Source of the DNA: a virus
Taxonomy: Duplodnaviria > Heunggongvirae > Uroviricota > Caudoviricetes
IMG/VR virus record: IMGVR_UViG_3300045988_156243
Direction: 5' to 3' (one strand)
DNA length: 48,634 bases
This document shows, one piece after another, positions 1 to 48,634 of the stretch. The position numbers were made by a program, and so were the translations under genes. The notes under the pieces are model-generated. The model was not told the DNA's origin. It searched no databases and saw only the letters and a program-made list of their open reading frames with translations. Numbering within the stretch: the first letter of the stretch is position 1; the number at the start of each line of letters is the position of its first letter.

Positions 1-58
1 TAGGAAATTTTTTCCCACCTGTAAAGCACTTTTTATATAAATCTATAATTATATATTT
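1..58 (-). promoter_or_regulatory. Distal half of conserved promoter-leader cassette, copy C (continues at 48585-48634)
   Basis: Near-identical to 9573-9628 and 41716-41770; contains TTTACA, a 17-bp spacer, TAAGGT, and the AT-rich box tataaatctata at 36-47. Confidence 0.5.
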
Positions 59-116
59 ATAGATTTTCGATATTCCCGATGTCTACACACCATCAAAACA
101 GCTCAAAATGACACTT

Positions 117-494
117 TTACTCTCTTCGCTTTTTCAAATAGTCGACAACATACGCCCTGGCTTTTGCCAGCTTCCGGCGATACTGTCTGAGACTAAGAGA
201 AAGGGCGTGGGCTTTATCAATATGCGGTGCATTTATGTCGAGGCCCCGAATCTCCCACGCCCCGTATTCAATTCGGACAACCAGCGCCGCAGTCTCATCA
301 ACTACCGTGAGGGCCGTCACCGCTCCCTCTATACTGGTTTCCAGTGAGTCATTTGGTGCGCCGCCCCCTCCGGTAAACTGGCAGCGCGTAACCATCATCA
401 TTTCTAACATCGACGCGAAACCGCTACGGGCGTTGCAGCCATTGCGCACCCACAGCGCCCATAGCTCAAACAAGCTATCCAGATCGCGTCTCAC
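117..494 (-). CDS. Putative late antiterminator, Q-like (GTG start)
   Basis: 125 aa; N-terminal MRRDLDSLFELWALW resembles the phage antitermination Q family as I recall it; last gene of the early leftward block, immediately upstream of cassette copy C. Confidence 0.3.
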   Translation of the reverse strand: MRRDLDSLFELWALWVRNGCNARSGFASMLEMMMVTRCQFTGGGGAPNDSLETSIEGAVTALTVVDETAALVVRIEYGAWEIRGLDINAPHIDKAHALSLSLRQYRRKLAKARAYVVDYLKKRRE

Positions 495-497
495 TGT

Positions 498-830
498 TCA
501 GATCTCCCGTATCGTGACGGGATAAAGCGCCTCTACCTGCTTTTTCTTCATGATGTAGACGTCTGTTCGCACACCTTTAGTGTCGACACAATCAATCGTC
601 CCATCGTCATAAAACACCATGAAATCAAGTTTATAAACGACACCACCTGGCAGATGAAAAGGCACCTGCATAAGAAACGTCACAACGCGGCCAGCTTTTC
701 TCAGTAGCTTCAGTTCGCAGTAGTAATCAGCCTCTTTTTTGCTATCAAAAGCGATATCATCGACAACCGTTTTTTTATTGCCGTATTTGCTTTTCCTTGT
801 CGCTGGTTTGCGAAAGCCGGTATATCTCAT
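498..830 (-). CDS. DUF1064-family phage protein
   Basis: 110 aa; KYGNKKTVVDDIAFDSKKEADYY is characteristic of DUF1064 as I recall it; ATG start, tightly packed with neighbours. Confidence 0.5.
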   Translation of the reverse strand: MRYTGFRKPATRKSKYGNKKTVVDDIAFDSKKEADYYCELKLLRKAGRVVTFLMQVPFHLPGGVVYKLDFMVFYDDGTIDCVDTKGVRTDVYIMKKKQVEALYPVTIREI

Positions 831-1231
831 TTGGTATCCCCTGGTACTTCACCAAGACTAAGATCAAACCCAATTTCGTCTTTAACTGACTGCGGCAACA
901 GCTCCCACGTCTGCGCACACAAAAATTCATCTGTGCCATAACGCTCAACAAAGCGAGCACAATTACTCAGGGGAGGGTGACGAACGGCAATATGCGGAGG
1001 CACGCGCCCACCACCAGGCACAACACCGCGATGATGTGGTGCGCACAACCCAAAGCTATGGAAGTGGCAATTCTCATCAACGCTGCCGTAATCAGGATCG
1101 TGATGTAGCTCCGTCCACAGCTCTGGATTCTCAATTTCACGGCCATCAATAATGCAAGCTATGCAACCCACGTGAGTGAGCACCGCTTGTATATAAAGTT
1201 TCTCTTTCTTCGTTGGGGTACGTCCGTTCAT
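827..1231 (-). CDS. Cys/His-rich phage protein, possible zinc-binding nuclease-like
   Basis: 134 aa with CIACII...HH...CHFHSFGLCAPHH; overlapping stop/start with flanking genes. Confidence 0.3.
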   Translation of the reverse strand: MNGRTPTKKEKLYIQAVLTHVGCIACIIDGREIENPELWTELHHDPDYGSVDENCHFHSFGLCAPHHRGVVPGGGRVPPHIAVRHPPLSNCARFVERYGTDEFLCAQTWELLPQSVKDEIGFDLSLGEVPGDTK

Positions 1232-1464
1232 CAGCGCCCCTTACCATTGATAAAGAGGTTGAACTCGTTGATTAACTGGACATACATGCTTCTGGCCGCG
1301 TAGTTCTTTGCCAGCTCTTTACGGGATGAGATCCCGCAAAACTCACGCAGAATCACAGAGGCCTCAGAACTGTTTGAAACGTTCTTCCCTGTTTTACTGG
1401 TCAGAAAGCGCCAGAATTGGGGATTCTGGCAATGCATCGCAGCACCGCGAACATAACTACTCAT
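1231..1464 (-). CDS. Hypothetical early protein
   Basis: 77 aa ORF, ATG start, translationally coupled in the leftward early operon. Confidence 0.35.
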   Translation of the reverse strand: MSSYVRGAAMHCQNPQFWRFLTSKTGKNVSNSSEASVILREFCGISSRKELAKNYAARSMYVQLINEFNLFINGKGR

Positions 1465-1976
1465 TGATGGCCCCCGTCATTTCTGGTGCTTTTCACCGTG
1501 CGGCTTCTTAAAAACCTGCCATCACGAACAACAGACACTTCTCGTTTACCCAACCTCATTTCACGGCGGTAACATTCAGAAAATGCCTCGTCCGGCATCA
1601 TATAAATGCGACGCTTCGCCTCCGTATCCAGAAGGGAACGGCTTGGGGTTACATATAAAAACGACTCATCAATAGGGACAAAACCACGAGCAAGAATTGC
1701 TGGCAGAATGCCAGGAAGAACGCAGAAAACAGCGCCACGATGCAGCAACATCTGGTACTCCATGACCTCCGTTATCCCCGTGACCACTGTTACGGTGTCA
1801 CGTCTGTTACGGCTGGCAACCAGTCGCTGCACACGTCCAATTTTCTGATCTACAGATAGATGTTTGCTATCGTTATCAATATGATCGATAACAAATCCTT
1901 TAATCGTTTGATCAAGGTAGTGCACCACCTGCGATTGAATCTGGTGATTATCACCAAAGAAGGCCAGAATCATCAT
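1461..1976 (-). CDS. Hypothetical early protein
   Basis: 171 aa ORF, ATG start overlapping the upstream gene stop. Confidence 0.4.
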   Translation of the reverse strand: MMILAFFGDNHQIQSQVVHYLDQTIKGFVIDHIDNDSKHLSVDQKIGRVQRLVASRNRRDTVTVVTGITEVMEYQMLLHRGAVFCVLPGILPAILARGFVPIDESFLYVTPSRSLLDTEAKRRIYMMPDEAFSECYRREMRLGKREVSVVRDGRFLRSRTVKSTRNDGGHQ

Positions 1977-2467
1977 TCCTCAAGCCTCCCAAGTGCTGAA
2001 CGCCTGGCGTTGCTAATCTCCTTATGAATCAGCTCGATATCGCTGGAATCTTTATTCTTAAGCTCCAGCACGGTAATCGCATCACGAACCTCTGAAACGG
2101 TTACGTGTGAGTGTTTCCAGCGAGCAATGAATCGCGGACCGCGTAGATTGCAACGCTCCGCAGGCATCCCCAGCTCAGAGAAAACCGCTTTCAGCCTTGA
2201 TAAGCAGTTAACAGGGAGATTCCCTTTGATCTTGTTCTGCCGAACCGATGTGCCATCGCTACGCTGGCGCTGACGTTCGGCAAAATCTGCCGCCCATTGC
2301 TGGACGTTAATCCGGCCTTCCGAATACGCCACCAGCAGCGTCAGGTTATCCGCACGAGGGAATCTCTCGAAGCGATACCAGGCACCAATCAGTGATGACG
2401 TAAAGCCAAACTTTCTGGCAACACCAATTTGGCCTCCATTTTCGTCAACCCACTCCTGAAAGGTCAT
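1973..2467 (-). CDS. Cro/YdaS-like HTH early regulator with C-terminal extension
   Basis: 164 aa; N-terminus MTFQEWVDENGGQIGVARKFG matches Cro/YdaS-type HTH starts; divergent from the CI-like gene across an operator-rich spacer. Confidence 0.5.
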   Translation of the reverse strand: MTFQEWVDENGGQIGVARKFGFTSSLIGAWYRFERFPRADNLTLLVAYSEGRINVQQWAADFAERQRQRSDGTSVRQNKIKGNLPVNCLSRLKAVFSELGMPAERCNLRGPRFIARWKHSHVTVSEVRDAITVLELKNKDSSDIELIHKEISNARRSALGRLEE

Positions 2468-2485
2468 TTAACGAACTCCAGTTAA

Positions 2486-2501
2486 AACCACGATATGTGG
2501 T
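2486..2501. promoter_or_regulatory. Operator-like palindrome aaccacgatatgtggt
   Basis: AACCAC-N5-GTGGT inverted repeat in the cI/cro-like intergenic region. Confidence 0.45.
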
Positions 2502-2506
2502 ATTAA

Positions 2507-2522
2507 AACCACATATCGTGAG
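2507..2522. promoter_or_regulatory. Operator-like site aaccacatatcgtgag (degenerate half-site)
   Basis: Second copy 5 bp from the first; one half-site deviates. Confidence 0.35.
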
Positions 2523-2588
2523 TTTTTCAATGGGCGAAACAAAAAATAACCTTCTATTTGTGGTCCACCTCTCGTCTTACCATGTGAA

Positions 2589-2604
2589 AACCACTAAATG
2601 TGGT
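2589..2604. promoter_or_regulatory. Operator-like palindrome aaccactaaatgtggt
   Basis: Third copy, about 38 bp upstream of the CI-like start, followed by tataaa. Confidence 0.45.
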
Positions 2605-2641
2605 AATGTATAAATAACCCACCATTCACGATTGATGAGAC

Positions 2642-3298
2642 ATGAAAAGCAACGACGAGAACATCAAGAAAGAAATAGGTCTGCGCATTCAGACTCTACG
2701 GAAACAATCCGGCATGACTGCCGGAGATCTCCAGCAAGTCACTGGAATAGGCTTAAGCACCTTGCAGAACTATGAGGCCGGATTAAGACAACCATCTATA
2801 CCTGCCATCAAGAAAATCGCGCACGCCCTGAAAGCATCAGCGCCTTATATCGCGTGCTTAACAGATAACCCGTTCCCACCCCAGAATACTAACGCTCCTG
2901 TTATTCCTGGGCTTGTAGCTATAAAAAATGACATAGCATCGCACGCCGGAGAAAAGCCAGTGCTGGCGATAGAACAGGAGATTCTACGAAGCAAGAACAT
3001 CAACCCATCGTCTCTGTCAGTTCTCCAGAGCAACGATGAGTTAATGTCACCAACAATATCCCCTGGCTCCCAAGTCCTGATTAATACAGACGATACAGAG
3101 ATTCATGAGGGGATCTATGCCCTTGAAGACAGAAATGGCCTGGTTGTTTTGAGGCACTGTAGAGTCATACCGGGTGACAATGCTGTTATGCTGTCAACCG
3201 AAAGGGATGCTGAAATGAACACTAAGCATCTGAATAACGAGGAATTTAAGCGTTATAAAGTTCTTGGCCGCGTAGTTAGTGTTGTCAACTGGTTATGA
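2642..3298 (+). CDS. CI-like repressor (HTH_XRE N-domain plus S24 LexA-like C-domain)
   Basis: 218 aa; N-terminal HTH (GMTAGDLQQVTGIGLSTLQNYE); C-terminal MSPTISPGSQVLINTD and KVLGRVV resemble the S24 Ser/Lys autocleavage motifs. Confidence 0.85.
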   Translation: MKSNDENIKKEIGLRIQTLRKQSGMTAGDLQQVTGIGLSTLQNYEAGLRQPSIPAIKKIAHALKASAPYIACLTDNPFPPQNTNAPVIPGLVAIKNDIASHAGEKPVLAIEQEILRSKNINPSSLSVLQSNDELMSPTISPGSQVLINTDDTEIHEGIYALEDRNGLVVLRHCRVIPGDNAVMLSTERDAEMNTKHLNNEEFKRYKVLGRVVSVVNWL

Positions 3299-3339
3299 TA
3301 CACAGCACGGCGAAAGCCGTGCATTTCTACGCTCAAAAA

Positions 3340-3356
3340 AACCACATTTTGTGGTT
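3340..3356. promoter_or_regulatory. Operator-like palindrome aaccacattttgtggtt (could also act as a weak terminator hairpin)
   Basis: Same AACCAC-N5-GTGGT pattern downstream of the CI-like gene, flanked by an A-run and a T-run. Confidence 0.35.
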
Positions 3357-3390
3357 TTGACAACATGTAAAAGTATAAAAGAGGCTACGC

Positions 3391-3765
3391 ATGGAATTAC
3401 ATACAGCCAATAAAAACGAAACTCTGATCACTGCTGGAATCGAAATCCAAGCGTTGAACATAGCGATTGAGTGTATGTTATGCCAAATCATTGATAATGA
3501 GAAAGATATCGACTGGATAGAATCTATCCTTCATCTGGCATCAGAACAAAAAGTCTGCCTCAAAACGGCCTTACAATACGATGTGCCAGCGGTATCGAAG
3601 CTGTGCCAGCCATTGATGGCATATAACAGGGCTATTATTTCTGTATGCCTCATGATTCTTGATGAAAACACCCCTCTTAGCGACCGCTCAGAAGCTGCTC
3701 TAACCCTCTCACGTAAACAGCGACAGCTAGCAAATCAACTGATATCAACGATAGCTGACCTCTGA
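3391..3765 (+). CDS. Hypothetical protein downstream of repressor
   Basis: 124 aa, ATG start with agagg RBS; followed by a hairpin terminator. Confidence 0.4.
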   Translation: MELHTANKNETLITAGIEIQALNIAIECMLCQIIDNEKDIDWIESILHLASEQKVCLKTALQYDVPAVSKLCQPLMAYNRAIISVCLMILDENTPLSDRSEAALTLSRKQRQLANQLISTIADL

Positions 3766-3767
3766 CT

Positions 3768-3792
3768 GCAAGCGGGCTAACGCCCGCTTATA
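3768..3792 (+). terminator. Putative intrinsic terminator
   Basis: Hairpin aagcgggc-taac-gcccgctt directly after the stop of the 3391-3765 gene; weak U-tract. Confidence 0.45.
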
Positions 3793-3796
3793 TGAT

Positions 3797-3893
3797 TATA
3801 GATTTATATAATTATATAAAACGCTTTTCATCCGCCAAAAAGTTGGTTATGCTTACCTCGTTCTATAAATATAGATTTATAGAATTATATAAC
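3797..3893. repeat. AT-rich boxes upstream of parA (tatagatttata at 3797-3808 and 3870-3881); candidate centromere/operator
   Basis: Two ~24-bp direct repeats of tatagatttata(t/g)aattatata; a third copy at 4586-4597. Confidence 0.45.
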
Positions 3894-3900
3894 CAAACAC

Positions 3901-4569
3901 ATGGAGTCTCGACAAATGACTATCTCTGTAGGTATTTTCAACGGAAAAGGCGGCGTAACCAAATCAACAATTGCCCGTGCTTTAGCAGTTGCTTATGCAA
4001 AGGCCGGCTGGAATGTATGCCTGATCGATATGGATGTGCTTAACGGAACGGTAACGCGTTGGGTACAACGCAGAATGGCCAACAATATCGAACCTGCAAT
4101 CGCGGCACAGCCGTGCGGCACACCATCACAAGTCCAGAAAATCATCGAATCAGAAGTATACGACTTGGTTATCGTCGATGGCGGTGCCTACGCATCTGAA
4201 TCAGTACCGAAGCTCTCTGAATTTCTGGATATGGTTATTTTGCCAACCAGATTCTCTACCGATGACCTGGAAACCACCGTTAACACAGCTCATGGCATCG
4301 TTAAAAAGGGTGTGCCAATCAAGAAAATTTGCATGGTGTTCTCAGGCGCGGCTGAAAACGAAGCCGACTACATTGAAGCCCAAGAGTACCTGGCTAATAC
4401 GCCATACTTTGTTGTCGATAAGTACATTCCCCACAAGCCAGCTCTAAGCAAAGCTCAGGATAAGGGCTTAAGCCTCATTGAATGCTCATACGTTGCGCCA
4501 CGCAAAAAGGCAGACGACGTTATTCAGGGGATTATCAACCAGCTTGAGGCTCTGACTACTGCCGCGTAA
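3901..4569 (+). CDS. parA: ParA-family partition ATPase (small, ParF-like)
   Basis: 222 aa; deviant Walker A GKGGVTKST near the N-terminus; no N-terminal HTH extension. Confidence 0.85.
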   Translation: MESRQMTISVGIFNGKGGVTKSTIARALAVAYAKAGWNVCLIDMDVLNGTVTRWVQRRMANNIEPAIAAQPCGTPSQVQKIIESEVYDLVIVDGGAYASESVPKLSEFLDMVILPTRFSTDDLETTVNTAHGIVKKGVPIKKICMVFSGAAENEADYIEAQEYLANTPYFVVDKYIPHKPALSKAQDKGLSLIECSYVAPRKKADDVIQGIINQLEALTTAA

Positions 4570-4570
4570 T

Positions 4571-4600
4571 ATATAATTATAGTTTTATAGATTTATATAA
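4571..4600. repeat. AT-rich box copy (tatagatttata at 4586-4597) between parA and the downstream gene
   Basis: Same 12-mer as upstream of parA. Confidence 0.4.
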
Positions 4601-4612
4601 GAGGGGATACAC

Positions 4613-4861
4613 ATGGCCGCACCATCAAAACCACCAAAGAAGAACAGCAAAGGCGTACCGCCATCGATCGAACAACCGCAAGTTTTCGACCCGACTGAAA
4701 CGCCAGCCAGAACCAAATCAGGTGGGGCACAAATGGCGTTTAACGTCGACCCTGAATTTAAACGCGAGTACAAAACGTTCGCCAGCTCAATGGATATGTC
4801 ATTGAAAGAAGTGCTGACAAAATCTTTTGAGTTACTCAAGGCTCAATACAACCAGAAGTAA
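4613..4861 (+). CDS. ParG-like small partition/centromere-binding protein (putative RHH)
   Basis: 82 aa; Pro/Lys-rich flexible N-terminus and compact C-terminus; immediately downstream of the ParF-like ATPase with gagggga RBS. Confidence 0.5.
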   Translation: MAAPSKPPKKNSKGVPPSIEQPQVFDPTETPARTKSGGAQMAFNVDPEFKREYKTFASSMDMSLKEVLTKSFELLKAQYNQK

Positions 4862-4923
4862 GAGAAGGTGACGGCCTCCAGCGCCAACTGTTGGCCGTCG
4901 CGACACAACAAGGGGAATTTGTT

Positions 4924-5073
4924 ATGTCCGAGCAACAATATACACGGTTACTGAAAACTCGTCTAACCGACCTCAAACGGCTGCAAGCTGGTCGCTTATT
5001 TGCCCTGCTATCCACCAGGCCAGAATGGGTACGTGAAGCAGTTCTAAAAGGCTTAATGCGCTCCAGCGTTTAA
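4924..5073 (+). CDS. Hypothetical small protein
   Basis: 49 aa from the internal ATG (ORF-track start is TTG at 4891); aagggg RBS. Confidence 0.3.
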   Translation: MSEQQYTRLLKTRLTDLKRLQAGRLFALLSTRPEWVREAVLKGLMRSSV

Positions 5074-5083
5074 ATTCAACCAT

Positions 5084-5105
5084 AAAAAAGGCCCCCGAAG
5101 GGGCC
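5084..5105. terminator. Intrinsic terminator, stronger on the minus strand
   Basis: Hairpin ggcccc-cgaa-ggggcc preceded by aaaaaa (a U-tract on the minus strand). Confidence 0.6.
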
Positions 5106-5111
5106 TAATCG

Positions 5112-5233
5112 CTACTTGCTGCTAATGTTTATCGTCACATTCAGAGCGTTATCAGTAATCTTCCAACCCTCCCCATGTGGCGTAAACAAAGCTCCAGTAA
5201 CAACGATAAAAATACACATACAGTATTTTTTCA
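5112..5233 (-). CDS. Small hydrophobic peptide, candidate type I toxin
   Basis: 40 codons from ATG at 5233 (MKKYCMCIFIVVTGALF...); ORF-track version is TTG-extended; its 5' UTR carries the complement of the 20-mer at 5299-5318. Confidence 0.3.
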
Positions 5234-5298
5234 TTGTGTGGCCCTTACAGGCCGTTTCACGGCATCCCCACCGACGAAAATGACGCGAGAGCAAGCAC

Positions 5299-5318
5299 GC
5301 TGTTTGTGCCTGCGTGGT
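5299..5318. repeat. 20-mer box copy 1 (gctgtttgtgcctgcgtggt)
   Basis: 19/20 identical to 5549-5568. Confidence 0.8.
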
Positions 5319-5548
5319 ACGGCAAGTGGATAATCCTTTCCTGAAAGTCAGTGCCCGGGTGCGAATCGGCGGAAAGGCCCCAAGCCATATTACACGTCAT
5401 ACCCTTCATAATGAAGGAATAAAAAACGCTTTTATTACATAAGATTACACGTAAATAAGTTAAAAACCTTCATTTTGCATGAGCTAATGAGCTAAATTTT
5501 TTTATATGAATAGTGGACTATTCACCTCAGTTGGGTAAGAATGTAGTT

Positions 5549-5568
5549 GCTGTTTGTGCTTGCGTGGT
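5549..5568. repeat. 20-mer box copy 2 (gctgtttgtgcttgcgtggt)
   Basis: Direct repeat of 5299-5318 at the predicted 5' end of a plus-strand sRNA. Confidence 0.8.
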
Positions 5569-5651
5569 TGTATTAGTACAACGACGTTATGCTGAAAGGA
5601 CCGCGAATCCGATCAGCACGAAAGAACCGTCCTCAAAAGGACGGTTTTTTT
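5549..5651 (+). ncRNA. Candidate ~100-nt sRNA (antitoxin-like), ending in an intrinsic terminator
   Basis: Possible promoter TGGACT-16 bp-TAAGAAT just upstream; terminator ccgtcc-tcaaaa-ggacgg plus T7 at 5627-5651; no credible ORF. Confidence 0.4.
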
Positions 5652-6205
5652 GTTTCTCCCCCTTCCTTCCCAAATGATTCAAATGTTAATGAGAGAGAAT
5701 CATTTGATATGTTCGATTTAGCGCCGTTATCGACCCAATTTCTGTATGCTTCATCACAACAGTACCTTACAGCAGTTGGAGTAACAGGGATGCCGCCCCC
5801 AAATGAGAATCCCATTGAGCTAATGCTAACTCTTTCGAATGGCCTATTTCTCAATGCTTCAAACCCCTTGCTATTAAAGTAACGCAGCATCAGAGGTAAA
5901 AGGTTATCCTCGTCCTGACTGATTGTTCCAGGGAAAAAGTAGTAACCATAACGGTTAAATTCGGGAATAAGATTTTCTACCAATGACATGAAATTCACTG
6001 GAGTAATATTAAGGGCTGTGAAAGCACCAAAAAGGGCGTCAACTGTTAATACAGACTGCCCGTTCTCTATCTTTGTCCATGCGTTTGGTGTTTTTCCAGC
6101 AGCTTGAGCCAGCACTCCTTGATGCACACCTCTTTCTAGCCTAAGTTCTTTTATGATCATTAGGTGAATTGTTGAAAAACATGAGTTTTTTGACTGTTCA
6201 ATCAT
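5633..6205 (-). CDS. HTH_XRE-family transcriptional regulator with C-terminal domain
   Basis: 190 aa; N-terminal HTH (ELRLERGVHQGVLAQAAGKTPNAWTKIENGQ); divergent from the antirepressor operon. Confidence 0.7.
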   Translation of the reverse strand: MIEQSKNSCFSTIHLMIIKELRLERGVHQGVLAQAAGKTPNAWTKIENGQSVLTVDALFGAFTALNITPVNFMSLVENLIPEFNRYGYYFFPGTISQDEDNLLPLMLRYFNSKGFEALRNRPFERVSISSMGFSFGGGIPVTPTAVRYCCDEAYRNWVDNGAKSNISNDSLSLTFESFGKEGGETKKPSF

Positions 6206-6339
6206 TTTTTATCCCCATACTGAATTTTTTCTTGTTCCCGACTTTAACAAAATTCCACAACTCAGGACTGATTGATTCCTTACAGGAACTATACATTCCC
6301 ATTTTAGCATATCAAGAAAATTAAAAGCCCCGCATTCAA

Positions 6340-6356
6340 ACCCACACTATGTGGTT
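6340..6356. promoter_or_regulatory. Operator-like palindrome acccacactatgtggtt upstream of the antirepressor operon
   Basis: AACCAC-N5-GTGGT pattern 23 bp upstream of a TTGACA hexamer at 6380-6385. Confidence 0.4.
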
Positions 6357-6409
6357 GTCTCTGTTAAAATCCCGCCGTATTGACATAAATGCGCCATTGG
6401 TGGACACTT

Positions 6410-6488
6410 TCCGAGCCGTAGCAAAATCTACGGCCGGGATTAGCCTCCTGAATAACACGATGGCGCATACCGCGTTAGCGGTTTTTTT
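6410..6488 (+). ncRNA. Candidate structured leader/sRNA upstream of the antirepressor operon
   Basis: Hairpin ccgtag-caaaat-ctacgg and ccgc-gtta-gcgg followed by T7 (6470-6488); no ORF. Confidence 0.25.
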
Positions 6489-6650
6489 ATGCGTAGAGCA
6501 CTGTTACGCCCAAATTATGGTGGGTCGTACAGGGGCGGAGAAATCCGCGCCGGTTCGTCATTGTGTCCGGTAAGGCTAACCCTGTACGGCTCACCACCAT
6601 TTGATTAGCCTCGAATGGCGGTGATAGTTCCATATACTGGAGATATCACA

Positions 6651-6842
6651 ATGACAAACCTACCCCATGACTATTACGTCAACCTCGTAAAGATCCTTCT
6701 CAAGAAAGCCTCATACGCCGATAAATTCCGCCTGGCTGAAATCATCGAGCGCGAAGCTATGCGCATCGCCAGCAACGATAACGCTGTTTCTGACGCAAAA
6801 ATCTCCCTCGTAACCAAAGTAGTTATGGGAGGTGCAAAATGA
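6651..6842 (+). CDS. Small ORF translationally coupled to the antirepressor (icd-like position)
   Basis: 63 aa from ATG at 6651 with ggag RBS; stop overlaps the antirepressor start (ATGA). Confidence 0.35.
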   Translation: MTNLPHDYYVNLVKILLKKASYADKFRLAEIIEREAMRIASNDNAVSDAKISLVTKVVMGGAK

Positions 6843-7990
6843 AAACGCTTCCGACCGTTAACACCCTACAGCCTATCCTGCATAATCAGATTCCAGTAAT
6901 CACAACTGAGCTACTCGCCCGCCTTTATGGAACAGAAGCAATCCGTATACAGCAAAATCACCATGAAAATAAAACTCGGTTCATTGAGGGGAAGCACTTC
7001 TTTAAAGCTGTTGGTGATGAACTCAAAAATTTGCGACTAGTTTTAAACGAGTCACAAAATGAGGTGCCAATTTCCCCCAAAACTCGCTCTCTCATCCTCT
7101 GGACAGAACGCGGGGCTGCACGTCACGCCAAAATGCTTGAAACTAACCAAGCGTGGGATGTGTTCGAACGGCTGGAAGACTGCTATTTCAACCAGAACGC
7201 GCAAACGGCCGCGACCGTAACCGTCTCGCCAAACAATGCTCGTGAGGTTGTCGATACGCTCAACGCCAAACCGATGTTTTACATTAAGGTGTGCAACAAC
7301 GAGCCACTCACAACCTCAGCCGATGTTGCCCAGGCATTCAGCACCACAAACAATTCCATCGTTATGGCCATCGATGCGTTACGCATTCCTCGCACAGCTG
7401 CGGCACGTCATTTCTTTAAAGAGCAACGACCGCTGGAAGGAAGCGACCGCGAAATAACAATCTATCGCATGACAAAAGACGGATTTACCTTGCTCATGGA
7501 AAGTATCGACGGTCCAGGCGTGAAAGATATCAAGCTGGCCTACATTGAAGCCTTTAACGCTATCAGCAGCGTGTTAAAAACACAGTACGAGCGTGATCTG
7601 GCTAAACGACTGTACCAGGAAAAAACGATTATCCGCGCGGCAACAGAGCATAATCGGCTATTAACGGAACCGAACTACAGGAAGGAACTAATCAAGGAGT
7701 TTGACAAGGCAACAGGGAAAACCAAAGCGGCGCTAAATCTGCCAGCAATGACTCAGGAAAATGTGATATCAGCCTTACTTCTTGATCTGCTCAGAAACGC
7801 CAGAGCACTTATCAGCTTTGACGAAAACCTGAATCCTCAGCTCAAGCTACTACCACCGACAGGCAAAGTAGTCGACCAAGCTGATCACAACAGCATACTC
7901 AGCGTTCTGGATGCAAACCTGCCAGCCAGGACACTACAGGATCTGATAAAAACATGTGCTGATAAGCTGGCACAGAAAAGCAGACCATAA
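6839..7990 (+). CDS. Antirepressor (KilA-N/ORF6N-type N-domain plus Rha/Ant-type domain)
   Basis: 383 aa; N-terminal ITTELLARLYGTEAIRIQQNHHENKTRFIEGKHFF and central PMFYIKVCNNEPLTTSADVAQAF resemble phage antirepressor domains. Confidence 0.8.
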   Translation: MKTLPTVNTLQPILHNQIPVITTELLARLYGTEAIRIQQNHHENKTRFIEGKHFFKAVGDELKNLRLVLNESQNEVPISPKTRSLILWTERGAARHAKMLETNQAWDVFERLEDCYFNQNAQTAATVTVSPNNAREVVDTLNAKPMFYIKVCNNEPLTTSADVAQAFSTTNNSIVMAIDALRIPRTAAARHFFKEQRPLEGSDREITIYRMTKDGFTLLMESIDGPGVKDIKLAYIEAFNAISSVLKTQYERDLAKRLYQEKTIIRAATEHNRLLTEPNYRKELIKEFDKATGKTKAALNLPAMTQENVISALLLDLLRNARALISFDENLNPQLKLLPPTGKVVDQADHNSILSVLDANLPARTLQDLIKTCADKLAQKSRP

Positions 7991-7996
7991 CTACAA

Positions 7997-8020
7997 GGGG
8001 CTACGGCCCCTTACTCTTTT
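7997..8020 (+). terminator. Intrinsic terminator after the antirepressor
   Basis: Hairpin ggggc-tacg-gcccc followed by a T-rich run. Confidence 0.6.
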
Positions 8021-8728
8021 CTCTCTTATCAACACCAGAGACTTTCTGAAAATCCTTTCGAATAGCGTCAGCGTCACGCGCCAAGCCCATACTGGAACGT
8101 GTCGCCATATGACGAAAATGATCAACTGCCGGAAACAAAGAAATAATGGACCCAATAGCTTGCAGCAAACTCGCTTTTCTACGCATCATAATTCCACCAT
8201 AACCGATAACCACCCTTCAGACACAACCCCCCCTCCCCCCATACAGGGTGCCCTTTACCGGAGTTCCGGCCCCTTCTCAAAAGCATCAAAAAAAGCTCGA
8301 GATAGAGTACCGGAACTCATGCCACCAGATAGCTCCACATCGTTTCCAATGCTTCGCCGCCGTGTGCGCCCTGTGGCCCACAATCATGCCATTGGTCGTC
8401 TGATATACCTTCTTCTGCTCATAGAGCACAGGCGAGTTGTCGCACTCCTGCCTTTCTCAGACTCGACTTAGTTTAGATCGCTGTTCCTGGCTTGCGTCAG
8501 CACACTTTCCCCTTGTACGCATACCCGCGCGCCACTTCGCCCAAAAACACCGAACCCAACGAAGTGGCAAAGACAACGACGCGAGCGTGAGTCTGAAATG
8601 GGCACCAGTAAAAAAGGGGTTGCAGGCGCAAAAAGATTTGATTATCTTTAGACGCAAGAAAGCCGCCCCAATCAAGAGGTGTCTTTTTAAATCCAGCCTA
8701 CCAAGCAAGATTTAAATTTCAGACTGAA

Positions 8729-8752
8729 AACCGCCCGGCAAGGCGGTTTTTG
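8729..8752. terminator. Bidirectional intrinsic terminator
   Basis: Hairpin accgcc-cggcaa-ggcggt followed by ttttt; an A-run on the other side. Confidence 0.65.
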
Positions 8753-8799
8753 TCTTTCTGGCGCTTACATTACACCACCATAAAACGATCCGTAAAGGA

Positions 8800-9072
8800 T
8801 CATTTGATCCCTTGTTCCAATTCTGCCGACACTTTAACCTTTTCCCATACAAGGGTTTGCAGCCTTAACAGAATCGCATCTTTATCAAGGTGTGAAAGAT
8901 CCTTCACCATATCGTCAAACGACAGAACGCGAATGGCCATCTCAATGACCCTCGGCGGCTCCCCCTTCTCATATCGCTTATATGTAGCCAACGATATCCC
9001 AAATTCTTCGGCGGCTCGCTCCTGCGTCCAGTTCATCCCACGACGCCATAATTTCAATTCATAACCCGTCAT
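8800..9072 (-). CDS. Small HTH DNA-binding protein
   Basis: 90 aa from ATG at 9072 (ORF-track start is TTG); HTH-like WTQERAAEEFGISLATYKRYEKG; palindromic operator just upstream. Confidence 0.55.
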   Translation of the reverse strand: MTGYELKLWRRGMNWTQERAAEEFGISLATYKRYEKGEPPRVIEMAIRVLSFDDMVKDLSHLDKDAILLRLQTLVWEKVKVSAELEQGIK

Positions 9073-9100
9073 AGCACCCTCCTCGCACAATATTAACACT

Positions 9101-9127
9101 CGCAAAGTGTCAAAATGACACTTTGCG
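9101..9127. promoter_or_regulatory. Perfect 12-bp inverted repeat cgcaaagtgtca-aaa-tgacactttgcg (operator candidate)
   Basis: Read directly; lies 29-55 bp upstream of the HTH gene ATG. Confidence 0.55.
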
Positions 9128-9135
9128 CATTGTGT

Positions 9136-9516
9136 TTACTTAACGAGGAATAAAAATGGTTTATTGTTCGGCGGTGTAATCGGGGCTGGCTCGCTTTTGC
9201 TCATGCGATCAGTGTACCAGGCCAACTCCTTGTCAAAGTAAGCCTGATTAAAATAGGCCATGAATGTAGTTTCAAATCCATAACGACCGCTAATACGCAG
9301 CATCTGATTGCCGTTCTCTGTTTCCAGATATACCTGGGCACGTTCCTGATTCTCCTTCAGCCAGGTTAAAGCCTCATCGCATGAGGACACACGATACTCA
9401 TCATCGTAGCAGTCATCGATGCGGCTTGAGGAAGAACGGCAAATCACGCCAACAGAACCAGCCAGGATAGTTTGAATTTTAAGGAAAGCGTTTTTGCGGA
9501 TTTTAATCATGCTCAT
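9136..9516 (-). CDS. Hypothetical protein driven by cassette copy A
   Basis: 126 aa; ATG at 9516 inside the conserved leader. Confidence 0.5.
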   Translation of the reverse strand: MSMIKIRKNAFLKIQTILAGSVGVICRSSSSRIDDCYDDEYRVSSCDEALTWLKENQERAQVYLETENGNQMLRISGRYGFETTFMAYFNQAYFDKELAWYTDRMSKSEPAPITPPNNKPFLFLVK

Positions 9517-9628
9517 CGGGTTATCTCCGGTTTAACCAGGGCGGGTATCGCTCGGTTTCGGGTATAACCTTAGGAAATTTTTTCCCACCTGTAAAGCACT
9601 TTTTATATAAATCTATAATTATATAAGC
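9517..9628 (-). promoter_or_regulatory. Conserved promoter-leader cassette, copy A
   Basis: About 105 bp near-identical to 41655-41770 and to 48585-48634 plus 1-58; TTTACA-17-TAAGGT, upstream AT-rich box, and RBS ggag before the ATG. Confidence 0.55.
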
Positions 9629-9629
9629 A

Positions 9630-9656
9630 CAAAAAAGCCCCTTTGCAACAGGGGCT
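9630..9656 (-). terminator. Intrinsic terminator of the toxin-antitoxin operon
   Basis: Hairpin agcccct-ttgcaac-aggggct with a U-run on the minus strand. Confidence 0.6.
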
Positions 9657-9671
9657 TATCATTCGTTCTGA

Positions 9672-9971
9672 TCAGATGTTAAACGCTATTCGTTTTCCTG
9701 TGGGAAGCTCAACATCCAGGCTTAATTTGCCTCCCATAGCTTCAACGTAACGCTTTAATGTCGCCAGCTTTAAATCATTTCCGCGCTGCTCCAGCTTTGT
9801 TACTGCTGGCTGGCTTATACCCATCGCCTCAGCAACCTGTTTTTGTGATAACTGGAGTTCTTCACGCATCATCTGCAAGCCGACCTCAAGAATCATCTCA
9901 TCTGCCATTTCTTTAATTCGCGCCTGGCTTTCCGGTGAACGGCTGGCAATCGCCTCATCTAATGTTCTCAT
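9672..9971 (-). CDS. HigA-like antitoxin (HTH_XRE)
   Basis: 99 aa; HTH LQLSQKQVAEAMGISQPAVTKLEQ; sits immediately downstream of the toxin gene. Confidence 0.75.
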   Translation of the reverse strand: MRTLDEAIASRSPESQARIKEMADEMILEVGLQMMREELQLSQKQVAEAMGISQPAVTKLEQRGNDLKLATLKRYVEAMGGKLSLDVELPTGKRIAFNI

Positions 9972-10318
9972 TACTTGCTCTCCAGTGTGTTCAGATGTGC
10001 TGCAAACTCATCCTCAGCTATACGCACCAGTTTTTCATAAAACCGCTTATCGTTACTTTTGTCTCCTGCACAAAGAACGATGGCCCGGCGAATCGGATCG
10101 AACGCATAAAAGGCTCTTATCGGACGGCCAGAAAACTGAACGCGAAGCTCTTTCATATTTTTGTACCGAGAACCTTTTACGGTATCGGCATATGGCCTAG
10201 GTAACTCAGGTCCGTAAACCTGTAGCTTTTTCAAATCAGCCAAAACCTTTTCCTGAAGAGCGTCTTCTTGCTCATTTAGCCAGTCGTCAAATCGCTGGCT
10301 AAAAAGTACCGTCCACAT
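9971..10318 (-). CDS. RelE/HigB-type toxin (phage Gp49-like killer protein family)
   Basis: 115 aa from ATG at 10318 (ORF-track start is TTG); toxin-first order overlapping the antitoxin start. Confidence 0.7.
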   Translation of the reverse strand: MWTVLFSQRFDDWLNEQEDALQEKVLADLKKLQVYGPELPRPYADTVKGSRYKNMKELRVQFSGRPIRAFYAFDPIRRAIVLCAGDKSNDKRFYEKLVRIAEDEFAAHLNTLESK

Positions 10319-10355
10319 GCTCAATCCTATAACCTGTAGTTTATATCACTAACTA

Positions 10356-10373
10356 TATAACCTGTGGGTTATA
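10356..10373. promoter_or_regulatory. Palindrome tataacc-tgtg-ggttata upstream of the toxin-antitoxin operon (operator candidate)
   Basis: Inverted repeat, with a direct repeat of tataacctgt at 10328-10337. Confidence 0.4.
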
Positions 10374-10562
10374 ATTTCAAGAAAAACGGGGCTATTTAAC
10401 ATAATGGACGTTATCGGCACCACCGGATCACCGTTCATTGTCGGATCTAAAAAATCCGCTCAAAAGATCATGTTTTCCTGGGCGTTTTCCACCGTTTTTT
10501 ATGTTGCTTATTTGTTAATGAAATCTCGTTTTCAGTTTCGCCTCATTTTCGACGCGAAAGCC

Positions 10563-10838
10563 CTATTTTTGTGACTTTACTCCTGGCATATGGACTTCCC
10601 AGCGACGAATCCCCATAGCTGCGCAAAAATCAGCCACATAATTCAATCCCGCCCATTCGCGGATACCACCACGGGCTTTTTCAATGAAAACGGCAATCCC
10701 TTTTTTATTGAGAGCAAAAAGCCGCCAGCTTTTTGTCACTTCGTCCTGGGTAGCCACAACACAAGTGAAAGCTCCCATGCGATACAGGTCCAAGAACTCT
10801 TTGCGTGTTTTGCGTACAAGTTCCATAACAAACCTCAT
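10563..10838 (-). CDS. Hypothetical protein
   Basis: About 91 aa from ATG at 10838 (ORF-track start is TTG at 10853). Confidence 0.4.
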   Translation of the reverse strand: MRFVMELVRKTRKEFLDLYRMGAFTCVVATQDEVTKSWRLFALNKKGIAVFIEKARGGIREWAGLNYVADFCAAMGIRRWEVHMPGVKSQK

Positions 10839-10849
10839 ATTTGCATGTT

Positions 10850-11149
10850 TCAAACATCTGTTTTGTTATCAATGAAGATTAACCCTAACCCAGCGAAGTA
10901 ACACAGCAGCGCCCAGGCTGCATACGGAATGCTGGATCTGGATGTGGACTCCTTTAACATCTGCCAATTGCGAACATTGCGACTATCTTTTAAGCCAAGT
11001 TTTTTGGCCAACTGCGAGCCGCTCATTCCGGTCAGGCCAATGACTGCCCGAACTTCTCCACATGTAGGAGACTCCCATTCATCCGCTTTTTTTAAACAAG
11101 CCGGATTCAACATTTTTAAAACAGTATCTTTATCCATAACCATCTCCAT
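10850..11149 (-). CDS. Hypothetical protein with HTH-like segment and C-terminal hydrophobic helix
   Basis: 99 aa; GLTGMSGSQLAKKLGL then IPYAAWALLCYFAGLGLIF. Confidence 0.35.
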   Translation of the reverse strand: MEMVMDKDTVLKMLNPACLKKADEWESPTCGEVRAVIGLTGMSGSQLAKKLGLKDSRNVRNWQMLKESTSRSSIPYAAWALLCYFAGLGLIFIDNKTDV

Positions 11150-11349
11150 TTATTATATCTACGATGGTAGGAAATCTTTTCCTATGTGGCAATAGAAATT
11201 TACTACATTGCGTATAAGACAACTTTTCTATGTCTAATAGGAAATGATGTTTCTTACGTTTTATCGCGTTCTGATGGCTACTGTGTGCGTATTTATCGAC
11301 GTTTATTGATAAGGCTCCCCCTTCCTCCTGCAAAGCCCGGCCGTAGGCC

Positions 11350-11780
11350 TTATTTCGTCCTTATATAAATTGATTTTGTATAGTTCGAAACGCGCCGTTT
11401 CGAAAAGGATGATCAGGCTACTCCATGCCTCCGGCAAGTGCCGGAGGAGGTATATTTGAGCGTAGCGACTCGAACCGGCGCGAGCTTTAGCTCGCTGCAA
11501 GGGCGAACATATTCACAGGCAAAGCCTGCGTAAGTTAAATAAAGAAAGTTTTAATAAAAGAAAGTGATTTTGCATTTATTTGTTTAGTGCATCTATTATA
11601 AAAAACCATTTGCATATACATATCAAAACTGTGGATAACTTGATTAGTTGATACCTGTAAAGGCGATATTTTTGCTGAGTTCAGGTTTAGAGAAAATTAA
11701 TTTAGCTTGTTTTTTGAACAGCTATTTTTTTGCGACGTAGATAATCCTCCGGTAAAACCGGATTCATCATTCAGGTGAGT
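11350..11780. other. Candidate plasmid replication origin region downstream of repA
   Basis: AT-rich; DnaA box tgtggataa at 11630-11638; GC hairpins at 11385-11405, 11428-11448 and 11465-11485. Confidence 0.45.
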
Positions 11781-12628
11781 TAATGTTGGAGTGATTTCCA
11801 GGTCTTTCTTAGCCTGTTATAACGCTGCTCAACGAGGGATCGTAAATATGCAAGGTCAGCACCAGGATACATGCCATCAGCAAATTCCTGGCTAACCTCT
11901 CTAGTGATTTGATGACGAAGTTCGGCCTCTCCCTTTTCCTGAACAAGACGCGCAGCTCTCTCCGCTGCTTTCTGTTTTGCCTTTATCTCTCTGGCCGTCT
12001 TCCTCTGACGCCATACATTCTCCATCTGCTCCTGAATAACAATACGCTTATAATCAGCCTCCGTTATCGCTTTTTTAAGCCGTTCGCTATTCTTCGCATT
12101 GAAGTAATTAAGTTTCTGGCTAACCGCACGTCTCCATGCTTGTTCAGTAATACCAACGGTTTCCAGCAGTTGATCACGAATCTCTATTTTCGCTGGCCAA
12201 TACTGTTTATTCACCCGATCCCAGCGACGTTCATAATCAATAAAACCTAACGCTTTCAGTTGCGACAACGCCCTTGTACAGCGCGTTATAGACTTGTTCC
12301 CAGCTTCGGATACGGTAGACAGGCCGCAAAAATCAGCCAACGCCTCAGCACTAGCCAGAACCCGCTTAGAAATGATGTTTACATGGTGCAAAATCGCAGC
12401 GATCACAGCATTAATCGCCCGACGACGATGCTCGTTTATCCGGCGCTTCCGCTCTGACGGTTGATTAACGTAGAACGCAACCTCACACGTAAGATCACGC
12501 CCATTAATGCGCTGTAAAGCATCAGATAACACCAGCGGCAGCTTGTGCGTATGGTGCTTTGGAGGCTGGAACTCCGGCGACAAATTACAAACGTAAGCTG
12601 AACGTAGAGACGGCATTGGTCTATCCAT
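11780..12628 (-). CDS. repA: Plasmid replication initiator, IncFII RepA1-like
   Basis: 283 aa from ATG at 12628 (ORF-track start is TTG at 12790); SITRCTRALSQLKALGFIDYE resembles the RepA1 motif SITRATRAL as I recall it. Confidence 0.8.
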   Translation of the reverse strand: MDRPMPSLRSAYVCNLSPEFQPPKHHTHKLPLVLSDALQRINGRDLTCEVAFYVNQPSERKRRINEHRRRAINAVIAAILHHVNIISKRVLASAEALADFCGLSTVSEAGNKSITRCTRALSQLKALGFIDYERRWDRVNKQYWPAKIEIRDQLLETVGITEQAWRRAVSQKLNYFNAKNSERLKKAITEADYKRIVIQEQMENVWRQRKTAREIKAKQKAAERAARLVQEKGEAELRHQITREVSQEFADGMYPGADLAYLRSLVEQRYNRLRKTWKSLQH

Positions 12629-12673
12629 ATGTTCGCTCTTGCGTCCACGGAAAACCAACGTATAATGGGAGTT

Positions 12674-12752
12674 GTCGAGGCGCCCATGGATATTGTTGTT
12701 GGTTTTCCGTGGATGTCGCAAGAAGCCCGCAGATTTATCTGCGGGCTTTTTG
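12674..12752 (+). ncRNA. Candidate antisense RNA to the repA leader (CopA-like)
   Basis: Plus-strand promoter TTGCGT (12639-12644), 17 bp, TATAAT (12662-12667); terminator agcccgcag-atttat-ctgcgggct plus T5 at 12722-12753; 16-bp inverted repeat arms 12644-12659 and 12698-12713 around the repA RBS. Confidence 0.4.
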
Positions 12753-12794
12753 TTTCCATATCTGGTCACTTTCCAACCAGACACCCACAATCAT

Positions 12795-12811
12795 AACCAC
12801 GTTACGTGGTT
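12795..12811. promoter_or_regulatory. Operator-like palindrome aaccacgttacgtggtt upstream of the repA leader
   Basis: Same AACCAC-N5-GTGGTT pattern as the cI/cro operators. Confidence 0.4.
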
Positions 12812-12940
12812 TTAAGAGAACTCTACCACAACACTTTCGGTCATGCACGAAGTCTCTCACTGATCGAACGATAATCCACCAGTAAAAGGATCTAAATTGG
12901 ATCTCGTTTTGCGAGCATCATACTACTGGCCTAACTCCAG

Positions 12941-13495
12941 TCAATGATTCCCAGCCGGAAACCTGCGGTAAAGCGTGGATAAGGTAACATCGAAGATAAT
13001 CGCTATCCGCTTACGTGAAACACCATTCGCAATAAGCCTTCCGATCTGTTCCCATTGCTCTGGTGCCAGCTTTGAGCGACGTCCTCCTATCCTGCCGTTA
13101 GCCCTTGCCACCGCCAATCCTGCACGCGTTCTTTCAATCATATTTTCCCGCTCCATCTCTGCGACTGCACTCAGCATCGTGTAGGCAAAGCGGCCAATTG
13201 AAGTGCTAATTTTTATCCCTTCCGTAATCGAAATAAACTCAATGTTGTTTGATAAAAAATGGTTAAGTAAATCAACAAGATGAATCAGAGAACGCCCCAT
13301 TCGGTCCAGCTTCCAGACAATAACCGTATCGCCCGGCCGTAGCACCTTAAGTAGCTTATCAAGCCCTGGCCGTTTTGATTTAGCACCGGATATTTTATCT
13401 TCAAAAATCCGGTCACATCCTGAACTCCTGAGCGCCTCCAGTTGTAATTCCAAATTCTGGTCAAAAGTTGACACCCTCGCATAACCATATTGCAT
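12941..13495 (-). CDS. Serine DNA invertase (Gin/Hin/Cin/Pin family)
   Basis: 184 aa; N-terminus MQYGYARVSTFDQNLELQ with catalytic Ser; C-terminal HTH; adjacent to an invertible tail-fibre segment. Confidence 0.9.
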   Translation of the reverse strand: MQYGYARVSTFDQNLELQLEALRSSGCDRIFEDKISGAKSKRPGLDKLLKVLRPGDTVIVWKLDRMGRSLIHLVDLLNHFLSNNIEFISITEGIKISTSIGRFAYTMLSAVAEMERENMIERTRAGLAVARANGRIGGRRSKLAPEQWEQIGRLIANGVSRKRIAIIFDVTLSTLYRRFPAGNH

Positions 13496-13562
13496 ACTTT
13501 CTAAACCGCGATTGTTGCTAAAAGCGGGAAAAAATATCGTTCAGACGACACAGAGGCAATTC

Positions 13563-13590
13563 GCAAAAACCTCGGTTTGCAGGAAACGGT
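13563..13590. repeat. Recombination site (gix-like), boundary of invertible segment
   Basis: aaaaacctcggtttgcaggaaac; closely resembles the Mu gix site as I recall it. Confidence 0.7.
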
Positions 13591-14824
13591 AAATCAGGCT
13601 TCTGGCGCATTACAAAAAAACCAGAACGGCGCGGATATTCCTGATAAGGATCGCTTCCTGAGTAACATTAATGTTTACAGCAAAGGCGAGGTGGATAAGA
13701 AAAAAGGAATGCGGCAGTACGTATTTAACGCGCCGTCTAATGCTGTTGGTGGAAAGTGGTATCCAGTTATTTTCCAGCGTTCCACAGGCAGCACTGGCGA
13801 GCTGGCTTCCAGAGTGATTATAACGACCACATCTGCCGGTGGTAATTACGAAATGAATAACTGCGAATTCAATGGAATGGTAATGCCTGGTGGCTGGACT
13901 GATCGTGGTTCATATGCGGCAGGTTATTTTTCGACGTATCAGACTAATGAGCGCGCAATCCACTCCATTGTAACAAGCCTTAAAGAAGATGATGTATGCA
14001 GCGTTTTTTACGTTGAAGGCAGGGCTTTTCCTGTGCGGGTTTCTGCTGAAGAAGGGCTAACGGTTATTGTTCCAACTCAGGATTATACCGTCGGTCAAAC
14101 AACATATAAGTGGGGAGCAACTAATCCCGCGACAGAAAGCACGAACGCACAAGCCATTCTGGATTTTAACAATGGGCGAGGGTTTTATTGTTCTCACTCA
14201 ATATTCGGTATTAATGCCATTTTTAGCGGAAATCTGGGGATTGGAACGGCTAATGCCCTGGGTGGAAATTCAATAGTTTTAGGAGATAACGATACCGGGT
14301 TTAAACAAAATGGTGATGGGGTGCTGGATGCTTATGCTAATGGTGTGCATGTATTCCGCTTTATAAATGGTTCAGCAAGATCATTAAAGGGTATTCAGGC
14401 TGGGGAAAGTAAGTTCTTCACACTTTCAAGTGCAAATACCGCTGCCCGTAATGCATCATTTAACTTGTGGGGAAATTCGTCAAGACCAACTGTTGCAGAG
14501 CTTGGTGATGATTCAGGCTGGCATTTCTATAGTCAGCGAAATACAGATAACTCGGTGATATTTGCTGTAAACGGTCAGATACAACCAAGCAACTGGGGTA
14601 ACATTGATTCCCGATATGTGAAAGATGTTCGGCTTGGCTCACAGCAATATTATGGTGTGAACAACTGGCAAACATGGAACTTCCAGTGCCCTTCAGGTCA
14701 TGTATTGTCTGGTATAAATGTTCAGGATACAGGGTCCAATTCTGCCGATAATATAGCTGGCGTTTATTACAGACCCGTTCAAAAGTATATAAATGGCACC
14801 TGGTATAATGTAGCGAGCGTTTAA
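13577..14824 (+). CDS. Alternative tail-fibre C-terminal cassette (Sv'-like), silent orientation
   Basis: Frame reads through the gix-like site (NLGLQE versus YLGLRE in the expressed fibre); C-terminus [12 protein letters not shown] parallels the expressed fibre end. Confidence 0.7.
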
Positions 14825-14825
14825 T

Positions 14826-15353
14826 ATGATGCACTTAAAGAACATTAAAGCGGGTAACGCTAAAACACTGGAACAGTACGAATTAACAAAGAATTTTGAC
14901 GTTATCTGGTTGTGGTCCGAAGACGGAAAAAACTGGTATGAAGAGGTAAAGAATTTTCAGGAAGACACAATAAAGATTGTTTACGATGAACATAATATTA
15001 TTGTTGCCATAACTAAAGATGCCTCCACGCTTAACCCTGAAGGTTTTAACGTCGTTGAGGTCCCCGATATAACAGCCAATCGTCGGGCCGATGATTCCGG
15101 TAAGTGGATGTTTAAGGACGGAGCTGTAGTTAAACGGATTTATACGGCAGACGAGCAGCAACAACAGGCCGAATCACAAAAGGCCGCGTTACTTTCCGAA
15201 GCGGAAAGCGTTATTCAGCCACTGGAGCGCGCTGTCAGGCTGAATATGGCGACGGATGAGGAGCGTAGCCGACTGGAAGCATGGGAACGCTACAGTGTTA
15301 TGGTCAGCCGTGTGGATACGGCAAAGCCCGAATGGCCACAAAAGCCTGAGTAA
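14826..15353 (+). CDS. Tail fibre assembly protein (alternate copy)
   Basis: 175 aa; paralogue of 15382-15915 (MMHLKNI(K/T)AGN...[10 protein letters not shown]) in opposite orientation. Confidence 0.75.
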
Positions 15354-15358
15354 AAATT

Positions 15359-15378
15359 AAGGCCCGATATCGGGCCTT
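15359..15378. terminator. Bidirectional terminator between the two tail fibre assembly genes
   Basis: Perfect hairpin aaggcccgatatcgggcctt. Confidence 0.55.
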
Positions 15379-15381
15379 CTC

Positions 15382-15915
15382 TCATTCTGGTTGTTCGGGA
15401 AACGTTACTGGCAAGCTGGAAGTGTCTGTAGATTCGACTTTCTGCGCAAAGAGCATCCACTCTGTTAATTTTTGTTTATTCTCGTCGGAAATGATGCCCA
15501 GCCGTAGCTGTGAGTCCCATAGCTGGGTTTTATCCCTGACAAGTTGCAACAGGCTTTGCTTTTCATTTTCCGCTTGTTGCCTCTGCTCTTCCTCGGTATA
15601 AGTTCGCTTTATCACTACGCCATCTTTGAACATCCATTTCCCCGAAATATCAGCCCGGCGATTTGCTGTAATATCAGGTAATTCAACGACGCTTGCCCCC
15701 TCTGGATTAATTGCTGAAACATCCTTTTCAATGCAAATAATAACGCCGTTATGGTCATAGACCATTTTCAAAGTGTCTGGCTGGAAATTCTTTTGTTCCT
15801 CATACCAGTTTTTTCCATCATCTGAATAAAGCCACTTAATGTTAAATTGCTTTGTTAGCTGGTACTGCTCCACTGTTTTAGGATTACCAGCGGTAATGTT
15901 TTTTAAGTGCATCAT
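15382..15915 (-). CDS. Tail fibre assembly protein (expressed orientation)
   Basis: 177 aa; immediately downstream of the tail fibre gene. Confidence 0.8.
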   Translation of the reverse strand: MMHLKNITAGNPKTVEQYQLTKQFNIKWLYSDDGKNWYEEQKNFQPDTLKMVYDHNGVIICIEKDVSAINPEGASVVELPDITANRRADISGKWMFKDGVVIKRTYTEEEQRQQAENEKQSLLQLVRDKTQLWDSQLRLGIISDENKQKLTEWMLFAQKVESTDTSSLPVTFPEQPE

Positions 15916-15917
15916 AA

Positions 15918-17987
15918 TTAAATACTTCCCGCGTTATACCAAGTCCCATTAATGCAATACTGAATTGGCCTTGCCTGAGTTGTATCAATTAATTCGTCAC
16001 GGTTCCCGTTAACTGAACCCGTAACGACATAACCTGACCTGTCAGACCAGCCGGGGCCATTCCATGTCTGAACAGATGACAGACCGCCAAGGCGAATACC
16101 TGTAATAAACCTTGAGTTACATTCTGCCTGAGTATATGCACCAACATCTCCCGCTGAAGGTTTTCGTGTCGTGGTATAGAAATCTGACCAACCTAATTCA
16201 AACCCATAACCATCACGAGCCGACCTGTAGGAAATGCCACCATTTTTATAATTCACACGGAATTGTACGGCAGGACAGCTACCAGCATTTATATTAAAGT
16301 GAAGAATTAATGCAGATGCACCACCAATCAGGGCGTTATATGCACCACTATCCCAATTCCATCCAACGGATGTATCACCATTAACAGTATTACCTGTTTG
16401 TCGGAGTGCAAATGCATTGACATTTTTGGCACTAATTGAAATATCGCTAGAACCATCAAAACCAACTCCAGCAATTTTTCGTGCTGTTTTCAGCTTTGTT
16501 GCAGTAGCGGCATTGCCGGACAGTTCCCCAGAAAGGCCACCGCTGAATGTTTGTCGATTAGTCCAGGTATTCGCTGTACTGAGTAACGGTATTTTCTCCC
16601 CGCTTGTGCCGAGTTCTCGTAAACCGAGGTATTCGATAACGGCGGCAACGGTCGATTTCGCAAGAATATCCCGCCCTACTTTTGTCAGAGTTGCCAGGCT
16701 GGCGACATCATTCCCCGTAAAATACGGAAACCTGTCTGCCGCAGTAGCAAGCCCGGCCAGCGCCGTCAGGGTGGCATCTTTCGGTTGCTTACCCGCAAGC
16801 GCGTTAGTCATGGTGGTCGCAAAATTCGGGTCGTTGCCCAACGCCGCAGCCAGCTCGTTCAGCGTATTCAGTGCGTCAGGCGACGAGTCCACGAGGGCAG
16901 CGATCGCAGCCATAACATAAGCCGTGCTTGCGATCTGAGTATTGTTAGTACCTTTTGGCGCAGTTGGTGTTGTTGGTGTTCCGGTCAGCGCCGGACTGTT
17001 CAGGGGCGCTTTCTTGTTCGTTTCATCCATTACCACCTTTACCGCTTTCGATGTCGCGGCCAGTGTTTCAGACGTGCTGTTGGTTGCACTACTGAGCTGA
17101 GTGATTCCCCTTACTGTCAGTGAAGCTACAGGCACATTTGTTATCTGCTCCCACGAATGCGTGTGATTGGACGGAGCCTTTCCGGCCGCAAGATCATACG
17201 CTGCCTTAACAGCCTTTGGTGTTGCGGCCAGCGTTTCCGAATCACTGTTAGTGGCGCTACTGAGCTGAACAATCCCTTTTCGCGCCGTGGTAGCGTCCTG
17301 TGCGGTGTATTTGCCATTAGCCAGGTCATATGCTGCCTTAACAGCCTTAGGCGTCGCAGCAAGCGTTTCAGACGAGCTATTGGTGGCGCTGCTAAGTTGA
17401 ACAAAGCCTTTTGAGGTTAAAGTTGCATCAGGATGATTACGTGATTGCTCATGTTTCACAATGGCTTGCTTAAGCCGCTTTGCTGAAACAGCAAGGGAAT
17501 CATCTGTACCTGCATCAATTTCTTGTTCATTAGCAAACCTTGCCACCCCAACAACAGTTTCGGTCGCGGGAGGATTAATAAACTCAATATCACCAAATGT
17601 AATATTTTTAGTATCAAGAGTTTTAATTGCTATATCACTTGATATTAAAGCGATAGTAGATGATGCTTTATTTATTATTGCTTGTTCTTGTGAGTATACA
17701 GCAAACAACGTACCCTTATTCGTATACAATCCTATTGTATGGACAACATACTCATCTTTACTATCATCCTTCGCTGTTACATGAATTGTATCAGGGGAAA
17801 CAACTTTGCCACCTATTGTGGTAAGTCGTTTTATTTCGTTTGTTATATTTGTTTGTGAAGTTGACGTGACATAATATCTACTACCTAAACCAACAGAAAC
17901 AATCTCAACTTTATTTGTTCCTGTTTTGTTGGCATTAACCAGCTCCTGACGCCCGGCGTCAGTCATCGTAAATAATAATTTACTCAC
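15918..17987 (-). CDS. Tail fibre protein (P2 gpH / Mu S-like), GTG start
   Basis: 689 aa; N-terminus MSKLLFTMTDAGRQ resembles P2 H; repeated ...SSATNS.SETLAATPKAVKAAYDLA... units; contains the gix-like site at 16614-16639. Confidence 0.85.
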   Translation of the reverse strand: MSKLLFTMTDAGRQELVNANKTGTNKVEIVSVGLGSRYYVTSTSQTNITNEIKRLTTIGGKVVSPDTIHVTAKDDSKDEYVVHTIGLYTNKGTLFAVYSQEQAIINKASSTIALISSDIAIKTLDTKNITFGDIEFINPPATETVVGVARFANEQEIDAGTDDSLAVSAKRLKQAIVKHEQSRNHPDATLTSKGFVQLSSATNSSSETLAATPKAVKAAYDLANGKYTAQDATTARKGIVQLSSATNSDSETLAATPKAVKAAYDLAAGKAPSNHTHSWEQITNVPVASLTVRGITQLSSATNSTSETLAATSKAVKVVMDETNKKAPLNSPALTGTPTTPTAPKGTNNTQIASTAYVMAAIAALVDSSPDALNTLNELAAALGNDPNFATTMTNALAGKQPKDATLTALAGLATAADRFPYFTGNDVASLATLTKVGRDILAKSTVAAVIEYLGLRELGTSGEKIPLLSTANTWTNRQTFSGGLSGELSGNAATATKLKTARKIAGVGFDGSSDISISAKNVNAFALRQTGNTVNGDTSVGWNWDSGAYNALIGGASALILHFNINAGSCPAVQFRVNYKNGGISYRSARDGYGFELGWSDFYTTTRKPSAGDVGAYTQAECNSRFITGIRLGGLSSVQTWNGPGWSDRSGYVVTGSVNGNRDELIDTTQARPIQYCINGTWYNAGSI
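16614..16639. repeat. Recombination site (gix-like) inside the tail fibre gene
   Basis: ttctcgtaaaccgaggtattcgataa; inverted relative to 13563-13590, sharing the CCTCGGTTT core. Confidence 0.7.
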
Positions 17988-18017
17988 GCTTAATTCCTTG
18001 AATTAACAAATTGCGAA

Positions 18018-18599
18018 TTAGCACTCGCCAATTAATCGTACATAAGACACAGGCTGACAAGCACCAACAATACCGACACCACCAGAAACATTGGCTGCTT
18101 GCGAAAATGTAAATAATGTTCTTGCCGACTTTGCGCTCTTGATACTTCTTAACGTATCTTCCAACATCTCTTTCGAAGGAACGGCACCATCAAAAGAGTT
18201 AATCGAAGCAACAATTGAGGCTGTATATGGTTCGCCAGGTGGTGATGTTTCAAACCATTCTGTTATGTTTACCTCTCCACCCAAGCTATTTACTACATCT
18301 TCAACCGCTGCCCTTGTACCCTTTATTCGCTTTGTTCGTATTATTGATTTAAAAACAGAACGCTTTAACGATACAGGCCAACTATCCCTCCATGTATCAG
18401 CATTCCATTGCCAGGCTAAATGATCGAGAACAACTGAATCCAGGTTATCAACAACGCTATATATTTCTGTCTTATATATTAAATTGTTAATTGCTTGTAG
18501 TTCATCATCGATAGCTTTCGACATAGCTATCACGTTGGGATCTCTAGCTAAGTTAGGAGGTAAAACATCCAACAAGCTAACATTAAAGATATCAGCCAT
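18018..18599 (-). CDS. Baseplate/tail protein, P2 gpI-like
   Basis: 193 aa; HLAWQWNADTWRDSWP...NITEWFETSPPGEPYT parallels P2 gpI as I recall it. Confidence 0.75.
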   Translation of the reverse strand: MADIFNVSLLDVLPPNLARDPNVIAMSKAIDDELQAINNLIYKTEIYSVVDNLDSVVLDHLAWQWNADTWRDSWPVSLKRSVFKSIIRTKRIKGTRAAVEDVVNSLGGEVNITEWFETSPPGEPYTASIVASINSFDGAVPSKEMLEDTLRSIKSAKSARTLFTFSQAANVSGGVGIVGACQPVSYVRLIGEC

Positions 18600-19716
18600 C
18601 CTCTAACCCCGCATACTGGCAATTTATATTTCTCTCTCTGGCGACCTGCGTCTCTCCAACCACAGTAAATACAGGACTTGATATTTCTAATCTTTTAGCC
18701 CCAGCATTTTTTAAACGTTGAATAATTTCATCTGGATTTATATCTCTTCCCATAACCGAACGTTGCCATTGTTTATACTCATCAATAGCTTTCTCAACCT
18801 CACTTTGAATTAAAGTTGTTCTGTTTTTGTCCGATGAGTTAATCCAGTATTTAATTATTATATCGTATTCAATGCTCTCTGGTTTCTTAACAAGAACTTT
18901 ATCTGTGAATGGTCGAATATTAGTTGCAGAGAGAACGCTATTTATCTGCTCTAATAATTCATCAGAAGGTATATCTCCGTTCTCTAACAAAGAACGGATT
19001 TCTACAGTTCCGGGCGATGGTGTATATACATTCACATCTTTTATATTCTGATTGGCTGTTCTTGTCCAATATTTATAAGAATCCTCCGACCCTGCTGTAG
19101 ATAGTTTTTCCGGCGAAAGTTTTATTCTTTCAGCATAATTATCATCTGACTCTGTATCAGCACCAGAATTAGATGTTGTTAGATTCCTTACGCTGGAAAC
19201 ATACGGCAACGGAGTCACCAACTCATTTATTTGCCCTGGTAAAAAGCCATTCCCCGATAAACCAGGTATAACAGCATATCCTGAGACTGTACCAACTGTT
19301 TTCCCAGCTGGTATTTCCAACAAAACATCTGTTTGGAAAATAACACTATTTCCAGTTGAAATTTGAGTGCCAGCAGGTATTGTATATATCCCCGATAATT
19401 TTGTTGACAGATTAAACTCAAATGTAGTCAAGGCAGATTGAGCTTCCAGCCTAGGCGTATCCGTCAGATAGCCTATATGATCGAGATATTCACCCCCACC
19501 ATATGTAAGAAGGTTTTGTTTTGCAGAAAAATCGATAGCTTTTCTTTGCTGTATAATAATCTCACACAATGACAAGATGAATAATCTACGTGGATCAGCA
19601 GGTGCTAATGTTTCACCTGTTATACTCTCAAAAGCCCTGATTGAACGAGTTGTTATATCAGTCGGGTTAGAATCTGCGAAAGTAATATCTGGCAAACCAC
19701 CGCGCGGCAACGTCAT
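18592..19716 (-). CDS. Baseplate protein J-like
   Basis: 374 aa, positioned between W-like and I-like genes. Confidence 0.8.
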   Translation of the reverse strand: MTLPRGGLPDITFADSNPTDITTRSIRAFESITGETLAPADPRRLFILSLCEIIIQQRKAIDFSAKQNLLTYGGGEYLDHIGYLTDTPRLEAQSALTTFEFNLSTKLSGIYTIPAGTQISTGNSVIFQTDVLLEIPAGKTVGTVSGYAVIPGLSGNGFLPGQINELVTPLPYVSSVRNLTTSNSGADTESDDNYAERIKLSPEKLSTAGSEDSYKYWTRTANQNIKDVNVYTPSPGTVEIRSLLENGDIPSDELLEQINSVLSATNIRPFTDKVLVKKPESIEYDIIIKYWINSSDKNRTTLIQSEVEKAIDEYKQWQRSVMGRDINPDEIIQRLKNAGAKRLEISSPVFTVVGETQVARERNINCQYAGLEDG

Positions 19717-20033
19717 TCTCTAACTCCTATCACAAGTTTTGGCCTAATAAAACCATCAGAAACGTCCGTTCTTTCAAAAGTAACAGAATGGATAATCGCT
19801 CTAGGCTCAAACTCACTAATTTTTTGAATTATTTCTCGTGTTGCTGTAGCAATAAAAATTGGGCTGGGGCTATCAACAAGACTTGAATTAACTCCTAATT
19901 TTCTGGCATATGGTACAGTGCCAATCTGAGTATTAATAATAGTAGAGACATTTTGCAAAACTTCTTCTACAACTGTTTTGGGCGACCAATCAATCGAGTA
20001 AGAAGGTGATGATATGGTAAACGTATTATTCAT
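19713..20033 (-). CDS. Baseplate wedge protein, gpW/gp25-like
   Basis: 106 aa; position and size. Confidence 0.7.
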   Translation of the reverse strand: MNNTFTISSPSYSIDWSPKTVVEEVLQNVSTIINTQIGTVPYARKLGVNSSLVDSPSPIFIATATREIIQKISEFEPRAIIHSVTFERTDVSDGFIRPKLVIGVRE

Positions 20034-20497
20034 AATAATTTACCTAACGCACTTCTAGTTTTTGACTCTATATTGCCAGCAATATCAACTAATGCTTCTT
20101 TCAGAGAGGTCTGTCCGACTTCCTGTAATTTAATGCCGACGATAATCACTCGTGGATTCCCAGTTGGACCGAAATAAGTCCATGATTCCTCTATATCTGT
20201 AATTATAAAATTACCAAAATACTGAATACCAATTACAACAGGATTTACTTCCTGAATTGATTGCATTGTCCTAAGTAATGAAAGCGCAGCCAATGGAACA
20301 ATGCCAAGTGTTGTATCCAACCGCATATTAAAACTAACTTCATCCAGATCTGGACCTATATCCTCCAGAACAGGTTTAAGCCCAATAACATCATGGCGCG
20401 CAACACGACGCTTTGACGTCCTTTTAAAATTGTTGAACGTATTCACCACTATTGATGAGGCAACAAAAGGCATTGTACCAAGCATACCCACAATCAT
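20030..20497 (-). CDS. Hypothetical baseplate-module protein
   Basis: 155 aa between the V-like and W-like genes. Confidence 0.4.
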   Translation of the reverse strand: MIVGMLGTMPFVASSIVVNTFNNFKRTSKRRVARHDVIGLKPVLEDIGPDLDEVSFNMRLDTTLGIVPLAALSLLRTMQSIQEVNPVVIGIQYFGNFIITDIEESWTYFGPTGNPRVIIVGIKLQEVGQTSLKEALVDIAGNIESKTRSALGKLL

Positions 20498-21114
20498 GCC
20501 TGAGCCTCCGTTGTCGGAGCGTATTCCCCCTGAGCTGTGTGATGGTGGCCTTTAGATTTAATCCCATCAACATCTATATCACCACCAACAACCTTAACAT
20601 CCCCAGAAATTGTAGCTGCAACACCTCCAGCAGAAGATCCTTTCATTCCACCTTTGAAGGTTAGTAATCCTTCAACTGTAGCATTTCCGGTAATGATGGT
20701 TTCTGGAGCATCAATAGTTACGGTTCCTGTAGCCTTAACGGTTACATCTCCGACAGCATCAACAAGGAGTAAATTAGATTCTCTGTCTACCTCAATACGA
20801 GTTCCGTTATTAAATCTAATGACGCGTTTATTAACCGTATTAGATGGCGGCTTCTGTGTTTCATCATAAAAACTACCAAGAATAAAACCTTGTTGCGGCC
20901 CTGCGGGATGAAAGATACACAAAACTTGCTCACCAATATCTGGCATCCAGTAATCAGCATTCTTATCCGTATTTTTCACAATAACTGATAACTTTGCCGA
21001 AGTGACGTTATCCTGATCATCGAAAGTAACTCTTGCTGTAACATCACCATCATCAATATCAGAAACAACGCCAACTCTTATAGTCTGACGTAATAATGTT
21101 TCTAAATCATTCAT
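20494..21114 (-). CDS. Baseplate spike/assembly protein V-like
   Basis: 206 aa; Gly-rich beta-helix-like C-terminus (KVVGGDIDVDG). Confidence 0.7.
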   Translation of the reverse strand: MNDLETLLRQTIRVGVVSDIDDGDVTARVTFDDQDNVTSAKLSVIVKNTDKNADYWMPDIGEQVLCIFHPAGPQQGFILGSFYDETQKPPSNTVNKRVIRFNNGTRIEVDRESNLLLVDAVGDVTVKATGTVTIDAPETIITGNATVEGLLTFKGGMKGSSAGGVAATISGDVKVVGGDIDVDGIKSKGHHHTAQGEYAPTTEAQA

Positions 21115-21116
21115 AA

Positions 21117-22118
21117 TTAATACCCATTAATTACTCTTCGGACATCAATCGAGGTGGTATAACCACTAGCCCCAATTGAATGCACAGCTTTCGATATAAG
21201 ATATTTTCCAGAAAATGAACCGAATCCGTCAAGATTTATAGTTACACCAGCAACCAATCTGGTGTCTCCAACCAATACTAAAGATCCTGTATTTTGATAT
21301 CTATTTTTAATCCGCAAAGCAGCCTTTGCCTTACGTTTTGCTTCATCTAAATTAGCTACCAGTTTTCTTATCTTAAGATTCGACCCTTCTTCTACGGATG
21401 GATCTACCCAAGTATACGAAAGCGACTTTCTTTTTTTAGGTACGCGATATTTGCACGTGCAACTTTTATACAAATCTGTAGATTGTATGCTAAAGCTATA
21501 TCTGATTATCTCATCAATACCTAACGTAAGCGTAGCGATAGGATCTTTTTGCTCAAACATCTCTTGAGCAAATATTATTAATTGGCTATCAGTGACCTTT
21601 AACGACAACCCTTCATCCTGGCAAAGTCGATGGAGAAATTTTAAATCGCTTTCCTCCATTTGATCTTCACGCGCATAATATGGATTACTATCACCATCAA
21701 TAAGAAACAACAGTTCAAGGTTAGCTAATTTAGCTATAGAAGTTGCTATATCTTTAAGAGTTGTTTTTTCCCATGCATTACTTTTTAAATCACGTCTAAT
21801 GCCTGATGAAACAGGAACAGAAACAGCAGTTACCTCAACAACAGAAGGTGGTCCAGAGCAAGTTATGCCATCTACCTGGAATTTCCCGCACTCAAGGACG
21901 ATTTGATTTATAGGCTTAAAGCTCAAATCAATAAAATCACCCTTTTTAGGTGTCCAGTCTCCAGACCATTTCCCATCATCATTTTTTAATATAATAGAAA
22001 TATCATCGACCTGACCATCTTCATTATCTGTATAAGACATTGACAAAACATCAGGTGACATATGAGCGGTAATATTTACATTCTGATATATAACATCAAA
22101 AAGCGTTTTACGTAACAC
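21117..22118 (-). CDS. Tail protein gpD-like (GTG start)
   Basis: 333 aa; immediately downstream of tape measure and the X-like gene. Confidence 0.65.
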   Translation of the reverse strand: MLRKTLFDVIYQNVNITAHMSPDVLSMSYTDNEDGQVDDISIILKNDDGKWSGDWTPKKGDFIDLSFKPINQIVLECGKFQVDGITCSGPPSVVEVTAVSVPVSSGIRRDLKSNAWEKTTLKDIATSIAKLANLELLFLIDGDSNPYYAREDQMEESDLKFLHRLCQDEGLSLKVTDSQLIIFAQEMFEQKDPIATLTLGIDEIIRYSFSIQSTDLYKSCTCKYRVPKKRKSLSYTWVDPSVEEGSNLKIRKLVANLDEAKRKAKAALRIKNRYQNTGSLVLVGDTRLVAGVTINLDGFGSFSGKYLISKAVHSIGASGYTTSIDVRRVINGY

Positions 22119-22326
22119 TATTGCGTCTCCACGGAGGCAAATTGTTTACTGATATTGGCATAACCGGAGCATCAGGAACTTTAAGAATAATTCCCGCAGA
22201 AAAAAGCACCGTAAAGCGGTGCTCAGTATTAGCATCAATAAGAAGATAAGACAGGTACTCATTACCATACAACTTTAACGCGATACTATCCCATGAGTCC
22301 CCTTGAACCGTTCTATAATCATCCAA
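22108..22326 (-). CDS. Small LysM-like tail protein (P2 gpX-like), TTG start
   Basis: 72 aa; RTVQGDSWDSIALKLYG resembles the gpX LysM start. Confidence 0.55.
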   Translation of the reverse strand: MDDYRTVQGDSWDSIALKLYGNEYLSYLLIDANTEHRFTVLFSAGIILKVPDAPVMPISVNNLPPWRRNSVT

Positions 22327-25111
22327 AACTTAATCTCCGTTGTTGGAACATATGAGCACTCAATTTCTTCTCAAAATCAGAATATCCCGCATCTAATGCT
22401 CTTTTAGCTGCCGCCTCAGTTTCCTTTGGTGAACCAGCCGGAAGATTGATTACAGGTGAATAGGTTATTCCACCAGTCACAGCGTTAACGTTCTGGCGAA
22501 GTCCAGAACTCCCGGCAGCAGAGATCCCGTGAGGTGATAAATTTGATTGCCCGAACTGGGTTGCGATTGCATTCTGTAAGCTGTTATTTCTGCTAACACC
22601 AGATGCCAGAGTAGTCATTATTGCACCACCTGACTTTGTTAGCTGTGAGAATGGACCTTTTTTCGCATCAGAGAACGGTAAATACTCACGAACAGAAGAA
22701 AAAACGCCTTTCACCTCATTGATTAGAGCATTTGCTTTTGATTTTATCCCTGTGATTAACGTCTCAATTATTTTTGCGCCTGACTCACTCCAGTTTATTC
22801 CAGACAAATAAGCTGTTACAGATTGAAATGCTCTTATAAAGAGTCCAACGGGTGAAAAACGCATAAAAACAGATACCAGTGTATCTATGATTTTCTTTCC
22901 TGTTTCGCTCCAGTTAATGCCAGAAAGGTAATTTGTTGTAAGTTTAAGTGCTTTAATTAAGAACGGAAGCGGAGACATCCATTTAAAAGCACTAATTAAT
23001 GTACTGTAAATTCTTACTCCTGCCGAACTCCAGTTTATGTTGGAAAGATAATCCCATGCTTTACCAAACATAGATATAATCCATCCATTGAGGTCAAAGT
23101 TTAAGATAAAGTTTTTTATAGCCTCAAATGATTTAACTGTATATTCCTTAACAGAAGGCCAAACTCTGACAGCATAATCTCTGATCTTATCCCAGTTCTG
23201 ATAGAGCAATATTCCTGCGGCAACCAGCGCAGATATAGCCATCTGAATCCACCCGAAGGGTGTTAGCTTTGTCGCTACAGATAAAGCCAGCATAGCTACC
23301 CTACACGCTATAACCACACTTTTCATGGTTAGAAACGCACCTGCCGCCATCACAATCTGAGACACAAAATTGGGGTTGTTAGCTACAAATTCACTAATTT
23401 TTGTAATCAGCGGAACCAAAACACTAAGCGCGGCATTCAAAGCTGGTTGCAAGGCCTGACCAAAACTTAATGATGCATTGCTAGCCTGAATACGTAATTG
23501 TTTCAATCGCTCCGCATTGTCTTTCGTTATGTTGGCAAAATCGCGGTCAATAACAGCACTTCCAGCCCCAAGAGATGTTGCTTTGATTCTCTGGTATTCC
23601 TTCCAGTTTTGAATCATCGGACGAACAAAGTTCTGAACCTGCATATCGCCAAATAGCTCACCAAGTAACTTCTGATCTCCGTTCTTAGTCATTTTCATGA
23701 CAGAATGCATTGCAGCTTCGAATGGATTCTTCCCTTTTTTCTGCGCTGTTGTGACAATTTTATATAAATCTACACCGAAATTTTTCTTTGCTTTTTTTAG
23801 TGTTTCAGGGGAAAGTATTTTCGCCAAAAAGTTGTTCATATTATTAGCAGCCTCATCCGAAGTTGCAGCACCTTTGCGAGCTATCTGCAAAGCTGCCCCC
23901 ATCGTCGCGGCGGCTTCTTTACCTCCCATTTTTAATGCCTGGAACTGAGCACCAAGCACAGGAAGATTTTTGGCCATATCTTTAAATTCAAAGTTTCCCT
24001 CTTTCCCTGCCTGAACCAGAATCCCCATTGCAGACTTCATTTGAGATGGATCAATCTTCAATGAGTCACTTAATGTAAATGATGCTTTCGAGACATCGAG
24101 GATATCAGAGCCAGTAGCTGTAGCTGTTCGCCCAATAGTTAGTAGATTCGCCTGAGCCTCTTTATAATCCTGCCCAGCAGCGACAAGAAAACCCTGAGCG
24201 GCCTGAATATCAGATGCAAACTGGTTGGTGGCCGTTCCAGTAACAAGCATCGCCTGCCCCATCGCCTGAACTTCTTCCGGCTTCATATCTGCCGTAAGAC
24301 CAATCATTTTGTTTTCACGATTGAAATTTGCTGCATTGTTAGCAGCAGCAAATGCACCAGCCGCTACAGCACCAGTTTGTAATCCTGACCTTACAAGTTG
24401 ACTCTTTGCCTCACCAAGATGCTCTCGCTTCAATTCACGCTGCCTTTCCAACGCGCGGTTTAACTCCTCCTGAGCACGTTTTACTGCAAGAACATTTTTC
24501 CGTGCTTCAGCCAACGCATTTTTATAGCTGTTAATTTTATCAATACGTTGTTTTTCTAATGCCCGGTTAAGTTCCTCCTGCTGTTTTTTCACTTGCTGAA
24601 CATTTGCTCTGGCTAAAGCCAAAGCCGTTCTGTAGCGGTTAACCTGCTCAACGCTACGGGCCTGAGCCTCACGATTACGATCAATGCTTGCTTTAAGCTC
24701 TTTCTCTCTTGAGGCTAAAGCTCTGGCAGATGTATCAGCTCCCTGATACGCAGACTTTAAAGCGGCCAGTTCTTCACGCTGAGAACGTAGTGATGCTCGT
24801 AAATTTGATGAATGTGTTTTTGCCTTCTCAAAGTCACGAAGCATCGCTCTGGTTGGATTGGCCGTGTTTTTTATTTGCTTCTGTAACTCTTCAACGCGAG
24901 CAGCAGCTTTATGATATTCGAGGGCAGTCTGTCCAACCTTTACTTTTACAGATTGTAGCTTTTGAATTTCCCCATGTTCTTTCGTTAATCCAGCAAGCTC
25001 TGCATTTAATTTAGCAACAGCCTGATTAGCTGTAGTAAAACTTTTGGGGAGAGAGGCGGCAACTTTGCCGCCAATTTCAAAAGCCAGCTTAAAGTTCTTA
25101 TTGCTGGCCAT
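22319..25111 (-). CDS. Tail tape measure protein
   Basis: 930 aa; long coiled-coil N-terminal half, hydrophobic central segment; downstream of the E/E' chaperones. Confidence 0.85.
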   Translation of the reverse strand: MASNKNFKLAFEIGGKVAASLPKSFTTANQAVAKLNAELAGLTKEHGEIQKLQSVKVKVGQTALEYHKAAARVEELQKQIKNTANPTRAMLRDFEKAKTHSSNLRASLRSQREELAALKSAYQGADTSARALASREKELKASIDRNREAQARSVEQVNRYRTALALARANVQQVKKQQEELNRALEKQRIDKINSYKNALAEARKNVLAVKRAQEELNRALERQRELKREHLGEAKSQLVRSGLQTGAVAAGAFAAANNAANFNRENKMIGLTADMKPEEVQAMGQAMLVTGTATNQFASDIQAAQGFLVAAGQDYKEAQANLLTIGRTATATGSDILDVSKASFTLSDSLKIDPSQMKSAMGILVQAGKEGNFEFKDMAKNLPVLGAQFQALKMGGKEAAATMGAALQIARKGAATSDEAANNMNNFLAKILSPETLKKAKKNFGVDLYKIVTTAQKKGKNPFEAAMHSVMKMTKNGDQKLLGELFGDMQVQNFVRPMIQNWKEYQRIKATSLGAGSAVIDRDFANITKDNAERLKQLRIQASNASLSFGQALQPALNAALSVLVPLITKISEFVANNPNFVSQIVMAAGAFLTMKSVVIACRVAMLALSVATKLTPFGWIQMAISALVAAGILLYQNWDKIRDYAVRVWPSVKEYTVKSFEAIKNFILNFDLNGWIISMFGKAWDYLSNINWSSAGVRIYSTLISAFKWMSPLPFLIKALKLTTNYLSGINWSETGKKIIDTLVSVFMRFSPVGLFIRAFQSVTAYLSGINWSESGAKIIETLITGIKSKANALINEVKGVFSSVREYLPFSDAKKGPFSQLTKSGGAIMTTLASGVSRNNSLQNAIATQFGQSNLSPHGISAAGSSGLRQNVNAVTGGITYSPVINLPAGSPKETEAAAKRALDAGYSDFEKKLSAHMFQQRRLSFG

Positions 25112-25116
25112 TAGTA

Positions 25117-25547
25117 TTAATCCTCATTAAACACGTCAATCCATGCGACGATTCGCCTCAACCGAAGCGAAAGCCAGTAGGATATAGGTGTTGATTGAGA
25201 TGATTGAGATAGAGAACTCGCGGCCCTCATTATTTGCTTATCAATAGGTTTTTGCTCATCAAAACCTACGAGAGCAAAAAATTCTGTACCTTTTGACAAA
25301 CTTTAACAAAGTCTTTCGCTGGTAATCCATTCAGATACTCTATTGGACGACCAATACAGCGAGCAGCCAAGGCTGCATGGACTTTATTATCAAGTGATGT
25401 TTGAACTGAAACATGCCCTTGAGATTGCAGTAAGTCCGATACCTCTAAAATATCACTGCCTTTTAGGTTGTCTAAATCAAGGTTGAGTTCAGTCACCGGC
25501 TCAAAGTCTTCAAAACGATATTCTTTACTTAATTTAACGGTTTCCAT
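25117..25547 (-). CDS. Tail assembly chaperones gpE and frameshifted gpE+E' (programmed -1 frameshift)
   Basis: E ORF 25266-25547 and overlapping E' ORF 25117-25299 in the -1 frame; slippery heptamer T_TTT_TTG at 25275-25281 (minus strand). Confidence 0.65.
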
Positions 25548-25556
25548 TTTGTCACC

Positions 25557-26078
25557 TTATAAACCTAAATCATCACGAACGCTTTTTAATATATCTTCAC
25601 CATCAAAGATACAAATAAAGTTCAATTTATCAATTTCCAGGACTTCTTTTCCATCAATAAATAATTTGATATAGAGAACTTCAAATTCATTCTCTGAATC
25701 AGTAGCCTTTGCCACCTGTAGCGAACCTAAATCCAGTTTTTTAGGGTTTAGCTTCATTGAAGCCCGAATAGGAACCGTTTTATATTTTCCTGTTCCTGCA
25801 TCATAAACCTGCTGGCTACCGCGAAAATCTACCTGATGAGATGAGGATAGAAATAATTTTGTACCAGCAGAGGTCAGAGTTCGCCATTTAAGAGAGACAG
25901 TCATTGGTTTGAAATGCCCCAGCGTTCCGCTCTCAAGCTCTCCAGCGATACCTGCACCACTAACAGTTTCTGTCATCATCTCAATTGATGGCAGCTTTGC
26001 GTCAGCAACACCGATAATACGGTTTCCCTCACCGTATACTGTAAAGTTAATAAGTCTCTCAGGAATTTGATTGCTCAA
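25557..26078 (-). CDS. Tail tube protein (P2 FII-like), TTG start
   Basis: 173 aa; strong RBS aggagg before the TTG; follows the sheath gene. Confidence 0.8.
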   Translation of the reverse strand: MSNQIPERLINFTVYGEGNRIIGVADAKLPSIEMMTETVSGAGIAGELESGTLGHFKPMTVSLKWRTLTSAGTKLFLSSSHQVDFRGSQQVYDAGTGKYKTVPIRASMKLNPKKLDLGSLQVAKATDSENEFEVLYIKLFIDGKEVLEIDKLNFICIFDGEDILKSVRDDLGL

Positions 26079-26094
26079 AGCAACCTCCTATTAT

Positions 26095-27558
26095 TTATTC
26101 AGAAAACAAGTTCAGCAGATAATCAGGATTATATTCCATGACGAACTCTATATCTCTGGCAGGTGAGAACGGTGTCATTTTTACATGGAATTTAACAATC
26201 CCGTCCATTAATGACGTAATCGTGTTTTCAGACTGATCAAAGGTAACAACACCACCTGCAATATCCTGATTACCTGTGAGGCCGTTAAGCCAAATATTCG
26301 CACTTGTAACAATCGATTCAATTAATCGACGGTTTGCAGGATTGTCTATTTTTGACCAATGCGAAAGAATTAACGTATTACCCACCCAGTTAAACATACG
26401 TCGGCAAACACGAAATGCGTCTTTGGGGTCTGTAGATGTTGGATAAATAGCATTACGGTTTCCCCATGATTTCCAACCATCAAAATTAAGGCTTGTTACA
26501 ATCCCCTGTCCATTTAAGTAGTTTGCCTGGCTAATGTTAAGCCATACTTCACTGCCATTTTTACGTACAGCACCGTCCATCTGTAGTTTTATATTTGACG
26601 GAGAACGTGATGGAATATCACCATACTGACTATCCAGCAAGCATGTTGCGGCCGCTAAATGGGTTGAGTGATGGTAAATATTGTCACCAAGTTTCACCAT
26701 CGGCCAGCACACTGTCTGGTTAGCGGCCATGTGATTATTGTTCTGTTTCCATTCAGGAACAGCCGAGTAATCACTGATAGTAGATTTATCGGTCGGCGCA
26801 TCCGTTATAGCTTCTGCTTTGAACAATTCACTAATCAGCGCGGCTTTAGCCGCCATTAGCTGACCAACTTCACTATCAGAACTAAATCCAGGTGCAATCA
26901 CTTGTCCAGGAACTAACTTGAAGCGGGGATACACATCTGACAGTAACTCAAGCCCTGTATTGGCTTTAGTGTTGGAATCCACACCACCGATAATGTCATT
27001 TTTAGTTACGGCACCGGGATCAAGATGCGTATAACTAACCTTAAGAGTAGCGTCTTTTTCGGTAATTTTTCCTCCGCTAATAGCTGTAATGACCGTATAG
27101 CCATTATCATCCAGCGCCAGCACATAATCGGTATCAACCGTTAACCCAGGTGAATCACCATCTGCTTTTTTCACAACAACAGATTTATATAAGACACCAT
27201 CGTTAGAGAGCGTACCTTTCCCGCCAGAAAGTTTTACTAACTCATCAGTAACGTCTTTCTTATGCTTTGCTGGATCAAGCACATTGATAAATACAACTGG
27301 CGCAACACCATATATTCCAAATGCGACTTTAATTACTTCGCTTAAAGTATATTTCTCGAAGTTTGTGCTATATCCTATTTTAGATACGGCCTCTGCGTAT
27401 GTATAAGCAATGATAGGTTTATTTACCGCTGAGGCTGGATCTTCTAACTGATTAACAGGAGCCGTACCAAATGCGACAATCAACCCAGCACTAACTTGCA
27501 CTGGAGGAGTTATAGATGTAGCCAGTTCAGATATATAAATACCGTGGCGATATCCCAT
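26095..27558 (-). CDS. Contractile tail sheath protein (P2 FI-like)
   Basis: 487 aa; size and position upstream of the tube gene. Confidence 0.9.
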   Translation of the reverse strand: MGYRHGIYISELATSITPPVQVSAGLIVAFGTAPVNQLEDPASAVNKPIIAYTYAEAVSKIGYSTNFEKYTLSEVIKVAFGIYGVAPVVFINVLDPAKHKKDVTDELVKLSGGKGTLSNDGVLYKSVVVKKADGDSPGLTVDTDYVLALDDNGYTVITAISGGKITEKDATLKVSYTHLDPGAVTKNDIIGGVDSNTKANTGLELLSDVYPRFKLVPGQVIAPGFSSDSEVGQLMAAKAALISELFKAEAITDAPTDKSTISDYSAVPEWKQNNNHMAANQTVCWPMVKLGDNIYHHSTHLAAATCLLDSQYGDIPSRSPSNIKLQMDGAVRKNGSEVWLNISQANYLNGQGIVTSLNFDGWKSWGNRNAIYPTSTDPKDAFRVCRRMFNWVGNTLILSHWSKIDNPANRRLIESIVTSANIWLNGLTGNQDIAGGVVTFDQSENTITSLMDGIVKFHVKMTPFSPARDIEFVMEYNPDYLLNLFSE

Positions 27559-27848
27559 TATTTAATCTCCATGATAGAAGAAGAAACTCTAGAGTACATT
27601 ACATACTCGACACTGGTTTTATCAGAAAGTCTTTTCTCTGCATCTGCAAAATCACTGGTTGCCACAAACAAACACTTTGCACCAGGAATATGTGATATTA
27701 ATTTTTTACACTCTGGAGATAAGCCATTCTTAAATAGTTTATGCTTCAAAATTGAGAGTTGAGGGATTGTTGGTCCTATATATACAAATGTTTGAGCAAC
27801 ATCTTCCTTCTTTTCTATATCTTCTTTACTACTTTTCTTATTAGCCAT
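27558..27848 (-). CDS. Hypothetical virion-module protein
   Basis: 96 aa, coupled to the sheath gene. Confidence 0.35.
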   Translation of the reverse strand: MANKKSSKEDIEKKEDVAQTFVYIGPTIPQLSILKHKLFKNGLSPECKKLISHIPGAKCLFVATSDFADAEKRLSDKTSVEYVMYSRVSSSIMEIK

Positions 27849-28334
27849 TTAGATAAACTCCTGAGACTGAATATTCTGAGGCTTTAATACTAGCCACGTT
27901 CCAGTTGCTTCCGTTATCCAATATGGATACGGTTGATCATCAAACATTCGCCATCTGATATCGCCCTGAAAGAGAAATTTCTCTTCAAGTAAAGGCTTCT
28001 CCTGAAAATGAAACATCATCCTTTCAAGAAGAGCCATTACCCATTCATATCCAGTATGGTCCTCACAAAAACCACCTAGAAGAAACTTAACCTTAACTTC
28101 ATCCGTTTCAGGCTGCATTCCTCCTTCCGTGGGCCTGATAATCACATGAGGAAATTCTGGCGGTTTATCTGGAGATGGTTGTGATTTAGGAGGCAAGTAC
28201 CCTTTAAATATTGTTGGAACAAACAATTTAATATCGCTGTCTGTTTCATCATAAGGAGGCCCCTGCACTAATAAATCATGGAAAACCTCATGTTCCAACC
28301 GATTTTTTATTGCATCTATCAAAAGATTAATCAA
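27849..28334 (-). CDS. Putative tail completion / head-tail joining protein
   Basis: 161 aa; position between head and tail modules. Confidence 0.35.
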   Translation of the reverse strand: MINLLIDAIKNRLEHEVFHDLLVQGPPYDETDSDIKLFVPTIFKGYLPPKSQPSPDKPPEFPHVIIRPTEGGMQPETDEVKVKFLLGGFCEDHTGYEWVMALLERMMFHFQEKPLLEEKFLFQGDIRWRMFDDQPYPYWITEATGTWLVLKPQNIQSQEFI

Positions 28335-28675
28335 ATCGGCATTCCTCTGTTAGTATTAACAGTGAGAGTTATTTCCAATACACCAACATTATCTGATACT
28401 TCATCAACAATATAATTTTTACCGTTGATTTTCATTGACTGGTCTTTGACAGGGAGAACAGGAAAATCTTTTCTTGAAACAAATAATATTATTTGCCCCT
28501 GATTTATTCCCTCTGCAAACTCAGCATATGAGCGTTTATTCCGCTCATGAATAAGGTCTGTATCAATAACGGCAAGGATATCCTTGCCGTCTATGTTATA
28601 TGTATCGGCAAACTCTTTTTCATTGAGGAATATTGCAGAAATATCTTGCGCTATAACCTCTTTGAAGGAGTTCAT
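28331..28675 (-). CDS. Putative head-tail connector protein
   Basis: 114 aa; position only. Confidence 0.3.
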   Translation of the reverse strand: MNSFKEVIAQDISAIFLNEKEFADTYNIDGKDILAVIDTDLIHERNKRSYAEFAEGINQGQIILFVSRKDFPVLPVKDQSMKINGKNYIVDEVSDNVGVLEITLTVNTNRGMPI

Positions 28676-29067
28676 TACTTCTTATTACCTTTTTTTTGCG
28701 TTGATTTTTTCGCATTACTGGTATCAGAAGTAGCTACAGATTCAGATGAATCATCAGCAACCGTTTCCTCATTGTCGCCATCATCCTCAAACTCAACCTC
28801 GAATACACAGCTACCCGCCTCCGTTCGCGTAATCAACCCCGCGTCCACAGCATCATTAACAGCAGATGCGTATCCATGCTCAAAAGCTAACTTAGCAGCA
28901 TCATAGCCCCCGGCCGATGCCAAATCACCATCCTCTTCGGTGGCAATAGCATGTCCTGACGCAATCAGTTCGGCAATTCTGGAGTTATCCATTAGCCCAT
29001 TAAGCAAACGGCCCGCTTTTAGCGAGCCGTGGCTTATCGTATCAATGTTTTTAATCAGTCTGGCCAT
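28675..29067 (-). CDS. Hypothetical head-module protein with acidic C-terminal tail
   Basis: 130 aa; directly downstream of the major capsid gene. Confidence 0.35.
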   Translation of the reverse strand: MARLIKNIDTISHGSLKAGRLLNGLMDNSRIAELIASGHAIATEEDGDLASAGGYDAAKLAFEHGYASAVNDAVDAGLITRTEAGSCVFEVEFEDDGDNEETVADDSSESVATSDTSNAKKSTQKKGNKK

Positions 29068-30111
29068 TTAAACCACCTTAGCCACCAGATAGGCATCAGC
29101 CACACCAGGATTAGGCAGTGGAGATGACTTCATGGCAACATAACGGCCAGCCGGCTTACGAGTTACCCAGGTGTCTGGAACTCGTGGTGACTCAACAATC
29201 GTTAGAGTCTTTTCGGCGTCATCTACAAGCTCTACAGCACCATACAGCATCGTTCCTCGACCAGGAGAGCCAAAGAGGATCTTATCTTCCGGTACTAATG
29301 GTTCTGGTTTTCCTGTTTTATCATTGCGAATAAGTTCGTCGTAACCATAAAAATCGACACCTTCAAGATTGCCATAATGAGTTACGCCTTCTTCTAACTC
29401 CTTAGGCTCAATATACCCAAGCTCTTTTCGGCGATTATCAAGATATTTAGTTACTGCTTCATTTTTAACGAAAGCATCAACAACTTTTGCGCCCATTACG
29501 GCAACACGAGGTGTAAAACCTGAAGTTAGTGATACCCGACGTTTCCAGTTGCGAACATTGACCAACGGATCTGATTTTGCAGCACTCCATAAATCATCAC
29601 CTGTCAGTTCAAGATATGGTTTATCTCCTTCCTCTTCAGGCCAAAAATAAACTGTGTCATCCACACCTTCACCAACAATATCAACCTGCCCCGTAAACAA
29701 GACTTGTGCACACATCCATTCTTCACGGCGGTTAACCATTTCATCAAGCTCAAGCAAATCTTTACCTAATTGCTCGGCGGCTCGTTCTGCTGGCGATTTT
29801 GCGTTGTAAATATTCTCACCCGGAAGCCTGTTTAAAAGCAGCTCTGCTGTTGTTACCAAATCAGGTGCAACAAGTGGTGGCTCCAGAGTTCTCGTTACAA
29901 AGCCGCGTCGCTCAACGGTTTTTGAGCCAAAACCTTTACCAACAAACGGAGCCATAGTACGGCCACCGCGAACAAAATCCAGATCAACTTTCTTTGTATT
30001 AAAGGTCTGAACACCAGGAAAAAAGGTACGAAGAAGAAAACGACGAGCCTTGAAATTCTGAATAACAGGCTCAAGCATTGTACGTCGTTCAAAAATATCA
30101 ATATTCGGCAT
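29068..30111 (-). CDS. Major capsid protein (lambda gpE family)
   Basis: 347 aa; N-terminus MPNIDIFERRTMLEPVIQNF...; follows the decoration and protease genes in lambda order. Confidence 0.9.
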   Translation of the reverse strand: MPNIDIFERRTMLEPVIQNFKARRFLLRTFFPGVQTFNTKKVDLDFVRGGRTMAPFVGKGFGSKTVERRGFVTRTLEPPLVAPDLVTTAELLLNRLPGENIYNAKSPAERAAEQLGKDLLELDEMVNRREEWMCAQVLFTGQVDIVGEGVDDTVYFWPEEEGDKPYLELTGDDLWSAAKSDPLVNVRNWKRRVSLTSGFTPRVAVMGAKVVDAFVKNEAVTKYLDNRRKELGYIEPKELEEGVTHYGNLEGVDFYGYDELIRNDKTGKPEPLVPEDKILFGSPGRGTMLYGAVELVDDAEKTLTIVESPRVPDTWVTRKPAGRYVAMKSSPLPNPGVADAYLVAKVV

Positions 30112-30131
30112 AAAAATACGACCTCTTTATA

Positions 30132-30515
30132 TTATGCAGATGGATTTTGTTGTGCGGTGTTAAGGAATATCCCAACCTTCCGGCAAGCCAGATATACATC
30201 GGCAATCTTTGCTGATTCAGGAAGGATAACCGCATGTGCATTGAACATTCCGGTCAGCCATGCTGTTCCAACTTGCGCTGAATCAGTCGCATCAATACTG
30301 TGTTGAGCGATACAATACGGTTCTTTTGCCACCCCCTCACCAGAGAGATTTATTGGTGCTACAGTGACAACATTTGTTGTCTGATCAATACTGACAAAAG
30401 CAAGCAACTCACCTCGATTTACTTTACCGCTGGCAAGTTTAATACTTGTTGTAATTGCTGGCATACCACCAGAAATAATCAGATTATCTGGTTCAAATGA
30501 AAAAGACTCTCGCAT
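30132..30515 (-). CDS. Head decoration protein (lambda gpD-like)
   Basis: 127 aa; between protease and major capsid genes. Confidence 0.7.
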   Translation of the reverse strand: MRESFSFEPDNLIISGGMPAITTSIKLASGKVNRGELLAFVSIDQTTNVVTVAPINLSGEGVAKEPYCIAQHSIDATDSAQVGTAWLTGMFNAHAVILPESAKIADVYLACRKVGIFLNTAQQNPSA

Positions 30516-30524
30516 AAACTCACC

Positions 30525-31613
30525 TTAATTTTTATCGCGGTTTTTAAATACTGACCCAATAACATTTTTTACTACTTCAGCTTGTTTATCGCCGTTGTTT
30601 TCTGGTTGATTAACATCAACTGAATCATTCACCTCATTTGCGTCTTCTTGCCGTTGATTAAGAAAGTTTTTGTTACGCGCTCGCTCTGCATTCATAATTT
30701 CCAAAGCAAGTTCAGCCGCAGAAACTCCCGTTTTGAATTTTGCATTCTTAACCAGGTCGTCATGACCTGGAATCACGCTATTCTCGATTGTTTCAATGCG
30801 CTCGCGTTCTGATTTAACGCCCTCGTCTTTACCAGCATTAAAAACCTGATTGTATAATTCTGGATGTTTATTTTTTAATTCATCAAGAGTCACAACATCG
30901 TCCTCATTTTGTTCATTTAATTCAGTAGATAATTCATTTTTATTTTGTGGCAACTTTGCGAGAGAATCAGGTAATTTTGAAAACCTTGATGCTTCAAAAG
31001 TTATTCCATTGAGCGAAAGCATCCCTTCCTTTATAGAAGCGGATAAGCGCATTGGTTTTTCAACTTCGTCAGCAAATCCAAGCTCTACAGCCTCTTCTGC
31101 ATTTAGCCATGTTTCCTGATCCATTAGTTCAATTAATTTATCCTCAGAAAGCCCTGTTTTCTCCTTATATGCAGATAAAATACTATCTCGTATCTTATCC
31201 ATCATCTCAGCAATATCACGTAGTTCATCCGCATCACCAGCAGCAAATGTCCACGGATTATGGATCATCATCATAGCATTAGATGGGATAACAACTTTAT
31301 CACCTGCCATTGCAATAATGGTTGCAGCCGATGCAGCAATACCATCAATATAAACAGTAATATTAGCCTTATGACGTTTTAATGAAGAAAGAATAGCTTG
31401 AGCAGTAAAAACAGAACCACCATAACTATTAATTTTTACGTTGATAGCATTTGATGATATATCCTTTAATTTATTAACTATGTCAGAAGAAGAAACCTCA
31501 TCAAATTCGCCAATATATCCGTAGATTAAAAGTTCAGCCGGAGAGTCATCTTCACCCGTGCTATTTTTTATTTCCCACCAATTAGGCATCATCTGTCTCC
31601 ATATTTTGTTCAT
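30525..31613 (-). CDS. Prohead protease/scaffold (S49/ClpP-like, lambda gpC-like)
   Basis: 362 aa; INSYGGSVFTAQAILSSL...GIAASAATIIAMAGDKVV typical of ClpP/S49 serine proteases. Confidence 0.8.
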   Translation of the reverse strand: MNKIWRQMMPNWWEIKNSTGEDDSPAELLIYGYIGEFDEVSSSDIVNKLKDISSNAINVKINSYGGSVFTAQAILSSLKRHKANITVYIDGIAASAATIIAMAGDKVVIPSNAMMMIHNPWTFAAGDADELRDIAEMMDKIRDSILSAYKEKTGLSEDKLIELMDQETWLNAEEAVELGFADEVEKPMRLSASIKEGMLSLNGITFEASRFSKLPDSLAKLPQNKNELSTELNEQNEDDVVTLDELKNKHPELYNQVFNAGKDEGVKSERERIETIENSVIPGHDDLVKNAKFKTGVSAAELALEIMNAERARNKNFLNQRQEDANEVNDSVDVNQPENNGDKQAEVVKNVIGSVFKNRDKN

Positions 31614-33156
31614 TTACCTCAGAAACAGGAGGCGTAATCAGCCCCAACTCACGGCGAGCATTCTCTTCTCTGCCACAAATTTGTGCGGTTTCTTCCCAGT
31701 TAAGACCTGACATTTCAGCCGCTTCCTTTTCACGGGTAGAGAATGTTTCCTCAACACGCAGTTTTGCAGCTTTGACTTCTTTAAGGGGATCTAATTGGCC
31801 TTGTGATGGGCCATACCATTGAGCGCCACTCCATGCAGCGCGATATTCAGGCCCATAAAAAAAACCAGGGGCAATAACACGACCTTTAGCAACGGCTTCG
31901 GCCAACCATTCCTCATAGATCGGTTGGCAAAATGACTGAACCATCCAGTCACGTCGCATACGGAACATTTTCCAGGCTTCAAGTAATGCGGCCCTGCTTG
32001 CGCTATAACTTGCTGTAAAATGCTTTACCAAGAGTTCGTAAGGGAGTTCTAAAGCAGCCCCAATTTGACGGCATATGGCGACAACAAAACCATCAAATGC
32101 CGTATTTGGTCGCCCGGGATTTGCTGTATCTATCGACTCACCTTCACCCAAACTTACTATGGAGCCATTCCCCATTTCTTGGGTGTTATCATCATGGTTA
32201 TCGATCTGCTCGTACTGAGGGATACCCGATTCACCGACTGGTCCATCAGGAGCGTCTGTTTTAATAAAGACAGTAAACATCCCTGACACAACCGCAGCAA
32301 CCAATTCAGCATCGGTGTATCGTCCTAACTGCTTCAATGCTTCAATAACAGGAGCAAGGACAGGAACGCCACGGCGTTGCCCAGGCCTTTCAAAATCCTG
32401 CATGACATGCAGAATATTTCTTCTTCCTGTTTTACTCCCATATGCGGGAATACGTTCCCACTTGCGGGTTACAAAACCAGAAGTCCCGGCTGGGTGATGT
32501 TTTGCAACCCAGTACGCCACAGGCTCGCTAAATTCACCAACCTCTACGCCACCGTAAAGATTTGGTATAAAACGATCCTCTGGATTGCAAACACGATCAC
32601 CTTCAATTAAATAGACGCACAAATCATATATAACACCCTTACGCTTAATAACTGGTAGCGCAGCAAATATATCGCCAGATGTTAACGCAGATATTTGGAC
32701 CAATGATTGCAATTGTCCAAAAGTACACATTCTTGATGCATCACAATTTGGAGAATCAGCCCATAATCTAAACTCACGCTCAACATGCTTTTCCCATGCT
32801 CGCGCTTCTTCCTGCGTCATCCCCAAGAAATCGGCATCAATGTTCGCATTTAGTTTTAAACCGGAACCAACAACGTTTGTCCTGATAGTTTTTATTGCGC
32901 CAACCGATAGCGGGTTTCCCATGAAGAGATCACGAGAACGCTCACGCAATTTATCTATATTTTTAACAATATCATCATCAGGAGAACCAGCTTTACTAAA
33001 CCAACCCCTTAATGATTTTTTATGAGTGCTTGCACCATGACGTGAATATCCAAGGTTATTAATACCTTCAAGTGCTTCTAACCGTTTTCTTGCCAAAGCT
33101 CGATTTAATGCCCTCTGAGGTGAAAACGGCGCAATAACTCGATCAAGAATATTCAT
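31582..33156 (-). CDS. Portal protein (lambda gpB family)
   Basis: 524 aa; follows the gpW-like and terminase genes. Confidence 0.9.
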   Translation of the reverse strand: MNILDRVIAPFSPQRALNRALARKRLEALEGINNLGYSRHGASTHKKSLRGWFSKAGSPDDDIVKNIDKLRERSRDLFMGNPLSVGAIKTIRTNVVGSGLKLNANIDADFLGMTQEEARAWEKHVEREFRLWADSPNCDASRMCTFGQLQSLVQISALTSGDIFAALPVIKRKGVIYDLCVYLIEGDRVCNPEDRFIPNLYGGVEVGEFSEPVAYWVAKHHPAGTSGFVTRKWERIPAYGSKTGRRNILHVMQDFERPGQRRGVPVLAPVIEALKQLGRYTDAELVAAVVSGMFTVFIKTDAPDGPVGESGIPQYEQIDNHDDNTQEMGNGSIVSLGEGESIDTANPGRPNTAFDGFVVAICRQIGAALELPYELLVKHFTASYSASRAALLEAWKMFRMRRDWMVQSFCQPIYEEWLAEAVAKGRVIAPGFFYGPEYRAAWSGAQWYGPSQGQLDPLKEVKAAKLRVEETFSTREKEAAEMSGLNWEETAQICGREENARRELGLITPPVSEVNEQNMETDDA

Positions 33157-33392
33157 AAATCTCTTATCACCACTCGTTTAATTCGTGGGCCTCGGCGTAT
33201 ACCTGCTGATAATCTTTCTACTTCATTACGCCAGTAATCCATCTCTTTTCTGACTTCTGATAAATCCGCACGAGTTAACTGCCGCGTACCAAATTTATAT
33301 GACTGACCGCCAATAGCAATAGCGCGATATGCTTCCCGCCAGACAGATAACATCTCTCTGGCTTCAGTCAGAGAAAATGCTTCATTGTTCAT
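33153..33392 (-). CDS. Head-tail joining protein gpW-like
   Basis: 79 aa; C-terminal RRGPRIK like lambda gpW; between terminase and portal. Confidence 0.6.
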   Translation of the reverse strand: MNNEAFSLTEAREMLSVWREAYRAIAIGGQSYKFGTRQLTRADLSEVRKEMDYWRNEVERLSAGIRRGPRIKRVVIRDL

Positions 33393-33403
33393 TTATATTT
33401 CCT

Positions 33404-35260
33404 CTATATGGTTACGCCTTTACTTATAACTCTACGGCGTCTTCTACGTATACCTGACGAGTTCTGCACATACACATTACCTCGCATTTCCTGTTCGGCA
33501 AGCCAGTTAAAATTAGGGTTCAGAATTTCCATCGCGGCAGTTGCATAGTTACGGCAATCAAGAGGCTCGTTACGCTCGTAGACTTTCACCCACTTTTCTT
33601 TTGTCTGCCCATTTTTATATTCAAATATTTTCTTCTCTGATAATAATCCTTTAAAGTATTCGGTATCATATCCTCTGTCAGAATCTAATGGGAAATGCAT
33701 ATAACCAGGACCAGGATCATGTAGTTTAATTCTTGCCATGATGGTCCCTTTACCATCATCAACCCCCAAATTAAACAACATAGCACCCACACGGTTATTA
33801 TTACTTGGCTTTCCTATAAATGGTAAACCTACCCCACCACGCCCCCTGATAGAGTATATTCGCCTTGATTCTCTCGGCTTAGTAAAGCGATATACCTCTG
33901 TCGTAAAATGCCCACCAGAGTCAATACAAACGGAAGAAATCTGTAATTTTCGACCGTCACGGAATGACCAGCTACGGAGTAAGTATTCATCAAGTTGTTT
34001 CCAGACAACATCTTGTGCGGGATCACCTGGGAATATTTTATATTCTATCCCCCATGACTCCTTACCTTTTCCCCAACCGACCAATTCACAAACTAAATAC
34101 GTGTCCTGTACGTCAACACCAGCACTTAACAATAAAACATCATCTGGTAAAAACTCTTCAAACCTTATTCTGCGTTGCAACAAGTATTCAGGATCGATAT
34201 CGTCTTTAGCATCCTCTTTCCATGGCTCACCCAGCTTAAGGTTAATAAACTCCATTAATCCATTTTTATCGCGGTTTCTGGTTGCTTCCGTAAATTCTTC
34301 AACCAGCTCTGACAATGCAACCCACGGGGAGTAAAGACTGTTAATATGAAAACCAACAATACCTTTAACTCCAGTATGTTCAGCTATCCATACCCCCTTC
34401 GCCAACCAATCAACGTCTGGTTTACCAGATCCGCGCATAATCCCGCCGCACTCACAGCACTCATATCTGGCCGTTTCCGGTAACGCCTCACCTGAATCGC
34501 TCTTATCCCATCTGACTTGCGACCATTTCATCACCTGCATGGTGCCACAACATGGGCAAGGAACATGGTAGTAACGCTGATCGGAGAGCTTAAACCACTT
34601 GTGGATTTTGCTCGTTTCCTCCAAAACAGGAGTAGAAACAAAAACTTTCTTACGATTATGAAAGTTGGTAGTACGCTGAATACCTAGTTTTAGTGGGTCG
34701 CCCTCCTGCGTCACACCGTAACGATCAATCTCATCAGCTAACAGTATTCGAATTGGCCTGGATGCAAGACCTGCTGGGGAATTAGCACCAACAAGTGCTA
34801 TATATCCACCAGCGTAATGCTTCATACGTATAGTCGTGCTGGACTTTTTGGCTGCACCGCGCCCCTCTTTCCCTTCATGCAGCTTGTGTTTCAAACCAGG
34901 GGAATATTTGAACGTCGGATCAATACGCTCTTTTGAAAAAGCCTCAGCCGCCTCTACCGTTGGATAAATCATCAACTGAGGAGATGGCTCCTGATCTGCA
35001 AAGTAACCCATAACATTTAGCTGTAATTCGGATTTACCAATTTGCGAGCTACATTGCATCACTACTGTTTCTGTATCAGCGTCACCAATAACATCCATTG
35101 GTTCACGCAAATATGGCACTCGGCTTGTACGCCACGGCCCTGGCTCTGGAGACGTTCCCGGCGCTACATGACGATACTTATCAGCCCATTCGGAAACAGT
35201 TAGCCGTGATTTAGGGCGAAGCGCACGGAAAAAAGCGGTGCTCCATACTGTTTCGCCCAT
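33404..35260 (-). CDS. Terminase large subunit (lambda gpA family)
   Basis: 618 aa; ATPase P-loop-like SQIGKSE; C-terminal CPCCGTMQVMKW zinc-ribbon-like segment as in gpA. Confidence 0.9.
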   Translation of the reverse strand: MGETVWSTAFFRALRPKSRLTVSEWADKYRHVAPGTSPEPGPWRTSRVPYLREPMDVIGDADTETVVMQCSSQIGKSELQLNVMGYFADQEPSPQLMIYPTVEAAEAFSKERIDPTFKYSPGLKHKLHEGKEGRGAAKKSSTTIRMKHYAGGYIALVGANSPAGLASRPIRILLADEIDRYGVTQEGDPLKLGIQRTTNFHNRKKVFVSTPVLEETSKIHKWFKLSDQRYYHVPCPCCGTMQVMKWSQVRWDKSDSGEALPETARYECCECGGIMRGSGKPDVDWLAKGVWIAEHTGVKGIVGFHINSLYSPWVALSELVEEFTEATRNRDKNGLMEFINLKLGEPWKEDAKDDIDPEYLLQRRIRFEEFLPDDVLLLSAGVDVQDTYLVCELVGWGKGKESWGIEYKIFPGDPAQDVVWKQLDEYLLRSWSFRDGRKLQISSVCIDSGGHFTTEVYRFTKPRESRRIYSIRGRGGVGLPFIGKPSNNNRVGAMLFNLGVDDGKGTIMARIKLHDPGPGYMHFPLDSDRGYDTEYFKGLLSEKKIFEYKNGQTKEKWVKVYERNEPLDCRNYATAAMEILNPNFNWLAEQEMRGNVYVQNSSGIRRRRRRVISKGVTI

Positions 35261-35265
35261 GAGGT

Positions 35266-35817
35266 TTATTCTTCCTGCTTAATAAATCGGGATTCCTGGA
35301 GCGCCTGAAGCGCAAAATTAATCTCGTCTTCAATAATGCGTTCGATCTCCCTGGCTGTTTTGCCTTCACAACGGGGAGCTGCTCTTGGAGCAATACTAAA
35401 TAAGCGGCTACGCAATTCATTAGCTGCCAGAAATGCATCATCCCTGACCGCATCTTTAGCGATGAGAGAGCCTTCCTTTTCTTCAAATTCAAGGCGTTTC
35501 AGCTTTGCCTGATAAATTTTTTCTGCGGTCTTAGCCTTGTTGAATTGCACCGCAACACCGGAAGTACCACCAGCTAATCCGGCATCATCAGCGGGTAACT
35601 CTGGTTGTTCCGAAGATATCCCATGCCCTCTTTTTCCATTTTCAGCAGATACCTCACGACCAACCTGTCGGCTCGCTTCATAAGCCGCACTGGCTTTATC
35701 AAAATCCAGCTTGCCGCTTTTCAGCACTGGAATGCGACCGGAACGACAGAGCTTCGTAACCATTGCCGGAGAAATACCTTTCCGGCGGGCAAACTCTGAC
35801 TTACTGACGATGGCCAT
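35266..35817 (-). CDS. Terminase small subunit (Nu1-like HTH)
   Basis: About 183 aa from ATG at 35817 (ORF-track start is TTG); N-terminal HTH SKSEFARRKGISPAMVTKL; directly upstream of the large subunit. Confidence 0.65.
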   Translation of the reverse strand: MAIVSKSEFARRKGISPAMVTKLCRSGRIPVLKSGKLDFDKASAAYEASRQVGREVSAENGKRGHGISSEQPELPADDAGLAGGTSGVAVQFNKAKTAEKIYQAKLKRLEFEEKEGSLIAKDAVRDDAFLAANELRSRLFSIAPRAAPRCEGKTAREIERIIEDEINFALQALQESRFIKQEE

Positions 35818-36407
35818 TACTTGCAACCATTAGCAAGATACTGAACAAATCCCTCATGCGTTTCATGCGCGTCGTGGTACTGACGATAAACATCCAGCAA
35901 CAATGCAATTTCCATATCCGTCGCGGGAATACGTTCTTTATCAATAGCCAGGTACTTAATTTGAACAACAGGGGAAGAATTATCGTCTTCTTCCTGCGGC
36001 TGTTCATCGCTTAACATTTCGTCAAGCTCTGCATCATTAAACCCAAGCAGATCAATATCAAAATCATCATCCATTAACTCTTTGACTTCTTCGGCCAGAA
36101 GCTGCATATCCCAGCCAGCATTTAAGGCCAGCTTGTTATCTGCAATCCTGTACGCCTTCTTCTGTTTTTCAGAAAGGTTACTCAACCGAATCGCCGGAAC
36201 TTTATCCATTTCCAGAATTTCGGCTGCTGCAAGCCGCCCATGCCCCGCAATCAGTTCATTCTTTTCATCGATCAGCACAGGATTAGTGAAACCGAACTCA
36301 CGGATACTGTTCACCAACTGTTCAACTTGCTCATCTGAATGAGTCCGTGAATTTTTGGCATATCTGAGCAGCTTACCGACTGGTAAATATTCGATTTTTA
36401 GAGCCAT
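35817..36407 (-). CDS. ParB N-terminal-domain (ParB-like nuclease) protein, paralogue 1
   Basis: 196 aa; FTNPVLIDEKNELIAGHGRLAAA core; stop overlaps the TerS start. Confidence 0.8.
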   Translation of the reverse strand: MALKIEYLPVGKLLRYAKNSRTHSDEQVEQLVNSIREFGFTNPVLIDEKNELIAGHGRLAAAEILEMDKVPAIRLSNLSEKQKKAYRIADNKLALNAGWDMQLLAEEVKELMDDDFDIDLLGFNDAELDEMLSDEQPQEEDDNSSPVVQIKYLAIDKERIPATDMEIALLLDVYRQYHDAHETHEGFVQYLANGCK

Positions 36408-36964
36408 TTTTTAACCGCCATAACACAACAGGTTAAAGAAAACTGTTTAACTTATTGATACTAAAAGAGAAAAATGACGATCTTTTTACTCATAAAAAAT
36501 CACACAAACCAGCATAATTATATGATTTTATTAAGTTTTTATAAGTAAAAAGGATCTTGCGATAGTGTTTTGGTTAAAAGATTGGATGTATTTGCATGAT
36601 TTATAACGATTTTTATCAGAACAACATCACATTGGTTAAAGATCTGCGCGTATCTTGATGATCTAAAAGAAAATTTTCTACTTTCTTTTTACCAGCACAA
36701 ATACAGCAAAAAATCACGTTTTCCCGATATTTTTCAATGAGATGAGTAAATTTCTTTTACCGCAACTTTTAACCTAACTTTTTTCACGTTTAGCTAGCCG
36801 AACATCGGGGTTCGAATGACCCGCATCCAACGCTTTTGGCCAGAAGGACCCAATTCTCCCGGACGATGAAACGATGCTCGTGCTCCCCCACAGACAGCCA
36901 GCGAGCGACGCTACAGAACACAGTGAATACACCCTGCATAACAACACCATCAACCACACGATGA
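36408..36964. promoter_or_regulatory. ORF-free AT-rich region with GATC cluster upstream of the packaging operon (candidate late promoter and/or cos/pac)
   Basis: Five GATC sites within about 200 bp and direct repeats ttggttaaaagat / ttggttaaagatc; only short overlapping ORFs. Confidence 0.35.
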
Positions 36965-37684
36965 TTAACGAGAGAACGTCTTAGAAAGGATGTCATCAAT
37001 AGCCTTTGTGACTTCATCAGCAAACGCATCCTCACCAGCACGCAGCGCCACGCCATGCCAATCAAGACGCTGCGAATAGTTAGGTTGCTGGATGAACGTA
37101 AGGATCAACGTAGGACGCCGCCCAACGCGCTGCCAGACGCCTGGTTGAAGCGGGTTACTTGTACCAGGTCGAACAACAAAAAACTCCGTAGGCTTGCCCT
37201 GACGGCGATTTTGATGCGCATCTCGCTGAACTCTTAGGCCAGATAAGACCTGCTGTAATTGCCCCCGCGAAATATTCCCGTATTTGTCCAGCTTTGCGCC
37301 GGGACCAGGAGCAAGCTGCCAGCCGTTAGGCAAATATCCACCAGCCCTTAGCGCCCCTTCTGAGCGTTTGTACTGTCGTTGGCCACCTTCGATTTGCGGA
37401 GTCAACGTTACAGGGGCTGGCGTTCCTCCCCATTCACGAGCATACACAATGGCTGTAGGATCACTCTTCTTTGCGGCCAAAACGTAAGTAGAGTTCTGAA
37501 TCCACGGCGTGGGCCTGTCAAATACCCGATTAATTTCATTCTTAATCGCAGCCTGAGAAGCCTTTGCCGTTCTGGTTGCCGCAAGCGCCATTGCGAACGG
37601 CAATTCGCGTTCTTCAAGGCGCTGGAGTTGTCGTTGAATATCCTGAGAAGAAAAATCCATCTTTATCTCAATTCTGTCAGCCAC
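36965..37684 (-). CDS. Hypothetical protein (GTG start with aggagg RBS)
   Basis: 239 aa; between the ParB-methyltransferase gene and the AT-rich region. Confidence 0.45.
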   Translation of the reverse strand: MADRIEIKMDFSSQDIQRQLQRLEERELPFAMALAATRTAKASQAAIKNEINRVFDRPTPWIQNSTYVLAAKKSDPTAIVYAREWGGTPAPVTLTPQIEGGQRQYKRSEGALRAGGYLPNGWQLAPGPGAKLDKYGNISRGQLQQVLSGLRVQRDAHQNRRQGKPTEFFVVRPGTSNPLQPGVWQRVGRRPTLILTFIQQPNYSQRLDWHGVALRAGEDAFADEVTKAIDDILSKTFSR

Positions 37685-37700
37685 CAGCGCCTCCTACACA

Positions 37701-39074
37701 CTACTTAATCAACGGCCGGAAAGCCGCCAGCACATCATCAGATCGTCCGATTGTTGAACCACCAGGCAACGGCAACTCAAACTCAAAACGAACAGCTTTC
37801 TCCAGACTCGCCCAACTAAGGGAATCATCGTTAATGACGTGCAAATACCAGCTCTTACAGTTGAATATTGACCGCTTAATCCTGAAACCATGTACACAAC
37901 ACAACTGCTTCACTTCATCATCAGAGTGAAACTTCTGGTAAAACCAGTGCCCCTTCCGGTACAACGCGGTAAAACCGTTATGATCAATAAAATAAAGCCG
38001 GCTTTTGGAACTCGCCGCTTGTGTTTGCTTCAGGACTGTTTCCAGCTCTCCACGGCTACGACCAGAAAAGAATATTGACCCACCAGCTTTACACAGGCCT
38101 TTCAGAACCGTCAGAACGGACCATTCAGCCTCAACACTATCGACCGAGTTCAAAACGCTATCGCAAATCACGTAGTCGTAACGCCCTCGCGTTTTTAAGT
38201 CGTCCACCAGCGTATCAATCATCCGGTTTGTTGCGGTCCTATCCAGAGTGTTTCCAGCGCCCTTACGGCGGAAAAGCTCGAGATCATGCAGGTTATATCC
38301 CTTTGCCCTGAGCATTCGCGCGTAGTCTCCCTGCCCCGAACCAAAATCAATTCCTCTTGGAGTCTTGGCAATGATCGGGAGGATCAACGACTCATACAGG
38401 TTTGATTTCAGGCTGCCACCATTACGCAACCGCATAAGCTGCGCATACGTCTGGATGTATGTTGTTTTCTCCAGATGAGAATACTCAAATACACCATAAG
38501 TTTTATTCAGATAACTTTGGTATTTTTCCTTCTCAACATCAGGGATCACAAACACCGTTAGCGGTGTGCGCGTCATCTTCGCTGCTAATGCATACTGAGC
38601 ACAGTGAATAACCTCGCCAGACTGAGTAGCAACACAACCACCCCACGGACCATACTTGATAACCAGTTCCGCTATGTTCTTTCGAACATATGCCATTTTC
38701 GCGCGCATATTGCCTGAGATCTGGCTTGCCGATACCTGAACAAAACCATGCTTATCTTCCAGACCGGACACCCTGCAACGCTCATCTCCGCTATCAAAAT
38801 CCGTTCCGTTATGCAGTTGGTTAAACCGTACTTCGTCGTATACCGTCGTTTCACAGGGCAACACATACACCGCAGCACGCGTTATTCCCAACTTACGTAG
38901 CGCCTTCGTCCTTTGATGTCCCGCCACCAGCAAATCGCCGCGCACTATCAATGGCTTCACAAGCCCCAGTTCCCTGACGCTTTCCGCCAGCCTAGCAAGA
39001 TCATCCTCACCGATAAAACGCGGGTTATATTCCGCGCCGCGTAGGTGCGTTATGTCGTAATTGAGGTGAAGCAT
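37701..39074 (-). CDS. ParB N-domain fused to class I SAM-dependent methyltransferase
   Basis: About 457 aa from ATG at 39074; N-terminal ParB-like LIVRGDLLVAGHQRTKAL; C-terminal methyltransferase motifs IDFGSGQGDY and YDYVICDSVLNSV; no DPPY-type motif seen. Confidence 0.75.
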   Translation of the reverse strand: MLHLNYDITHLRGAEYNPRFIGEDDLARLAESVRELGLVKPLIVRGDLLVAGHQRTKALRKLGITRAAVYVLPCETTVYDEVRFNQLHNGTDFDSGDERCRVSGLEDKHGFVQVSASQISGNMRAKMAYVRKNIAELVIKYGPWGGCVATQSGEVIHCAQYALAAKMTRTPLTVFVIPDVEKEKYQSYLNKTYGVFEYSHLEKTTYIQTYAQLMRLRNGGSLKSNLYESLILPIIAKTPRGIDFGSGQGDYARMLRAKGYNLHDLELFRRKGAGNTLDRTATNRMIDTLVDDLKTRGRYDYVICDSVLNSVDSVEAEWSVLTVLKGLCKAGGSIFFSGRSRGELETVLKQTQAASSKSRLYFIDHNGFTALYRKGHWFYQKFHSDDEVKQLCCVHGFRIKRSIFNCKSWYLHVINDDSLSWASLEKAVRFEFELPLPGGSTIGRSDDVLAAFRPLIK

Positions 39075-39697
39075 CAGCACACCTCCCCAGCCAGCAATGC
39101 GGATACAAATCCGATATAGCTGCCATTATCATCAACATAACGAGACACCGCGCAGTCAAAACGATCCGCTTCCTCATCCGTTGCCGGGATTTTATGACCT
39201 CCAAATGACAGGTACTGAACTTTTACGCCTGATTTGGCCTCATCCTTCTCAAATGGGATATCCATACCCTCTGTGTCATCGTAGACCGCCGCACTCAATA
39301 AGTTATCCAGTTCGCGCTGAGTAAAACCAATTGAGTCCAGAGCAAAATCATCGGCCGCAAGATCTGCAAGCTCCGCGCTTAACAACTCTTCATCCCAACC
39401 AGCATTCAGCGGAATACGGTTGTCGGCCAGACGATATGCCTTCTTCTGATTCTCCGTTAGCCCAGCCAGAACAATGCAGGGAACATCATCCATCCCCAAC
39501 TGAGTGGCCGCAGCAATTCGACCATGACCAGCAATTACAACGTTGTTCTCGTCTATCAGGATCGGATTAGTCCATCCGTACTCCTGTATGCTGGCAACAA
39601 TCTGATCTACCTGCTCCACGGAGTGTGTGCGAGCGTTCTTTTCATAACCAATCAACACAGAAAGTGGTAAAGAAACCACATTAAGATGTTTTGTCAT
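39074..39697 (-). CDS. ParB N-terminal-domain (ParB-like nuclease) protein, paralogue 2
   Basis: 207 aa; WTNPILIDENNVVIAGHGRIAAA; clearly paralogous to 35817-36407. Confidence 0.8.
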   Translation of the reverse strand: MTKHLNVVSLPLSVLIGYEKNARTHSVEQVDQIVASIQEYGWTNPILIDENNVVIAGHGRIAAATQLGMDDVPCIVLAGLTENQKKAYRLADNRIPLNAGWDEELLSAELADLAADDFALDSIGFTQRELDNLLSAAVYDDTEGMDIPFEKDEAKSGVKVQYLSFGGHKIPATDEEADRFDCAVSRYVDDNGSYIGFVSALLAGEVC

Positions 39698-39938
39698 GCC
39701 GTTTATCCGCTAAAATCCCCTCGCTTGTGCAAGCAAGTGGGCCTCGGTTTGTATCCACGGCACCCTGTGGGTATGAATGACTGTCGTCAGGTCGCAACTG
39801 ACGGCGGTCGCCCACCTTCCAGTAATAAAAAAGCCACCAGCATTAACTCTACAGCGAGCTGGAGTTAATGAGGCAGCTTTGGTTTGCGCATTATCGCAGC
39901 CCCTGGTAAGCACAAGAGCTGCTGTAATGCTAAAAAAA

Positions 39939-39962
39939 CAAAACCACCCGCAGGTGGTTTTA
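39939..39962. terminator. Bidirectional intrinsic terminator
   Basis: Perfect hairpin aaaaccacc-cgca-ggtggtttt flanked by A and T runs. Confidence 0.6.
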
Positions 39963-39989
39963 TAAATAAATAGCAAACAGGTATCTGCA

Positions 39990-40397
39990 CTAATCAGATA
40001 AACCAAACTTCTTCTTTGCCAATGACTTGAGAAGTTCTACACCAACATCCTTCATAACAGCCAATGGCTCATTGCTAATTTCTTTTAGTCTAGCGAAAAC
40101 ATCTTTGCTCTCTAGTGCACAGGCAAAATCCTGTCCCTCTGTAGTCAATCTAATATCTACATCAACAGTCCTCATTCCTGCAAAAAAATTAACATAGCCA
40201 AGACGCAGAGGATCACGCGTTTCCATCTTCATATTGCTGATAAAACCTTGCTCAATCAATTGCATATAATGAAACATGCCCTTTTCTGAGGCTATATCAA
40301 ACCCCGCATCTCTTAGTTGATTTACTGTTATGAACGTGCTTTCTGAATCCAAAAACACAGTCAGCATCTTTTTTAGATAATCTAGATCGGTGCGCAT
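39990..40397 (-). CDS. Hypothetical protein
   Basis: 135 aa from ATG at 40397 with aaggagg RBS (ORF-track start is TTG at 40433). Confidence 0.45.
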   Translation of the reverse strand: MRTDLDYLKKMLTVFLDSESTFITVNQLRDAGFDIASEKGMFHYMQLIEQGFISNMKMETRDPLRLGYVNFFAGMRTVDVDIRLTTEGQDFACALESKDVFARLKEISNEPLAVMKDVGVELLKSLAKKKFGLSD

Positions 40398-40483
40398 TTT
40401 ACCCTCCTTAAATGGAACGCAAATGTTACACAACCTTTAAAAAAGACACATTGTTTTATTTATGCCTCATTTTAATCGACCAA

Positions 40484-40636
40484 TTACTGCCTAAATTTAT
40501 CAATCAATAATTGCTCCCGCTTACGCCGAAAAGCTCTCTGCGCCACTAAGATGCGCCACAGAACACCAGCGATAACCACCAGCGAGATACAAAAACACAC
40601 GGCCACAACCATCAGAAAAATGCCAACACCATTCAT
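40484..40636 (-). CDS. Small hydrophobic protein (50 aa), not in the supplied ORF track
   Basis: Hand translation MNGVGIFLMVVAVCFCISLVVIAGVLWRILVAQRAFRRKREQLLIDKFRQ; ATG overlaps the stop of the upstream gene (ATGA). Confidence 0.3.
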   Translation of the reverse strand: MNGVGIFLMVVAVCFCISLVVIAGVLWRILVAQRAFRRKREQLLIDKFRQ

Positions 40637-40845
40637 GAAACTATCCATTCTTCAATGAATATCTCCAGTAATGTCAAGAGATACGCCATCCCCAGCGCGG
40701 TTCCTACCGATATAGCTAAGACAAACCTCAAAGATAACGAGGTGTCTTTCGCTTTTCTCCAGACGTAAGCGCCAGCCAGAAATACCAACAAATCTCTTAT
40801 TGGAAGCGGAAACCAGAACAAATCACTCGGCATAAGCACGATCAT
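40633..40845 (-). CDS. Small membrane protein
   Basis: 70 aa with two hydrophobic segments. Confidence 0.35.
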   Translation of the reverse strand: MIVLMPSDLFWFPLPIRDLLVFLAGAYVWRKAKDTSLSLRFVLAISVGTALGMAYLLTLLEIFIEEWIVS

Positions 40846-41122
40846 CTTCCGCTGCTGATTTACACGCCGCAGTTACTGATATATTGATAACCGGTGCGCT
40901 AATCGTGATGGACGACTCTGTCGGTTGACGCGATATAACTGAACGATGGTTATCAATGAAGTCCACAATCTCATTCAGGCACTCTTTAGCTGCCTCATCG
41001 TGACTTTTTCCGTATGCTTCATGGAGGACTTTCATCCTCATCATTGCTCCGTCACATATAGTCGAAAGCGCGTAAAGCACATCACTAACCGCCATTTCTT
41101 TTTTGGTGCTTGTCGAAGGCAT
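40823..41122 (-). CDS. Hypothetical protein
   Basis: 99 aa, ATG start. Confidence 0.4.
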   Translation of the reverse strand: MPSTSTKKEMAVSDVLYALSTICDGAMMRMKVLHEAYGKSHDEAAKECLNEIVDFIDNHRSVISRQPTESSITISAPVINISVTAACKSAAEDDRAYAE

Positions 41123-41151
41123 CCCATGTTCTCCTTTGTCTGGATGTAAAA

Positions 41152-41176
41152 AAGCCCCGGCAATTGCCGAGGCTCG
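41152..41176 (-). terminator. Possible weak intrinsic terminator
   Basis: Palindrome cggcaattgccg preceded by an A-run (a U-run on the minus strand). Confidence 0.3.
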
Positions 41177-41196
41177 TTGTTCGTTATCGTTACGGT

Positions 41197-41397
41197 TTAA
41201 TGCTCGCGTCGTCCGGCGACAACTTCGGATTTGTATTTCAGGTCGCCCAGCAAGAATTGCAGTTTAAGCATCTTTGCCGCCGTGTAGTTCCCTGATTCCA
41301 CAACCTCTTTCATGAGGTCATAAACGGCCGCTACATCATCAGCCAGGAACTCTTTGCGTTGCTGCTCAGTCGCACGTTTGAAGGAAATACGCATCAC
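41197..41397 (-). CDS. Hypothetical small protein
   Basis: 66 aa (GTG at 41397 or ATG at 41394). Confidence 0.4.
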   Translation of the reverse strand: MMRISFKRATEQQRKEFLADDVAAVYDLMKEVVESGNYTAAKMLKLQFLLGDLKYKSEVVAGRREH

Positions 41398-41424
41398 TCA
41401 TCATCTCCTGCCGCACATACAACC

Positions 41425-41654
41425 TCACAAAAAAAAATCAGCAGAATGTTTCTCCTTGAACGAATGACGCTCAAAACCGCACTCAATATCAGGCGCAAAA
41501 ACATCCACCACATACGGTCTTTCAGAATGTTTGTTTTCCCAACGATAAACCGTAGTGACGTTGAAATGTTTTAACGCTTCACGGAACTCAACGCTGCCCG
41601 TCAGGTTTTTTGAGGTCAGGTATTGCAGGAGGTTTTTTACTACTTCACGGTCTT
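41425..41654 (-). CDS. Hypothetical protein driven by cassette copy B
   Basis: 76 aa from the conserved cassette ATG at 41654 (MKVQDREVVKNLL...); the ORF-track start at 41718 lies in the leader. Confidence 0.5.
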
Positions 41655-41770
41655 GTACTTTCATCAGATTTCTCCGGTTTAACCAGGGCGGGTATCGCTC
41701 GGTTTCGGGTATAACCATAGGAAATTTTTTCCCACCTGTAAAGCACTTTTTATATAAATATATAATTATA
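41655..41770 (-). promoter_or_regulatory. Conserved promoter-leader cassette, copy B
   Basis: Near-identical to copy A (9517-9628) and copy C; variant AT box tatataaatatataattatata. Confidence 0.55.
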
Positions 41771-41775
41771 TAATT

Positions 41776-42363
41776 CTATGCCACTTGCCAGAGAGCATCA
41801 TGCAACTGGATACCTCCATTGCACTGGTTGCCCCAGCCATGCCAACCATCAGGTAAATCACCGCGAGCAAACAGCTCAATACGAGGAACATCACCTAACA
41901 GCCTTACCAGCTTGTCACGAACCACATCAGGCTTCCGAGAATGCTCCAGACGAGGCGATGTAAACGACTGAATGATCCCCGCATCAAGGCGGGTCGGCAA
42001 TTTGCCTTTTACCGCAAACAAGCAATCTTCACTGTTTGCACGAGTCATATGCCCCATCCCCATCACCAGCTTATCTGGTTGTCGGCTACCACATTTGTTC
42101 CATGTGAAGCCCTTCATGGTCATAAGCCTGAATCCCCATGCTTTCACCACCAGCAACGCTTCTTCTGGCTGAGTCGGAACCCACCACATGGCCAACAAAC
42201 ACGATTCAGGATTAGCAAGCTGCCAGACAGGAATACGAGCAATATCCTCAGCTTTCATCGTTGGATACTTAAAACCAGCTCCACGATTCCCATCCTTACA
42301 CTTATCTTTGTATTCCCAGGGGGGATCTGCATAAATCAGATTAAACAATGCAATTGCCTCCAT
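41776..42363 (-). CDS. MT-A70-family N6-adenine DNA methyltransferase
   Basis: 195 aa; catalytic DPPW motif in IYADPPWEY near the N-terminus. Confidence 0.8.
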   Translation of the reverse strand: MEAIALFNLIYADPPWEYKDKCKDGNRGAGFKYPTMKAEDIARIPVWQLANPESCLLAMWWVPTQPEEALLVVKAWGFRLMTMKGFTWNKCGSRQPDKLVMGMGHMTRANSEDCLFAVKGKLPTRLDAGIIQSFTSPRLEHSRKPDVVRDKLVRLLGDVPRIELFARGDLPDGWHGWGNQCNGGIQLHDALWQVA

Positions 42364-42671
42364 GTTAGTTGTGCCTCCGGCGCTTATCTCCGGCAGTCAT
42401 AACGCTGGCCAGCTCTACAGCAGACACAACGAAAAGGGCACTAACCAGACTGATTAATGCCCTTGCCTGTTGTGTGCCGGATATCGCCCGACAACGCTGT
42501 TTTGGTAACACGGCTACAGTTCCGTGCCGCTCCAGCTTTTACCCCTTTGCGGATAACAGGCCCTGCCTGTACTCACTAACCAACGGCTTCCCGAAATGTG
42601 CACCAGGCACGCATAAAGATGAGCACGAAGAAGTAACTCCACCGCGCTTATCTTTATGTGTGAGAGTGAAT

Positions 42672-42747
42672 TGGTGGCCCCTACCGGATTTGAACCGATG
42701 ACCGTGCGATTATGAGTCGCCTGCTCTAACCACTAAGCTAAGGGGCC
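42672..42747 (-). tRNA. tRNA with CAU anticodon (Ile2-like or Met)
   Basis: 76 nt; 7-bp acceptor stem GGCCCCT/AGGGGCC, anticodon loop CUCAUAA, T-loop GGTTCAAATCC, encoded CCA; close to E. coli tRNA-Ile2 as I recall it. Confidence 0.85.
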
Positions 42748-42759
42748 ATATTTGATTTG

Positions 42760-42840
42760 TTTGTCTGGTGTGGCGCCGCGCACGAAAATCCCAGCCAATA
42801 AATTCAGGATTTTTGGGCGCGGCGGCATATCAGACAAACA
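42760..42840. repeat. Long imperfect inverted repeat upstream of the tRNA
   Basis: Arms gtttgtctggtgtggcgccgcgcacgaaaatcc and ggatttttgggcgcggcggcatatcagacaaac (about 28/33 complementary) with a 15-nt loop. Confidence 0.5.
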
Positions 42841-42916
42841 TGGTTGATGCGTGCGCTCATGAGAAAAGCGCATAGAATGTTGTAACTATATATTTATATA
42901 ATTATAGAAATATATA

Positions 42917-43126
42917 TTACTTGGGGCAGTTGATTTCCCATGCCCTGTTATGAGCCAGAATATCTTTCTTTGTCTGGCGGTCCATAACATCGATGTCGTG
43001 ATCAGTCAGGTAGATGGGCTTTACCCAATCACAGGCGGTATCAACCACCACCGGGACGCTTCCACGACTCCCGCAGCTCGCGATCAACATCGTCATCAGC
43101 CATATGGTTAACACTCTGCTGTACAT
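42917..43126 (-). CDS. Putative o-spanin (Rz1-like lipoprotein)
   Basis: 69 aa; lipobox-like LIASC; start embedded in the 3' end of the upstream i-spanin-like gene. Confidence 0.5.
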   Translation of the reverse strand: MYSRVLTIWLMTMLIASCGSRGSVPVVVDTACDWVKPIYLTDHDIDVMDRQTKKDILAHNRAWEINCPK

Positions 43127-43319
43127 TCCCCACCTCTTTTGTCACTTCTATACGCCGCTCCGCAGTGGCTTTTACGGCGGCTGCATTCTCATTAATGCGC
43201 TGCTTTTCAGCTTCATCTTCGGCCTTTTCTCGCCCCTTCATACGACCAAAACCAAATGCGCCGAATGCAACCAATATAATGGTGCCGATAAATGACAAAA
43301 CGGCTTTCAAACCAGTCAT
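43041..43319 (-). CDS. Putative i-spanin (Rz-like)
   Basis: 92 aa; N-terminal transmembrane helix then charged coiled-coil segment; directly downstream of the endolysin. Confidence 0.55.
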   Translation of the reverse strand: MTGLKAVLSFIGTIILVAFGAFGFGRMKGREKAEDEAEKQRINENAAAVKATAERRIEVTKEVGNVQQSVNHMADDDVDRELRESWKRPGGG

Positions 43320-43858
43320 ACCACCACTCGCTCTTTCATCCAGCCGTAGACAAACGACTCATTTGCTTCGCGTTTCTCCGCCAGGTCCAGATAACGGTCG
43401 CCCTGCGTACAGTTAAGGGCCGTCAGCATTACCCGTTCGCCGTCTTTTCCCCGATTCCCAAGATAAGCACGTAATGCCGCAATGGTGCGCGGGCCGATTC
43501 GCCCATCCACATCCATATCTGGATACAACTTCCCGCCACGGTTGAAAACATTCAGCCAACGTTGAAGCATCTTCGTAGCCACAGTCGGCCCCATGTTGAC
43601 GCCCGTATCGCACATCTCAGCCGCAATATCAGGGGAAAATTGCGCCACCTGGTCAAAACGAGGCCCATACCAATAATCACCTTCAAGAATCATCAGAGCC
43701 TGTTCTCGCGTCAGATCTCGCATATCGCCACGGTATCCGTGAGCACGGGCAGTATTCTGAGTGATGCCCCACATTGTTGGGCCTCCCTTGTCGTCAGGGT
43801 GATCAACATAACCGCCCTCTTTTCCAAGAATGCTGTTAAAAATCTCATCTTTGGTCAT
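43316..43858 (-). CDS. Endolysin (GH108-like muramidase with peptidoglycan-binding domain)
   Basis: 180 aa; N-terminus EGGYVDHPDDKGGPTMWGIT typical of GH108; flanked by holin and spanin genes. Confidence 0.8.
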   Translation of the reverse strand: MTKDEIFNSILGKEGGYVDHPDDKGGPTMWGITQNTARAHGYRGDMRDLTREQALMILEGDYWYGPRFDQVAQFSPDIAAEMCDTGVNMGPTVATKMLQRWLNVFNRGGKLYPDMDVDGRIGPRTIAALRAYLGNRGKDGERVMLTALNCTQGDRYLDLAEKREANESFVYGWMKERVVV

Positions 43859-44141
43859 GATTAAATCCTAATGCGTCAACTATCCGCGCCAGATTGCCCC
43901 TGAAATACAGAACAACGATGCAGATAATCAGATTTCCAATAACCACCAGCCAGTGGGATTCTTGATAAAGACCGAACACATAACGGAAGGGAACATTGGC
44001 GTATACAATGACGTAGATATAAGCCAGAAAGGAAACAAATGGACGATGCCTGGAGTCTTTCCGTCGATAAAGCATCAGCGCCATTACTATTACTGTGCAA
44101 AGCACCGCATTAATCAGTGCTGACGGGTCACTGCTTACCAT
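43845..44141 (-). CDS. Holin (three transmembrane segments)
   Basis: About 98 aa from ATG at 44141 (ORF-track start is TTG); hydrophobic helices; overlaps the endolysin start. Confidence 0.55.
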   Translation of the reverse strand: MVSSDPSALINAVLCTVIVMALMLYRRKDSRHRPFVSFLAYIYVIVYANVPFRYVFGLYQESHWLVVIGNLIICIVVLYFRGNLARIVDALGFNHDQR

Positions 44142-44523
44142 TTGAACCCCCTCCACGTAAGCGGGAAAGCATTCCAAAGATGCTACCGAGATCCTGGCTG
44201 TTTACGAACGTGAGGATTTTAATGGTCAATGCAGCCACAATAACCGCACCAAGCGCATCCAGAGGACGATCGTTGTAGCTGGTCCATTTGGCAAGAAATG
44301 AGCCAACTAACGGCGCTCCAATCACTCCAACAATGAACGATGTAAAGAAATAGCCAATCAGCTTGAGACGGCTAATATTCACCGCTGTAGCAACATAGAA
44401 AACAGCGCCAGCAAATGCCCCGAATACAACGCCGTAATCAATACCAGTTGCAATACCAAAAACGCTGGCACCCATCAGGCCACCAGCAGCAACGGCCGTA
44501 CCGGAAATTGGTTCTGCTGACAT
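44128..44523 (-). CDS. Holin-like multi-pass membrane protein
   Basis: 131 aa, Gly/Ala-rich transmembrane segments; first gene of the lysis cluster. Confidence 0.45.
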   Translation of the reverse strand: MSAEPISGTAVAAGGLMGASVFGIATGIDYGVVFGAFAGAVFYVATAVNISRLKLIGYFFTSFIVGVIGAPLVGSFLAKWTSYNDRPLDALGAVIVAALTIKILTFVNSQDLGSIFGMLSRLRGGGSNGKQ

Positions 44524-44535
44524 TGAAATCCTCGT

Positions 44536-44562
44536 TAAAAAAAAAGCCCCGCCGAAAAAGGC
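44536..44562 (-). terminator. Possible intrinsic terminator upstream of the lysis cluster
   Basis: Imperfect hairpin gccccgcc-gaaaaa-ggcagggc with a long U-run on the minus strand. Confidence 0.4.
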
Positions 44563-44713
44563 AGGGCTTCATAAAGCAACAAATTACGCGGTAATCGCTT
44601 AACGCAGTTTTACTACGTTAAATGAAACACTACACCCAGTTACCACCTAAAACAAGGTTTCCCCATAAAAAAACCTTCATATCGTGGTTAATCGATCAAT
44701 AAAAAAGCAATAT

Positions 44714-44905
44714 TCAACTTTTTACCAACTGAACATCCCGACCAGGACTTCCATAATATTCGCCGATATTCCACTGCTTAAGTTGAGTAATCTTCTCCAA
44801 CTTAACTCCCATAGAGTCCAGTTTCTGCCATGTTTTCGGTTGTATGTGCTTCATTACCCGCTCTGAATATCTGAATACTGCTCGTAGCCTCGCTAAATTG
44901 CTCAC
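44714..44905 (-). CDS. Hypothetical small protein
   Basis: 63 aa ORF (GTG start). Confidence 0.3.
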   Translation of the reverse strand: MSNLARLRAVFRYSERVMKHIQPKTWQKLDSMGVKLEKITQLKQWNIGEYYGSPGRDVQLVKS

Positions 44906-45591
44906 TTGTCGCCTCCTTTACGAATCTGTTCCGCCCATTCCCCAAGAGATTTCTCCGCATATTCACCGGACAGGCCATCAATCGGGTGCGGTTCATTAGC
45001 CAACTCTTCTTTCGCTGACAGAATCATGCGTGTAACGTCGAAAACTTCACGTAAAGACTTATTGATAAATCCGTGGTTGAAAGCAGCAGCAAGACGGCTT
45101 GCGGTATAGTTAATCCCCTCGTTGCGAGCCGCCGCACGAATTTCAGCCAGAAAAGCATCGGTGGCTGGAGTTTCGCTGTGGTGCAGGGCATCGTTGATAA
45201 TCATTGCAGCAACTCCGGCCTGCCCTGCATCCGTGACCGACACATGCTCAAGAGTTACAGCCATTGCATGTTTCAGCCCAGCATTCTCCGCCGCCAGCGC
45301 CGCACGACAGGCCTCCAGTTCAGCAATACGCTTGTTTTGGGCTTCCCGCTCATCCAGTAGTGCCAAAGCAACCTTTGGGTTGAACGCGGCAACATAACGA
45401 GCGTTGTTCTCTGCATTTTTCTGTCCATCAAAGCCGGTCCATTTGATAACGTCTTCACATCGTTCATCACCGGGCGTGTGCACCGCATAAGTACCAGTAT
45501 CCGTCGAAATAAATGCGACCCATTCGTCTGGTGTTGCCTGTTTTGCTATCTCACGCAGCGCCTGATAATTAATTGCTGTGCTGTTAGTCAT
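44902..45591 (-). CDS. Ead/Ea22-like phage protein
   Basis: About 229 aa from ATG at 45591 (the ORF-track 335-aa version overlaps the upstream gene); coiled-coil segment ELEACRAALAAENAGLKHAMA. Confidence 0.45.
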   Translation of the reverse strand: MTNSTAINYQALREIAKQATPDEWVAFISTDTGTYAVHTPGDERCEDVIKWTGFDGQKNAENNARYVAAFNPKVALALLDEREAQNKRIAELEACRAALAAENAGLKHAMAVTLEHVSVTDAGQAGVAAMIINDALHHSETPATDAFLAEIRAAARNEGINYTASRLAAAFNHGFINKSLREVFDVTRMILSAKEELANEPHPIDGLSGEYAEKSLGEWAEQIRKGGDK

Positions 45592-45925
45592 TCCAAGACT
45601 CCATCTCTGTTTCAATTTCTTTATCGATCTCATCGTTTGTGGCTTCTTCATCCAGATGGTCACGAGCCTCTTTACGATACTTTTCTCTATGCGCTTCATA
45701 CCAGTTAGAAAACTCCGGCGACCAGCCTGTGTCCTTGCCGTCGTAGTCAAACTTGGCATTTTTCTCAGCCATGCTTTCAACCATGTTTTCAGCCGTAATA
45801 AGCCCCAATTCACGCATCCCACGCAAAAAACTTTTACGCATGTGAGGGCTAACTTTCGAATCACAAACAGGCTTAAATTTGACTTCCCAACGGCGAATAC
45901 AACGTGCATTAAGTGATTTGTTCAT
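45584..45925 (-). CDS. Hypothetical acidic protein
   Basis: 113 aa; stop 2 nt from the downstream ATG. Confidence 0.45.
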   Translation of the reverse strand: MNKSLNARCIRRWEVKFKPVCDSKVSPHMRKSFLRGMRELGLITAENMVESMAEKNAKFDYDGKDTGWSPEFSNWYEAHREKYRKEARDHLDEEATNDEIDKEIETEMESWND

Positions 45926-45927
45926 AG

Positions 45928-46611
45928 TTATGCTTCCTGAATACGCTTAAACTCAATTACCCATACCCACGGGTTAGATAGCCAGTTCTCTTGCCCGTAA
46001 ATACCGCGCCAGATATCACCAAAGCCAACGCGATAAACAGCTTCCGGTGGCGTAATTTTGTACGTCGCCGGAAATGCGCCTTCCGCTTTCGCATCTGCCT
46101 CGCTAATGTCATGCAGCCGTTCCACACGCACGTCGGTAATTTCCAGCAAAATACGCGAAGCCCAGCGTGGCATGTGAATTGATGGACACCACCCGCCATC
46201 AAACTTTTCATTCACAGTGTGAGGCTTCCAGTCGGCATCATCGGGTATCGACCATAAGCCATAATCCCCCGGTTTTTGCTCACAACTGGCCCGATAAATC
46301 CTTGCTGCGTTCTTCTCATCGCCACGACAAAGGTTGTCGTTCCAGTCCACACTGCAACCATCCTCATTGCCTAATATCGCCCACGCTTCACGGACCCATA
46401 TGCGATCACCAACGTTACCGAACGGGCATAAACCATGTTCAGGTGCATCCATAACGTGGGTATAGACACCATTGCGTTTCTTTGTCGGTTTACGGATAAC
46501 CAGGCAGTTATCGGCCCTGACATTTTTTACAGGTCGGCGAGTCTGCGTCTTCCTTCCTTCGAGGATGGCCCTAACCATATCGTCATTAAAAACAACACCA
46601 CGTTCTTTCAT
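45928..46611 (-). CDS. Hypothetical phage protein (possibly ASCH-like)
   Basis: 227 aa; N-terminal MVRAILEGRKTQTRR recalls conserved phage proteins of that type. Confidence 0.4.
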   Translation of the reverse strand: MKERGVVFNDDMVRAILEGRKTQTRRPVKNVRADNCLVIRKPTKKRNGVYTHVMDAPEHGLCPFGNVGDRIWVREAWAILGNEDGCSVDWNDNLCRGDEKNAARIYRASCEQKPGDYGLWSIPDDADWKPHTVNEKFDGGWCPSIHMPRWASRILLEITDVRVERLHDISEADAKAEGAFPATYKITPPEAVYRVGFGDIWRGIYGQENWLSNPWVWVIEFKRIQEA

Positions 46612-46766
46612 TTAGAAGCCACCTTGTTCAATTTCCGGCGACAAGACACGCAATCATCAGGACTCTCAAAAGTGTCTGGCTCACGGTAATCACCAAAATA
46701 CATCCAACGGCCGCAAATGCTGGTTACTTCACCTTCATTAAAATAATGATGTTTATTCGCCTTCAT
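46608..46766 (-). CDS. Small Cys-rich protein (possible zinc ribbon)
   Basis: 52 aa from ATG at 46766 (MKANKHHYF...CGRW...CVSC); ATGA overlap with the downstream gene. Confidence 0.3.
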   Translation of the reverse strand: MKANKHHYFNEGEVTSICGRWMYFGDYREPDTFESPDDCVSCRRKLNKVASK

Positions 46767-46795
46767 TGGCCTGACCCATCCGGCATTTTTCTTGC

Positions 46796-47161
46796 TCACT
46801 TCAACTCCTCCCGACGACGTTCCTGAAGCTCTAGCATTGCGGCTCGGAAATCCTGCCACCATTCCTCATCTGCAACGGGGGTGTTCCGCTCCAGCACCTT
46901 GTCCGCATCGGCGATCAGGTTTGCCAGACTCTTGTCTGAAATCTTCGTTACCGGAGTCGTTGGTTGCTCAACCTGCCCGATAGGTTTTATCGTGCTCAAA
47001 AGGAGGCGACGGCGGGAAAGTGGTGCCCCACAACGACGGCCATCTTCCTTGCGATATGTTTCTTTCGGACCAACACACCAGGTTGTCGGCGTTTCGCGCA
47101 ACTTCACTCTTTTCTCACCATCATTGGTAATGATTATTCCGGTATGGGTTTTGATGCTCAT
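46796..47161 (-). CDS. Hypothetical protein
   Basis: 121 aa, ATG start overlapping the upstream stop. Confidence 0.4.
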   Translation of the reverse strand: MSIKTHTGIIITNDGEKRVKLRETPTTWCVGPKETYRKEDGRRCGAPLSRRRLLLSTIKPIGQVEQPTTPVTKISDKSLANLIADADKVLERNTPVADEEWWQDFRAAMLELQERRREELK

Positions 47162-47460
47162 GCCACAGCCCCTCTCAACGGCTTAACTTTGGCTAATAAG
47201 GTGTTAAACAACATGGAGTTAGGATTCATGCCAAATGGCAATTCCGGTTTAGCGGAGTAGTACAGGCAACCATTTATTTTCCTGGTTGTTATCTGTCCTT
47301 CGGCAACCATGCTTCTCAGTCTGCAACGCATAGAGTTCTGCGACACACCAATGTGCTCCGCGATTACGTCCACTTTTGAACATGGGTGATCGGTCAGGAA
47401 ATTAATCACATCTTGGGGGTTAATAATTTTGCGTTTCATTGTCGAGGCGTCCTTATACAT
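47158..47460 (-). CDS. Putative winged-helix DNA-binding protein
   Basis: 100 aa; VDVIAEHIGVSQNSMRCRLRSMVAEGQITTRK; AT-rich box immediately upstream (47458-47487). Confidence 0.45.
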   Translation of the reverse strand: MYKDASTMKRKIINPQDVINFLTDHPCSKVDVIAEHIGVSQNSMRCRLRSMVAEGQITTRKINGCLYYSAKPELPFGMNPNSMLFNTLLAKVKPLRGAVA

Positions 47461-47516
47461 TTATATAAATATATAATTCTATATACGGCGGGAGACATCC
47501 CGCCGTAGGCTTACTG

Positions 47517-48584
47517 TCAGGCTTTCAATAGCGATTCTTTCAGATATCGGGCATCAGCCAGGGCATTTGGAGTAATCTTGCGAACCCATGCATTACGGGT
47601 TGGACTCCACTTAAAGGCGCGTGATTTAAGCAGCGAACGAATGTTTGCCTCTGGTTTGCCAGGGAAATAAAACAGGATGCGGTTATCCTCTGGATCTATC
47701 TCCATAGAAAAGTCGTCGTATTCTTCGCGCTGTGCTCCTGTTACAGACTTGACCGATTCAAGCTCCTTAATACGGCTCTGTAGTCGTTTGATCTCGGCGT
47801 TATTGTTGCTCAGTGCGTATGAAGGGAATCCGATGCGCCCACAAAAATCTCCGGCCAGTAACTCTTTGGCTTCGCTTTCTGTAAACCTGAGATCGATTAA
47901 TGCAGAAAGCTGCTGTAATTGGTCTTTTTTGTATTTGCGAATGGCCTTATTTGCGGCCTTCATTTTGACGTGTGACTTCATGCAGCCTTGCAGCTTACGA
48001 AGCAACTTAAATAGCGCATCAGGATCATCAGACGAAATTCCATTACGACCAACACCTGCGGCTTTGCTCTCGTAGTGTGATGCTTTACTTTCGCATTCAA
48101 CAAACGCTTTTCTGAATAACGCATCAGCTTTAGACAAACGGCGGCGATGGCCTTTCGCGCTATAATGGTCAACTAAAATCGGCTGGCCTAACGGGATCAC
48201 ATCCAACAGGTCATGCGCTCGCTTATGCGCTACCGCACCTTCTTTTCTGGCTTTTTCTGCACGAGCAATATATCGGGCAAGACGCGCGTTCTGGCGTTCC
48301 TGATAGGTGTTTACGTAATCATCTCCGCGCTGCTGCTGTTCAAGCCATGCTTTGCGCAGATCTTCTGTTACGTCCACCAGCTCCGCAGGGATACAACCAG
48401 TTTGGGCTTCATAAGAGTAACCATCCTCATAGATGCGCCCATCGTCTTCAACAAAGAAAAAGGTTTCGTGCTCATCGCTTTTGACCATACGACCATTAAC
48501 ATGGCGTAATAGGTAGCCAGTATCAGTGCTTAACAGGCTGTTAGGGTTGTTGATCCAGTCAGAAATAATTACTTGTTTATTCAT
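47517..48584 (-). CDS. Hypothetical protein driven by cassette copy C
   Basis: 355 aa; ATG at 48584 inside the conserved leader; basic and coiled-coil-rich central region. Confidence 0.55.
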   Translation of the reverse strand: MNKQVIISDWINNPNSLLSTDTGYLLRHVNGRMVKSDEHETFFFVEDDGRIYEDGYSYEAQTGCIPAELVDVTEDLRKAWLEQQQRGDDYVNTYQERQNARLARYIARAEKARKEGAVAHKRAHDLLDVIPLGQPILVDHYSAKGHRRRLSKADALFRKAFVECESKASHYESKAAGVGRNGISSDDPDALFKLLRKLQGCMKSHVKMKAANKAIRKYKKDQLQQLSALIDLRFTESEAKELLAGDFCGRIGFPSYALSNNNAEIKRLQSRIKELESVKSVTGAQREEYDDFSMEIDPEDNRILFYFPGKPEANIRSLLKSRAFKWSPTRNAWVRKITPNALADARYLKESLLKA

Positions 48585-48634
48585 CAGATTTCTCCGGTTT
48601 AACCAGGGCGGGTATCGCTCGGTTTCGGGTATAA
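48585..48634 (-). promoter_or_regulatory. Proximal half of conserved promoter-leader cassette, copy C (continues at 1-58)
   Basis: Identical to the leader halves of copies A and B; the window ends inside the cassette. Confidence 0.5.

Follow-up and report, generated by a model that had tools for sequence, protein, structure and literature searches.

Phage-plasmids reconcile the low and stable copy number of a plasmid with the rapid amplification of a phage, and the N15 group is the only well-studied case in which an immunity repressor sets plasmid copy number. In phage P1, one immunity repressor, C1, acts at many dispersed operators, one of which controls the lytic replicon repL; the plasmid replicon of P1, with its iteron-controlled repA, is not under C1. 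In N15 and phiKO2, the CB repressor occupies OL operators at the promoter of repA, and this binding both represses the gene and reduces the copy number of the prophage; CB lacks the residues for LexA-type autocleavage, and the N15 operators have the form T-A-N10-T-A (PMC4997575). In plasmid R1, repA is read from the constitutive promoter PcopB and from a downstream promoter, PrepA, that is about 90% repressed by CopB (PMC5717011).

The stretch of DNA analysed here (48,634 nt, about 48 kb; hereafter, the window) is a complete or nearly complete E. coli phage-plasmid of the myovirus type. Upstream of its repA gene lies a perfect 17-bp palindrome (Table 1), which an earlier note had proposed to be an operator linking repA to phage immunity. 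The link is supported in silico by the concentration of the motif, the conservation of its half-sites, and its co-variation with immunity type, and we consider it rather likely that the palindrome is the operator of the phage-plasmid's own CI-like repressor, through which repA would be controlled.

The control proposed for the window would follow the same logic as that of N15, phiKO2, and PY54, namely, a prophage repressor at repA operators. However, N15 has two OL operators beside cB, whereas the window has a single site about 9.5 kb from cI, and this site lies in the leader of an IncFII-family repA with a candidate antisense RNA. The window has no protelomerase and no linear genome, its operator sequences are unrelated to those of N15, and the RepA protein of N15 is a different, large multifunctional protein. 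The likeness to R1 and R100 lies in the replicon itself: an IncFII-family RepA and a leader with an antisense-RNA-like stem-loop and a terminator. The window also resembles R1 in its predicted layout of two tandem promoters, the downstream one, P2, with a candidate repressor site. In contrast to R1, there is no copB between the putative promoters of the window, where about 100 bp of non-coding DNA hold a sole short ORF that is not conserved, and the proposed repressor is CI, which is encoded elsewhere; furthermore, RepA of the window is ~30–40% identical to the classical IncFII RepA of R1 and R100 over part of its length. The candidate operators resemble lambda OR and OL in that they are 17-bp dyads whose half-sites are conserved and whose centre varies, grouped between divergent cI/cro-like genes, with extra sites elsewhere. 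However, their sequence and the repressor are unrelated to those of lambda at a level detectable by BLAST, and the extra sites of the window are proposed to serve plasmid functions (repA and probably par) rather than early lytic operons. Unlike in P1, it is the plasmid initiator itself that carries a candidate operator in the window.

Across positions 11500–14500, the window shares 99.6% identity with Yersinia phage vB_YpM_39 and ~98% with the 48.5-kb plasmid carried by E. coli ATCC 25922, with ~71–72% of the stretch aligned in each case, and numerous further non-mobilizable E. coli plasmids of ~48 kb give matches of the same kind. The gene content of related records comprises a virion with a contractile tail, a Pin/Hin invertase with its invertible tail-fibre segment, ParA, an antirepressor, toxin-antitoxin pairs, and a single replication initiator, RepA. 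Of 5,426 complete E. coli genomes, 71 carry the repA leader, on plasmids in every case. No protelomerase is annotated in the relatives. Because no replication initiator other than RepA is annotated in the related plasmids, RepA may serve both lifestyles. Contig scans with RepA as the query found no relatives. Our literature search found no paper describing this phage-plasmid family or its repA control, and searches on vB_YpM_39 and pDSJ01 yielded nothing relevant. The element pSLy3 is distinct, being a member of the SSU5 supergroup. In four relatives assembled independently (L014, L017, L019, and L020), the assembly stops 1.9–2.0 kb downstream of the repA stop, which points to a repeat common to them or to a physical end of the genome there.

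Table 1. Positions of the genes, candidate regulatory elements, and operator-like sites in the window.
Feature	Positions	Strand	Basis or description
Divergent Cro-like early gene, 164 aa, phrog_7452; possible second binder	1973-2467	-	Profile assignment
Switch region with candidate operators 2486-2502, 2507-2523, and 2589-2605 and one-sided site 2549-2565	2486-2605		Motif scan
cI-like immunity repressor gene; product is the proposed binder	2642-3298	+	HTH_3 and degenerate S24-like C-terminal domain (Pfam)
Candidate operator between cI and the orf124-parA operon	3340-3356		Conserved in L011 and L012
Operator-like site preceding the ash/antirepressor operon, 1 mismatch	6340-6356		Scan allowing at most 2 mismatches
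repA, IncFII-family replication initiator, 282 aa, ATG at 12628	11780-12628	-	Pfam IncFII_repA
CopA-like antisense RNA candidate	12668-12756 (~12672-12752)	+	TATAAT -10 at 12661-12666, stem-loop, terminator hairpin ~12718-12753
Proposed CI site at repA, perfect 17-bp palindrome AACCACGTTACGTGGTT	12795-12811		AACCAC-GTAAC-GTGGTT on the repA strand
Predicted promoter P2, extended -10 TGgTAGAGT (hexamer 12825-12820)	12828-12820	-	Conservation
GATCC-N6-GATCC pair between P1 and P2	12888-12903	-	Conserved
Promoter-like P1, TTGACT-16-TATGAT	12944-12917	-	Consensus scan, 10/12 consensus matches

The product of repA matches the Pfam model PF02387 (IncFII_repA) with an E value of 1.1e-43 and a score of 150 bits against a cut-off of 22.9, and its homologue in related plasmids is annotated as RepA. 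The antisense RNA candidate in the leader folds to -41.2 kcal/mol (z = -5.8), and its terminator stem shows compensatory changes between clades; an Rfam scan of the repA leader returned no family over the threshold and no match to CopA. A conserved tap-like leader peptide was not seen. In a conjugative-plasmid relative with VirB-type transfer genes (L016; RepA 63% identical), two tandem HTH_3 genes directly upstream of repA (8968–9745) occupy the copB position, and this relative has no alignable P2/operator slot. The clade with 60% RepA identity (L014, L015, and L017; 9516–10004) has an extra 162-aa ORF with weak similarity to IncFII_repA; the stop of this ORF overlaps the repA start (ATGA), and the repA leader precedes the ORF, not repA itself.

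The two putative promoters, P1 and P2, would both point into the repA leader. P1 overlaps the 3' end of the pin gene, which is on the repA strand and ends at 12941, and corresponds to TTGACT-16-TATCAT in the Salmonella and Klebsiella relatives and to TTGACG-16-TAGAAT in the 60%-RepA clade. P2 was not detected in the consensus promoter scan, which reported P1 only, and its -35 region is poor; its promoter function is predicted from the extended -10 motif TGnTA[G/A]AGT, which is kept in all three clades at 7–9 nt from the operator slot (8 nt in the window). Transcription from P2 is predicted to start near 12813, with the palindrome at about +3 to +19, which would be the classical position for repression if P2 is a promoter; relative to P1, from which transcripts would start near 12910, the palindrome is at about +100. 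The earlier note had placed the site just upstream of the repA leader and antisense region. It is indeed upstream of the antisense target, but it lies inside the leader of the P1 transcript, ~100 nt downstream of P1. A TATGAT -10 hexamer at 12795–12790, overlapping the end of the operator, was rejected as the main promoter: it has a poor -35 region, and it is not conserved, reading TACGAT in L025 and L032 and TAAGTA in L007. The GATC pair between P1 and P2 has its two members 11 bp apart in every clade (L011, L007, L020, L015, and L021) despite diverged surroundings, and it may provide Dam/SeqA-dependent control of repA transcription after replication.

A scan of the window for AACCAC-N5-GTGGT gave matches at 2486, 2589, 3340, and 12795, the last two on both strands. 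These are 6 strand-matches versus 0.01 expected, and none of 100 shuffled sequences reached 6. Allowing at most two mismatches added 2507–2523 (two mismatches) and 6340–6356 (one mismatch); the whole-element scan recovered every site previously said to share the motif of the palindrome (three within 2486–2604, one at 3340–3356, and one at 6340–6356), together with matches at 21837 and 39674 that are probably due to chance. Beyond repA, occurrences of the motif fall mainly at the cI/cro-like switch and at two further sites close to promoters. Between the divergent cI and Cro-like genes, there are three full sites and one one-sided site (ACCTTC TATTT GTGGTC), and the top strand-collapsed 6-mers of this switch region are ACCACA and AACCAC. 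The flanks lengthen the consensus to TTAAAACCAC, and the extended half-site is common to the palindrome and the sites at 2486 and 2507. The sequence at 39940–39961 (AAAACCACCCGCAGGTGGTTTT) was rejected as an operator: its arms resemble half-sites, but it forms a hairpin of the terminator type, with a loop of 4 nt and with an A-tract on one side and a T-tract on the other, and it has the appearance of an intrinsic terminator acting in both directions next to the gene at 39990–40433, which it follows. A search for LexA boxes gave one chance-level match, away from all regulatory regions studied here.

The relatives of the same immunity type (L011, L012, and L006 from Salmonella, L020 from Klebsiella aerogenes, and L007 and L033 from Yokenella) have 80–85% identity to the window in RepA, ~76% in the leader, and 60–66% in CI, with an identical CI recognition helix (GIGLSTLQNYEAG). 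In these relatives, both AACCAC and GTGGTT are exact and the five-base centre of the site varies (GTAAC, GTTGT, GATGT, GATGC). Among the close window-type relatives, the palindrome is identical in 21 of the 21 examined, and SNPs occur 20–30 nt away.

A second clade, in which RepA is 60% identical and the genes are in the same order, comprises Citrobacter L015, IMG/VR L021, and several metagenomes, and its immunity is of a different type (type B). The type-B CI is only 27–30% identical to that of the window, and in its recognition helix, GIPRSTIQNYE[A/S]G, the first two residues differ (GIPRST vs GIGLST). The commonest non-A/T 6-mer of the L015 and L021 switch regions is ACTACA/TGTAGT, and the operators in the type-B switch region have ACTAC/GTAGT versus ACCAC/GTGGT in the window. 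The repA slot, which is positionally homologous in an alignment of the three clades (7–9 nt after TGnTA[G/A]AGT), reads GACTAC-AAAA[C/T]-GTAGC in type B; the L015-type candidate site that is the counterpart of the window site is GACTACAAAACGTAGCA. Occurrences of the 9-mer TGACTACAA are limited to the switch region (three in L015 and two in L021) and a single copy at the repA slot; the window has none. In L015, L021, L014, and L019, ACTAC-N5-GTAGT is found, with at most one mismatch, both at the slot of repA and in the switch region, and it has no match in the window, whereas the reciprocal scan with ACCAC-N5-GTGGT shows the opposite pattern. Five further loci of the 60%-RepA clade, which are without cI, have the same ACTAC/GTAGC slot with a varying spacer. 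In type B, the complete co-variation was seen in two loci, L015 and L021, whose contigs include both cI and repA. The repA site thus appears to track the specificity of the element's own switch-binding proteins.

Other immunity types were compared in the same regions. In Serratia relatives whose CI has the PRST helix, the switch region contains a perfect ACTACAATTTGTAGT; Serratia loci L038 and L039 lack a repA within 10 kb. The correspondence between switch motifs and the region upstream of repA is weak or ambiguous in L040 (Pantoea) and L041, which represent two more CI types. A longest-shared-substring test of the switch region against the region upstream of repA reached significance only in L015 (0 of 199 windows), the result for the window under study being marginal (13 of 496); the test is too noisy, both regions being A/T-rich. 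GTGGTT half-sites persist in type B at fixed places (16773, 18836, and 19611 in L015; 13200, 13980, and 14003 in L021), located within the switch region, downstream of cI, and ahead of the Rha/antirepressor gene, and one type-B site is a hybrid, AACCAC-GAATT-GTAGTT. These half-sites suggest a second DNA-binding specificity common to both immunity types.

The candidate operator after cI has counterparts in L015 and L021 that take the type-specific form. A site of the element's own immunity type lies between cI and orf124-parA in all types examined (34524–34540 in L011, 18817–18833 in L015, and 13181–13197 in L021, in addition to the window); therefore, the partition operon is probably in the same repressor regulon as repA.

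The proposed binder, CI, matches PHROG 4 ("transcriptional repressor") over its full length. The Pfam S24 match of CI is below the threshold, and its S24-like domain has DELM where LexA-type proteins have G-x-S-M (GDSM), so that the catalytic serine, judged by eye, is apparently replaced. Because of this replacement, and because the antirepressor operon has its own operator-like site, induction is probably driven by the antirepressor, which was identified by Pfam and PHROG matches in the ash/antirepressor operon, and not by RecA. A BLASTP comparison of CI with an approximate sequence of the N-terminal domain of the 434 repressor gave no alignment. The Cro-like protein is 42% identical to its heteroimmune counterpart and may use the same sites as CI; since both proteins differ between immunity types, the binder may be CI, the Cro-like protein, or both. 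A second HTH_3 protein of 190 aa is encoded at 5633–6205, adjoining the site at 6340.

Binding by proteins of the immunity region could also serve another end. The bound palindrome might act as a roadblock or insulator that stops P1 transcripts, or read-through from pin and the tail-fibre genes, before they enter the repA leader in the lysogen. On the one hand, the co-variation fits this reading equally well, P1 is the sole site found by the consensus scan and lies ~100 nt upstream, and pin and the tail genes are on the repA strand; with P1 as the sole promoter, control would have to come from a roadblock at +100, usually a less effective mode. On the other hand, a single dimer site is usually a leaky roadblock, and a function of this kind leaves unexplained why TGnTA[G/A]AGT is conserved 7–9 nt upstream of the site in all clades. 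We regard the roadblock as unlikely. The second HTH_3 protein, the neighbouring Pin invertase, or a host regulator might occupy the site: the first is encoded beside the site at 6340, pin is directly upstream of the repA site in the window, and GTGGTT half-sites persist in the type-B loci. However, the repA slot follows the switch motif of each immunity type, which is not expected of a host factor or of Pin and excludes both as the binder. Relatives without pin beside repA keep the site, and L015 has no called homologue of the 190-aa protein and still has the slot; a binder of this kind is thus quite improbable. A Pin/hix recombination site was likewise rejected, as relatives without an adjacent pin retain the sequence and its half-site spacing is not that of hix/gix invertase sites.

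A reading without any protein, in which the palindrome forms an RNA or DNA hairpin of the repA leader (a processing, stability, or antisense-pairing structure), had been named as the alternative to an operator and proved weak. The sequence is able to fold (-8.4 kcal/mol for the window, -7.5 kcal/mol for Salmonella), and one base pair stays complementary through the C-to-T and G-to-A changes of type B; however, two outer pairs are broken in type B, which leaves only a 4-bp stem (-4.7 kcal/mol, z = -1.4). With a start at P2, the palindrome would be transcribed only in part, and no T-run follows it on the repA strand. Nor does a hairpin explain why the arms always equal the motif of the element's own switch region or why the same motif occurs in non-transcribed promoter regions. 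That the repA slot follows the switch motif of each type is a strong argument against a mere hairpin, and we give this reading almost no credence.

We return to the palindrome as a proposed operator of CI controlling repA, for which we infer binding by CI, activity of P2, repression, and an effect on copy number. In the lysogen, that is, in the plasmid state, bound repressor would shut P2 and could partly block transcripts arriving from P1; RepA would be kept low and fine-tuned by the CopA-like antisense RNA. Just after infection, when there would be no repressor, the release of P2 would let RepA increase and replication accelerate. The same would happen after induction, with the repressor inactivated, probably by the antirepressor of the element.

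A natural deletion derivative bears on this model. The plasmid pCREC-544_3 (L042, NZ_CP024829.1) is a 32,182-bp circular deletion derivative that has lost the parts corresponding to 37.9–48.6 kb and 1–5.5 kb of the window. It is without cI, the Cro-like gene, parA, and the early genes, and it keeps repA, the repA operator, and the antirepressor-side site. This fits a negative and non-essential regulator, with CI dispensable for maintenance; alternatively, a co-resident helper element or an assembly artefact may account for it. The read depth of pCREC-544_3 would report copy number without CI.

A broader reading, which we offer tentatively, would make the immunity repressor the master regulator of plasmid life in this widespread family, whose phage-plasmids occur in E. 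coli, Salmonella, and Citrobacter. It might control the IncFII-type repA, the partition operon, the lysis-lysogeny switch, and the antirepressor; with RepA as the only initiator, loss of CI might turn a copy-controlled, antisense-regulated replicon into a lytic replication engine. Under this scenario, a phage repressor would have replaced CopB via an inserted operator slot that was re-tuned with each change of immunity.

The control logic itself is known from N15 and R1. What would be new here is a phage immunity repressor in the CopB slot of an IncFII-type, antisense-controlled replicon, in a common family of enterobacterial phage-plasmids. This suggests that the solution known from the N15 group arose on a quite different replicon, one of the IncFII type with antisense RNA control. 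Because a close relative of the window resides in the quality-control strain ATCC 25922, the hypothesis is testable with standard strains. If true, it would bear on phenotypes that depend on copy number, such as cargo gene dosage, stability, and induction dynamics, and it would help to explain the joint evolution of immunity and incompatibility.

Follow-up and report, generated by a model that had tools for sequence, protein, structure and literature searches.

The invertible tail-fibre segments of phages Mu and P1 are among the closest described counterparts of the locus studied here, and in both phages the two orientations of the segment give different host ranges. In Mu, the order is Sc (the constant part of the fibre gene), the invertible G segment (Sv U / U' Sv') and the invertase Gin, which lies outside the segment beside one site and reads away from it; the inverted repeats are short and the crossover falls at a 26-bp site in the fibre reading frame. 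The C segment of P1 has long (0.6-kb) inverted repeats, and in P7 the cin gene reads towards the segment, its 3' end overlapping cixL. All of these Mu features recur in the window, by which we mean the whole stretch of 48,634 nucleotides that was analysed. The preliminary description had proposed a switch of "Mu G / P1 C type"; the first half of that name stands, given the invertase 5' end beside a site and the short repeats, and the second does not, as a P1 C-segment layout is ruled out by the 26-bp repeat and by the 5' end of the invertase, which faces the left site from 64 bp away. We consider it very likely (probability about 0.9) that an invertase drives a tail-fibre (host-range) switch with two states at this locus (Table 1), which is of the Mu G-segment type and lies on a complete ∼48.6-kb phage-plasmid.

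Table 1. Features of the invertible tail-fibre locus, with positions in the window.
Feature	Position	Strand	Description
Serine DNA invertase	12941-13495	-	184 aa; outside invertible segment; transcribed away from segment
Candidate recombinational enhancer	13411-13474	-	in 5' coding region of invertase; two G-N13-C Fis-like motifs; inferred
Left gix-type site	13560-13585	+	26 bp; TTCGCAAAAACC TC GGTTTGCAGGAA; crossover dinucleotide TC at 13572-13573
Silent alternative fibre C-terminus Sv'	13574-14824	+	414 aa past junction; without own N-terminus; brought into frame with Sc by simulated inversion
Silent tail-fibre assembly gene U'	14826-15353	+	175 aa; Caudo_TAP 1.2e-36; 92% identical to Mu U
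GC-rich palindrome, terminator-like	15359-15378	.	between convergent assembly genes
Expressed tail-fibre assembly gene U	15382-15915	-	177 aa; Caudo_TAP 4.8e-36; 96.6% identical to Mu U'
Expressed variable fibre C-terminus Sv	15918-16625	-	233 aa; last 165 aa 89% identical to Mu S' (G-) tip
Right gix-type site	16614-16639	+	26 bp; TTCTCGTAAACC GA GGTATTCGATAA; crossover dinucleotide GA at 16626-16627; within fibre ORF
Constant fibre N-terminal part Sc	16626-17987	-	456 aa; three Phage_fiber_2 repeats; final gene of baseplate/tail operon

Alignment recovered both recombination sites where inverted gix-like sequences with a common core had been described at the outset. The sites are inverted relative to each other, have the core ACCTCGGTTT in common, match at 19 of 26 positions and show imperfect dyad symmetry (self-matches of 16/26 and 18/26); their central dinucleotides, TC and GA, complement each other, which is a requirement for inversion. 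Against the gix sites of Mu itself, extracted where its record annotates the ends of the G segment, each matches at 22 of 26 positions, which is beyond chance (the highest score in 200 shuffles was 20/26), and exactly two such sites are present, no other position in the window scoring 17/26. The likeness to Mu gix had been put at one mismatch; this applies to the 20-nt stretch AAAACCTCGGTTTGCAGGAA and becomes four mismatches over the full 26 bp, all except one in the outer half-site. On the invertase side the outer half-site reads TTCGCA... in the window and TTATCC... in Mu. The right inner half-site resembles P1/P7 cix, whereas the central dinucleotide of P7 is TT/AA rather than TC/GA. The left outer half-site TTCGCAAAAACC is identical in every examined member of the ∼48-kb phage-plasmid family to which the element belongs (the 48,488-bp plasmid of ATCC 25922, p48 of strain 1428, CP070025, CP099296/CP057727 and the Yersinia phages vB_YpM_39, 41 and 44), and the right outer half-site GGTATTCGATAA is identical across family members and P2-like prophages.

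The reading frames first reported for the invertase, the silent pair, the expressed assembly gene and the fibre proved correct (silent fibre piece, 13577-14824(+); whole expressed fibre of 689 aa, 15918-17987(-)), and the crossover does lie inside coding sequence, the right site falling within the fibre frame. Each variable fibre end is followed by its own assembly gene. Both assembly genes are Caudo_TAP genes and are intact, as are the fibre and the silent C-terminus. Simulated inversion of 13574-16625 kept the frame, joining ...VIEYLGL to QETVNQ... and replacing the 689-aa fibre with one of 870 aa that has the same 456-aa prefix; the expressed C-terminus and assembly gene would thus be exchanged for the silent pair, as had been proposed. 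The simulated junction is contiguous at 96-97% identity in 22 E. coli chromosomes, Sv' aligns over its whole length with the fibre that the O145 RM9872 prophage expresses, and the predicted 870-aa fibre aligns through to its end with an expressed prophage fibre. Phages vB_YpM_41 and _44 are 99.9% identical to the window across 16619-18000, and homology with these Yersinia-phage relatives stops at 16619. Phage D108 has annotated terminators at the position equivalent to the palindrome between the convergent assembly genes.

Within this common plan the parts have different affinities. The assembly chaperones (92-97% identical to Mu U/U') and the expressed tip (89% to S') are like those of Mu, whereas Mu S and the silent Sv' are unrelated apart from their extreme ends. 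Sc contains Phage_fiber_2 repeats and has 456 aa, compared with ∼170 aa for that of Mu; over 283 aa it shows 58% identity with P7 S, and Sv also starts with a P7-like stretch (GLRELGTSGEKIPLL..., 72-77%). Mu is a transposable phage whereas the element is a lambda-headed plasmid prophage, and in being a phage-plasmid with an invertible fibre segment it resembles P1 and P7. P2-like prophages of E. coli O145, O111 and O103 have nearly the same cassette content (95% identity to window positions 13566-16416) and the same outer half of the right site, but differ in Sc, in the flanking phage genes, in chromosomal integration and in having a canonical Gin-type invertase (82% identical to Gin, 55% to that of the window). 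The ∼48-kb phage-plasmids, conversely, have the same backbone, invertase (98-100%), outer half-sites and Sc, and differ in the combination of cassettes. One of them, CP070025, has a fibre 99.4% identical to the expressed fibre of the window; the cassette pair of the window occurs together in no record of the three collections searched (best coverage 84% at 95.6%).

We propose that the minus-strand fibre gene is expressed from the late tail operon, with its first 456 codons fixed, and that at the right site it passes into a 3,052-bp segment made up of a pair of convergent cassettes, each with a fibre C-terminus ahead of the matching assembly chaperone. The adjacent serine invertase would bind the two inverted 26-bp sites, cut at the central dinucleotide, rotate one pair of half-sites and religate, turning the segment and bringing the other cassette into frame with Sc. 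In the sequenced orientation, the products should be the 689-aa fibre, with a tip resembling that of Mu S'(G-), and a chaperone resembling U'; the inverted form should yield the 870-aa fibre with the other tip and a Mu U-like chaperone. The two tips are unrelated, which together with the known biology of Mu and P1 suggests that they confer different host ranges, and the two fibres probably bind different receptors.

Both orientations occur in sister elements, with breakpoints at homologous sites. The E. coli plasmids CP099296 and CP057727 (both 48,056 bp), whose invertase is 98.9% identical to that of the window, are 99.9% identical and differ solely by a ∼2.95-kb inversion between these sites. 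The ATCC 25922 assembly CP032086 holds two copies in opposite orientation, in which an A/G difference in the inner half-sites travels with the segment while the outer halves stay fixed, so that the exchange maps to the site core, bounded on one side by the outer half-site and on the other by position 6 of the inner one. In CP099184 the expressed cassette of the window occupies the silent position, and the left site there, TTCGCAAAAACC TC GGTTTACGAGAA, is the exact predicted recombinant. The near-isogenic O145 strains RM9872 and RM9467-C1 carry a segment 95% identical to that of the window, inverted between them. This kind of switch is well known; sister plasmids caught in both orientations are new evidence.

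The window itself holds one orientation, and from its similarity to these elements the molecule is expected to switch as well. An alternative is that the locus is a frozen relic, in which switching is off or negligible, for instance by drift of the right inner half-site, and the silent cassette serves only as a recombination reservoir. Besides the single orientation in the window, this would fit the five monomeric plasmid assemblies of the ATCC 25922 lineage (two carry the ATCC 25922 label, the other three different strain names), which all show the same orientation, the match of only 19/26 between the sites and an invertase that is noncanonical at three regulatory positions. We nevertheless regard a relic as unlikely: the intact invertase shares 98.9-100% identity with the enzymes of elements for which flipping was seen, the suspect half-site GGTTTACGAGAA has recombined onto the invertase-side outer half in CP099184, and the silent Sv' and U' are full-length and uninterrupted. 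The five uniform assemblies may instead indicate that flipping is infrequent, or that assemblies report the majority form.

The gene content of the element is that of a complete ∼48.6-kb phage-plasmid: it has a RepA of the IncFII type (IncFII_RepA 1.1e-43), a lambda-type head and a contractile tail, and its virion genes encode a GpA terminase, lambda-family portal, protease, capsid protein E, tail sheath, tape measure and P2-type baseplate. The earlier designation "lambda-headed phage-plasmid" is upheld at the family level by the terminase, portal, capsid protein E, tail sheath, baseplate and RepA, and relatives of the element are circular 48-49-kb plasmids and isolated, infective Yersinia phages. 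These properties bear on a second alternative, that switching benefits the lysogen and not the host range of the virion, for instance through fibre or chaperone variants that block adsorption of other phages. Two recent papers on Pin-type invertases of defective prophages report such an adsorption-blocking role, ascribed to PinQ and PinR in cryptic prophages (PMC12529663; bioRxiv 10.1101/2025.03.28.646004). We consider this very unlikely here in view of the complete set of head, tail, baseplate and packaging genes, the infective close relatives and the position of the fibre gene at the end of the late tail operon.

Least probable of all is that RecA-dependent recombination between inverted repeats, or assembly errors, rather than the invertase, produced the orientation differences: longer inverted repeats (82-92 bp) do lie by the sites in vB_YpM_39 and the O145/O111 prophages, but the inverted repeat common to CP099296 and CP057727 is just ∼33-36 bp and centred on the 26-bp sites, the ATCC 25922 exchange maps as narrowly as described above, four independent element pairs break at the same sites, and the repeat of the window (26 bp at 19/26) is too short and diverged for efficient RecA recombination, given the homology that RecA requires. 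A separate inversion between vB_YpM_44 and _41 ends in 400-nt tfa repeats with no gix site, indicating that non-site-specific events or artefacts do occur in the region.

An invertase-driven switch changes how loci of this plasmid family should be annotated: entries such as "hypothetical protein" or "partial tail protein, missing N-terminus" beside its recombinase are silent halves of the switch, not pseudogenes. Members of the family occur widely in E. coli, the reference strain ATCC 25922 among their hosts, and some of their relatives infect Yersinia pestis. Each member would carry two receptor specificities per genome, and cassettes are exchanged with phages of the P2-like, Mu-like and P1-like kinds, the exchanges falling exactly at the recombination sites. 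This matters for the range over which infection can spread such plasmids.

The invertase had been recognized at the outset as a serine invertase adjacent to the segment, and it is intact, next to the left site, with a Resolvase domain (PF00239, 2.6e-44, residues 3-135) and an HTH_7 domain (PF02796, 2.9e-13, residues 138-181), the domain order of the Gin/Cin/Pin/Hin enzymes, which have ∼185-195 aa. Among solved relatives, Gin comes closest (211 bits in a gapless alignment of 180 aa, versus 110 bits for gamma-delta resolvase). The protein shares 54% identity with Gin, 55% with Cin and 60% with PinE; those three are 73-82% identical among themselves. It is a divergent branch of the Gin/Cin/Pin/Hin family, not a close Gin homologue. 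Aligned with Gin, Cin, PinE and the P2-like invertase, it keeps the invariant catalytic S9 and the conserved R7, D64, R65 and R68, and also Q150, R153 and L154 (EQIGRL), equivalent to the Fis contacts Gln151, Arg154 and Leu155 in DNA-binding-domain helix 1 of Hin, which are uniquely conserved in Fis/enhancer-dependent invertases (PMC3798978).

The putative enhancer aligns with the annotated P7 cin enhancer (gene nt 19-86) and with the same stretch of Mu gin. Its Fis-like motifs lie at 13460-13474 and 13411-13425 (gene nt 22-36 and 71-85), the proximal one centred ∼105 bp from the centre of the left site. A synonymous-site excess in the candidate is seen against Mu (8/13 vs 25/84) and not against P7 (4/13 vs 30/86), and no candidate invertase promoter rose above chance level. 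In the Gin/Cin/Pin/Hin subfamily, inversion depends on host Fis and negative supercoiling, and the enhancer, with two Fis sites, lies ∼100 bp from one recombination site within the 5' part of the invertase gene. Switching at this locus may require Fis and the candidate enhancer.

Other regulatory positions depart from Gin, namely 47, 105-107 and 109 in Hin numbering. Among the helix-B enhancer contacts, residue 47 is "always lysine" in 15 invertases, with Lys or Arg at 48 and 51 (PMC3798978); the window invertase lacks the first (Asp46; RPGLDKLLK vs RPGLKRALK in Gin) and has Lys at the other two. The helix-E Phe105/Phe106 switch, acting with His107 and Met109, keeps the Hin dimer inactive until activation by Fis and the enhancer (PMC4513852), and it is absent here: GRFAYTML replaces the GRFFFHVM of Gin, Cin, PinE and the P2-like invertase, so that Phe105-Phe106 becomes Ala-Tyr, His107 Thr and Met109 Leu, while the pocket residue Phe87 (Hin Phe88) is kept. 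The single substitutions F105A and F106Y cripple Hin (PMC3798978, PMC4513852). As a distinct natural branch, the enzyme might be gated unlike the textbook invertasome, for example with weaker or no dependence on Fis and the enhancer, a possibility we hold to be rather doubtful. The branch could serve as a natural experiment on the need for individual Hin/Gin regulatory residues. Beyond the phage-plasmid family (98-100%), the invertase has a counterpart 88% identical in the P1-like phage SJ46 and one 82% identical in phage Eeyore, and this divergent branch is found with ordinary gix-type sites and with cassettes in common with Gin-type systems.

The tail fiber segment of the window is bounded by two inverted 26-bp sites, which a repeat search recovered as the pair 13566-13585/16614-16633. 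Compared with Mu gix, taken from the Mu record at the annotated G-segment boundaries (the cix reference came from the annotated P7 record), each site matches at 22 of 26 positions. Alignment thus bears out the inverted gix-like sites of the preliminary description; the two sites are identical to each other at 19 of 26 positions. The top score against Mu gix in a shuffle control (n = 200) was 20/26. The central dinucleotides, TC and GA, are one asymmetric core present in both orientations, as needed for inversion. A scan of the whole 48.6-kb window gave no third position at even 17/26 to Mu gix, which excludes a Min- or shufflon-like multiple inversion system and, because only two sites are present, indicates a simple two-state switch.

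Features of the invertible tail fiber segment and adjacent invertase gene in the window
Feature	Coordinates	Strand	Sequence or domain evidence
Left site, 26 bp	13560-13585		TTCGCAAAAACC TC GGTTTGCAGGAA
Right site, 26 bp	16614-16639		TTCTCGTAAACC GA GGTATTCGATAA
Tail fiber gene, 689 aa	17987 to 15918	-	ORF; three Phage_fiber_2 repeats (Pfam)
Expressed assembly gene, 177 aa, after fiber gene	15915 to 15382	-	Caudo_TAP (Pfam)
Silent fiber ORF, 415 aa, convergent with fiber and assembly genes; TTG start inside repeat	13577-14824	+	
Silent assembly gene, 175 aa, next after silent fiber ORF	14826-15353	+	Caudo_TAP (Pfam)
Invertase ORF, 184 aa	13495 to 12941	-	Resolvase + HTH_7 (Pfam)
GC-rich palindrome, between the two convergent assembly genes	15359-15378		

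Between its segment ends the window shares only the 26-bp sites because its cassettes start differently (GLQETVNQ... vs. GLRELGTS...), unlike vB_YpM_39 and the O111/O145 prophages, in which the initial ~85 nt of the segment interior recur, inverted, at the other end. The resulting inverted repeats of these relatives are 82-92 bp long (window 13566-13650 vs. 6746-6827 of L003 and 7226-7317 of L006, two records of this group).

Tail_P2_I and Baseplate_J domains are found downstream of the segment region and IncFII_RepA upstream (Pfam). We simulated inversion by replacing 13574-16625 with its own reverse complement, which keeps the first 456 fiber residues and fuses them in frame to the plus-strand ORF (...AAVIEYLGL/QETVNQASG..., the slash marking the joint); the crossover does lie within coding sequence, as first proposed. 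The predicted product is an 870-aa fiber that aligns to its final residue with the expressed fiber of a P2-like prophage in Escherichia coli O145 RM9872, and the silent fiber half is therefore intact. The constant N-terminal part of the fiber contains ~132-nt tandem-like repeats (window 17188-17280 and 17320-17412, also 17036-17100) encoding Phage_fiber_2 units, and both unit number and fiber length (689-816 aa) vary across members of the phage-plasmid family.

Because the window represents a single molecule, with the segment in a single orientation, inversion was sought in relatives. Over its flanks (12800-13650 and 16619-18000) the window shares 98-99.9% identity with Yersinia phages vB_YpM_39, vB_YpM_41, and vB_YpM_44; this homology ends at 16619, inside the right site, and the interior is another mix of cassettes. 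The backbone is also found in many ~48-kb circular E. coli plasmids. Among deposited genomes, inversion at these sites is seen in four independent comparisons. CP099296 and CP057727, both 48,056 bp and 99.9% identical, differ solely by an inversion of ~2.95 kb; 33-36 bp centered on each site are covered by both the collinear and the inverted alignments, and their invertase differs from that of the window at 2 of 184 residues. The 94-kb ATCC 25922 assembly CP032086 comprises two plasmid copies with opposite segment orientations, in which the inner half-sites differ at position 6 (A/G); this difference has switched sides with the segment and the outer half-sites are unmoved, a pattern characteristic of exchange in the core of the site. 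We also built the two junctions that inversion of the window would create and used them as queries. Plasmid CP099184 contains the invertase-side one uninterrupted (100% coverage, 98.7% identity), and its left site, TTCGCAAAAACC TC GGTTTACGAGAA, joins the left outer half of the window to the right inner half of the window; the fiber-side junction is contiguous in 22 E. coli chromosomes at 96-97% identity. Between the near-isogenic O145 RM9872 and RM9467-C1 chromosomes, whose flanks are 100% identical, a 3.3-kb segment bounded by gix sites is inverted; this segment is 95% identical to window 13566-16416.

In the ATCC 25922 plasmid lineage the dimeric assembly is the only one with the flipped form. 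The five monomeric assemblies compared (two labeled ATCC 25922 and three with other strain names) contain no second orientation, and one form therefore probably predominates. NZ_CP032086.1 itself (pL25922_3, 94,204 bp, “linear”) is a near-dimer of a 48,488-bp plasmid, probably assembled from a mixed population and not a true dimer. Plasmid CP099184 is probably defective as a phage because an IS3-family transposase interrupts its fiber gene (7855-9083); the flipped cassette is still held.

A further inversion separates vB_YpM_44 (~5000-6000) from vB_YpM_41, genomes that are otherwise collinear and ~98-100% identical. It ends in the 5′ parts of the convergent tail fiber assembly (tfa) genes, not at gix sites, and therefore swaps the chaperone C-terminal parts between cassettes while the fiber tips stay. 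The tfa genes form 400-nt inverted repeats that are 75-83% identical (window equivalent 14789-15173/15568-15953). Homologous recombination or an assembly artefact could account for this inversion; if real, tip and chaperone are mismatched in one phage.

The window invertase aligns with Gin without gaps over 180 residues at 211 bits (110 bits for gamma-delta resolvase), retaining the catalytic serine and the conserved Arg and Asp residues. Its identities with Gin, Cin, and PinE are 54%, 55%, and 60%, respectively; mutual identity among Gin, Cin, and a P2-like invertase is 73-82%. By protein sequence it is part of an outlying branch of the DNA invertases, other members being those of P1-like Salmonella phage SJ46 (88% identity) and Escherichia phage Eeyore (82%). 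A suspected mosaic joint within the gene (a BLAST match to the O111 prophage reaching 13293) was rejected, as its identity of only ~70% is ordinary family similarity.

Explicit signatures of the invertase family come from two Johnson laboratory papers. In Hin, Phe105, Phe106, and Met109 form a switch that locks the dimer in an inactive state before activation by the Fis-bound enhancer; mutant F105A gives no inversion, F106Y a trace, and M109L weak inversion (PMC4513852). The window invertase has GRFAYTML in place of the GRFFFHVM of canonical enzymes and an Asp at the Hin-47 position, and retains the Fis-contact triad (EQIGRL). Natural invertases of this type are evidently active, because segment inversions occur in relatives, and given activity despite the switch substitutions the pocket must have co-evolved. 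There is a modest chance that the enzyme is mechanistically unusual. We infer a candidate enhancer in the invertase 5′ region, two G-N13-C motifs (13460-13474 and 13411-13425) ~105 bp from the left site, at positions corresponding in alignment to the annotated P7 enhancer and to Mu; the excess of synonymous-site identity, based on very small counts, is positive against Mu and negative against P7. A promoter scan for the invertase gene gave nothing above chance.

The invertase gene lies outside the segment, with 64 bp between its 5′ end and the left site, and is transcribed away from the segment in the same direction as the fiber gene. Mu has the same arrangement, unlike P7, in which cin faces the segment and overlaps cixL. 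The switch had been described as of the Mu G/P1 C type; the Mu G layout stands and the P1 C layout is ruled out by gene orientation. Mu U′ is 96.6% identical to the expressed chaperone of the window, the Mu S′ tip 89% identical to the C-terminal 165 residues of the expressed tip, and Mu U 92% identical to the silent chaperone. Similarity of the silent tip to Mu proteins is limited to its first 30 and last ~75-95 residues; the tip is a mosaic, with a first half like the side fibers of lambdoid and 9g-like phages and a second half like Mu-like Yersinia phages. In Mu, G(-) particles (S′/U′) and G(+) particles adsorb to different sets of enterobacteria. The present orientation of the window would by analogy confer a Mu G(-)-like specificity, and the flipped orientation another.

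Knowledge of invertible fiber segments with Gin-, Cin-, Pin-, or Min-type invertases dates back to the 1980s, and relatives of the window already carry the annotations “hin” or “recombinase family protein.” Genome-wide catalogues of such fiber segments also exist (for example, PMC5903667 and PMC9881135). Specific here are the cassette pair, the documented natural flipping in this plasmid family, and the noncanonical invertase branch. No single record in the collections searched carries both cassettes of the window (best coverage 84%), and our literature search found no paper on the 48-kb phage-plasmid family or its switch. Two candidate relatives were rejected, pSLy3 belonging to the SSU5-type group and vB_YpM_HQ103 being an unrelated 32-kb phage.

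The head and packaging genes of the window are of the lambda type (GpA terminase, lambda-family portal, ClpP-type protease, and capsid protein E). The window also encodes a tail sheath, tape measure, P2-type baseplate, IncFII-type RepA, and a HigB/RelE-type toxin, and its length agrees with 48-49-kb circular relatives. On its head, sheath, and RepA genes and matching length, “lambda-headed phage-plasmid” is a fair designation, to which a contractile tail should be added. A 459-aa protein (37701-39080, minus strand) has a ParB domain at its N terminus as well as a methyltransferase domain and matches PHROG 5475 (function unknown) over its full length. The RelE/HigB-like toxin ORF (higB2 in relatives) and small HTH-like neighbors (9971-10324 and 10850-11149, both minus strand), located between the regulatory region and repA, probably constitute a plasmid addiction module.

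What the first reader, a model, noticed from the sequence alone, without database searches (positions are those of the whole stretch)
35817..39697. Two paralogous ParB-domain proteins flanking a ParB-domain/SAM-methyltransferase fusion, directly upstream of the terminase genes
The genes at 35817-36407 and 39074-39697 are clear paralogues with a ParB N-terminal (ParB/Srx) domain. Between them is a fusion of the same domain to a class I SAM-dependent methyltransferase (motifs IDFGSGQGDY and YDYVICDSVLNSV; no DPPY/NPPY amino-methyltransferase motif seen) and an unassigned 239-aa protein. All are translationally coupled into the packaging operon. The substrate of the methyltransferase is not obvious; the cluster may be a DNA modification, anti-restriction or packaging-associated system.
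Basis: partly seen in the sequence, partly recalled or inferred. Interest (0 to 1): 0.6.

Follow-up and report, generated by a model that had tools for sequence, protein, structure and literature searches.

The report
Phage ParB-partnered methyltransferase module beside cos
A phage-plasmid carries, on either side of its DNA-packaging start site, a widespread but uncharacterised gene pair (a small acidic ParB-like protein plus a ParB-fused SAM methyltransferase) that most likely modifies phage DNA just before packaging, though its chemistry has not been tested.

Summary
The genes are real and the two short proteins are true paralogues (48% identity), each with a ParB N-terminal domain. Between them lies a 457-aa protein made of a ParB domain, an unassigned middle domain and a class I SAM methyltransferase. 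Three points need correction. A 557-nt non-coding gap splits the cluster, so it is not one translationally coupled unit. That gap holds the probable 12-nt cos site, which puts ParB207, the fusion and p239 at the right end of virion DNA and ParB196, TerS and TerL at the left end. The 239-aa protein looks like an HK97 gp10-type tail-completion protein and is not part of the enzyme system. The conserved core is the short ParB plus the fusion. It recurs in about 120 loci from many phyla, nearly always just upstream of terminases of at least four families, and in two protein clusters the two genes are fused. The short ParB belongs to the clade that is fused or adjacent to phage DNA-modifying enzymes (N6/N4 methyltransferases, a TET-associated glycosyltransferase). 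The methyltransferase domain resembles small-molecule and tRNA methyltransferases and lacks DNA-methyltransferase motifs. The best reading is a late-expressed, ParB-assisted DNA-modification module with unknown chemistry. The architecture was catalogued in 2025 and its function is untested.

The parts
39074..39697 (-). ParB207: short, acidic (pI 4.3) stand-alone ParB-fold protein and the conserved partner of the fusion. It has an N-terminal ParB domain (GHGR box II), a helical acidic linker and a small conserved C-terminal domain.
   Evidence: The gene directly upstream of the fusion is a short ParB in at least 79 of 105 loci.
37701..39074 (-). ParB-middle-methyltransferase fusion (457 aa from ATG 39074; GTG 39080 is an alternative start). 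The ParB domain spans about 38790-39074, the unassigned alpha/beta middle domain about 38466-38789, and the class I SAM methyltransferase about 37704-38465.
   Evidence: phrog_5475, E 9e-265; AF2 pLDDT 93
36965..37684 (-). p239: basic (pI 10.1) protein with an HK97 gp10-like tail-completion fold (phrog_1924). It is the last gene before cos and is not conserved with the ParB/methyltransferase module outside close relatives.
36810..36821 (.). Putative 12-nt cohesive end (cosN), GGTCATTCGAAC on the - strand. Inferred, not shown.
   Evidence: Independent Yersinia phage records break at 36822|36821 and at 36810|36809, exactly 12 nt apart. The terminase is lambda GpA-type.
36409..36774 (.). AT-rich leader between cos and ParB196, holding 5 of the 8 GGTTAAAR sites found in the whole window. 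Possibly cosB-like protein-binding sites.
35817..36407 (-). ParB196: paralogue of ParB207 (48% identity, pI 4.5). It is the first gene after cos, and its stop codon overlaps the TerS start codon.
35266..35817 (-). Small terminase subunit (183 aa from the annotated ATG)
   Evidence: phrog_57, E 7e-42
33404..35260 (-). Large terminase subunit, lambda GpA type
   Evidence: (phrog_15, E 1e-258)
39938..39963 (-). Terminator-like hairpin (11-bp stem followed by a T run) about 240 nt upstream of ParB207. It marks the upstream edge of the ParB207-fusion-p239 unit.

Best explanation
This is a late-expressed phage DNA-modification module. Its conserved core has two proteins: a short acidic ParB-fold protein (ParB207, with ParB196 as a lineage-specific duplicate) and a basic fusion of a ParB domain, a middle domain and a class I SAM methyltransferase.

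Proposed mechanism, all inferred. The ParB-fold domains bind a nucleotide triphosphate. By analogy with ParB N-domain engagement, they bring the short ParB and the fusion together on double-stranded DNA. The short ParB acts as activator or loader, and the methyltransferase domain transfers a methyl group from SAM onto replicated phage DNA shortly before the terminase packages it. The packaged genome would then enter the next host already modified, which could give protection against restriction or other DNA-sensing defences. The active site lacks the amino-methyltransferase and C5-methyltransferase motifs, so the product would not be ordinary m6A, m4C or m5C.

Shown here: the domain architecture, intact SAM-binding and ParB box motifs, the conserved gene pairing, the Rosetta-stone fusion, and the position next to terminases.

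Not shown: DNA as the substrate, the chemistry, the NTP dependence, and any protective effect.
For: (1) The pairing is conserved. A short ParB lies directly upstream, with overlapping stop and start codons, in at least 79 of 105 loci from Proteobacteria, Bacillota, Chloroflexi, Planctomycetes, Bacteroidota and Chlorobi.

(2) In two 50%-identity clusters (P0364, P0369) the short ParB is fused in frame to the fusion protein.

(3) The short ParBs belong to the clade that forms the N-terminal 150 residues of phage Type II DNA methyltransferases: phrog_498 at E about 1e-50, PADLOC MTase_II at E 2e-40, and 57% identity to the ParB module of the Psychrobacter phage pOW20-A N6_N4 methyltransferase. 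A homologue at 61% identity in phage vB_EcoS-683R6 is followed by a TET-associated glycosyltransferase at the same position upstream of TerS.

(4) Published precedent exists. A phage ParB-like partner activates a thymine dioxygenase on dsDNA (PMC13229309). ParBc proteins co-occur with the DNA carboxymethyltransferase CmoX (PMC12783734).

(5) The methyltransferase looks active. DFGxGxG, the acidic beta2 residue and other residues are invariant across 41 diverse members. The fusion is basic (pI 9.1) while the partner is acidic.

(6) The ParB domain keeps box I and the box II arginine (GHQR against GERR of Spo0J). Fusions with the same architecture were reported to bind ATP (PMC12704722).

(7) The module is placed after the lysis genes and immediately before packaging genes. 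The first large downstream ORF is a large terminase in at least 57 of 74 cases, across GpA, Terminase_6, Terminase_3 and Terminase_1 families.

Against: The domain has no DPPY-type or PCQ/ENV motif. It matches no R-M, BREX or DISARM methyltransferase model in PADLOC.

The short ParBs are strongly acidic and have no recognisable DNA-binding domain.

The phage already encodes an MT-A70 DNA methyltransferase.

Proximity to terminase genes may reflect module boundaries rather than function. A distant homologue in Brochothrix phage BtpYZU02 sits in the replication module without a short ParB.

No methylome or biochemical data were available.
Confidence: 0.5

Rival explanations
1. The methyltransferase acts on a non-DNA substrate: a nucleotide or signalling molecule, RNA/tRNA, or a protein such as a virion or terminase component. 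The ParB-fold domains would serve as NTP sensors or substrate binders. The module would then be an anti-defence or host-takeover enzyme, or a protein-modifying enzyme, rather than a DNA modifier.
For: Fold and sequence neighbours are small-molecule, tRNA and protein methyltransferases. DNA-methyltransferase motifs are absent and the catalytic domain has no PADLOC match. ParB-fold proteins bind ATP, CTP or GTP and include kinases and sulfiredoxin (PMC12704722). The highly conserved middle domain has no known fold relative by sequence.
Against: The partner ParB clade is specifically linked to DNA-modifying enzymes. The fusion's ParB domain is closest to the DNA-clamping Spo0J/Noc type. The position before packaging genes is conserved.
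Confidence: 0.25
2. This is a packaging accessory system. The ParB-fold proteins would act as nickases or as DNA-marking clamps at or near cos/pac that help the terminase recognise or cut concatemers, analogous to the HNH endonucleases of HK97-like phages. The methyltransferase would play a regulatory role.
For: The module lies immediately upstream of terminases of at least four families. ParB196 is translationally coupled to TerS, and the two paralogues lie on either side of the putative cos. A ParB-methyltransferase of a B. cereus prophage encoded next to TerS nicks DNA non-specifically (PMC3592412; PMC5512222).
Against: The association holds for both cos-type and headful-type terminases, which have different cutting requirements. 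Most phages with these terminase families lack the module; only 7 of 50,697 phage records carry the fusion. This reading gives no reason for the strict conservation of an intact SAM site. The second paralogue next to TerS is confined to close relatives.
Confidence: 0.15
3. The ParB-like proteins are the partition (centromere-binding) proteins of the phage-plasmid.
For: The element is a plasmid prophage with IncFII RepA and is found on about 48-kb plasmids in 74 E. coli genomes. GenBank records label the genes 'chromosome (plasmid) partitioning protein ParB'.
Against: TIGR00180 scores are 40, 30 and 16 bits against a cut-off of 58, and there is no HTH or dimerisation domain. The element's ParA (3901-4569) is about 30 kb away. 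The genes lie in the late region. Homologous modules occur in integrated prophages and lytic-type contigs next to terminases.
Confidence: 0.03

Closest known systems
Phage and prophage ParB-N6_N4 DNA methyltransferase fusions (phrog_498; e.g. B. cereus prophage Bce_0392, Psychrobacter phage pOW20-A gp39)
   Same: They share the same clade of ParB module: the short ParBs match its first roughly 150 residues, up to 57% identity. They share the same position just upstream of terminase genes and are SAM-dependent.
   Different: Here that ParB module is a separate protein. The catalytic protein carries its own, more divergent ParB domain, an extra middle domain, and a Methyltransf_23-type class I domain without the DPPY motif.
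ParB-CTPase-Methyltransf_23 fusions catalogued by Hocher/Le and colleagues (PNAS 2025, PMC12704722); phrog_5475
   Same: The architecture is the same, with the same enrichment in phages and prophages. The window protein matches phrog_5475 over its full length.
   Different: That survey reports the architecture and ATP binding by 'SAM-methyltransferase fusions'. It does not report function, the partner ParB or the link to terminases. Whether the proteins they tested belong to this exact family could not be checked.
ParB-dependent phage thymine dioxygenase (5mYOX176 with ParB176; PMC13229309)
   Same: A stand-alone phage ParB-like protein without a DNA-binding domain is encoded next to a post-replicative DNA-modifying enzyme and is needed for its action on dsDNA.
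   Different: The enzyme there is an Fe/2OG dioxygenase and carries no ParB domain of its own. Activation is shown for that pair and is only inferred here.
Canonical ParB/Spo0J/Noc CTP-dependent DNA clamps
   Same: The N-terminal fold, box I and the box II arginine are shared. The best PDB sequence matches are these proteins.
   Different: These proteins have no HTH, no C-terminal dimerisation domain, no adjacent ParA and no parS. Box II reads GHGR or GHQR instead of GERR.
HNH endonucleases next to cos and terminase genes (HK97 gp74 type)
   Same: Both are accessory genes placed next to cos and directly upstream of TerS (PMC3592412).
   Different: No HNH domain is present. The module also accompanies headful-type terminases.

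Membership tests
ParB/Srx (ParB-CTPase fold) N-terminal domain, PF02195 | Significant match to the ParB_N profile, including box I and the box II Gxx R arginine | tested here: met
   ParB196 scores 33.7 bits (cut-off 26.3); ParB207 scores 23.9 and the fusion 24.3 bits, just under the cut-off, with E about 4e-5; phrog_620 at E about 1e-74; the family profile matches Spo0J 6sdk at E 2e-8, with GHQR aligned to GERR.
Canonical partition ParB (TIGR00180 ParB/RepB/Spo0J) | Score above the family cut-off, with an HTH DNA-binding domain and a C-terminal dimerisation domain | tested here: not met
   40.1, 29.8 and 16.4 bits against a cut-off of 58.45. Matches cover only the N-terminal roughly 90 residues.
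Canonical partition ParB (TIGR00180 ParB/RepB/Spo0J) | Encoded next to a ParA ATPase with a parS centromere | tested here: not met
   the only ParA-like gene is at 3901-4569, about 30 kb away. The neighbours here are late and packaging genes.
Class I (Rossmann-fold) SAM-dependent methyltransferases | Motif I (D/E)xGxGxG, an acidic residue at the end of beta2, and the seven-stranded fold | tested here: met
DNA amino-methyltransferases (N6_N4_Mtase, MT-A70, R-M/BREX/DISARM methyltransferases) | Catalytic motif IV (D/N/S)PP(Y/F/W) and a match of the catalytic domain to these families | tested here: not met
   no such motif; no Pfam hit; the PADLOC MTase_II model matches only the ParB part (residues 10-73).
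DNA cytosine-C5 methyltransferases | PCQ motif with a catalytic cysteine, and an ENV motif | tested here: not met
   both motifs are absent; the only nearby cysteine (C306) is not invariant.
Phage ParB-CTPase-Methyltransf_23 fusion family (phrog_5475) | Full-length match with the same domain order | tested here: met
   E 9e-265 over residues 3-459 of the protein and 1-457 of the 458-position profile; 716 relatives of about 460 aa; 309 clusters at 50% identity with E <= 1e-30, nearly all full length.
Phage ParB-CTPase-Methyltransf_23 fusion family (phrog_5475) | Nucleotide (ATP) binding in the ParB pocket, as reported for this architecture | not testable with these tools
   Reported in PMC12704722. 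Here only the conserved box II arginine R57 can be seen.
ParB-partnered phage DNA-modification systems (ParB-N6_N4 methyltransferase, ParB with 5mYOX, ParB with TAGT) | A ParB-fold protein of the methyltransferase-associated clade encoded with, or fused to, the modifying enzyme | tested here: met
ParB-partnered phage DNA-modification systems (ParB-N6_N4 methyltransferase, ParB with 5mYOX, ParB with TAGT) | Demonstrated covalent modification of DNA | not testable with these tools
   No methylome or biochemical data are accessible.
HK97 gp10-like tail-completion / neck proteins (for the 239-aa protein) | The gp10-type fold | tested here: met
Lambda-like cos packaging | A GpA-type large terminase and defined 12-nt cohesive ends | tested here: inconclusive
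   The GpA terminase is confirmed. The 12-nt end is inferred only from the 12-nt offset between break points of deposited phage records.
HNH terminase-accessory endonucleases | An HNH/beta-beta-alpha-Me domain | tested here: not met
   none of the four proteins has an HNH match.

The most novel reading that the evidence does not exclude
The short ParB and the ParB-methyltransferase fusion form a nucleotide-gated heteromeric ParB clamp. This clamp loads a non-canonical methyltransferase onto phage DNA and installs a DNA methylation that is not m6A, m4C or m5C, for example on another base position or on the backbone. The result would be a previously unrecognised, widespread phage DNA modification made just before packaging.
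Probability: 0.2. Interest if true: 0.8.

Novelty: new variant of a known kind. Interest (0 to 1): 0.5.

Why it matters
ParB-fold proteins are emerging as partners of phage DNA-modifying enzymes. This module would add a third enzyme class to that theme: a small-molecule-type class I methyltransferase. It has an obligate short ParB partner and is spread across at least six bacterial phyla. It also occurs on phage-plasmids carried by E. coli reference strains such as ATCC 25922, so it can be studied genetically. If the product is a new DNA mark, that bears on phage evasion of restriction and other defences, on interpreting methylome data, and on how the ParB NTP switch is reused outside chromosome segregation. 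If the substrate is not DNA, it would be a new kind of late-expressed phage effector.

Tried and rejected
I tested whether the middle domain (residues 98-205) is a degenerate second ParB domain. HHalign against the N-terminal domain gave probability 0.4%, so the idea was rejected.

I looked for RNA elements in 35500-40500 with Rfam and found nothing meaningful.

I looked for sigma-70 promoters in the 557-nt gap. There were no more hits than chance and none on the coding strand within the gap.

I screened for known defence-system membership with PADLOC. Only the ParB part matched, to a Type II methyltransferase model.

I checked for a partition role and rejected it.

I asked whether p239 belongs to the module. 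It is absent from the module outside close relatives. Its homologues are the last gene before the right end in Pseudomonas F10-like phages that have no ParB-methyltransferase pair in the 4.7 kb read around that gene. It was therefore rejected as a component.

I searched the window for the 145-aa Cys/His protein that follows the fusion in half of the other loci. It is absent.

I searched the literature for a packaging role of ParB-like nucleases next to the small terminase and found no papers.

PDB sequence searches with p239 gave nothing.
Full report
**What the window is**

The region is 99% identical to about 48-kb plasmids in 74 complete E. coli genomes, including ATCC 25922. It is also 99% identical to Yersinia phages vB_YpM_39/41/44 and Escherichia phage vB_EcoM-613R2. 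The window encodes an IncFII RepA, a ParA-type ATPase and a resolvase alongside a full set of virion genes. It is therefore a phage-plasmid. Its head module is lambda-like, with TerS, a GpA-type TerL and a portal.

**The observation**

Four ORFs lie on the minus strand:
- ParB207 at 39074-39697.
- The fusion at 37701-39080.
- p239 at 36965-37684.
- ParB196 at 35817-36407.

TerS (35266-35817) and TerL (33404-35260) follow.

ParB207 and ParB196 are 48% identical over their whole length (E 5e-62). Both match ParB_N and phrog_620.

The fusion matches ParB_N and Methyltransf_23. It matches phrog_5475, a family of unknown function, from end to end (E 9e-265). Homologues begin MLxLxYD, so the likely start is the ATG at 39074. 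That start shares one base with the ParB207 stop codon (TGATG). ParB196 and TerS overlap in the same way.

There is no DPPY-type, PCQ or ENV motif.

First, 557 nt of AT-rich non-coding DNA separate p239 from ParB196. The cluster is therefore not one translationally coupled unit.

Second, that gap probably holds cos. The records of vB_YpM_39 and vB_YpM_44 break at window positions 36822|36821 and 36810|36809. These points are exactly 12 nt apart, and the 12-mer GGTCATTCGAAC sits at the start of one record and the end of the other. With a lambda GpA-type terminase, this is what a 12-nt cohesive end would produce. It remains an inference from deposited assemblies.

Between this site and ParB196 lie five of the eight GGTTAAAR sites in the window. 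These are candidate protein-binding sites of the cosB kind.

In virion DNA, ParB207, the fusion and p239 would be the last genes at the right end. ParB196 would be the first gene at the left end.

A terminator-like hairpin lies upstream of ParB207 at 39938-39963.

**The fusion protein**

At least 716 relatives of about 460 aa were found in the 90%-identity database. The 50%-identity library holds 309 clusters with E <= 1e-30, and nearly all are full length.

Forty-one diverse members are 45-89% identical to the window protein. The following are invariant across them:
- The ParB box II arginine, within AGHQR.
- A FNQLHNGTD motif.
- Many residues of a middle domain (residues 98-205).
- The SAM motif DFGxGxG.
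- The acidic residue E268.

The AlphaFold model is confident (pLDDT 93, pTM 0.89).

The family profile aligns the N-terminal domain to B. subtilis Spo0J, with YNPR, box I and GHQR aligned to GERR.

The methyltransferase domain resembles generic small-molecule and tRNA class I methyltransferases such as 3sm3, Trm9, UbiG and GNMT. It does not resemble DNA methyltransferases. Its catalytic part matches no PADLOC methyltransferase model.

The middle domain has no Pfam match and no detectable similarity to the ParB domain.

The fusion is basic (pI 9.1). The two short ParBs are acidic (pI 4.3 and 4.5), with very acidic C-terminal halves.

**Comparative context**

I retrieved 43 genome loci and 77 viral loci. 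They come from Proteobacteria, Bacillota, Chloroflexi, Planctomycetes, Bacteroidota, Chlorobi and others.

The gene directly upstream of the fusion is a short ParB in at least 79 of 105 loci with a full-length fusion. In 12 more it is two genes upstream. These partners form a coherent family: median length 208 aa, 97% acidic, with a conserved GHxR, a DN motif and a small C-terminal domain. Their stop codons usually overlap the fusion's start codon.

Two protein clusters, P0364 and P0369 (about 658 aa), have the short ParB fused in frame to the fusion. This is a Rosetta-stone argument that the two proteins work together.

Among 74 distinct first large downstream ORFs, at least 57 are large terminases: GpA 26, Terminase_6 22, Terminase_3 6 and Terminase_1 type 3. 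The position just before the packaging genes therefore holds across cos-type and headful-type terminases.

The second paralogue next to TerS, together with p239, is confined to relatives whose fusion is at least 69% identical. Tandem short ParBs or tandem fusions occur in Planctomycetes and Chloroflexi.

In about half of the loci a 145-aa Cys/His-rich protein with no known family follows the fusion. It is absent from the window.

**What the short ParB clade is associated with**

The first roughly 150 residues of ParB196 and ParB207 match the N-terminal module of phage DNA methyltransferases:
- phrog_498 at E about 1e-50.
- The PADLOC Type II methyltransferase model at E 2e-40.
- 402 phage records, mostly annotated as DNA methylases.

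In Psychrobacter phage pOW20-A this module (57% identity) is fused to an N6_N4 methyltransferase just upstream of TerL.

In Escherichia phage vB_EcoS-683R6 a homologue at 61% identity is followed by a TET-associated glycosyltransferase just upstream of TerS.

Published work shows a phage ParB-like protein activating a thymine dioxygenase on dsDNA (PMC13229309). It also shows ParBc proteins co-occurring with the DNA carboxymethyltransferase CmoX (PMC12783734).

A 2025 survey lists ParB-CTPase-Methyltransf_23 as a phage-enriched fusion of unknown role, 'perhaps in anti-defense'. It reports ATP binding by SAM-methyltransferase fusions (PMC12704722). I could not check whether the proteins they tested belong to this family.

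**Interpretation**

The best-supported reading is a late-expressed, ParB-assisted DNA-modification module. Its core is the short ParB plus the ParB-middle-methyltransferase fusion, acting on replicated DNA before packaging (confidence about 0.5).

The main weakness is that the catalytic domain looks like a small-molecule or tRNA methyltransferase and lacks DNA-methyltransferase motifs. A non-DNA substrate is therefore a serious rival (0.25).

A direct packaging role is possible but less supported (0.15). The module accompanies terminases with different cutting mechanisms, and most phages with those terminases lack it.

A partition role is rejected.

**Novelty and score**

The architecture is already catalogued as phrog_5475 and in the 2025 survey. 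ParB-partnered DNA-modifying enzymes are a known theme.

New here:
- The obligate short-ParB partner and the Rosetta-stone fusion.
- The cross-phylum link to four terminase families.
- The split of the cluster by cos.
- The assignment of p239.

I rate it a new variant of a known kind, with interest 0.5.

Noticed in passing
L006:11382-11819 (+), L009:11364-11804 (-), L067:1821-2252 (+) and about 50 further loci; absent from the window: A protein of about 145 aa, rich in Cys and His, sits directly after the ParB-methyltransferase fusion in 47 of about 105 loci, on either strand. Its motifs are F[RK]YFWxK, HCA[RK]CL, YxCGV, NFHLA and TCRN[FW]QF. It has no Pfam, PHROG or PADLOC match. It may be a third component of the module in other lineages.
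   Followed up: partly
P0364 (658 aa) and P0369 (659 aa), from the 50%-identity representative library: These are natural in-frame fusions of a short ParB (including its small C-terminal domain) to the ParB-middle-methyltransferase protein.
   Followed up: yes
window 36810-36821 and 36409-36774: Deposited Yersinia phage genomes break at two points exactly 12 nt apart, which suggests a 12-nt cohesive end, GGTCATTCGAAC. Five of the eight GGTTAAAR sites in the window cluster in the 370 nt between this site and ParB196.
   Followed up: partly
L129 (Escherichia phage vB_EcoS-683R6) 3489-5205: A homologue of the short ParB at 61% identity is followed, with overlap, by a TET-associated glycosyltransferase (PF20691). 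The pair lies after the lysis genes and just upstream of TerS. It looks like a parallel ParB-plus-DNA-modifying-enzyme pair.
   Followed up: partly
L017, L019, L022, L023, L024 (Chloroflexi); L014, L103 (Planctomycetes): The Chloroflexi loci carry two or three tandem copies of the fusion gene plus a second short ParB a few kb downstream. The Planctomycetes loci carry two tandem short ParBs and two copies of the 145-aa protein.
   Followed up: no
window 39938-39963 (- strand): A strong terminator-like hairpin (11-bp stem followed by a T run) lies between the DUF2513 gene and ParB207.
   Followed up: no
window 41776-42363 (-), 42672-42747 (-): The same late region holds a 195-aa MT-A70-family DNA methyltransferase (Pfam E 3e-23) and a tRNA-Met gene. 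The phage therefore already has a conventional adenine-methyltransferase candidate.
   Followed up: no
window 11780-12790 (-), 12941-13495 (-), 3901-4569 (+): An IncFII-type RepA, a serine resolvase and a small ParA-type ATPase form the plasmid-maintenance part of the phage-plasmid. They are separate from the ParB-like genes near the terminase.
   Followed up: partly
L126 (Pseudomonas phage F10) 3875-4618, and other F10-like phages: Homologues of the 239-aa protein are consistently the last gene before the right genome end, after the lysis cassette and far from the tail genes. This is an odd place for a tail-completion-like protein.
   Followed up: partly
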